32,000 bases of DNA from Ferroglobus placidus DSM 10642 (GCF_000025505.1 NC_013849.1:1440001-1472000), one strand, 5' to 3'. Shown: positions 1 through 32,000, counted from the first letter of the stretch. Translations and numbers: made by a program. Notes: a model not told the origin generated them from the sequence alone.

Positions 1-66
1 TTTGGCAAATTAGCTCTCAAAATCACCAATTGGTTGAAAACAGGTAGGATTTACTCGAAATTTTGA

Positions 67-139
67 TGGGTCCGCCCGGATTCGAACCGGGGACCTCCTG
101 CGTGTGAGGCAGGCGTCATAACCACTAGACCACGGACCC
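67..139 (-). tRNA. tRNA-Val, anticodon CAC, 73 nt, no encoded CCA, no intron
   Basis: I folded the reverse complement GGGTCCGTGGTCTAGTGGTTATGACGCCTGCCTCACACGCAGGAGGTCCCCGGTTCGAATCCGGGCGGACCCA by hand. It gives a perfect 7-bp acceptor stem, a 5-bp anticodon stem with loop CTCACAC (anticodon CAC), and a 5-bp T stem with a TTCGAAT loop. Confidence 0.9.
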
Positions 140-162
140 AGCAGTACTGTGTTTTACTCTTA

Positions 163-176
163 GCTATATTTTTTTT
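163..176 (-). promoter_or_regulatory. Probable TATA box for the tRNA-Val gene
   Basis: The minus strand reads AAAAAAAATATAGC, centred about 25-35 nt upstream of the tRNA 5' end at 139. Confidence 0.45.
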
Positions 177-188
177 ATGGTTTGCTTT

Positions 189-1223
189 TTAGCTATATTC
201 GTTGAAGAGCTTGATGAATCTCTCCGCTATTTTCCTCGAATCGTTTTCCTCGACGTATTTCTTAGCATTCTCGACAACGCTTTTTCTGTATTTCTCATCT
301 TCTATTAACCTTCTAATTTTTTCGGAGAGATCTTTTGCGTCGTTGAACTTTACAACCTCCTTCTCATGCATCTCAAAGTGCCTCGTGTTTGGGACGACTG
401 TAGGGATTAAAGCGCCCATGCACTGGTAAAGTGTTGAGGAAACGACAACTCCATTCGTTTGACCTTTCGGAATCATGAAAATATCCGCTTTATGGAGCTC
501 CTCGTAAACTTCTCTGTTGTCCCTTAACCTTTTCCTCTCCTGAATTAGCCATTTTCTTTCGTAGGGTAGCTCTCCGTTCGATCTAATCACTCTGTATGTA
601 AATTCGTAATCTTTTTCGAGTGTTTCTAAAGCCTTAAAGAATGGATCGTACTCGTTAATTGGCTGCCTTCCGAAGCTGAAGAACTTTAATCCGTCTTCTG
701 CGAACTTCCTCTTCGTCGGATTTAGCGGGTGGCACGGATAGGGAATCACGGTCGTTTTATCTCTGACGCTGTTTAACAACTCGTTAACGTATCTCTCATC
801 GAATACCGCAAGCTTTTCGAAGTTGGAGAAATCGCTGTACCTCAAGTCTTTTTTATAACCTTCGTGGATAACGACGAACGTCTTTATGCCTTTCTTTTTC
901 AACTCTCCAGCCAGTTTTTGAACTTCCAAATGAGGAACGCTGCCGTAGGATTCGACGAGAAGCACGTCGAAACTTCTTTTCAAAATTTCGTCGAAGTTTA
1001 TCTTTCCTCCTTCTCCCTCCGGCGAAACCTCTTCGTAACATCTGACGACGAAGTCTTCGTCCTTTCTCACGACTTTGTGGTGCCACCATCTACTTGCGGA
1101 TTCAACGTAGGGAGCAAAAACTGTGACATCGTGACCCATTTTCAGAAATTCGGGGACGATAAGCTCAGCATGCATCGCAACGCCGCAGGTAGCGTTCCAG
1201 CGTGAGAGAACTGCGATATGCAT
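189..1223 (-). CDS. GT-B fold (GT4-like) glycosyltransferase, 344 aa
   Basis: ATG start. The N-terminus MHIAVLSRWNATCGVAMHAELIVPEFLKMGHDVTVFAP is typical of the first Rossmann domain of GT-B enzymes. The length also fits. Donor and acceptor cannot be read from sequence. Confidence 0.6.
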   Translation of the reverse strand: MHIAVLSRWNATCGVAMHAELIVPEFLKMGHDVTVFAPYVESASRWWHHKVVRKDEDFVVRCYEEVSPEGEGGKINFDEILKRSFDVLLVESYGSVPHLEVQKLAGELKKKGIKTFVVIHEGYKKDLRYSDFSNFEKLAVFDERYVNELLNSVRDKTTVIPYPCHPLNPTKRKFAEDGLKFFSFGRQPINEYDPFFKALETLEKDYEFTYRVIRSNGELPYERKWLIQERKRLRDNREVYEELHKADIFMIPKGQTNGVVVSSTLYQCMGALIPTVVPNTRHFEMHEKEVVKFNDAKDLSEKIRRLIEDEKYRKSVVENAKKYVEENDSRKIAERFIKLFNEYS

Positions 1224-1254
1224 AAAAAAAGTTTTGCAAAAAAGAATATAACGC

Positions 1255-2190
1255 TTACCCTTTCATCTTGATTATCTCCACTAAGTTCCAGCAGAGTAAA
1301 AGCTTCGCCACTTCTATCGAATTCACGTATTCTCGAGCTTCCCATCTCACCTTGTATCCCGTTTCGTCCCTCAAAGCGTCGAGCAGAGATTCGAAAATTT
1401 CCACGTTGAGAAAACCGTCTATGTCGATGAAGCTTGCTCTTTTTCCGTAGTAATAATCGGAGAAAAAGGAGATGGCAAAATCCCTTTCACTCGCTTTTAT
1501 AAGCCGGGATAAATCTACGTTGAGGGTGACGTGATCGAGCTCGAAGGAGAGGTTCGTGAAAATAAGTCTAACCCGGTACATCTCTTCCATTCCGAGGAGT
1601 GTGGAAATTCTTTCCGTACTCTCCAACGAGCTCGGGTAAATTTTTATTACGACGTCAGCGTATATTTTTTGAAAGTCCACGTACCTCTTGTAATCGCTTT
1701 CCCTCTGAATTATCTCCTCTATTACCTCTTCTTTCCTGTACCCCCTTTTCTCCATGTCTCTTTTAATCTTCCACTTCCTCTTGATGATTCTTGCTGGATC
1801 GACGAAGATTTTGTAATCGAGTATCTCTCTGATTCCGTCGTAAAGAACGTGTAATCCTTCAGCGATAACTATCTTTTCCGGCTTAAAGATCTCGCAACAC
1901 TTCACTTCTCCTTTCTCGTGATCGTAAACAGGCTTCTCGAACTCTTTCCACTCCTTTATCAACTTTAAGTGTTCTCTAAACAGATCCAAATTTGTCATTT
2001 CGGGATTCAGCGGCGTTATTCCAAGCTTTTTCCTTTCCTTCCTTCCGTATTTGTGATAATCGTCGAGAGTGATCGTTGCGACGTTTCCAGCAAAAATCTT
2101 CCTCACGCTCTCGGCAAAGGTGGTTTTCCCCGAGCCACTGTCTCCGGCAACTCCGATCAAGAAAGGCTCTTTTAGCTTTTCGAGAATCAT
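1255..2190 (-). CDS. Phosphoribulokinase (PRK) homologue, PRK/uridine kinase family, 311 aa
   Basis: P-loop GVAGDSGSGKTT, then LDDYH, EGLH, WKIKRDMEKRGY and ADVVIKIYP. A long C-terminal domain (YRVRLI...YYYGKRASFIDIDG...) is co-linear with full-length PRKs as I remember them. It is not the short uridine kinase form. Confidence 0.7.
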   Translation of the reverse strand: MILEKLKEPFLIGVAGDSGSGKTTFAESVRKIFAGNVATITLDDYHKYGRKERKKLGITPLNPEMTNLDLFREHLKLIKEWKEFEKPVYDHEKGEVKCCEIFKPEKIVIAEGLHVLYDGIREILDYKIFVDPARIIKRKWKIKRDMEKRGYRKEEVIEEIIQRESDYKRYVDFQKIYADVVIKIYPSSLESTERISTLLGMEEMYRVRLIFTNLSFELDHVTLNVDLSRLIKASERDFAISFFSDYYYGKRASFIDIDGFLNVEIFESLLDALRDETGYKVRWEAREYVNSIEVAKLLLCWNLVEIIKMKG

Positions 2191-2237
2191 TTAACAATAG
2201 AGAAAGGGTTATAGTAGAAAACGTTTTTCGTGGGAAT

Positions 2238-3065
2238 ATGGAAGTGGTTGTGAAAAACGTCCCCCTCCTTAAGAAAAAAGATTGGGCTGGGGACAGACTT
2301 AGCAAGTATAAGGGAGGAGAAAAAATCGGAGAGTCTTGGGAAGTTTCGACACATTTTTCCGGAATTAGCGAGGTTATTTACAACGGAAAGGTTATTCCTC
2401 TAACCGAATTCGTTAAGAAGTTCGAAGACGTTCTAAGCTTCAGTGAATTCCCGATAATGGTAAAGCTTCTCGACGTAGGAAAGCTTCTGAGCGTCCAAGT
2501 TCATCCGAGCGATGAAATGGCTAAGAAGCTCGGAGAGAAGGATAGAGGGAAAAGCGAGGGATGGATAGCTCTCAGCGAGGGAAAGGTTTACTTGGGAATG
2601 AAGGACTACTCAAAAGAAGCGACGATAGAAAATCTCGTTGCTTTCGAGGCTGAAGTTTTCGACACCTTCCCGATTTATCCCGGAACGGTTCATACGGCTG
2701 AGAACATTTTCCTCCTTGAAGTTTCGACGCCTTCAGATCTAACTTACAGAATTTACGACCCCTACGGAAGAGAAACCCACTTGGGGAAGGCGAAATACTG
2801 CGTTAGAGAAGTGAAAATCAGTAAAGGAAGAATGAAACTGGAGATGGAAGAATTTTGTGCGGAGGTTGTTGAAGTAAATGGAGAAAAAAGTTTTCAGGAT
2901 GACAAAGTAAACGTTATCGTGGCTTTAAACGAAGTTTTCATCAAGAGTAAAAATTCTCTCAAGTTAAACGATTACGAGAGCTGTATCGTGCTTCCGGACA
3001 ATGAGTATGCTGTTGAGGGGAAAGGATTTGTTGTCAGAATTTATCCACTGAAAAGTAACGATTAA
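2238..3065 (+). CDS. Type I mannose-6-phosphate isomerase (cupin), 275 aa
   Basis: Motifs SVQVHPSD and GKSEGWIAL, plus an N-terminal KDWAGDRL. I took the start at ATG 2238 because the upstream part of ORF 2076.. is antisense to the PRK gene. Confidence 0.7.
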   Translation: MEVVVKNVPLLKKKDWAGDRLSKYKGGEKIGESWEVSTHFSGISEVIYNGKVIPLTEFVKKFEDVLSFSEFPIMVKLLDVGKLLSVQVHPSDEMAKKLGEKDRGKSEGWIALSEGKVYLGMKDYSKEATIENLVAFEAEVFDTFPIYPGTVHTAENIFLLEVSTPSDLTYRIYDPYGRETHLGKAKYCVREVKISKGRMKLEMEEFCAEVVEVNGEKSFQDDKVNVIVALNEVFIKSKNSLKLNDYESCIVLPDNEYAVEGKGFVVRIYPLKSND

Positions 3066-3097
3066 CTTTTTATACTTTCGAAAAGTCTTAGGGTGCA

Positions 3098-4138
3098 ATG
3101 TTTAGAAAAATCTGCGAAATTACAGCTTTCAAAAGAGAAAATAAAACCGTTGATATAGTTAAAAGGATCGGAGCTATAACAGCTGATAGAATTCATCTCA
3201 AAAGGTATCCTAAGGACAACCCGGTCACAGCATTTAATCCCGGTTTAATACTCGTTGACGGGGAGCTGAAGCTTTACGTGAGGATAGTTCTCGGATACTT
3301 CACCTACGCAAGTGCCGTAGCTGAGATAACGATTCCGCTGGAAGAGGTTGAAGCTAACGCTTTTCCGGGGCATTACTCTGGAGATATAGTGGTGTTCCCG
3401 GATAACAGATACGACATCTGGGGTGTCGAAGATCCGAGGGTTTACAGAATAGGCGACGAAATAATGATGACGTACTGCGGGAGAACCGTAAGCTACTTCG
3501 ACCCGAGCATTAGGGTTGAAAGAACTCTGCCAGTTTGCGCTAAAAAAGTTGATAAGAAGTGGAAGAAAACATGCGTCTTCAGATTTCCGAGGGACATGAG
3601 GAGTTTCGTCGTTAGCGACAAGGACGCTTTTCTCGTTAAAACTAAGGACGGAATTAAGCTTTTCCACCGCCCTCACATGAGAGACGAAAACTTCTACCTC
3701 TCCGTAAGCGACGTAGACGGAGAGGGAGAACTCGGAGATGGTGGTTTGAAGGAAATTCCTTTAAAAAACACTGCAATAGCCTACGAAGCTGCTGAATTCG
3801 AGGAAAAGATTGGCTGGGGAACGCCGCCGGTAAAAGTGGATAACGAGTACCTGTTTTTCGTCCACGCCGTAGCAAGGGAATTGAAGTTCTATAGAGTATT
3901 TGCCCTTTTGATGGACGAAGATCTGAATGTCGTTTCCGTCACGCCTCACTACATAATGGAGCCGAGGGAAATCTACGAAGTTTACGGAGATCGTCCTTAC
4001 ACAATATTCCCCTGCGGAGCTGAGATAGTCGACGACAAAATAATAATCTCCTACGGAGCCGCCGATTCGGCTGTCGGGCTTGGAGAGATTAAAATCGACG
4101 AAATAATGAGCGAACTTGATAAGAACAGGTGCGATTAA
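3098..4138 (+). CDS. GH130-like glycosidase/phosphorylase (DUF377, PH1107-related), 346 aa
   Basis: The WGVEDPRV motif, a five-bladed-propeller-like repeat pattern and a C-terminal SYGAADS are typical of beta-mannoside phosphorylase-like proteins. Confidence 0.6.
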   Translation: MFRKICEITAFKRENKTVDIVKRIGAITADRIHLKRYPKDNPVTAFNPGLILVDGELKLYVRIVLGYFTYASAVAEITIPLEEVEANAFPGHYSGDIVVFPDNRYDIWGVEDPRVYRIGDEIMMTYCGRTVSYFDPSIRVERTLPVCAKKVDKKWKKTCVFRFPRDMRSFVVSDKDAFLVKTKDGIKLFHRPHMRDENFYLSVSDVDGEGELGDGGLKEIPLKNTAIAYEAAEFEEKIGWGTPPVKVDNEYLFFVHAVARELKFYRVFALLMDEDLNVVSVTPHYIMEPREIYEVYGDRPYTIFPCGAEIVDDKIIISYGAADSAVGLGEIKIDEIMSELDKNRCD

Positions 4139-4923
4139 ATCCTCAAAGCCCCCATTAGTCTGCCGAGAAAGGAGATTCTGTACTCTCTCCTCAAATCCTC
4201 GTACTTTTCGAGATCTACTTTCTTACCCTTCGCCGCAATTCTGACGTAATCTATCTCCTCCGGATCGAAGCCCATGAGGTAGGCTGCTAAATAATCGACT
4301 AAAGCAACGTCTTCGCTCGCGATCATTACTCCATGATTTACTGGCTTGGTGTTAAGCTCGCTTCCCTCCCCGCCGATGACACCATCCACTATAACGAAGT
4401 CCGGCTTGAAAAAGCTCAGCAAATCCAGAAGCTTTTGATGAATGTTGAAGTGCATGTAGATGGCTGGCTTCTTGAGGAATCCCATGTTGTTCTTTATCCC
4501 TACGGTAATCTTAGCCAGCGAATGAACCTTCATTTTAGGAAGGGAAATGTAGGGGAGTTCTTTTGTTAGCAAAGCGGATTTCCCGACTTCCACTTCTTTT
4601 AAAGCTTTTCCTCCTATGCGAATTTTCACCTTGCTTTCTCTATTTACGTTCACGCACTTCCACTCTCTCAAGCCGAACTCGTCGTAGCATTTGTCAGCGG
4701 CATCATTCGTTACGCCTCCCTCAACAATAATTGGTTCGTCAAAAAAGCTTGCAGCAGCTTTAACAACTTCCGGGTGAGTTATGCTTCCCTTGCTCGGATC
4801 GTCGAACTTGACGAAGTTGGGCTTTATAACTGCTTTTTCATTCTTAATTCCGGACTTCTTCAAAGCTCTCTCGACGAAGTCCCAAGCGTCATCGTAGCTT
4901 TCAACCCTCTCAACTATGAGCAT
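4135..4923 (-). CDS. DUF362 domain protein, 262 aa
   Basis: The N-terminus ...AVIKPNFVKFDDPSKGSITHPEVV and the length fit the DUF362 family. Its stop codon overlaps the stop of the convergent GH130 gene in a shared TTAA. Confidence 0.55.
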   Translation of the reverse strand: MLIVERVESYDDAWDFVERALKKSGIKNEKAVIKPNFVKFDDPSKGSITHPEVVKAAASFFDEPIIVEGGVTNDAADKCYDEFGLREWKCVNVNRESKVKIRIGGKALKEVEVGKSALLTKELPYISLPKMKVHSLAKITVGIKNNMGFLKKPAIYMHFNIHQKLLDLLSFFKPDFVIVDGVIGGEGSELNTKPVNHGVMIASEDVALVDYLAAYLMGFDPEEIDYVRIAAKGKKVDLEKYEDLRREYRISFLGRLMGALRI

Positions 4924-4961
4924 GAAAAATATTTTAAAAAAGATCTGTTAAAGTTTTTCCG

Positions 4962-5276
4962 TTAACCTTCTATCTTTTTTCTAAGCTCTTCGATCCACTT
5001 CTCCAGATCTTCGAGCTCCACGAACTTGAATTCCTTCTCCTTCACTCCAGCTAACGCCCAGAAAAGTCTCGCTACCACTGCCATTAATTTTCCAGCATAG
5101 CCGGGGCTGTGAGGCAGTAAAGCTGCGGCTAAATCGCCAATCTCTTCGAGCAGCTTTTTGTCGAGCTCGCTCGCTTTTTCGCTTGCCACTCCAAGTAGCG
5201 ATATCCCGTTACCCAACACTCTTTCACGGGCTGCGTAATACTTCGCAGCCTCGCTCGTTATTCTGTGAACACCCAA
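4962..5276 (-). CDS. Hypothetical small helical protein, 104 aa, downstream of glnA
   Basis: TTG start preceded by GGAGGTG (5283-5289). It lies 25 nt after the glnA stop on the same strand. No family recognised. Confidence 0.5.
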   Translation of the reverse strand: MGVHRITSEAAKYYAARERVLGNGISLLGVASEKASELDKKLLEEIGDLAAALLPHSPGYAGKLMAVVARLFWALAGVKEKEFKFVELEDLEKWIEELRKKIEG

Positions 5277-5301
5277 CTTTCACACCTCCGCTAAAAATTT
5301 T

Positions 5302-6744
5302 TCAGATGTCGAGGTATTTCATAATTTCCCAAGGAGTTATGTAGAGGCAGTACTGGTTCCATTCGTCGATTTTAATGCTCATGAACGCATCGAATATATG
5401 GGAGCCGAGGACTTTCTGAATAACTTCGTCCGTCGCCAAGTGGTCCAAAGCATCTCTCAACGTCGTCGGTAGCTCTCCTATACCAAGCTCTCTCTTCTGA
5501 CTTTCGCTCAACTCGTAAACGTCTTCCATTATCGGATCGCCGGGATCGATTTTCTTCTTTATTCCGTCCAAACCCGCTGCGACCATTGCAGCTAAAGACA
5601 AGTAGGGATTTGTGCTCGGATCGGCTCCTCTGTACTCGACTCTTATGGCTGATGGCTTTCTGTGATACATGGGAACTCTCACGAGAGCGCTTCTGTTCCT
5701 CGGACTCCAGCAAATGTAAATCGGCGCTTCAAATCCCGGGACGAGCCTTTTGTAGCTGTTTATAGTTGGGGCGCATAGAGCTGTTAATGCTTTAGCATGC
5801 TCAAGCAATCCGCCTATGTAGTATCTCGCTTTCTGGCTCAGCATGAACTCATCATCCGGATCAGCGAAGATGTTCTTACCTTTGAACGGCTCTCCTTCCC
5901 AGAGACTCTGGTGAACGTGCATCCCGCTTGCGTTGTCCAAGTAAAGCGGCTTTGGCATGAAAACAGCCATCATGCCGTGGAGGGCAGCTACGTTTTTAGC
6001 GGCGAACTTGTAGAGGTAGAAGGCGTCGCTTACGTCAACAAGCTGCATCGGCTTGAAATCCAATTCGACCTGTCCGGCTGTAGCTACCTCGTGGTGGTGG
6101 TATTCTACAATTATACCAAGCTTTTCTAAATAGTGAACGAGCTCGTTTCTGTATGCAACGGTTGTATCTTCTGGAGGAGGTCTGAAGTATCCTTCCTTCG
6201 GTCTTATCACGTACCAGCCAGCTTCAAGTTCTCTGCTTTCTGGCATTACCCTCGGCGGACCCCAGCTGTCTCCGGCTCCTCCGTTTGGAGAAACCCAGAG
6301 GTCCCAGTAAAGTCTCGTCGGATCTATCTTTTCAAAGAGGAAGAACTCGATCTCCGGACCGAAAATTACGGACAAACCTTTATCTTTTAATTGCTTTTCC
6401 ATTCTTTTAGCAACGTATCCTCTCGGATCGCAATCAGCTTGCTCTGCAGCCCAAGCCTCGTAAACGTCTCCGAACATTATGGCGGATTTTTGCAGAGGGT
6501 CGTTTTCCCACGGTATTACTCTCAAAGTCTTCGGATCCGGCATCCACACCATGTCGCTCTGCTCTATCGTTTTGAAACCTCTGATCGATGATCCGTCAAA
6601 GCCAATTCCGTCGAAAGTGTTTCCTTCTATGAATTCTCTCGCTGGAATACTGAAAGTCATGAGATAACCTCTCACATCTGTAAAAGCGCAGAGCACTTGC
6701 TTTACGCCGTTCTCTTCTAAAATCTTTCTCACTTCCTCTTCCAT
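5302..6744 (-). CDS. glnA: Glutamine synthetase type I, 480 aa
   Basis: ATG start with GGAGGT 7-12 nt upstream. GS motifs: FDGSSI, HHHEVATAGQVELDF, KPLYLDNASGMHVHQSLW, NSYKRLVPGFEAP. Confidence 0.95.
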   Translation of the reverse strand: MEEEVRKILEENGVKQVLCAFTDVRGYLMTFSIPAREFIEGNTFDGIGFDGSSIRGFKTIEQSDMVWMPDPKTLRVIPWENDPLQKSAIMFGDVYEAWAAEQADCDPRGYVAKRMEKQLKDKGLSVIFGPEIEFFLFEKIDPTRLYWDLWVSPNGGAGDSWGPPRVMPESRELEAGWYVIRPKEGYFRPPPEDTTVAYRNELVHYLEKLGIIVEYHHHEVATAGQVELDFKPMQLVDVSDAFYLYKFAAKNVAALHGMMAVFMPKPLYLDNASGMHVHQSLWEGEPFKGKNIFADPDDEFMLSQKARYYIGGLLEHAKALTALCAPTINSYKRLVPGFEAPIYICWSPRNRSALVRVPMYHRKPSAIRVEYRGADPSTNPYLSLAAMVAAGLDGIKKKIDPGDPIMEDVYELSESQKRELGIGELPTTLRDALDHLATDEVIQKVLGSHIFDAFMSIKIDEWNQYCLYITPWEIMKYLDI

Positions 6745-6785
6745 GCGCTGACCTCCAAATTTTTTAAGGGTTAGAGGTAGAATGC

Positions 6786-6793
6786 TATATAAA
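6786..6793 (-). promoter_or_regulatory. Probable glnA TATA box
   Basis: The minus strand reads TTTATATA, about 42-49 nt upstream of the glnA ATG, inside a 127-bp very AT-rich spacer. Confidence 0.45.
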
Positions 6794-6871
6794 TTTTTTT
6801 CGATTCCAGAATTTTTTAAAGATTTTTTAAAATTATTAAAATTAATTATTCTTAAATTGAAAAAATAAAAA

Positions 6872-8311
6872 TTACGGAAACCTGAAAGGCTTGTCCCATC
6901 CTACGAGCTTCACTCCGGTTATAGCAGAAGCGTTTATCGTTAAAGCTCTTAAATCCTCCATCTCGAGGTTTCTCACGTCAGTTTTTCCAGCTTGTTGAGT
7001 TAAAATTTTCAGCTCTTCTGTCATAGCTTTTATGTAGTTGTAAACTCTTATACCTCCTTTTTGCGGATCAAGCCTTCTTCTGAGCTTTGGATCTTGCGTT
7101 GCTATTCCCTTCGGACACTTCCCTATGTGGCACTGTCTGCAGACCGTGCAGCCCAAAGCTATTAAAGCTCCGGTGCCTATCTGCACAGCATCAGCACCGA
7201 GAGCTAAAGCTTTAGCAACGTCAGCTCCGGTTCTGATTCCTCCGGCAGCGACGAGGCTTACCTTGTCCCTGAGCCCTATTTCCCTCAACGCCTGATCAGC
7301 CTGAACTATCGCAGCTATCGTCGGAATTCCGGCGTGGTTCGCTACGACGTCCGGAGTAGCTCCAGTTCCTCCTTGCATTCCGTCAACGACGATTATATCA
7401 GCCCCAGCCTTTGCCGCTATCTTAACGTCATCCGCAACTCTGCCAGCCGAGTACTTGACGGCTATCGGAATTCTCCAGTCTGTAATTTCCCTAAGCTGCT
7501 CTATCTTCATAGCGAGGTCTTCCGGACCTATTATGTCCATGTGTCTCGCTGGGGAGAGGGCATCTGTTCCGGGAGGGATTCCTCTGATCATCGCTATTTC
7601 CTCCGTAACCTTTTCTCCGAGTAAGTGTCCTCCCATTCCAGCTTTCGCCCCCTGACCTATCTTTATTTCAATTCCGTCTGCATCGTTGAGGTATTTGGCT
7701 GAAACTCCAAACCTTCCGCTTGCGTACTGGGCTATTAGAAGCTTCGCATGTTTCCTTTCCTCCGGATGCATTCCTCCTTCGCCGGTGTTTGTTGCCGTTC
7801 CAGCCATAGCCGTTCCTATTGCTATCGCAACCTTCGCCTCCAAGCTTATAGCTCCGAAACTCATTGCCGCTACCATTATCGGAGTTTCAAGAACGAGAGG
7901 CTCTTCAGCATATCTGTCTCCCAAAACGACCCTGGTATTGCAGGGTTCTCTATACTTGTCTATGGGCGGACGGGAAGTTTGAGCCGGCAGAATTACTAAA
8001 TCGTCGAAGTGGGGGACGGGACGAGTTGCTCCAGTTCCTCTAACAAGATACGTTCCAGTCTCAGCTTTTAGCCAGATGTCGTGAACAATACTTCTGCTCC
8101 AAATGCCTCTATCTTCGAGGTCGGAAGTTCCGGAAACCTGAATGGCATATGCTGGACACACGTCAACGCAATTTCCGCAGCCAACGCAAGCAGTCTGCTT
8201 CTTCACCACCGGCATTTTATCTTCTTCGCCTAAAGCTTCTGTTGGACAGTATCTAACGCACCTTAGGCACTTTATACATCTGTCCCTATCGATACTAATC
8301 TCGAATACCAT
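6872..8311 (-). CDS. gltB: Archaeal glutamate synthase, FMN-binding (GltB domain 2-like) subunit with N-terminal 2x[4Fe-4S] ferredoxin domain, 479 aa
   Basis: CIKCLRCVRYCP and CVGCGNCVDVCP ferredoxin motifs, followed by TIM-barrel GOGAT motifs (IKIGQGAKAGMGGHL, VVDGMQGGTGA, AAGGIRTGADVAKALALGAD). Confidence 0.9.
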   Translation of the reverse strand: MVFEISIDRDRCIKCLRCVRYCPTEALGEEDKMPVVKKQTACVGCGNCVDVCPAYAIQVSGTSDLEDRGIWSRSIVHDIWLKAETGTYLVRGTGATRPVPHFDDLVILPAQTSRPPIDKYREPCNTRVVLGDRYAEEPLVLETPIMVAAMSFGAISLEAKVAIAIGTAMAGTATNTGEGGMHPEERKHAKLLIAQYASGRFGVSAKYLNDADGIEIKIGQGAKAGMGGHLLGEKVTEEIAMIRGIPPGTDALSPARHMDIIGPEDLAMKIEQLREITDWRIPIAVKYSAGRVADDVKIAAKAGADIIVVDGMQGGTGATPDVVANHAGIPTIAAIVQADQALREIGLRDKVSLVAAGGIRTGADVAKALALGADAVQIGTGALIALGCTVCRQCHIGKCPKGIATQDPKLRRRLDPQKGGIRVYNYIKAMTEELKILTQQAGKTDVRNLEMEDLRALTINASAITGVKLVGWDKPFRFP

Positions 8312-9016
8312 TTAACCCTCCTCCGAAGGAGCCGTTCCGTAAACGAACCTCTTCTTTTCTGGAACTATCTTCCTGAATTTATTTGTGAATGCCGGGAAAT
8401 CGTACTTTTTGAGAATCTCCTTCAAGAACTCCTCGTCCTTCTCATTTATCTCAACAAGCTTAGCATTCTTTCCGAGACTTTCCACTTCCCCTTTAACGTA
8501 TATAACTCCTCTCACCATCGACTCGCCAGCCATGCTCTTTAGATCTCCGAGAACTATGATCTTTCCACCCATCATGAATAATCCGGTCATGAAATCGCTC
8601 TTTCCACCGATTATTATCGTTCCGTTCTTCATTATTTCTCCGGTTCTCGCTCCCGCATCCCCTCTGACGACTATCACACCTCCGTATATTCCTTGCCCAA
8701 CCCCATCTCCGGCGTTTCCTTTTATCTCGATGTATCCTTCGGTCATGTTGTCTCCGGCGAACCATCCCGCGTTTCTTTCGACAATCATCTTTGGACCGTG
8801 GAACATAGTTCCTGCAAAGAAGCCGACGCTCCCTTTAACTATTATCTCAACGTCTCCGATCAATCCTGCTCCTATGTAGTGTTTTGCTCCCGGATTTTTC
8901 AGAATGATCTTTTTTTCTCCGTTTTTTACGGCTTCTTTCAACATCCTGTTTATCTCTCTTACGCTCAGCTCCTTGCAATCGATTTCCATCGACATCATCT
9001 CCTGAAAACTCTCCAT
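8312..9016 (-). CDS. Glutamate synthase GXGXG (GltB C-terminal beta-helix) domain protein, 234 aa
   Basis: Repeated G-x-G-x-G beta-helix pattern (GAGLIGDVEIIVKGSVGFFAGT..., GNAGDGVGQG..., RGDAGARTG). The start is uncertain: ATGs at 9016, 8998 and 8989, with AGGAG just upstream of the latter two. Confidence 0.85.
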   Translation of the reverse strand: MESFQEMMSMEIDCKELSVREINRMLKEAVKNGEKKIILKNPGAKHYIGAGLIGDVEIIVKGSVGFFAGTMFHGPKMIVERNAGWFAGDNMTEGYIEIKGNAGDGVGQGIYGGVIVVRGDAGARTGEIMKNGTIIIGGKSDFMTGLFMMGGKIIVLGDLKSMAGESMVRGVIYVKGEVESLGKNAKLVEINEKDEEFLKEILKKYDFPAFTNKFRKIVPEKKRFVYGTAPSEEG

Positions 9017-9912
9017 TCGCCGGGAGCTAAATATTCCGTTTTAAGACCTAACGGCTCTAAAGCTACCTCCTCACTCGAAATCGCAAAAACTTCACTGTCT
9101 TCAGCTACTAAAGCCGGGCGTAAACCGAGTTTGTCTTTAGCCACGCCGATCTCGTTCGGAGTTGAAATAATAAATGCGAAAGGTCCGTCCAGGCCGTTTA
9201 CGGCACTTTCCAAAGCTTCTTCGAGGCTGTATCCTTCCAGAAGCTTGTCGGCAACGTAGTGAACTATGCATTCGGTGTCGTTATCAGTTGTGAAGTAGTG
9301 TCCTTTAGCTTCAAGTCTCGCTCTCGTTTTCCAGTAGTTCGTTATCTGTCCGTTGTGCACCACTGCTATGTCCGGATACAGAAAGCTCTGGAAGGGGTGG
9401 GCGTGATATCTGTCTACTCCGCTCTCGGTTGAGAATCTTATGTGTCCTATCGCATGAGTCCCTCCTCTCTTCGATATTCCGTAAGCTTCGTCAACGTGGG
9501 TAATGTAGCCGACATCCTTGAATATCTCGAACTTCCCGGCTGAAAGGACTGAAACTCTTTCCATTGACTGCAACCTTAAAGCTAATTTTTTGAGAAGCGG
9601 AAAGTCAATTCCCTTAACGTTGAAGTCCTTGATTACGTAATCCTCTCCTTCCCTTACTGTTTCCGTTGATTTTAGCTTGGCAAATCTCTCCAAAATTTCT
9701 TCGACCTTTTCAGTCGTTTCAATTCTTTCGAAAGTGTCTCCGAGTATTTCGAGCCTTATTATAAATTCGTCCTCATCGAGGGATCGTGAGTTGTAAATCG
9801 CAACTCCCGCTCCATCCTTTCCCCTGTGCTGAAGGTTCTTCATCATTTCAACGACAATGCTACCGAGGTCATCTCTCCTCTTCTTGAAAAGAACACCGAC
9901 TATCCCGCACAT
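8995..9912 (-). CDS. Glutamate synthase class II (Ntn) glutamine amidotransferase domain protein, 305 aa
   Basis: MCGIVGV N-terminal nucleophile Cys, then ...GHIRFSTES... and VVHNGQITNY. It is first in the three-gene split GOGAT operon. Confidence 0.85.
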   Translation of the reverse strand: MCGIVGVLFKKRRDDLGSIVVEMMKNLQHRGKDGAGVAIYNSRSLDEDEFIIRLEILGDTFERIETTEKVEEILERFAKLKSTETVREGEDYVIKDFNVKGIDFPLLKKLALRLQSMERVSVLSAGKFEIFKDVGYITHVDEAYGISKRGGTHAIGHIRFSTESGVDRYHAHPFQSFLYPDIAVVHNGQITNYWKTRARLEAKGHYFTTDNDTECIVHYVADKLLEGYSLEEALESAVNGLDGPFAFIISTPNEIGVAKDKLGLRPALVAEDSEVFAISSEEVALEPLGLKTEYLAPGEWRVFRR

Positions 9913-9966
9913 CCCAACTTCCTTGATATTCGCTACTTTTAAACTTAACTGTATGCAATTGTATGG

Positions 9967-10629
9967 CTAAAGCTTCAGGAAATTTTCGAGAAGAATTTTG
10001 CAGCTTCTCTGCATCTCAGGCAAAAAAATCTTGCTATCTTCGATTATCTTCGATTTTTCCTCTTCATCCATTCCTTTCTCGTACTTCAGCCACGTTTTTA
10101 TCAAATCGAGGGTCATCTCTATGTGGAACTGTAACCCTATCGCTTTTCCCAATCTGAAAGCTTGATTTCTCACAACTTTTCCCTCGTATAGGAGCTTGCT
10201 ATCGTTTGGTAAATCAAAAGTGTCGTTGTGCCACTGGAAAACCCTCATCTTCTCGGGCAGACCTCTTGTTATCTCGTCATCTCCCACCTTCTTAACGTCA
10301 TACCAGCCGAGCTCCTTTTTGTAGGGGTAAACTTTACTTCCCATAGCACTCGCTATGAGCTGAGCACCGAGGCAGATGCCGAGGATGGGGAGATTGTTTT
10401 TTATAGCCTCTCTGATCAGGTTTTTCTCCTCGGAGAGGAAAGGATACAAATCGTCTTCGTAAGCCCCCATGGGTCCGCCCAAAATTATTATGTGAGATGC
10501 GTACCTCGCTCTAACTTCGTTCGTCTCGTACACCCTCTCGTAATCGAAAGCGATTCCCTTCTCTTCGAGTATCTTCTCTATGTATCCAAGGGGTTCAACG
10601 GGAGAGTGCTGTATTGCGACAACCTTCAC
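9967..10629 (-). CDS. Class I glutamine amidotransferase (GATase1, GuaA-N-like), 220 aa
   Basis: GTG start. GICLGAQLIA nucleophile elbow and a downstream HIE motif (QFHIEM). Confidence 0.75.
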   Translation of the reverse strand: MKVVAIQHSPVEPLGYIEKILEEKGIAFDYERVYETNEVRARYASHIIILGGPMGAYEDDLYPFLSEEKNLIREAIKNNLPILGICLGAQLIASAMGSKVYPYKKELGWYDVKKVGDDEITRGLPEKMRVFQWHNDTFDLPNDSKLLYEGKVVRNQAFRLGKAIGLQFHIEMTLDLIKTWLKYEKGMDEEEKSKIIEDSKIFLPEMQRSCKILLENFLKL

Positions 10630-10779
10630 AGCAACTCATTTCCTAAAAACTTTTTAAAGCTTTTCCTCAATTAATGAAAATTGTTAAATTTACAAGTGAC
10701 TTACATGAGCATTTTTCAATACATGTCAGGCTGAGCAGCTGAGGGGAAACTTAAAAACATACTCGTCAGATGTTTTTTC

Positions 10780-11814
10780 GTGAGGTACGTCGTCGGTTTG
10801 ATAAACAAGTACGACGCTGGAAAATTCCCGAAAGATTTAAAGGAAATGGGGATAGGCAGAGTTATTCAGCTTGCATCAAACGAAAACCCTTATCCCCCTC
10901 CGGAGGAGGTTATCGAAGCTGTTAAAAAGGAGGTTTTGTGGATAAATCGATATCCCCATCCGGAGTACAGAGATTTAAAGGAGAAGATAGCGGAATACTG
11001 TAAAGTTGATTACGGCATGATTTCCATCGGGAGTGGAGCGATGGACATTCTCAAAGTGATTGCAGACGTTCTGCTTGAGCCTTTCGATAAAGTCGTTGTG
11101 CCCATGCCTTCCTACAGCTACTACACCTTCGTTTCAATGCTGAGGGATGCTGGAGTTGAGGAGGTAATTTTTGAGGGATACAGAGTTAACGTGGAAAGTC
11201 TCTCCGGAAAGCTCGTCTTCCTCTGCTCTCCGAACAATCCGACCGGGAACACCGTAGACGAAAAAACGGTGAGAGATGCTTGCGAGAATTTCGAGTACGT
11301 TGTTTTGGACGAGGCTTACGCGGAATTTGCGGGAAAAAGCTTTGTAAAGCTTCTTGACGAATACGAGAACCTCATAATTCTCAGAACGTTCTCCAAGTAT
11401 TTCGGATTAGCGGGAATGAGAGTCGGTTACTCCCTTTCCAACGAAAGTATTGCTGAGGCTATCGAAAAAATAAGGAGTCCCTTCGCAATTTCACCGCTCG
11501 CTGCCAAAGCGGCAGAGGTCGCTCTGGATAATCTGGATTACTATGAGAGGGTTAGGAGGAAAATAGTGACGCTGAGGGAGAAAATGAGGAGGGAGCTCGA
11601 AAATTATTATTACGTTTATCCGAGCGAAGCGAACTTCTTGCTTTTCAAGCACGACAGAGAAAATTTGGTCGACGAGTTTTTGAAGAGGGGAATTATTCTA
11701 AGAGATGTGACGGGATTGAGGGGGCTCGAAGGAAATCACGTTAGGGTGACGGTTGGGAGGGAAGGAGAGGTCGAGATTTTTCTTGAAGTTTTGAGGGAAA
11801 TAAATGAAGATTAG
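10780..11814 (+). CDS. hisC: Histidinol-phosphate aminotransferase, 344 aa
   Basis: LASNENPYPPP, SPNNPTG, DEAYAEF, and FSKYFGLAGMRVGY (PLP lysine). The GTG start at 10780 is uncertain. Confidence 0.8.
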   Translation: MRYVVGLINKYDAGKFPKDLKEMGIGRVIQLASNENPYPPPEEVIEAVKKEVLWINRYPHPEYRDLKEKIAEYCKVDYGMISIGSGAMDILKVIADVLLEPFDKVVVPMPSYSYYTFVSMLRDAGVEEVIFEGYRVNVESLSGKLVFLCSPNNPTGNTVDEKTVRDACENFEYVVLDEAYAEFAGKSFVKLLDEYENLIILRTFSKYFGLAGMRVGYSLSNESIAEAIEKIRSPFAISPLAAKAAEVALDNLDYYERVRRKIVTLREKMRRELENYYYVYPSEANFLLFKHDRENLVDEFLKRGIILRDVTGLRGLEGNHVRVTVGREGEVEIFLEVLREINED

Positions 11815-12160
11815 AAGGGAGTTAATAGAGGCGTTGATTGAAGCAGCTAAGGAAACGCATCCTCACGAGTTTTTCGCTCTGCTTACAGGAAAAAGAGGAG
11901 TTATAGAGGAGTTCATCTTTATCCCCTTCGAATCTGGAGAGAACTTCGCCTCCTTTAACCTCGACTTGGTACCTTTGGGAATGAAAATTTACGGAACAGC
12001 CCACAGCCACCCGAGTTCGAATCCTTATCCGTCGAGCGAGGACTTGAGGACTTTTACTCACGGAAAAGTTCACATAATCATACACTACCCCTACTGCAAA
12101 AACTGCTGGAAGGCTTACGACAGCAGAGGAAACGAGGTTGTGCTCGAAGTTGTGGATTGA
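11804..12160 (+). CDS. JAMM/MPN+ metalloprotease domain protein, 118 aa
   Basis: E...(HPHEFF) and the JAMM motif HSHPSSNPYPSSEDL (H-x-H-x7-S-x2-D). Its ATG overlaps the hisC 3' end by 11 nt. Confidence 0.8.
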   Translation: MKIRRELIEALIEAAKETHPHEFFALLTGKRGVIEEFIFIPFESGENFASFNLDLVPLGMKIYGTAHSHPSSNPYPSSEDLRTFTHGKVHIIIHYPYCKNCWKAYDSRGNEVVLEVVD

Positions 12161-12185
12161 CAAAAGATTTACGTTGCCTACATTT

Positions 12186-12641
12186 TTACTCTTTAACGAG
12201 TTTGTAAGCTACGTAAATTACTATAGCTGTAATGCTTGCTGCTAAAATTGCAAAAAGTATAATTTCCACAGGAGTTACAGTACCGCCAAGGGGTTTTGGA
12301 GCGATATTTCTATTCTTGAACAAGAGCAATTTTGTTAAAAACACAATCACAACGAGAGTTGAAAATATAATTATTCTTAAAGACTTCTTTCTCAAAATAC
12401 TTTTTCCAGCTTCCGTCAATTCATAGTATTTCCATTTCCTGTTTGACCGAACCTTTCTAACGAATCCAGCTTTTTCAAGAAGAGAGAGATGGTAATGTAC
12501 TGTTGGTACCGATAAATTCAACAACCTTGCCAATTCTGAGGCAGTATACCTTCTTTCACTCAAATGCTTCAAAATTTTTGTCCGAAACTTGTTCATAAGA
12601 ATCTTAGCTTCCTCGACAGATATTTTGTCTTCTTCCAACAT
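12186..12641 (-). CDS. Membrane-tethered ArsR-type winged-helix regulator (N-terminal wHTH plus two C-terminal TM helices), 151 aa
   Basis: Start taken at ATG 12641 (MLEEDK...). wHTH: YTASELARLLNLSVPTVHYHLSLLEKAGFVRKV. TM1: LRIIIFSTLVVIVFLTKLLLF. Short loop: KNRNIAPKPLGGTVTP. TM2: VEIILFAILAASITAIVIYVAYKLV. Confidence 0.7.
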   Translation of the reverse strand: MLEEDKISVEEAKILMNKFRTKILKHLSERRYTASELARLLNLSVPTVHYHLSLLEKAGFVRKVRSNRKWKYYELTEAGKSILRKKSLRIIIFSTLVVIVFLTKLLLFKNRNIAPKPLGGTVTPVEIILFAILAASITAIVIYVAYKLVKE

Positions 12642-12732
12642 TTTTTGAGTGAAATTTGAAAGAACGTATAAAAATTTTACGGAAATTTTAGAAAGTCTTC
12701 TGATGATTTCGTCATAATTTTTAGTTATTTCT

Positions 12733-13542
12733 ATGTTTTTGATAGTTATGAGAAAAAGTGGTGGAGTTGAAGTAGGGATCGTTCTACTATTCGTTTTAGC
12801 AGCCATAGATGCTGTGAACGCCTATGAATATTCAATAACAATTGTTGAAGACTACGAGCACAGTTCTGACTTATGGCCATGTAACGTAGAGGACCTTACA
12901 CCTTGGGGTACAAGGGAAGCTAATGTTGTCGAAGAATGGCTCAGTAATGCTGGATGGTCCAAAGTTTTTCGTCATAAAGATAGCGGTGTTACAAAAGAGG
13001 ACTTTGGTACAAGTAATGCAGGATATCAAGGGCTAGACGAGGCGGATTTTCATTTCCACATTGGTCATGGATATAATTTACCGGTCTGGGGGACTTTCTT
13101 AGCACTCTGGAACTGGTCTCCGTGCTCGGGGGGTCTTACGATCCATCCATCTGATGTTGCTAAAAAATGGGATTTTGACAATGAGTGGGTCTTTTTGCAC
13201 AGCTGTAATGTGTTGAGCGATGTTAGTGAGTGGGGTAAAGCGCTAAAGTATTCCCACATGATTATGGGATTTTCCACAACAACGTACACAAGCACAGAAT
13301 TGCTTGATAGATTCTTTAGAGCAGCGATTGAGTGGGATTGGGATGTGTATTGGTCATATTATCATGCAACTACGGAGACTTACAAGGGTTATGATAGTAC
13401 AATTAAAGCGGTAATCATTGCAGACAATTCTGATCAGCTATATAACGATCATTTGTGGGGTCAGGGGAATGTTGAGCCAGATGAATACCCAGACGATGAT
13501 GAAGTCGTTTATAGAGAGTGGATTTGTTCGGGAGGTGAGTAA
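12733..13542 (+). CDS. Secreted hypothetical protein with clan-CD-like His-Gly / Cys dyad (candidate cysteine peptidase), 269 aa
   Basis: Signal-peptide-like N-terminus (alternative ATG at 12748: MRKSGGVEVGIVLLFVLAAIDAVNA/YE). Hydrophobic strand plus H-G (FHFHIGHG, His codon 13066-13068). Then hydrophobic strand plus S-C (WVFLHSC, Cys codon 13204-13206) 46 residues later. The family itself is not recognised. Confidence 0.55.
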   Translation: MFLIVMRKSGGVEVGIVLLFVLAAIDAVNAYEYSITIVEDYEHSSDLWPCNVEDLTPWGTREANVVEEWLSNAGWSKVFRHKDSGVTKEDFGTSNAGYQGLDEADFHFHIGHGYNLPVWGTFLALWNWSPCSGGLTIHPSDVAKKWDFDNEWVFLHSCNVLSDVSEWGKALKYSHMIMGFSTTTYTSTELLDRFFRAAIEWDWDVYWSYYHATTETYKGYDSTIKAVIIADNSDQLYNDHLWGQGNVEPDEYPDDDEVVYREWICSGGE

Positions 13543-13543
13543 A

Positions 13544-14275
13544 ATGATTTTAAGAATTATCGTCGCTATTTTACTAATTATGGCTCTTAGCACGACTCTA
13601 TATACTTGGCTAAATGACCAAAATCCGTTACCAAAATCAGTGGGTAAGGATGGAAAGATAATGTTGAAGACGAAGCTTCCAGAAATTAAAGTTGCCGCCG
13701 TATATAGGATAGTGGATGTTGAAAGGGTGTTAATCCCCCCAAAGAAAAATCTTAGAGAGGTTAAGTTCGTGCCGAGCGAAAGTGAGGCCATTAATATACT
13801 TAATAGCTACCTTAACATCTCTGGGTATAATGGTCTCGTGCTAAAAAATGTTGAGACGGTGACTACTAAAACTATAAATACAAAAACGGGAGAGATAACT
13901 AAAGTAAAGCCAGAATTTGTGAGCATAGTATATGGAAGAGAAATTAATGGAACTCCAGTAATTGGTCCGGCTGCTGACGGAATAGTTGCAGCGGTGGCGG
14001 ATAATGAAGTAATATACCTGTCAAAGCTGTGGAGAAAAGTTGAAAAAATTGGCGAAAAACGAATAATTACTGCTGAAAATGCACTTAAAAAACTTGAATA
14101 TGGAGAATTACTAAATAATCCACTTTATACTGGTACTAAGCTTGAAATTAGAGATGTGAAACTTGCCTATTATGCAGAGAACGAAAATCAGAAATACTAT
14201 AAAGTCGTCTGGCTATTTAAATGTGTAGATGAATACGGAAACTGGGTAGATATCATAGTAGATGCGAGTAGTTAA
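13544..14275 (+). CDS. N-terminally membrane-anchored protein with two PepSY-like modules, 243 aa
   Basis: ATG 13544 lies 1 nt after the upstream stop, with GGAGGTGA at 13531-13538. TM: MILRIIVAILLIMALSTTLY. C-terminal module: ITAENALKKLEYGEL...IRDVKLAYY...YYKVVWLFK...WVDIIVDASS. This resembles the PepSY pattern (helix, then strands ending in vDA). Confidence 0.5.
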   Translation: MILRIIVAILLIMALSTTLYTWLNDQNPLPKSVGKDGKIMLKTKLPEIKVAAVYRIVDVERVLIPPKKNLREVKFVPSESEAINILNSYLNISGYNGLVLKNVETVTTKTINTKTGEITKVKPEFVSIVYGREINGTPVIGPAADGIVAAVADNEVIYLSKLWRKVEKIGEKRIITAENALKKLEYGELLNNPLYTGTKLEIRDVKLAYYAENENQKYYKVVWLFKCVDEYGNWVDIIVDASS

Positions 14276-14286
14276 GGGGGTTACAA

Positions 14287-14517
14287 ATGATGATTGAACA
14301 GGAGTTTCTTAGGAACATTATTTTTCATCTCTTTATATCCAAACCTTTTAACCCACAGCAATTGTTAATCCTTTTTTCTATGATTTTTGCTGGAATTTAC
14401 CTTAAAAAGACCAAATCCGGCGTTATAAAAATCATTGGGACAATATTTGCAATCTTCGGAATTGTTGTTCTTGCAGTTAGAATTGCTGTTGTCCTTTACT
14501 TAGCTACACAAATCTAA
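14287..14517 (+). CDS. Small 2-TM membrane protein, 76 aa
   Basis: GGGGGT lies 5-10 nt upstream of the ATG. Two hydrophobic helices (LLILFSMIFAGIYL; IIGTIFAIFGIVVLAVRIAVVLYL). Last gene of the 12733-14517 operon. Confidence 0.5.
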   Translation: MMIEQEFLRNIIFHLFISKPFNPQQLLILFSMIFAGIYLKKTKSGVIKIIGTIFAIFGIVVLAVRIAVVLYLATQI

Positions 14518-14532
14518 CGTTAGTTGTTTGTG

Positions 14533-14940
14533 GTGAGATGATGAAAATACATCGAAAATTGCAATAGCTCAGGTCTCTCCAGAATATATGGAAGAAGGAG
14601 GGAAGCATCGAAAAGGCATGGGTAACAATGGAAAAAGCTGGAAAGAGAGGAGCGAAGCTGATATTTGCGGAGCTGGATCTTGAGGAGATGCTTGCAACCA
14701 AAGCTTACTTCGACTGAGCTATTTAACAGCAAATGGGATGTCATTCAGATAGTTTACAGAGCGAAAAAGAATGTTCCAATAGAGATAGTTAAATCTGCGA
14801 ATTAGGATATAATATCATCAAGGGCTATTGAAGAGGTTGTTAGAAAGTACATCACTTCCGTAGAAAAAGTTGAGGGGGCTTTTGAGCAAACTTCGAAAGG
14901 TGCTTGAAGAAAGAGGTCACGAATCTTAACGATTAAAAAT
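14533..14940 (+). pseudogene. Decayed gene remnants, possibly the N-terminal part of a carbon-nitrogen hydrolase (nitrilase superfamily) gene
   Basis: Peptide pieces sit in three different frames, separated by stops. They are ..SKIAIAQVSPEY.., ..KEGSIEKAWVTMEKAGKRGAKLIFAELDLEE.., ..FNSKWDVIQIVYRAKKNVPIEIV.., and ..AIEEVVRKYITSVEKVEGAFEQ... The KIAIAQ...GAKLIF-EL order recalls CN-hydrolase N-termini. There is no intact start. Boundaries are approximate. Confidence 0.3.
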
Positions 14941-15032
14941 TGAGAAATTTATTACCAAATAAAAACACTTCTGAAATCTGAGAATTCCGAAGCTATTTAG
15001 CTGAGGCTGAGAAATTGTTAGCAGGTGGTAGC

Positions 15033-16643
15033 ATGTACGACTTTCAGCTGATTTTGAAGCACGTACTTGAGCATGGCGTGAGATGGGCACCGAAACAGGA
15101 GATCGTTTACAGAGATCTGGTTAGATACACTTACGAAGACCTCTACGAAAGGGTTCACAGGCTTGCAAGCGCTTTGGAAGAAATTGGAGTTAAAAAGGGG
15201 ACTAAGGTGGCTGTTCTGGATTGGGACACGCATCGCTACTTAGAGTGTTACTTCGCAGTTCCCATGATGGGAGCAATTTTGCACAACGTCAACGTGAGGC
15301 TCAGTCTGGAAGACATACTTTACACGATGAAACACGCTGAGGATGAGGTAGTTCTCGTTAATCGCGAGTTCTTACCGTTGATTGAGAAGATAAAAGATAA
15401 GCTTGACACTGTAAAGAACTACGTAATTCTCACAGACGACGAAATGCCCGAAACTGATTTAACCGATTTAGAGTACGAGGAAATGCTCAAAAAAGCGAGC
15501 AAGGATTACGAATTTCCGGATCTGGATGAGAAAACAACTGCAACTCTCGGATACACTACTGGCACAACTGGAAGACCGAAAGGTGTTTACTTCAACCACC
15601 GCCAGCTTGTTCTCCACACTCTGGCTGTTGCTCTCGAGTTTGCGGCTTACGAAGACTACTGGGTCTCTTTCAGATCCAACGACGTTTACATGCCCCTCAC
15701 TCCCATGTTCCACGTTCACGCTTGGGGGATTCCCTACGTGGCAACTCTGCTCGGAGTTAAGCAGGTTTACCCCGGAAGATACGAGCCGAGGAGGATAGCG
15801 GAACTCGTGAAAAAGGAGGGAGTTACTCTAAGCCACTGCGTTCCGACAATTCTGAACATGGTACTTTCGGCTTTAAAAGAGGATGAGAGGCTCGACGGCT
15901 GGAAGGTTGTCATCGGCGGATCTAAGCTTCCGAAGGGTCTGGCTTTGAAGGCTATCGAGAAGGGAATAAAGATAACCTCTGGCTACGGAATGTCCGAAAC
16001 ATGTCCGGTTTTAACGATAGCCAAGCTTAAACCTGAGCTTCTAAGCCTGAGCGACGAGGAGAAGATTGAGTATTACGTTAAGACGGGCTTCCCAATTCCC
16101 TTCGTTTACCTGAGAGTCGTCAAGGAAGATTGGAAAGATGTCGAGCCGAACGAGAGAGATATGGGAGAAATCGTCGTGAGAGCTCCTTGGCTCACGCCGG
16201 AGTATTTGAAAGATCCGGAAAAAACGAAAGAGCTCTGGGAAGGGGGATGGCTTCACACCGGCGATATCGCAGTTGTTGACAAGCACGGCTACGTGAACAT
16301 CGTCGATAGGATAAAGGATGTCATCAAGAGCGGAGGAGAGTGGATATCCTCTCTCACTCTCGAAAGCCTGATAAGCACCCATCCAGCTGTTCAAGAAGTT
16401 GCGGTTGTAGGAATTCCGGACGAAAAGTGGGGAGAAAGACCGCTCGCTGTAATCGTGGTGAAAAAGGAGTTCGAAGGGAAGGTGAGCGAAGAGGAGATCA
16501 AAAAGCACCTGATGAAGTTCGTTGAGGAAGGTAAGATAACGAAGTGGGCTGTTCCGGACAAAATCGTTTTCGTGAACGAAATTCCGAAGACGAGTGTTGG
16601 AAAGATAAACAAGAGAGCACTGAAGGACATGTTCTCCGGCTGA
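15033..16643 (+). CDS. Medium/long-chain fatty-acid-CoA ligase (AMP-forming acyl-CoA synthetase), 536 aa
   Basis: ATG 15033 is preceded by GGTGGT. AMP-binding motif [12 protein letters not shown], then GYGMSET, TGDIA and ...[13 protein letters not shown]. Confidence 0.85.
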
Positions 16644-16644
16644 C

Positions 16645-16660
16645 TTTTTATTTTTTTGTT
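16645..16660 (+). terminator. Oligo-T archaeal terminator after the acyl-CoA synthetase gene
   Basis: TTTTTATTTTTTTGTT immediately follows the TGA stop. Confidence 0.5.
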
Positions 16661-16699
16661 ACAACAAGGGTTTTATTCAGCATTAAGCTTTACGAATTG

Positions 16700-17158
16700 A
16701 TGAAAAAAGTGGTAGCTACGGGAACTTTCGACATAATTCATCCGGGACACGTGAGGTTCTTAGAAGAGGCTAAGAAGCTCGGAGACTACCTTGTCGTGAT
16801 AGTGGCGAGGGAGAAAAACGTGAAGCATAAACCCAAGCCGATAATGCCTGAGGAGCAGAGGAGAAGGGTCGTCGAGGCTTTAAAGCCGGTTGACGAAGCG
16901 ATTCTCGGAGATGAAGAGGACATATTCAAACCGATCGAAAAAATTAAGCCCGACGTTATAGCTCTCGGCTACGATCAGCATTTTGACGAAGAATGGCTGA
17001 GAGAGGAGCTTAGAAAGAGGGGGATAAAGGCTGAAGTCGTGAGGATAAGAGCGAAAGAGGATTGCGAGCTTTGCAGCTCGGCAAAAATAATCGAAAGAAT
17101 TGTTACTCTCGCCTCTTCCCGACTGAAAGACTTTCAAGAACGGAAAGAGAAGCTTTAA
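16700..17158 (+). CDS. ribL: Archaeal FAD synthetase (FMN adenylyltransferase, cytidylyltransferase fold), 152 aa
   Basis: [37 protein letters not shown]...[24 protein letters not shown] matches the RibL pattern I recall from methanogens. ATG 16700 chosen because the upstream part of ORF 16544.. overlaps the acs 3' end. Confidence 0.8.
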
Positions 17159-17336
17159 CGTTCATCATGAAGTCTTCGAAAGCGTTTATCACTGCGCCTA
17201 TCTTTTCACTCTCTATAATTATCTTTAAGTTTTCATCTAATTCTGCTCTCGCCCAATCAACGTCGTCGGGCTTTAAAGCCTTGTAAACGATCTCGGCATC
17301 TTCTAAGTTAAGCTTCAGCTCAAGCTTGAACAGCAA
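17103..17336 (-). CDS. KEOPS subunit Pcc1-like protein, 77 aa
   Basis: [21 protein letters not shown]...[32 protein letters not shown] fits the Pcc1 strand-helix-strand-strand-helix pattern. TTG start is uncertain. The 3' end overlaps ribL by 56 nt. Confidence 0.5.
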
Positions 17337-18610
17337 AGTCTGTCCACCTCCTTTAAAAACTCCTCTACTTTGTCCGAGTTTATGTTCGCCCCAGCAGCAA
17401 CGCTGTGTCCTCCTCCGCTTCCTCCCACCTTTTCGGCAGCCTTTCTCATCACTTCCCCTAAATTGACTTTCTCGGCAAGTTTCTCGTTACCTCTCGCAGA
17501 AACCTTGACCTCTCCGCTCTTTTTCACGTTTATCGCTATAAAGGGCTTGTCAGAAAAGATGTACCTCGACAGGATTGAGGCTATTGGACCGGTGGTTGGA
17601 GCGTCTTCCATTATCAAATACCTTATGCAGAACCCTTCCTTTACCTCCTCTATCCTTTTTACGACCTCCTCCAAAAGCTCTTCCTGAAATTCCCTCCAGA
17701 GGCTTACAGCTTTCTCAAGGTAACTTTCGTCCCTCATGCATATCGCAAAGGCTATCGAATTTGCCGACTTTCTTCCGCAGGCATTCACGACTTCGCTGAG
17801 CATTATCGAATTTTTTATCAGCTCGTTCTTTAAGTAGAACTTTTCTCCGAAAACGTCCTCGAAAATCCCGGGGTAGCAGTTCATCTTCAGCAGTCTTATT
17901 GCTATTCCGTTAGCAAGCCTGCTTTCCTCTTCTTTACCGAGCTCGTCGAACTCCTTCTCACCATCGACGCTCACCTCTTCGAGAAATTTGTCGAGTTCAT
18001 CTTCATTTCCGTAGAAGTTCAGAAAAGGTTCCGTCGAGTATAGTAGGACTTCCCTCACTTTCCCGGATATCATTTTCAAACCTTCTCTCCTTTCCAAGTA
18101 GCCCCTCTCCAAACCCCTCTTAACGACCTCTAAGTTCCCTCCTCTCAGTTTTTGCTTATCTCCTATTATGCCGATTAGAGCTAAAGCCGTCAGGTCGTAG
18201 TTGTTTCCCAAGTATTCGGCGAAAAAGTAGGCTGTGGCGCTTGCGGACATTTCAAAAGATCCGTCTATTCCGGCAAGATGCGGATTTATGTGAGCCAAAT
18301 TCTCTTTTTCGATTCTTCCAACCGGAAAGTGGTGATCGACGATTATGACATCCTCTTTTATCTCCGAAATTTTTTCGGGATACCCGCTACCCATGTCAAC
18401 GAAAATAGTAAGATCTTCAGGTTCGAAGCTCTCGTTTAAACCTTTGAGAAAGGAAACGTGAACTTTCTTTCCCATTCTCATCAAAGCTATCGATACTATA
18501 GCTGCTCCGGAAATCCCGTCTGCATCGTAGTGAGCGTAAATTCTAACGTAATCGTGCTTGTCGAGCATGATTTTAGCTTTCTCGAATTCGTGCTTGATCA
18601 TTTCAAGCAT
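17315..18610 (-). CDS. DHH/DHHA1 family phosphoesterase, archaeal RecJ-like, 431 aa
   Basis: Motifs YAHYDADGISGAAI, IIVDHH and GGGHSVAAGA (DHHA1). Confidence 0.8.
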   Translation of the reverse strand: MLEMIKHEFEKAKIMLDKHDYVRIYAHYDADGISGAAIVSIALMRMGKKVHVSFLKGLNESFEPEDLTIFVDMGSGYPEKISEIKEDVIIVDHHFPVGRIEKENLAHINPHLAGIDGSFEMSASATAYFFAEYLGNNYDLTALALIGIIGDKQKLRGGNLEVVKRGLERGYLERREGLKMISGKVREVLLYSTEPFLNFYGNEDELDKFLEEVSVDGEKEFDELGKEEESRLANGIAIRLLKMNCYPGIFEDVFGEKFYLKNELIKNSIMLSEVVNACGRKSANSIAFAICMRDESYLEKAVSLWREFQEELLEEVVKRIEEVKEGFCIRYLIMEDAPTTGPIASILSRYIFSDKPFIAINVKKSGEVKVSARGNEKLAEKVNLGEVMRKAAEKVGGSGGGHSVAAGANINSDKVEEFLKEVDRLCCSSLS

Positions 18611-18644
18611 GTTTCGCAGTCATTTATTCTGCAAAAATTTTTTT

Positions 18645-19346
18645 CTAAACACCTACGTAAGCTTTCCTTATATCTTCTTCACTAATTTCGTCTCTCCTGC
18701 CTTCAGCGAATATTCTTCCTTCGCTCATTAGATAGACGTAATCCGCTATTTCGAGCGATGCGTAAACGTTCTGCTCCACGAGAAGTATAGTCAAACCCCC
18801 CTCTTTCAACTTTCTTATTACCTCGAAAAGGTCCATAACGACTTTGGGAGCCAAACCCTGACTTGGTTCGTCCATTAGAATGAGCTCCGGAGATGACATT
18901 AAAGCTCTCGCAATCGTCAGCATTTGCTGCTCTCCTCCGCTCAAAGTTCCGGCTCTCTGCTTTCTTCTCTCTTTTAAAATCGGGAAGAGATCGTAGACGA
19001 AGCTTAAGTTTTCTTCAAACCTTTCTTCAGCTCTCTTGGTGTAAGCTCCGAGCCTCAGGTTCTCTTCTACAGTCATTAGAGGAAAGAGGTGCCTTCCTTC
19101 GGGAACGTATGCTATGCCCATCTCAACCTTCTCGTGGGGTTTCTTCAAAGTCACGTCCTCTCTTTTGAACGTAACCGTACCTTTCCAGGGTTTGATTATT
19201 CCGAAAATCGTTTTTAGTGTCGTAGTTTTCCCGACTCCGTTCGCTCCCAAGATGGTCGTTATGCTTCCTTTGTTTACTTTTAAGTTCACGCCCCACAGCA
19301 CCTGCATCTCTCCGTAACCGCTTTCGAGGTCTCTCGTTTCAAGCAT
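18645..19346 (-). CDS. livF: LIV-type ABC transporter ATP-binding protein (LivF-like), 233 aa
   Basis: Walker A GANGVGKTT, signature LSGGEQQ, Walker B LILMDEPS. Confidence 0.85.
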   Translation of the reverse strand: MLETRDLESGYGEMQVLWGVNLKVNKGSITTILGANGVGKTTTLKTIFGIIKPWKGTVTFKREDVTLKKPHEKVEMGIAYVPEGRHLFPLMTVEENLRLGAYTKRAEERFEENLSFVYDLFPILKERRKQRAGTLSGGEQQMLTIARALMSSPELILMDEPSQGLAPKVVMDLFEVIRKLKEGGLTILLVEQNVYASLEIADYVYLMSEGRIFAEGRRDEISEEDIRKAYVGV

Positions 19347-20084
19347 TCAGATCACCTTCTTTCCGAGGTAGACCTCTATGACCTTCGGATGGTTCAAAAC
19401 TTTTTCAGGCTCACCCTCAACGAGGATTTTTCCCTGATGCATGACTATAACCCTCTCCGCAAACTTGACTATCGCTTGCATAAGGTGCTCGACCATGGAA
19501 ACTATCGCTATGTCCTCTTCTCTGTGTATTTTCTTGAGAAGCTCGATTATTCTGTCCACATCTACGGGATTCATGCCAGCCATCACTTCATCGAGAAGCA
19601 AAAGCTTGGGTTTCATGGCAAGAGCTCTTGCGAGCTCCATTAACCTTTTCTCCAACGGCGTTAAAAGCTTCGCTTCCTTGTGTTTTAACTTCTCTATTCC
19701 CACGAGCTTCAGGTATTCCTCAGCTCTTTCGAAAGCTTCCTCAACGCTGAGCTTCTCTCTGCCGAACATGGCTCCTATAGCTACGTTCTCTAAAACCGTA
19801 GCGTTTCCGAAGGGGCGTGGAATCTGGAAGGTTCTCGCTATTCCGAGCTTAGCTCTTTCGTAAGGAGGCAAGTTCGTGATGTCTCTTCCCTCGAAGATTA
19901 CTTTGCCTTCATCCGGCAGATATATCCCGCTTATGAGGTTGTAGAGTGTTGTTTTTCCGCTTCCGTTTGGACCTACTATTCCTATCGCTTCCCCCTCTTC
20001 TATCTCAAACGTAACTCCGTCTACTGCTTTAATCCCTCCGAAGCTCTTTCTGAGGTTTTCAACTCTGAGTAGCATGAGCGTCAC
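19347..20084 (-). CDS. livG: LIV-type ABC transporter ATP-binding protein (LivG-like), 245 aa
   Basis: GPNGSGKTT and LLLLDEVMAG. The GTG start overlaps the upstream stop (GTGA). Alternative ATG at 20075. Confidence 0.85.
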   Translation of the reverse strand: MTLMLLRVENLRKSFGGIKAVDGVTFEIEEGEAIGIVGPNGSGKTTLYNLISGIYLPDEGKVIFEGRDITNLPPYERAKLGIARTFQIPRPFGNATVLENVAIGAMFGREKLSVEEAFERAEEYLKLVGIEKLKHKEAKLLTPLEKRLMELARALAMKPKLLLLDEVMAGMNPVDVDRIIELLKKIHREEDIAIVSMVEHLMQAIVKFAERVIVMHQGKILVEGEPEKVLNHPKVIEVYLGKKVI

Positions 20085-21061
20085 CTCACGAAATCTTCCA
20101 ACTTAGTACCTCTAACCTTCTTCTTTAAATACCCTACCAATCCTTCCGGGAAGAGGACGACGACGGCTATTAAAATAGGAGCGAGAATCAAAAGCTGAAC
20201 TCCGGGAAATATGACGTTGAGGTAGTACTTCAGCAAAGCGTAGAAAGTTCCACCTACGAGCGGTCCGAGCAAAGTTCCAGCTCCTCCGAGCATGACTATA
20301 ACTATCGCTTCCACCGTGTAAACTATATTAAAGACGTCTTCCGGGAAAACGTAGGTAAGCTTCAGAGTCCAAGCGAGGGATCCGATAATTCCGGCGAAGA
20401 TTGCACTGGTTATGAAAGCGAGAATTTTGTATTTTGTGACGTTTATCCCCATTACTTTAGCAACCTCTTCATCCTCCCTCATAGCTAAAAGAGCGTATCC
20501 TATTCTGCTTCTCAGGTATATTGAGGTAATTAGAGCGGAAATAAACGCGACGAAGAATAAAGCCACGTCGGAAACGTAAGTTGAGAGGAAGTTCGTCGTC
20601 TCGCTTCCAAAGGTTTTTCTCATGAATCCCGAAAGAACAATTCCTTCTGTCCCTCCCCAAAGCCTCGTTCCTTCGATAAAGAACCTGAAACCTTCGTTAA
20701 CTCCTATCGTTGCTATTGCAAAGTAAGCCCCTCTAAGCCTTAAAGCGACGCCACCAACAGCTAAAGATAAGATGGCAGCGAAAATTGCTCCGGCTACAAC
20801 TCCTATCGCAATCGATACCAAGCCCAAGTGGGCGAAGTTCTGTATTGCGAGAGCCATCCCGTAAGCTCCAAGCCCGAGGAAAGCGACATAGCCGAAATCA
20901 ACGTAGCCAGTCAGGCCGAGGAAGATGTTGAAAGCCTGTCCCAAAGCTACGTAGAAAATTATCAGAGCTATTGGCTGCCACATCCCTTCGACGCTTGATC
21001 CGATTACGAACAGAATTATCAGGAATATCAGGTTTGGAATAACGTCTTTAATTGGCTTCAA
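20081..21061 (-). CDS. livM: LIV-type ABC transporter permease (LivM-like), 326 aa
   Basis: Polytopic hydrophobic protein. TTG start overlaps the upstream stop (TTGA). Position within the liv-type operon supports the call. Confidence 0.8.
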   Translation of the reverse strand: MKPIKDVIPNLIFLIILFVIGSSVEGMWQPIALIIFYVALGQAFNIFLGLTGYVDFGYVAFLGLGAYGMALAIQNFAHLGLVSIAIGVVAGAIFAAILSLAVGGVALRLRGAYFAIATIGVNEGFRFFIEGTRLWGGTEGIVLSGFMRKTFGSETTNFLSTYVSDVALFFVAFISALITSIYLRSRIGYALLAMREDEEVAKVMGINVTKYKILAFITSAIFAGIIGSLAWTLKLTYVFPEDVFNIVYTVEAIVIVMLGGAGTLLGPLVGGTFYALLKYYLNVIFPGVQLLILAPILIAVVVLFPEGLVGYLKKKVRGTKLEDFVR

Positions 21062-21954
21062 AGTTCTTCACCCCTCAGCAATCCGGTAGGTCTTACGAGA
21101 AGGATTATCAGAAGGAAAACGAAGGCTATGAACCTCGTCATTGCAAATGGCTCAATTCCCGGAATCAAGCCGAGGAGAGTGTAAGAGCCGTTTTCGAAGA
21201 GTCCGAAGAGAATTCCAGCGTAGAAAGAGCCGATTGGAGAAGCGAGCCCGCCAAGAACGGCAATAACGAAAGCTTTCAGAGTGTAGCCTCCTCCCATATA
21301 AACGTTTATTCCCACCGGAGTGTACGTTGCGACGAGTACTCCTCCCATCATAGTGAGGGCTATTCCCAAGGCGAAGCTTAGAGCGTAGATTCTGTTCACG
21401 TTTATTCCGCAAGCCAAAGCTCCTTCTCTATCCTCCACGACAGCTCTAATCGCCATGCCGAACTTTGTCTTTCTTATGAACGTGTAAACGGAAAAGGCGA
21501 GGAAAACAGAAAGGAGCGCAGCTAGAAGCTTAGGATATGGTATTAGAGTAATTCCGAGATTTATCGATCCGACATCCCAGCTGTATCCGTAAAATTCGGG
21601 TCCCCAAAAGAATTTAGCGAGCTCTTCTATTAGCAAACCGTAGCCGAAGGTGGCGAGAAGGGTAGCAAGCTCCGGAGCGTCAACGAGCCTTTTTATTCCG
21701 GAGTAAAAAATTGCGAAGCCGATGATCATTCCAAAGAGCAAAGCGAAAAACAGAGCTGCTGGAGGAATCACTCCGTAAAGCACGAAAAGCCAGTAGACAG
21801 TGAAAGCTCCAATCATTACGAAAGCACCATGCCCGACGTTGACGATTCTGAGAACCCCGAATATAATGCTCAACCCCATCGTGGATATTCCGTAAATCGT
21901 TCCGAGGAGAAGACCGTAGATTAAGTTGGAGATGAGATTCTCAACTAACGCCAT
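21058..21954 (-). CDS. livH: LIV-type ABC transporter permease (LivH-like), 298 aa
   Basis: Polytopic hydrophobic protein. I prefer ATG 21954 (MALVENLISN...) because AGGTGG lies just upstream. The track start, GTG 21963, is also possible. Confidence 0.8.
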   Translation of the reverse strand: MALVENLISNLIYGLLLGTIYGISTMGLSIIFGVLRIVNVGHGAFVMIGAFTVYWLFVLYGVIPPAALFFALLFGMIIGFAIFYSGIKRLVDAPELATLLATFGYGLLIEELAKFFWGPEFYGYSWDVGSINLGITLIPYPKLLAALLSVFLAFSVYTFIRKTKFGMAIRAVVEDREGALACGINVNRIYALSFALGIALTMMGGVLVATYTPVGINVYMGGGYTLKAFVIAVLGGLASPIGSFYAGILFGLFENGSYTLLGLIPGIEPFAMTRFIAFVFLLIILLVRPTGLLRGEEL

Positions 21955-21995
21955 TGAGTCCACCTAAAAAATATAATATTAAAAGATTTTGATTT

Positions 21996-23330
21996 TTACT
22001 TTTGAGCCAACTTTCCTTGCTCCTTCTCCTCCCAAGTTGGCATAGGATAGTAAGGTTCGGCGTTAGCGGCTTCTGGAGGCCACACGATCACTTTCTTTCC
22101 ACCCTGCCACTGTATTATAACCATCTCGTGTCCAATCTGTTTTCCGGTTTCCGGATCGATCTTCCACTTTCCGTAAACGCACATGAATTCGATGTCGTTC
22201 ATCGCTTCTCTAACAACCTTCGGATCGAGGCTTTGAGCCTTTTCTATGGCGTAAGCGTAAGATAGAACTGCCGCCGCAGCTTCAACTGCATGGTAGCTCG
22301 GAGGCTTATCGCTTCCAGAAACCTCTTTGAACATCTCCAAGAACTCCTCCTGAGTCGGTCCGTACCAGTCGATTCCGAGTTGTTTAGCAACCTCCGGACT
22401 GTACTTGACTCCGATCTCCCACTGGGCTGGAGCGAAAATGCCTTCGGCTTTAACTCCGAGAGCCTCGTAGAATTGAGGCAAAGTGGGAGCGACGAGGATT
22501 GAGGCGGCTTTTACGTTAACCTTCAGCTCAGCCATCTGGCTGACTAAAAGCTGTCCATCAGCAAAATGTCCTCCGCCGATGAGTATCTCCGGCTCGTAGT
22601 TCTTCAGCTCGTTCAGTATTGGAGACATGTCAGTCGTTCCCTTCGGATAAGTTTTCTCGTAAACTACTTCGAAGCCAAGCTTTTCAGCATACTCCTTAGC
22701 TGCTTTAAACACGGCTCTCGAGAACTCGGTGTCTTCGTAAACCATAGCAAGCTTTTTCGCGTTTGGATCTATCTTCTTAACCATATCGAGGAATCCAGTT
22801 TGATACTTGCTTGCCGGGCTAAGAGTTTGGACAACATAGTAATATCCCTGCTCGAATATGTAATCGCTCGCACCACCGTGGCTGTTCATGAGGACGCCGT
22901 ACTTCTCTGCTATCGGAGCAGCAGCAAGCGTTAAACCTGAGCTGTAAGGTGCTAAGATGAACTTAACCTTGTCAACTGTTGCGAGCCTCTCTACAAGGCT
23001 CTGAACGTTTTCCTTCTTCGACTCGTCGTCGTAATACTTCAGCTCGACCTTGTAAACTTTATCTCCAACCTTAATTCCTCCGTGCTTTTCGTTTATCCAC
23101 TTAATCGCAACCTGCATTCCCCAGAGGGACATCTGCCCCTCTTTGGAGAATTTACCGCTCAGGCTTATCGGAGCTCCGAAATAAATGGTTTCAACCTTCT
23201 TTTCAGGAGCTGGCGTTTTAGCCTCAGCCGGAGTTGGCGTTGGTGTGGCTTTCTCTTCAGGCTTTTGCTGACATCCAGCTATTACTACGGCGAAAATCAG
23301 CAGAGATAGCAGAAGATATCTTATTTTCAT
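21996..23330 (-). CDS. LIV-type (cluster B) periplasmic substrate-binding lipoprotein, 444 aa
   Basis: Signal peptide with lipobox-like IAGC, a Thr/Pro-rich tether (KATPTPTPAEAKTPAPEKK), then a type I SBP fold pattern. Confidence 0.8.
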   Translation of the reverse strand: MKIRYLLLSLLIFAVVIAGCQQKPEEKATPTPTPAEAKTPAPEKKVETIYFGAPISLSGKFSKEGQMSLWGMQVAIKWINEKHGGIKVGDKVYKVELKYYDDESKKENVQSLVERLATVDKVKFILAPYSSGLTLAAAPIAEKYGVLMNSHGGASDYIFEQGYYYVVQTLSPASKYQTGFLDMVKKIDPNAKKLAMVYEDTEFSRAVFKAAKEYAEKLGFEVVYEKTYPKGTTDMSPILNELKNYEPEILIGGGHFADGQLLVSQMAELKVNVKAASILVAPTLPQFYEALGVKAEGIFAPAQWEIGVKYSPEVAKQLGIDWYGPTQEEFLEMFKEVSGSDKPPSYHAVEAAAAVLSYAYAIEKAQSLDPKVVREAMNDIEFMCVYGKWKIDPETGKQIGHEMVIIQWQGGKKVIVWPPEAANAEPYYPMPTWEEKEQGKLAQK

Positions 23331-23422
23331 TCCCGGACACCTCTCTTCCTGTCGGTATTATAATTAAAAATTATTTAAATTTTTCGCAATTTTATCTTCC
23401 CTTCAAACTTTGTTGATTGGCT

Positions 23423-23521
23423 ATTGTAAACGTTAAATTTTAAGCAATTGTAGACAATGTTCGATAACTTACCGAAAAGTATATGTATTTGGAAAGAAAG
23501 GTTCGATTAAAATTTTACAAT
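23423..23521. promoter_or_regulatory. Candidate operator motifs in the divergent livJ-like / fixC promoter region
   Basis: ATTGTAAAC (23423-23431). ATTGTAGACAAT (23447-23458), which is a 5-2-5 inverted repeat. An inverted copy TTACAAT (23515-23521). Confidence 0.3.
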
Positions 23522-23585
23522 TTCGGTATAAGAGGTGGGCGAAATAAATAAAATATTCGTTGAAAATAAAATCAAGTGATCCGAA

Positions 23586-24851
23586 ATGGAGGAGAAATTC
23601 GATGCCGTAGTGGTTGGAGGAGGAGCTTCAGGCTTAGGGGCGGCGATAAAACTTGCCAAATACGGTTTTAACGTTGTTCTACTTGAAAGAGGGGAGAGGA
23701 TAGGGTCTAAGAGCGTATACGGGGGAAGAATTTACTCCGAGGTTTTCAAGAGAGAGCTCGGCAGCTTGGATGACGCTCCGGTAGAGAGGTGGGTGAGGAA
23801 GGAAGTACTAACTTTCCTCGACTCCGAAAGAGGACTGAGCATCGAACTTTTCGCGAAAAAGAATGAGGAAAGCTTCACCGCTTATCTATCAAACTTCAAT
23901 TCGTGGCTCGCCCAGATAGCTGAGAACGAAGGAGCGCTTGTTATCGCAGGAATGAAGGTCGACGATTTGATAATCGAGGACGGAAAAGTTAAGGGCGTTG
24001 TTGCTGGAGGGGAGAAGCTTTACTCTGACGTCGTCATAGACGCTGAAGGGGTGAATCCGATTCTCGCGATGAGAGCAGGGATAAGAAGGGACTGGAAGCC
24101 TAACGAGGTTGCCGTTGGAGTCAAAGAAGTTGTAAAGCTCTCGGAGGAGGAGATAAACAAGAGGTTCGGGCTTGAGAGCGACGAAGGCTTGGCAAACTTA
24201 ATGGTGGGATTTCCGAATTCCATAGGAGGTGCTTTTCTCTACACGAATAAGGAGACTGTCTCTCTTGGAGTTGTCGTTAGAGTTGACAGCGCAGTAAAGA
24301 ATAATCTGGACGTTTACGAGCTTGCCGAAGATATCAGGCTTCACCCTTACGTTTACAGACTCGTTAAAGGTGGAAGCGTTATAGAATACTCCGCTCACCT
24401 CGTTCCGGAAGCTGGAGTTAGAGGGGTGCCGGAAAGGCTCGTCTCCGACGGATTTGTTTTGGTTGGAGACGCTGCCGGATTGGTTTTGAACAGAGGGTTC
24501 ACAGTAAGAGGAGTCGACTACGCTTTTTACTCCGGCGTTTTAGCTGCTGAAGCTGTGAAAAACGCTCACGAAAAGGGAGAGATGAGCAGAGAAAATCTTG
24601 CGGTTTACGAAAGTCTCTTAAAAAGCTCGGCTATTTACGAAGAACTGAAATTCTACGAAAAAGCTCACGAGATCCTCGGAGAGGAGAAGTTCTACTCCCT
24701 TTATCCGCAGATGTTCATAGAGGTTTTCGAAGAGCTCTACAGGATGGACAAGCCGAAGACGGTCTATTCTGTTGTTAAGGAGAAGATGAGGGAGAGAGTA
24801 TCTACTTTCAGAGCGTTTATGGACTTCTGGAAGGTGGTGAGGAGCTTATGA
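23586..24851 (+). CDS. fixC: FixC-like FAD-dependent ETF:quinone oxidoreductase, 421 aa
   Basis: N-terminal dinucleotide-binding motif DAVVVGGGASGLGAA. Its size fits, and it is translationally coupled (ATGA) to a FixX-like ferredoxin gene. Confidence 0.8.
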   Translation: MEEKFDAVVVGGGASGLGAAIKLAKYGFNVVLLERGERIGSKSVYGGRIYSEVFKRELGSLDDAPVERWVRKEVLTFLDSERGLSIELFAKKNEESFTAYLSNFNSWLAQIAENEGALVIAGMKVDDLIIEDGKVKGVVAGGEKLYSDVVIDAEGVNPILAMRAGIRRDWKPNEVAVGVKEVVKLSEEEINKRFGLESDEGLANLMVGFPNSIGGAFLYTNKETVSLGVVVRVDSAVKNNLDVYELAEDIRLHPYVYRLVKGGSVIEYSAHLVPEAGVRGVPERLVSDGFVLVGDAAGLVLNRGFTVRGVDYAFYSGVLAAEAVKNAHEKGEMSRENLAVYESLLKSSAIYEELKFYEKAHEILGEEKFYSLYPQMFIEVFEELYRMDKPKTVYSVVKEKMRERVSTFRAFMDFWKVVRSL

Positions 24852-25126
24852 GCGAAAAAAGGCTCAGCGTTGAGGACAGGCTCGGGCTTGTGAGCTTCGT
24901 CATAGATGGGGAGCCTCACATAATCGTGAAGGAGAAGTTCTGCAAGGACTGCGAGCTTAAAGTTTGCTTGAAAGTTTGCCCAGCTAAGCTGTATGAGGAG
25001 GAAAATGGAAAAATTAATTTCAATTATGAGGGTTGTTTGGAGTGTGGAACTTGCAGAATCGCTTGCGGAAAGCTTGAGTGGAACTACCCGAGGGGTGGTT
25101 TCGGAGTAAATTACCAGTTCGGTTAG
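24848..25126 (+). CDS. fixX: FixX-like ferredoxin-like protein, 92 aa
   Basis: CKDCELKVCLKVCP and CLECGTCRIAC motifs. Size and position after fixC agree. Confidence 0.8.
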   Translation: MSEKRLSVEDRLGLVSFVIDGEPHIIVKEKFCKDCELKVCLKVCPAKLYEEENGKINFNYEGCLECGTCRIACGKLEWNYPRGGFGVNYQFG

Positions 25127-25129
25127 GGG

Positions 25130-26404
25130 GTGTTTGATTTGGGAGTGATTGAATACCCGAAGGACCCGGTTTTGGAATTTTCGGAGGAGGAGAAGCTTTT
25201 TAGAGAGAGCGTCAGGGAATTCTGCGAGAAGTACATCGCACCGAAGTGGGTAGAAGTTGACGAGAAGGCTGAGAAGGATCCGATGGCAATTCCTGTAGAT
25301 CTGATTAAGAAAATGGGAGAGCAGGGGCTGTTTTGCATTCCATGCAGCGACAAGTACGGAGGGCAGGGAGGAACTTACACGATGGCGACCATTGCTATAG
25401 AAGAGATCGCTTACGCAGACCCGGCTGTGGCTCTGGCAGTTTACGCTTTGCTCAACAACGGATGGCCCTTCGCTTTGGAGATCTTTGGAAAGGAGGAGGT
25501 TTGTCAGGAAATAATTCCGGAAGTTGCTAAGGGTAACGCTTTCTTCGGAATAGCTTCGACCGAACCTCAGGGAGGAAGTGACGTTGCGGGAATAAAAACG
25601 AGGGCTGAGAAGAAGGGAGACGTTTACGTTTTCAACGGAGAAAAGGCTTACATCAGCGGAGTTGGAGAGGTCCAGAAGCTACCTTGGGGTGGAGGCTGGT
25701 TCTTGATTGCCAGAACCGGAGGAGAAGGACACAGAGGGCTTTCAGCCTTCGCTTTCATAGTCAGAAAGAACGGAAAGCTTAAGGAGGGCTGGATTCCGAC
25801 GATTTACGAAGACATCGGTAGGCATGGACTAACTACCGGTGGTTTCATCCTCGAAAACTTCGAACTTGAAAAGGATTATTTGCTTGGAGAGGAAAACAAG
25901 GGCTTCTACCACGTGATGGAAGGTTTCAACTTAGCGAGAATTGTCGTTGCAGCAGCAACTATTGGAGCTGCGAGGTGGCTTTTGGAAAAAGCCGTGGAAT
26001 GGTTCAGGCAGAGGAAGCTTTTCGGAGGAAGAAGTATAGCCTCTTTCCAGGGAGTTAGCTTCAAGTTTGCCGATTTGTATGCCAGATGGGAAGCTTCCCG
26101 ATACTTCGTTTACAGAGCTGCGAGGCTTGCCGACAAGATCTACATAGAGAAGGATCCCAACTTCAATCCGAAGGATCTCAACGTTCCCGTGGCTTTAGCC
26201 AAGAACTACGGTCCAGAAACCTGCGTTGATCTGGCTGAGGAGGTTATGAAGTGGTACGGAGCTTACGCATACACCAAAGAAGCTCCGATATTCAGAGCTT
26301 GGCTCGGTCCGTTCAGCTACGTAATAGGTGCTGAAGGAGCGCAGAACATAATGAGGTATATAATAGCGAGGGACATAATCGGAAGGGAGTTCGTGCAGGG
26401 ATAA
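25130..26404 (+). CDS. Acyl-CoA dehydrogenase, 424 aa
   Basis: GIASTEPQGGSD, the ACAD middle and C-terminal domain pattern, and a C-terminal catalytic-region AEGAQNIM. GTG start. Confidence 0.85.
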   Translation: MFDLGVIEYPKDPVLEFSEEEKLFRESVREFCEKYIAPKWVEVDEKAEKDPMAIPVDLIKKMGEQGLFCIPCSDKYGGQGGTYTMATIAIEEIAYADPAVALAVYALLNNGWPFALEIFGKEEVCQEIIPEVAKGNAFFGIASTEPQGGSDVAGIKTRAEKKGDVYVFNGEKAYISGVGEVQKLPWGGGWFLIARTGGEGHRGLSAFAFIVRKNGKLKEGWIPTIYEDIGRHGLTTGGFILENFELEKDYLLGEENKGFYHVMEGFNLARIVVAAATIGAARWLLEKAVEWFRQRKLFGGRSIASFQGVSFKFADLYARWEASRYFVYRAARLADKIYIEKDPNFNPKDLNVPVALAKNYGPETCVDLAEEVMKWYGAYAYTKEAPIFRAWLGPFSYVIGAEGAQNIMRYIIARDIIGREFVQG

Positions 26405-26444
26405 TTTCCAAAATTTTTTCTTCCTATTTTTGGGAGGTTTCTCC

Positions 26445-27212
26445 ATGAACGTAGCGGTTTGCGTTAAATACGCTGTGGACGCTCAGCAGGTGAAATTCGA
26501 TCCGAAAACTGGCGAGCCGCTTTTAGCGACGGCACCGAGAAAAATTAGCGACATGGATAGGAGAGCGATAGAAGAGGCTTTAAGGCTGAAAGAAAAGCTT
26601 GGAGGAAAAGTTGTTGCTTTCTCCGTTGGAGACTCAGGCGTGAAAAATGCTGTGAAGGAAATCTATGCGATGGGAGTTGATGAGGTGCACATCGTTGCGG
26701 ACGATAAATTGAAGAACGTGGACACGACAACAACTGCTAAGATTCTTTCGGAGCTGATAAAGAAAGTTGGCAGCTTCGATTTAATTCTCTGCGGAGCGGC
26801 ATCGACAGACGGCTATTCCTGGCTCGTGCCGGGGAAAATTGCCAGCTTCCTTGAGCTCTCTTTCATTCCGAACGCCGTAGCTTTAAGCGTTGAAAACGGG
26901 AAGGTTGCTGTAGAAAGCGACATGGGTGATGGAATATACAAGTTCGAATCGAGTCTTCCGGCGGTAGTTTCCGTTCTGCTCGAAATAAACGAGCCGAGGA
27001 TTCCGAAGCTTTCAGACATTTTGAAAGCTTCGAAGAAGAAAGCGGAATTCCACAGCCTTGAGGATTTCGAAGTGGAATTCGTTGACAGCGGAGTTGAAGA
27101 GATAAGGATGCCGAAGGTTGAGAGAAAGAGGGTAATCTTCGAGGTTAAGGATAACATTGACGAGGTTGTTGAGAAGCTTTTGGCTGAGTTGAAGAAAGAG
27201 GGAGTGCTGTGA
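26445..27212 (+). CDS. etfB: Electron transfer flavoprotein beta subunit, 255 aa
   Basis: MNVAVCVKYAVD... and ...LILCGAASTDG. ATG 26445 with GGGAGG 8-13 nt upstream. Confidence 0.85.
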   Translation: MNVAVCVKYAVDAQQVKFDPKTGEPLLATAPRKISDMDRRAIEEALRLKEKLGGKVVAFSVGDSGVKNAVKEIYAMGVDEVHIVADDKLKNVDTTTTAKILSELIKKVGSFDLILCGAASTDGYSWLVPGKIASFLELSFIPNAVALSVENGKVAVESDMGDGIYKFESSLPAVVSVLLEINEPRIPKLSDILKASKKKAEFHSLEDFEVEFVDSGVEEIRMPKVERKRVIFEVKDNIDEVVEKLLAELKKEGVL

Positions 27213-27221
27213 GGTGGTAAT

Positions 27222-28100
27222 ATGCTCGTTGTAGCTTTCGAGGCTAAGCAAGTGGCTGAAAACTTCTCCGCTTCTTCGAAACTCTCAAGCGATTTAGTTT
27301 TCGCGTGTTTCGACGAGAGCGTTGCCGAAGAGGGAAAGAAATTTTTTAAAGAAGTGTATCTCATAAAAGCCGGAGACTACGATCCTTTCGTTTACTCTGA
27401 AGCTTTAAAAGAGCTCTACAACGAGGTTGGAGCTAAGGGAATTCTCATGGAATCCTCAGCCAAAGGCGTTGCTGTGGCTTCTATGCTTTCGGCTAAGCTC
27501 AACATAAGGTGCGTGAGCGATGTAAAGGCTATCGAAGACAATTACGTGAAGAGATCCGCTTTAGGAGCTGCGGAAGCTAAGGTGAAGCTTGAGCTTCCGG
27601 CTATAATTTGCGTCAAACCCGGGAGTTTCGAGAAGGCTGAAGGGAAGGAGAGCGGAGAGGTGAAAGTCGTAGAGAAGAGCTTCGAGAGAAAAATCAATTT
27701 GCTGGAGTTCAAGGAGAAGGAAAAGGGAGCCGACATAAGCGAGGCGGAAGTCGTAGTCTGTGCCGGGAGAGGTGTAAAGAAGAAAGAGGACTTGGCTATG
27801 CTCGAAGAACTTGCGAAGCTTTTAAACGGAGCTGTGGGGGTGAGCAGACCTCTTTCAGCCGACTTGAAGTGGATGCCGAACTGGGTGGGGATGAGCGGAA
27901 TAACCGTGAAGCCTAAACTTTATATAGGTGTCGGAGTTTCCGGACAGATTCAGCACGTGGCTGGAATAAGGGATTCCAAAATAATAGTGGCGATAAACAA
28001 CGATCCAAAAGCACCGATATTCGAGAACGCTGATTACGGAATCGTGGGAGATCTCTACGAGGTTGTGCCGAAGCTGATAGAAAAGCTCAAGCAAAGCTAA
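27222..28100 (+). CDS. etfA: Electron transfer flavoprotein alpha subunit, 292 aa
   Basis: C-terminal FAD domain motifs VVVCAGRGV, PKLYIGVGVSGQIQHVAG and IVAINNDPKAPIF. Confidence 0.85.
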   Translation: MLVVAFEAKQVAENFSASSKLSSDLVFACFDESVAEEGKKFFKEVYLIKAGDYDPFVYSEALKELYNEVGAKGILMESSAKGVAVASMLSAKLNIRCVSDVKAIEDNYVKRSALGAAEAKVKLELPAIICVKPGSFEKAEGKESGEVKVVEKSFERKINLLEFKEKEKGADISEAEVVVCAGRGVKKKEDLAMLEELAKLLNGAVGVSRPLSADLKWMPNWVGMSGITVKPKLYIGVGVSGQIQHVAGIRDSKIIVAINNDPKAPIFENADYGIVGDLYEVVPKLIEKLKQS

Positions 28101-28101
28101 C

Positions 28102-28112
28102 TTTTATTTTTT
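28102..28112 (+). terminator. Oligo-T stretch after etfA
   Basis: TTTTATTTTTT directly follows the etfA stop. It overlaps the stop of the convergent 121-aa ORF. Confidence 0.35.
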
Positions 28113-28476
28113 ACGGGTAAAACAGTGAGTGAATCTGGCTGACCAAGCTCTGAATGAAGTAGTTCTTCGCTATTCCGCTTTTTAACGTTTTGTAAAACTG
28201 CAAGTCTTCGAAGATCTCTATTGCTATGATTTTGGGGAGCGTCCTTATTCTGTCTTCGAAGAGAGCTATAGCAACTTCAGCAGCTCTGCTTTCGAGCTTC
28301 ATCCTTACGAAGTTGGAGTAGATGGGCTTGAGCTCCTTTATTATCTCTTCTTTCATCATCTTTTCCTGAGATTTCGAGAGAAAGATCGCTCTCAGAAGAT
28401 TTTTTAGCCTCTCGGCTTTGGTTCTCCTGAACTTTTTGGAGATGTAGCGATTCACCGAGGCTATCTCGCTCTCCAT
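28111..28476 (-). CDS. Hypothetical all-helical protein, 121 aa
   Basis: ATG start and an uninterrupted ORF. No motif recognised. Confidence 0.4.
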   Translation of the reverse strand: MESEIASVNRYISKKFRRTKAERLKNLLRAIFLSKSQEKMMKEEIIKELKPIYSNFVRMKLESRAAEVAIALFEDRIRTLPKIIAIEIFEDLQFYKTLKSGIAKNYFIQSLVSQIHSLFYP

Positions 28477-28574
28477 TTGAATAATGTTATTGATTGACGA
28501 TGATAAATTTTTCTGTTGTGGGATTCTTTAAAAATTAGGAGGAAAACTTGACAACGGCTTTATTCAAACAGTTT

Positions 28575-28668
28575 TAAAATCTCACTACAAACCAGTGAGT
28601 CTCAATCCTCTTCTCAGCTCCACCTTTACCCATGGGTAAACAGTGTCGTAAACGAATGCAATCTTCAT
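28575..28668 (-). pseudogene. Glycosyltransferase (GT4-like) 5'-end fragment, copy R1
   Basis: ATGAAGATTGCATTCGTTTACGACACTGTTTACCCATGG... encodes MKIAFVYDTVYPWVK. A 1-nt frame slip then gives GGAEKRI-ETHWF. It begins 2 nt after the MazF stop. No remainder of a GT gene follows. Confidence 0.55.
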
Positions 28669-28670
28669 AA

Positions 28671-29034
28671 TCATGAAATCAGACCAAATACCCTCTTAAT
28701 GACGTTTTTAACTTCAATTAGCTTTTCAGATTTTAGCTTTCCGACCTTCTTGAGAATTAAATTTTTCTCTACGGTAAAGATTGAATGACAGTGAATGTAG
28801 CTTGTTTTCTTTAGCTTTCCCTCCTCAAGATCGTTTGGAGTTATTTCGATTTCAAAATCAGGTAATTGTTGAGAGGAACTAATTTTGGCGACTATCAAAT
28901 CAGTCGATATATTATTCAGTTACTTCTGAGCTTAAAACCAGTACAGGTCTAAGCTTTTTACCTATCAAATCTGTAAACGGCAACTCAAGAATAACCACGT
29001 CACCTTCTTTATAACTCGAAAAGCTCTTCTGCAT
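28671..29034 (-). pseudogene. mazF: MazF/PemK-family toxin gene split by a 1-nt frameshift
   Basis: The N-terminal frame (29034-28912) reads MQKSFSSYKEGDVVILELPFTDLIGKKLRPVLVLSSEVTE*. The C-terminal frame (to 28671) reads LNNISTDLIVAKISSSQ...SYIHCHSIFTVEKNLILKKVGKLKSEKLIEVKNVIKRVFGL. Removing one A near 28917-28919 restores one PemK-like ORF. Confidence 0.7.
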
Positions 29035-29194
29035 CCTCACCCTCCTTCAAAATCTTCAGATATCCGTGCAATTTTAATTCATCTATCGTCTTTGCCTCCC
29101 CTATGCTTAAAACGACTTTTGATCTTTCGGGAATATCCAATTTCTCCAACGGTATTAGAACTCCTTTCTCGTAAATGCATTCAATTTTCCTCAT
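29009..29194 (-). CDS. DUF104 (AF2212-like) antitoxin-family protein, 61 aa
   Basis: MRKIECIYEKGVLIPLEKLDIPERSKVVLSI is the classic DUF104 N-terminus. ATG 29194 is preferred over TTG 29212. Its 3' end overlaps the mazF start by 26 nt. Confidence 0.7.
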   Translation of the reverse strand: MRKIECIYEKGVLIPLEKLDIPERSKVVLSIGEAKTIDELKLHGYLKILKEGEDAEELFEL

Positions 29195-29259
29195 AACATC
29201 TCCTAAGAACAAATATTTTGAAATATGTTTCGTTCAGATGTGCAAATCTATGCGCACGG

Positions 29260-29383
29260 GTACTACGTTATTTTTATGACATCCCTTTCACCATCAGCTC
29301 CAAACCAGTGGACCTCATGCTTTTTAGCTAATCTTCTAAATCTTCTACTTATTTCGTAATTATTTTTATAATGCGATCTTCAT
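29260..29383 (-). pseudogene. Glycosyltransferase (GT4-like) 5'-end fragment, copy R2
   Basis: ATGAAGATCGCATTATAA (MKIAL*) is followed by ..YEISRRFRRLAKKHEVHWFGADGERDVIKIT*. It begins 1 nt after the DUF2283 stop. Confidence 0.55.
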
Positions 29384-29384
29384 T

Positions 29385-29603
29385 TTATGTCCTCATCATA
29401 CCTTTTATCGGTTTCTGTTCGAGAATTGGTTGCAGAAAGCTAAGAATCACTCTCGAAGCGTCCAGAATCTCAATTTTTACAACCCTATTCTCCTCTGAAT
29501 AGTGAAGTATTATGTTTTCGTCGTATTCTTCCCCATATTTCGGCTTTTCGTCTAGTGATCTTATCTCAAGTACATCCGAATCTGGATAGTATCTTATCTT
29601 CAT
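29385..29603 (-). CDS. DUF2283 family protein (putative antitoxin), 72 aa
   Basis: MKIRYYPDSDVLEIRS...ENIILHYSEENRVVKIEILDAS matches the DUF2283 pattern. Confidence 0.7.
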   Translation of the reverse strand: MKIRYYPDSDVLEIRSLDEKPKYGEEYDENIILHYSEENRVVKIEILDASRVILSFLQPILEQKPIKGMMRT

Positions 29604-29904
29604 ACATTACCACCCTGGCAATATATAACGTTACTACGACGGGTATGCCGTTTTCGTACTCGTAAACAACTCTGATTAGATGATCGTTTAGCAACTTATG
29701 TGCTACAAATCTCCCACTGTAGCCTCTTACAACTTCATTCGGGAAGAATAAGGCTCTCAAAACGTTCTCCAAATTTACATCGTATTCCTCGGAAGCATCT
29801 AATAGGTGATTGGTTAGAAGAAGCTTTATGCATCTCGTAAATTCTCTTCTCCGCTCAGCCTTTTGTCGTGGATGGACAGCGTCGTAGATGAATGCTATCT
29901 TCAT
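29566..29904 (-). CDS. DUF4258-like putative toxin, N-terminally fused to glycosyltransferase 5' codons (copy R3), 112 aa
   Basis: MKIAFIYDAVHP... comes from the GT 5' end. An alternative frame still reads AEKRIYEM. It continues in frame into ...TNHLLDASEEYDVNLENVLRAL..EVVRGYSGRFVAHKLLNDHLIRVVYEYENGIPVVVTLY (DUF4258 pattern). SD GGTGAAGTGGTG lies upstream of ATG 29904. Confidence 0.55.
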   Translation of the reverse strand: MKIAFIYDAVHPRQKAERRREFTRCIKLLLTNHLLDASEEYDVNLENVLRALFFPNEVVRGYSGRFVAHKLLNDHLIRVVYEYENGIPVVVTLYIARVVMYEDKILSRFGCT

Positions 29905-30344
29905 CACCACTTCACCTAACACAGAATTTTAATCTTATTATTCTCATTATTATTTTTTTATTATTTTTTGATTTCGTTGAGCACGTTAATAGGACAAACC
30001 CCTCTGGAGGATTCAACTACATCTGGTGTACGCTTGATTATGGGGAAATACTGAGACTTTGCAATGAGGTGCGTTATCGTATCTGAATAAACTCCAAAAC
30101 GTAGCCGCTCAGAAATACGATTTTGCTTCTGATCTAAACTCCTATCGACTGATATTTTCATTCCACGTACTTTCTTTAACGAGTTCGGAATAATCGAAAG
30201 CCATTTAGACAGCGCCTTTTAATTTTTTGGTGAATTTAGTGATTATAATTGTGATAGTATTAATTATGTTCTGGAAACTATAAATATGAAAAATTTTAAA
30301 TCTGTAGTCAAAGAAATTTATTTTTGCTGGTGGAGGGTTTCTAA

Positions 30345-30590
30345 ATGATCAAGAGATCTAAATGGGAAATAACTTATGCGATTCTTAAATCCATTCAAAA
30401 CGGCGAAAAGTCGAAGACTCGCATAATGTACGAGGCGTACTTAGACTGGAGAAATTTTAGCAGATATATAAAATTTTTAATTGATAAAAATCTCGTCGTC
30501 GAAAAGAACGGAGGAAAGCTGGAGATAACGCAAAAAGGAGAAAAGATTCTGAAAATCATGGAGGAGCTAATCGAACTTATAAAAGACTAA
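30345..30590 (+). CDS. Small winged-helix DNA-binding protein (HTH_45-like), 81 aa
   Basis: RSKWEITYAILKSIQNGEKSKTRIMYEAYLDWRNFSRYIKFLIDKNLV...ITQKGEKIL. GGTGGAGGG lies upstream of the ATG. Confidence 0.65.
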   Translation: MIKRSKWEITYAILKSIQNGEKSKTRIMYEAYLDWRNFSRYIKFLIDKNLVVEKNGGKLEITQKGEKILKIMEELIELIKD

Positions 30591-30674
30591 TTTTATATAA
30601 TTATTTTTAAAATATCCACTTTTTTAATATGTTTTAAACACATGTAAAAACCACAGAGAAATGTCTCATCTGGA

Positions 30675-30682
30675 TTTATATA
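30675..30682 (+). promoter_or_regulatory. Candidate TATA box, now separated from the downstream TasA-like gene by the IS
   Basis: TTTATATA. After removing the IS and one TSD copy it would sit 42 nt upstream of ATG 31491. Confidence 0.35.
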
Positions 30683-30685
30683 TTA

Positions 30686-30693
30686 GCATTTTG
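30686..30693. repeat. Target-site duplication, left copy (GCATTTTG)
   Basis: Identical 8-mer directly abutting both IS ends. Confidence 0.8.
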
Positions 30694-30717
30694 GGTAGTG
30701 TCACTATAATGTTGATA
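30694..30717. repeat. IS1 terminal inverted repeat (left in window coordinates)
   Basis: GGTAGTGTCACTATAATGTTGATA, compared with the reverse complement of 31428-31451, GGTAATGCCTCAGTAATGTTTATA. Confidence 0.75.
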
Positions 30718-31150
30718 AATTATAGTAATGAATCCACAATTTAAAAGAATTTTCGAGCATTTCCGAGGATTTTGAGAATCTGATTGATTTTCTTGCGAAT
30801 CTCGGATTATCATTTCTCAGAGTTAAGAATAACCTTTCAACGTGGTTCGTTCCTCCTCTTCTTACGATTCTCTGCCTGTAAGGAATCAAATTATAAGCGT
30901 CCCAGCGATCCGTGTAGAAAATTGCTTTCCGCTTTATTTCATCGCCAATTCCGTCCCACAATTTCTTGAAAGTATCCACAGAACGATCTCCTATTGCATA
31001 ACTTATTATTTTTCGGGAATTTCTCTCTAAAGCAATCCAAATCCAGATTTCGTTTTCCTTTTTCTTAACAAAACTCCAAGCTTCATCTAACTCGATAACA
31101 GGCTTTTCCGATCTAATCTCATTTCTCAGGTCTTTTTTTAGAAAATTCTC
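30704..31150 (-). CDS. insB: IS1 InsB-like DDE catalytic region (open frame with no independent start, +1 relative to insA)
   Basis: IELDEAWSFV... (D), FYTDRWDAY (D) and NHVERLFLTLRN (E). The frame is open from 31150. It overlaps the insA frame across an A7 run (31133-31139). Confidence 0.8.
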   Translation of the reverse strand, partial: ENFLKKDLRNEIRSEKPVIELDEAWSFVKKKENEIWIWIALERNSRKIISYAIGDRSVDTFKKLWDGIGDEIKRKAIFYTDRWDAYNLIPYRQRIVRRGGTNHVERLFLTLRNDNPRFARKSIRFSKSSEMLENSFKLWIHYYNLSTL

Positions 31151-31418
31151 TTACCCAAGCTGTCACAGTGTTAGGAGAAAGCTTGAAAATTCTGCTCGCT
31201 TGTCTTATCCCTACACCCTCCTTCACAACAGCTCTAACTACCATCTCCTTAAATTCCTCGGGATAATTCCTCGGCTTTATCGGATTCAAAACGAAAGTTC
31301 TCCCGCAGCTCTTGCATTTGTATCTCTGCCTCCTCTCACCAGATTTCGTGTAATAACAGCCCATTTTCACAGTTTTTATCGATTTGCAATGCGGACACAT
31401 CATCACCGATTTATCCAA
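31119..31418 (-). CDS. insA: IS1 InsA-like protein (zinc finger plus HTH), 99 aa
   Basis: CPHCKS...CKSCGRTF zinc finger. HTH: GIRQASRIFKLSPNTVTAWV. Confidence 0.85.
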   Translation of the reverse strand: MDKSVMMCPHCKSIKTVKMGCYYTKSGERRQRYKCKSCGRTFVLNPIKPRNYPEEFKEMVVRAVVKEGVGIRQASRIFKLSPNTVTAWVREFSKKRPEK

Positions 31419-31427
31419 CTAATTGAA

Positions 31428-31451
31428 TATAAACATTACTGAGGCATTACC
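31428..31451. repeat. IS1 terminal inverted repeat (right in window coordinates)
   Basis: Partner of 30694-30717. 18 of 24 positions identical by hand alignment. Confidence 0.75.
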
Positions 31452-31459
31452 GCATTTTG
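31452..31459. repeat. Target-site duplication, right copy (GCATTTTG)
   Basis: Identical 8-mer directly abutting both IS ends. Confidence 0.8.
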
Positions 31460-31490
31460 TAACGTATTTTATCGAAACGAGGTGTGGAGT

Positions 31491-32000
31491 ATGAGGTGGG
31501 TAGTTAGTTTGTTGGTTTTGGGAGTGGTAGGAATACTACTCGGAAGCGGAACACTCGCGTACTTCAGCGACACTGAGACAAGCGAGGACAACTACATAGC
31601 GGCTGGAACGCTTGAGCTCAAGCTTGGAGACGGTGACAACACGTGGTATGACGATCCAGACATACCAAACTACACCATCAGCGATGTCTACCCAGGATGG
31701 AGTGACTGGGTTGACTTCTACGCGAAGAACTTTGGAAGCATCGACGGTGACCTTTACATGAAGGTCACATACACGGAGAACAGTGGGGACAACCCCGAGG
31801 CTGAAGGTTCTCCGGATGATGCAGTTCTTGACGACTACCTATGCGTTGCAATTACTGTTGGTGGAAGTTCTCTTAACCTCAACACCTACGATGAAAACAA
31901 TGATGGATGTGTTTCCCTTTCAGAAATTGCTGATCAGTACATTTCGCTTGGTGACTTAGCTGCAAACGACATGGTTAACATCCGAATCGATGTGAACATC
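31491..32000 (+). CDS. TasA/camelysin-like secreted protein with SipW-cognate-type signal peptide (partial, runs off window)
   Basis: Absent from the ORF track because there is no stop in the window. ATG 31491 with GAGGTG upstream. MRWVVSLLVLGVVGILLGSGTLAYFSDTETSEDNYIAAGTLELKLGD carries the A-Y-F-S-D-x-E ... AGTL signature. 170 codons are open to the window end. Confidence 0.75.
   Translation, partial: MRWVVSLLVLGVVGILLGSGTLAYFSDTETSEDNYIAAGTLELKLGDGDNTWYDDPDIPNYTISDVYPGWSDWVDFYAKNFGSIDGDLYMKVTYTENSGDNPEAEGSPDDAVLDDYLCVAITVGGSSLNLNTYDENNDGCVSLSEIADQYISLGDLAANDMVNIRIDVNI

Follow-up and report, generated by a model that had tools for sequence, protein, structure and literature searches.

A conserved archaeal gene cassette for a candidate secreted caspase-fold cysteine protease and its membrane-anchored YycI/PepSY-fold partner

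The propeptides of M4 peptidases are chaperone-inhibitors. A comparable role has been proposed for the PepSY domains of YpeB, as chaperone-inhibitors of its operon partner SleB (bioRxiv 10.64898/2026.06.01.729290). The action of YycH and YycI on the kinase WalK has been attributed to their membrane helices (PMC7355866). In caspases, the catalytic His is located on the loop after β3 and the catalytic Cys on the loop after β4 (PMC4357240). Transmembrane transcription regulators, defined by a DNA-binding domain and at least one predicted membrane helix within one protein, are widespread in archaea, with approximately four per genome on average (PMC10269533).

Elements reminiscent of each of these systems occur together at a locus of Ferroglobus placidus DSM 10642, which we analyzed within a stretch of 32,000 nt (the window). 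It contains four genes, here called REG, A, B and C. An earlier note, made from the sequence alone, had placed these genes at positions that are supported by open reading frames for all four and by an independent gene caller for REG, A and C (Table 1). The gene spacings that it gave were likewise confirmed: B starts 1 nt past the stop codon of A, with GGAGGTGA immediately 5' of its start codon, and C begins 11 nt past B, with GGGGGT upstream. B has a strong Shine-Dalgarno sequence and C has one too, whereas A lacks one. The G+C content of the cassette is below that of its surroundings, and a search for conserved synteny in the flanks of the Archaeoglobi loci found none. Between 11.8 and 15.2 kb there was no Rfam match and no intrinsic-terminator-like site; a sigma-70 promoter scan was set aside, the host being an archaeon. 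No histidine kinase or response regulator was present among the genes called around the locus or in related loci, and PADLOC returned no defence-system match for A, B or C. A full-text search of the literature found no account of this gene combination, in agreement with the view that it is not a described system, and the sole mention of DUF6345, the family of A, was in a proteomics table. The F. placidus locus is a real, conserved and uncharacterized gene cassette, and the predicted structures make it a candidate for encoding a secreted caspase-fold cysteine protease together with a membrane-anchored partner of the YycI/PepSY fold.

Table 1. Features of the F. placidus cassette, in positions of the window.
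Feature	Position	Strand	Remarks
REG, membrane-anchored ArsR-type winged-helix regulator	12186..12641	-	151 aa; ORF and independent gene call
REG winged-helix DNA-binding domain	12387..12605	-	residues ~13-85; extents of Pfam and NCBIfam matches
REG C-terminal membrane hairpin	12201..12374	-	TM1, short outside loop KNRNIAPKPLGGTVTP, TM2; hydropathy scan
Divergent REG/A control region	12642..12747	.	106 bp; conserved core ~55 bp
Candidate REG TATA box (12667-12674) and BRE (12675-12682)	12667..12682	-	BRE reads CCGTAAAA on the minus strand
Candidate REG operator, imperfect palindrome TTAGAAAGTCTTCTGA	12688..12703	.	TTAGA-N6-TCTRA
T-rich TATA-like box AATTTTTA	12716..12723	+	25 nt upstream of ATG 12748; candidate A-B-C promoter
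A, secreted DUF6345 protein, predicted caspase/clan-CD fold	12748..13542	+	alternative start 12733
A signal peptide	12748-12822	+	Sec-type, read from sequence
A His112 codon; Cys158 codon	13066-13068; 13204-13206	+	residue numbers counted from 12733
B, membrane-anchored protein of predicted YycI/PepSY fold	13544..14275	+	anchor helix 13544-13615; ectodomain 13616-14272
C, small membrane protein	14287..14517	+	76 aa; ORF and independent gene call

Protein A, 264 aa from the start chosen by the independent gene caller, starts with what reads as a Sec signal peptide, MRK being followed by a hydrophobic core and then by VNA/YE. It scores 55.3 bits (cut-off 26.9) with the DUF6345 profile (PF19872), over residues 50–254, and 29 of 30 homologues match this profile too; no function is assigned to the family. 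No link in sequence was found from A to any characterized peptidase family. In the search for membership of the clan CD families C11, C13, C14, C25, C50 and C80, A matched DUF6345 only, the Peptidase_C14 profile reached a single one of the 30 homologues (E 0.16), and sequence and profile searches of the PDB gave chance-level matches. The predicted structure of A (mean pLDDT 86.6) is more informative. All 31 PDB fold matches with E ≤ 1e-3 belong to clan CD (caspases, a C11 peptidase and MALT1), with TM-scores against caspases of only ~0.45–0.50. The order of secondary structure elements in the model fits caspase β1–β6, including a small β-hairpin past the His strand; strand 106–110 is followed by H112 and strand 152–156 by C158. 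The model confidently predicts for A a clan CD fold of the six-stranded caspase-hemoglobinase type, in which its dyad residues stand where, by strand order, the His and Cys of the clan are expected.

Both residues are invariant in the 30 homologues and in all further full-length copies that were inspected, and the invariant GHG and SC motifs each directly follow a hydrophobic strand. This strict conservation argues for catalysis. The earlier reading of A as a signal-peptide protein with a clan-CD-like catalytic dyad, which stood or fell with a caspase- or gingipain-like fold and with conservation of His112 and Cys158, is thus borne out at the level of prediction and alignment. A conserved C-terminal tail, DEYPDDD...W-x-C, is peculiar to A.

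The model of B (mean pLDDT 86.8) consists of an N-terminal helix (residues 2–24) and an ectodomain. Its best fold match in the PDB is YycI (2o3o, E 2.7e-6), with approximately 240 aligned columns over the full length of B. Foldseek also matched the C-terminal PepSY domain of YpeB (5boi, E 1.8e-3) and the propeptide chain of vibriolysin MCP-02 (3nqz_A, E 2.3e-3), and YycH (2fgt) was among the fold matches as well. At the profile level, no Pfam family was found for B at E ≤ 1, including PepSY (PF03413) and YycI (PF09648), and sequence and profile searches of the PDB gave no match. Relatives of B score 20–25 bits with the YycI profile, under its cut-off of 29.7, and one homologue has a precomputed PF09648 match. 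The predicted structure therefore supports a membrane anchor and a PepSY/YycI fold for B: the description of B as anchored and PepSY-like holds for the helix and for the fold (YpeB, vibriolysin propeptide), but not for the Pfam PepSY profile. The membrane helix is poorly conserved, and some relatives of B exist as fusions with extracellular cohesin or PKD domains. In an exhaustive search the B family proved much larger (519 representatives); a second, word-indexed search was saturated and added three more proteins only.

Loci with A and B span Archaeoglobi, ANME-1 and Methanosarcinales (three archaeal orders) and include one bacterial contig. B directly follows A wherever the available sequence allows a judgement, and likewise in all six A-containing metagenome loci that were seeded with REG. 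REG accompanies the pair in ~12 of ~30 loci, confined to Archaeoglobi and ANME-1, and C in seven. The four genes, proposed to form one tight unit, do co-occur in five further Archaeoglobi loci, but the obligate unit is A-B and not the complete set. A is disrupted in ~12 of ~31 loci, showing that it is dispensable in many genomes, and B in ~5; the surplus of disrupted A genes is statistically not strong, and metagenome assembly errors may contribute to it. A pyrrolysine codon was considered for the A gene of Methanohalophilus and rejected, as the in-frame stop is TAA. Several variants of A carry dockerins, and an ANME-2-like contig combines a cohesin on B with a dockerin-like N-terminus on A. 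This combination was considered as proof of contact between the two proteins. Its weight is reduced by locus L032, where the dockerin of A is common to four neighbouring paralogues, and a cohesin on B therefore does not specifically point to A-B contact. The A gene of locus L025 is cut short at the 5' end.

REG matches HTH_5/ArsR (PF01022) with 48.3 bits (cut-off 22) and HTH_20 with 44.4 bits, and stays under the cut-offs of the ArsR/SmtB and SdpR subfamily models of NCBIfam. The alignment of its homologues shows R20, I23, L24, E36, H51, Y72, E74 and L75 to be invariant; the winged-helix region contains no Cys. A hydropathy scan places two hydrophobic helices, ~18 residues apart, at the C-terminus, and their charged flanks suggest a hairpin with the loop outside. 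The initial assignment of an N-terminal ArsR-type winged helix and two C-terminal membrane helices is hereby confirmed, and this combination places REG among the transmembrane transcription regulators as defined above. REG represents one subclade of a widespread family of winged-helix proteins with two C-terminal membrane helices: 74 of the 80 metagenome relatives examined have neither A nor B in their recovered flanks, many of these contigs being short. Homologues of REG adjoin A-B in 11 other genome loci, with gene orders that differ between Archaeoglobi and ANME-1. The loop contains P-L/M-G-G in most Archaeoglobi and ANME-1 copies, and the form K-P-L-G-G is kept in only part of the A-B-linked clade. 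The A-B-linked REG proteins of loci L038 and L108 are without the motif, and the REG proteins of L048 and L050 carry it on contigs of only 2–3 kb on which A-B was not found. A 356-aa gene after REG in the ANME-1 operon was considered as a C39-like peptidase, for which Pfam gave no confirmation.

Six further loci carry a C homologue behind B; five belong to named Archaeoglobi lineages and the sixth to an unclassified uncultured archaeon. These homologues share with C the motifs KPFD-x-QL and LR-x-x-VV-x-YLA. Searches of Pfam, NCBIfam and PADLOC matched C to no family. Of the earlier picture of a 76-aa protein with two membrane helices the length stands; C itself has one clear hydrophobic helix at the threshold used and a weaker second, but its homologues show two, and C probably has two as well. 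Wherever sequence upstream of A was available in the loci sampled, C always came with REG.

The divergent region between REG and A was compared among seven Archaeoglobi. The alignment has 24 invariant columns, all of them at positions 26–88 of the F. placidus spacer. The TATA/BRE element is kept in all seven spacers, always at 22–26 nt from the start codon of REG, which by general archaeal promoter geometry would make it the promoter of a leaderless REG mRNA. A conserved TTTTT block coincides with the T-rich box, a putative promoter of a leaderless A-B-C mRNA. Between these two candidate promoters sits the palindrome TTAGA-N6-TCTRA, the only exact match to this pattern in the window; the Archaeoglobi spacers conserve both arms, and one spacer (L001) has a perfect CTTAGA-N6-TCTAAG. 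The palindrome was searched for upstream of the ANME-1 REG genes and not found there. The repeat GAAATTT, noted earlier as occurring twice in the spacer, was rejected as an operator, since its frequency in the window is at chance level (13 observed, 15.6 expected) and its first copy (12651–12657) lies in an unconserved part of the alignment. By sequence criteria the palindrome is the better operator candidate, and REG may bind to it.

On balance, we favor a model in which A and B form a two-gene envelope module, with A a peptidase that is held, and probably kept latent, by B, and with REG in control of transcription. A would be exported via its Sec signal peptide as a minimal caspase-fold enzyme without a propeptide of its own, and would act as a cysteine peptidase. 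B, anchored by its single N-terminal helix, would bind A with its ectodomain at the outer face of the membrane and retain it there. B would probably serve as a chaperone-inhibitor, that is, as a propeptide supplied in trans, a role that we model on YpeB for SleB and on the PepSY propeptides for M4 peptidases. The pair appears to have acquired REG in Archaeoglobi and, with a different gene order, in ANME-1. From the palindrome between the back-to-back leaderless promoters, REG would control its own gene as well as the A-B-C operon. C would be an accessory specific to Archaeoglobi, probably acting in the membrane with B or REG.

Other arrangements of the same components were considered. B could mainly modulate REG through contacts between membrane helices, possibly with C, while A is the regulated output or the sensed activity. 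The full-length match to YycI, with which B shares an N-terminal anchor followed by a ~220-aa ectodomain, and the association of C with REG are in line with such an accessory role. However, no A locus lacks B, not even the majority that have neither REG nor C, so that the conserved partner of B is A; in addition, the membrane helix through which B would act is poorly conserved, and no histidine kinase is among the genes called nearby. We regard this arrangement as unlikely. Slightly less credit is given to proteolysis-gated signalling, the idea of the earlier note, in which A would cut REG in its outside loop, or cut the B ectodomain, and so turn REG on or off, much as TcpP- and ToxR-type regulators are governed by regulated proteolysis. 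In its favor, REG is linked to A and B in two gene orders, in Archaeoglobi and ANME-1, A and the REG loop would face the same side of the membrane, and the loop motif is conserved in many A-B-linked copies. But most A-B pairs are without REG, which therefore cannot be the main substrate of A; the motif is missing in the A-B-linked L038 and L108 and present in L048 and L050, on short contigs where A-B was not found, and the Lys-Pro bond in the loop is a poor cleavage site. A more elaborate circuit, in which B keeps the caspase-fold protease latent until an envelope signal frees A to cleave the REG loop or B and thereby to reset transcription, is in our view improbable.

Two further possibilities concern the activity of A itself. 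Clan CD includes transamidases, and the Cys/His pair of A might perform a non-proteolytic reaction, such as transpeptidation or the attachment of surface proteins in the manner of the C13 GPI transamidase, or A might be a non-catalytic binder. The lack of sequence similarity to characterized peptidases leaves room for these functions, to which we assign a low probability; the strict conservation of the dyad favors catalysis over mere binding, hydrolysis and transfer being equally compatible with it. Alternatively, A could be a toxic protease exported against competitors and B the surface-anchored immunity protein of the producer. The patchy, cassette-like spread, the low G+C content and the unconserved flanks would suit such a system, and the more frequent disruption of A resembles the situation of orphan immunity genes. 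Yet this surplus is statistically not strong and maybe partly an assembly artefact, the dockerins on several A variants would keep A on the surface of the producer, and neither polymorphic-toxin features nor defence-system matches were found. Of the readings considered, antagonism is the one we find hardest to accept. The model of a peptidase held by its membrane-anchored partner is retained as our preferred one.

If our model holds, the assignment of DUF6345 to the caspase/clan-CD fold, together with its conserved dyad and obligate partner gene, would provide a directly testable function for this family. Extracellular proteolysis and the processing of surface proteins are poorly understood in archaea, including the methane-oxidizing ANME lineages. 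If our model is correct, the chaperone-inhibitor role of PepSY domains would no longer be limited to metallopeptidases and SleB but would include a caspase-fold enzyme in another domain of life. The Archaeoglobi cassette would then combine a membrane-bound transcription factor with a defined 106-bp control region that contains a conserved palindrome, and would offer a small system to ask how regulators work from the membrane. Should the doubtful signal-driven circuit nevertheless apply, the cassette would be an archaeal counterpart of the regulated proteolysis of membrane-bound transcription factors, with a caspase-like enzyme.

Compared with the clan CD peptidases (C14 caspases and paracaspases, clostripain-like C11), A is alike in its predicted caspase-hemoglobinase fold, in the His (followed by Gly) and Cys placed after hydrophobic strands in the order β3/L3 and β4/L4, and, in the model, in the small β-hairpin of caspase type past the His strand. 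It differs in its undetectable sequence similarity to any clan CD family, its export by a signal peptide, a minimal ~240-aa domain that lacks a prodomain and any obvious internal linker for activation, and its own conserved C-terminal tail. REG shares with ToxR, TcpP and CadC of bacteria and with ArnR and ArnR1 of Sulfolobus a membrane-tethered DNA-binding domain at the N-terminus. The likeness to ArnR, which the earlier note had drawn, is one of architecture alone (HTH and two C-terminal membrane helices), by description. In contrast to such regulators, REG combines an ArsR-type winged helix with two C-terminal helices and no sensor domain, as its outside loop spans only ~16–18 residues; most members of the REG family are not located beside a protease gene.

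For B, the architecture is identical to that of YycI and YycH (WalI and WalH), among which 2o3o is the best fold match, but its locus contains no WalK-type kinase or response regulator and its partner is A; the B protein of the window fails the YycI profile, and its relatives match it weakly, below threshold. With SleB-YpeB of Bacillus the cassette shares the operon logic of a gene for a signal-peptide enzyme followed by one for an anchored PepSY-type protein, and the model of B matches the C-terminal domain of YpeB (5boi). SleB, however, is a lytic transglycosylase and A a caspase-fold protein, and F. placidus is an archaeon without peptidoglycan or spores. The ectodomain of B is also similar to the propeptides of M4 peptidases (FTP, PepSY), as its match to the vibriolysin MCP-02 chain (3nqz_A) indicates, with the difference that B is a separate, membrane-anchored protein whose partner is a Cys/His enzyme instead of a metallopeptidase.

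The four open reading frames proposed in the earlier note were found as the same four genes by an independent gene caller in public assemblies of the organism: a membrane-anchored ArsR-type winged-helix regulator (REG) and, divergent from it, a secreted DUF6345 protein (A), a membrane-anchored YycI/PepSY-fold protein (B) and a small membrane protein (C). A second in-frame ATG for A lies at 12733, from which the residues of A are numbered; the gene call for A in raw-read assemblies of F. placidus is also 264 aa long. A single nucleotide separates the stop codon of A from the start codon of B, which is immediately preceded by GGAGGTGA. C starts 11 nt past B with GGGGGT 5' of it, and no Shine-Dalgarno sequence was present ahead of A or REG. 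The G+C content of the 12-15 kb segment is 0.35-0.41, compared to 0.43-0.50 on both sides, and no flanking genes are common to the compared genomes. The low G+C content and the non-syntenic flanks in other Archaeoglobi suggest a mobile or recently acquired unit.

Features of the cassette and its control region (positions in the window)
Feature	Position	Strand	Size	Remark
REG	12641-12186	-	151 aa	
A	12748-13542	+	264 aa	
B	13544-14275	+	243 aa	
C	14287-14517	+	76 aa	
TATAAAAA box	12667-12674	-		Seven-spacer alignment; CGNAAA-type element on its far side, read on the minus strand
Palindrome TTAGA-N6-TCTRA	12688-12703			Seven-spacer alignment
T-rich box	12716-12723			Seven-spacer alignment; 25 nt ahead of ATG 12748

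Neither an Rfam match nor a terminator-like site was found in the approximately 500 bp 3' of C (14518-15014), which hold no convincing gene (one caller gave a 29-aa ORF). Another low-G+C stretch (28100-31450; 0.34-0.39) holds several short ORFs, apparently two transposase fragments on the minus strand (30704-30979 and 31119-31418), and two near-matches to the palindrome pattern, probably by chance.

Scanning for A relatives in one genome per species yielded 29 loci, whose ORFs were searched with profiles of the four proteins. In all loci with enough sequence to judge, A is directly followed by B in the same orientation, with the exception of the short contig L019, where the B match is antisense to A and overlaps its end. 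These A-B loci span Archaeoglobi, Methanophagales (ANME-1), Methanosarcinales including ANME-2, and one Desulfohalobiaceae contig. In 11 of the 29, A-B is adjoined by REG homologues with a winged helix and two membrane helices; these are divergent from A in Archaeoglobi, whereas in ANME-1 they share its strand and precede duplicated A-B pairs or lie in between them. Six loci have a C homologue after B (five Archaeoglobi lineages and L018, from an unclassified uncultured archaeon). As A-B adjacency is general and REG and C occur in some loci only, A-B is the obligate unit, to which REG and C were added in particular lineages. The four-gene module envisaged earlier is conserved as a full set in five loci besides the window, but only its A-B core is obligate.

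Other genes follow B elsewhere. In ANME-1 (L013 3921-4193, L014 3862-4134, L015 4784-5056) a 90-aa multi-pass membrane protein, with no detectable relatedness to C, takes the place of C in Archaeoglobi. The Methanosarcinales loci L008 (7535-8209), L009 (7518-8063) and L011 (7521-8180) share a conserved third gene of 181-224 aa without a Pfam match, whose product combines a membrane helix at the N-terminus with the C-terminal motif YYPAWKI, reminiscent of the last PepSY-like module of B.

Protein A scores 55.3 bits on the Pfam DUF6345 model, above the cut-off of 26.9, and so belongs to a family without assigned function, whose sole mention in the searchable literature is one line of a proteomics table. 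The N-terminus of A (MRKSGGVEVGIVLLFVLAAIDAVNA before YEY) has the features of a Sec signal peptide. The candidate catalytic residues His112 and Cys158, in the motifs FH-x-H-x-GHG and EWV-x-x-x-SC, do not vary among 30 aligned homologues with identities down to 36%, and the dyad is kept in all other full-length copies recovered, including divergent ones with far better Pfam scores; in the first A copy of the Methanophagales contig L022 the motifs read GHS...HSC. An AlphaFold2 model based on this alignment (mean pLDDT 86.6, pTM 0.84) gave 31 Foldseek matches in the PDB at E <= 1e-3, all 31 of them clan CD enzymes (caspase-11, -4, -1, -7, -9 and -3, Dronc, MALT1 and a Bacteroides C11 peptidase), with TM-scores of approximately 0.45-0.50. 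The predicted order of strands and helices fits the caspase layout set out by McLuskey and Mottram (PMC4357240): a hydrophobic strand (106-110) leads to His112 and a small β-hairpin, and Cys158 follows the next core strand (152-156). As the first core strand is the very start of the mature protein, A lacks a propeptide. In all likelihood, A is an exported Cys/His enzyme of the caspase fold, and presumably acts as a peptidase.

No family match was found for B in Pfam or NCBIfam. Its model (pLDDT 86.8) shows a long N-terminal helix (residues 2-24) and a β-strand-rich ectodomain. In the PDB the top places all go to chains of B. subtilis YycI (2o3o; E 2.7e-6, approximately 240 aligned columns), the nearest solved structure, followed by an uncharacterised Eubacterium protein, the YpeB C-terminal PepSY domains (5boi), the vibriolysin MCP-02 propeptide (3nqz_A) and YycH. 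The description of B as PepSY-like therefore holds for the fold but not for Pfam or NCBIfam membership. An exhaustive profile search recovered 519 cluster representatives at E <= 1e-3, so B belongs to a sizeable family without its own Pfam profile; the YycI profile picks up some members below its threshold, and some carry PKD or cohesin as extra extracellular domains. Co-conservation of the genes, clan CD and PepSY folds and a conserved dyad, the absence of any of which would have counted against the earlier note, were all found.

Several copies deviate from this pattern. A is frameshifted, interrupted or 5'-truncated in ~12 of ~31 distinct loci (L007, L011, L018, L020, L021, L023-L028, L038) and B in ~5 (L004, L023, L024, L028, L029), a difference that is statistically not strong; in the isolate genome of Methanohalophilus profundi, a GAA codon of A has become TAA. 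Decay of a costly gene or metagenome assembly errors could account for the disrupted copies of A. In the Archaeoglobus-type loci L003 (5810-5990) and L004 (5838-5990) the A ORF begins at the mature domain, and the NCBI annotation has the shorter form of 241 aa; upstream of the L003 ORF, a different frame encodes a signal-peptide-like stretch, suggesting a frameshift at the junction of signal peptide and mature protein. A word-indexed protein search found B of Ferroglobus at 100% identity, and for A no identical entry (best 83%). L022 (2990-7701) is arranged A1-B1-REG-A2-B2, and its A1 matches the DUF6345 model much more closely (E 1.6e-49) than Ferroglobus-type A. On the ANME-2-like metagenome contig L032 (1-11233), A is a chimera of DUF6345 and other parts (a signal peptide, a dockerin-like repeat and a partial Peripla_BP_2 domain, nearly identical to those of four neighbouring paralogues) and B has a C-terminal cohesin; two radical-SAM genes belong to the same cluster. 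Variants with dockerins on A and a cohesin on B show both proteins to be surface components; as the neighbouring paralogues on L032 have the same dockerin, the support for direct A-B contact is only soft.

REG matches HTH_5/ArsR, and its two C-terminal hydrophobic helices flank a short loop. A REG-seeded metagenome scan gave 80 loci and showed this architecture to be abundant: in nearly all, the winged helix is followed by two membrane helices, between which lies a variable outside loop of 20-130 residues (often Pro/Thr/Ala-rich). A-B adjoins just the six closest relatives; many of the other contigs are short, and several with 5-kb flanks still have no A-B. Neighbours of the remaining loci are heterogeneous. 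No characterised member was found among these regulators (L039-L114), and SIMPL/DUF541 secreted proteins recur beside one subgroup. As membrane-bound transcription regulators are common in archaea (PMC10269533), REG is one subclade of a common type, recruited to the cassette.

The repeated GAAATTT proposed as operator is present twice between REG and A, at the positions given in the note, but the window holds 13 copies against 15.6 expected, and the first of the two falls in an unconserved part of the spacer. Alignment of seven Archaeoglobi spacers revealed instead a conserved core of approximately 55 bp with three elements, to which we assign putative promoter and operator roles because of their spacing and conservation. 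The TATAAAAA box, whose distance from the start codon of REG is constant at 22-26 nt, and the CGNAAA-type element fit a putative BRE/TATA promoter driving a REG mRNA without leader. The palindrome, the single exact match to its pattern in the window, is perfect in one relative (CTTAGA-N6-TCTAAG) and was not found upstream of ANME-1 REG genes. The T-rich box is placed as would suit an A-B-C mRNA without leader, and in agreement with A being called at 264 aa.

Each part is of a known kind (clan CD fold, YycI/PepSY fold, transmembrane transcription regulator), and the literature searched holds no description of the combination, or of DUF6345 as a caspase fold with an obligate partner. The cassette is real, conserved and testable; its function we infer. 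Among the less likely readings, REG might be gated by proteolysis, and its loop motif K-P-L-G-G is kept in many A-B-linked copies, not in all. B might act on REG in a YycI-like role, as its fold matches would allow, in those loci that have REG. A and B might form an antagonism/immunity pair; the cassette proteins match no known defence systems. Non-proteolytic chemistry would accord with the lack of sequence-level similarity between A and characterised peptidases.

We propose that A is exported as a minimal caspase-fold Cys/His enzyme without propeptide, and that B, its invariable and translationally coupled neighbour, anchored on the outside of the membrane, would bind, retain and probably restrain it. 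REG would set expression from the palindrome, and C may act in the membrane together with B or REG. The role proposed for B follows from its coupling, its anchor, its fold, which is that of known chaperone-inhibitors, and the analogy with the sleB-ypeB operon, the closest functional analogue: there the gene of a secreted enzyme precedes that of a membrane-anchored PepSY protein, which is proposed to stabilise the enzyme and keep it inactive.
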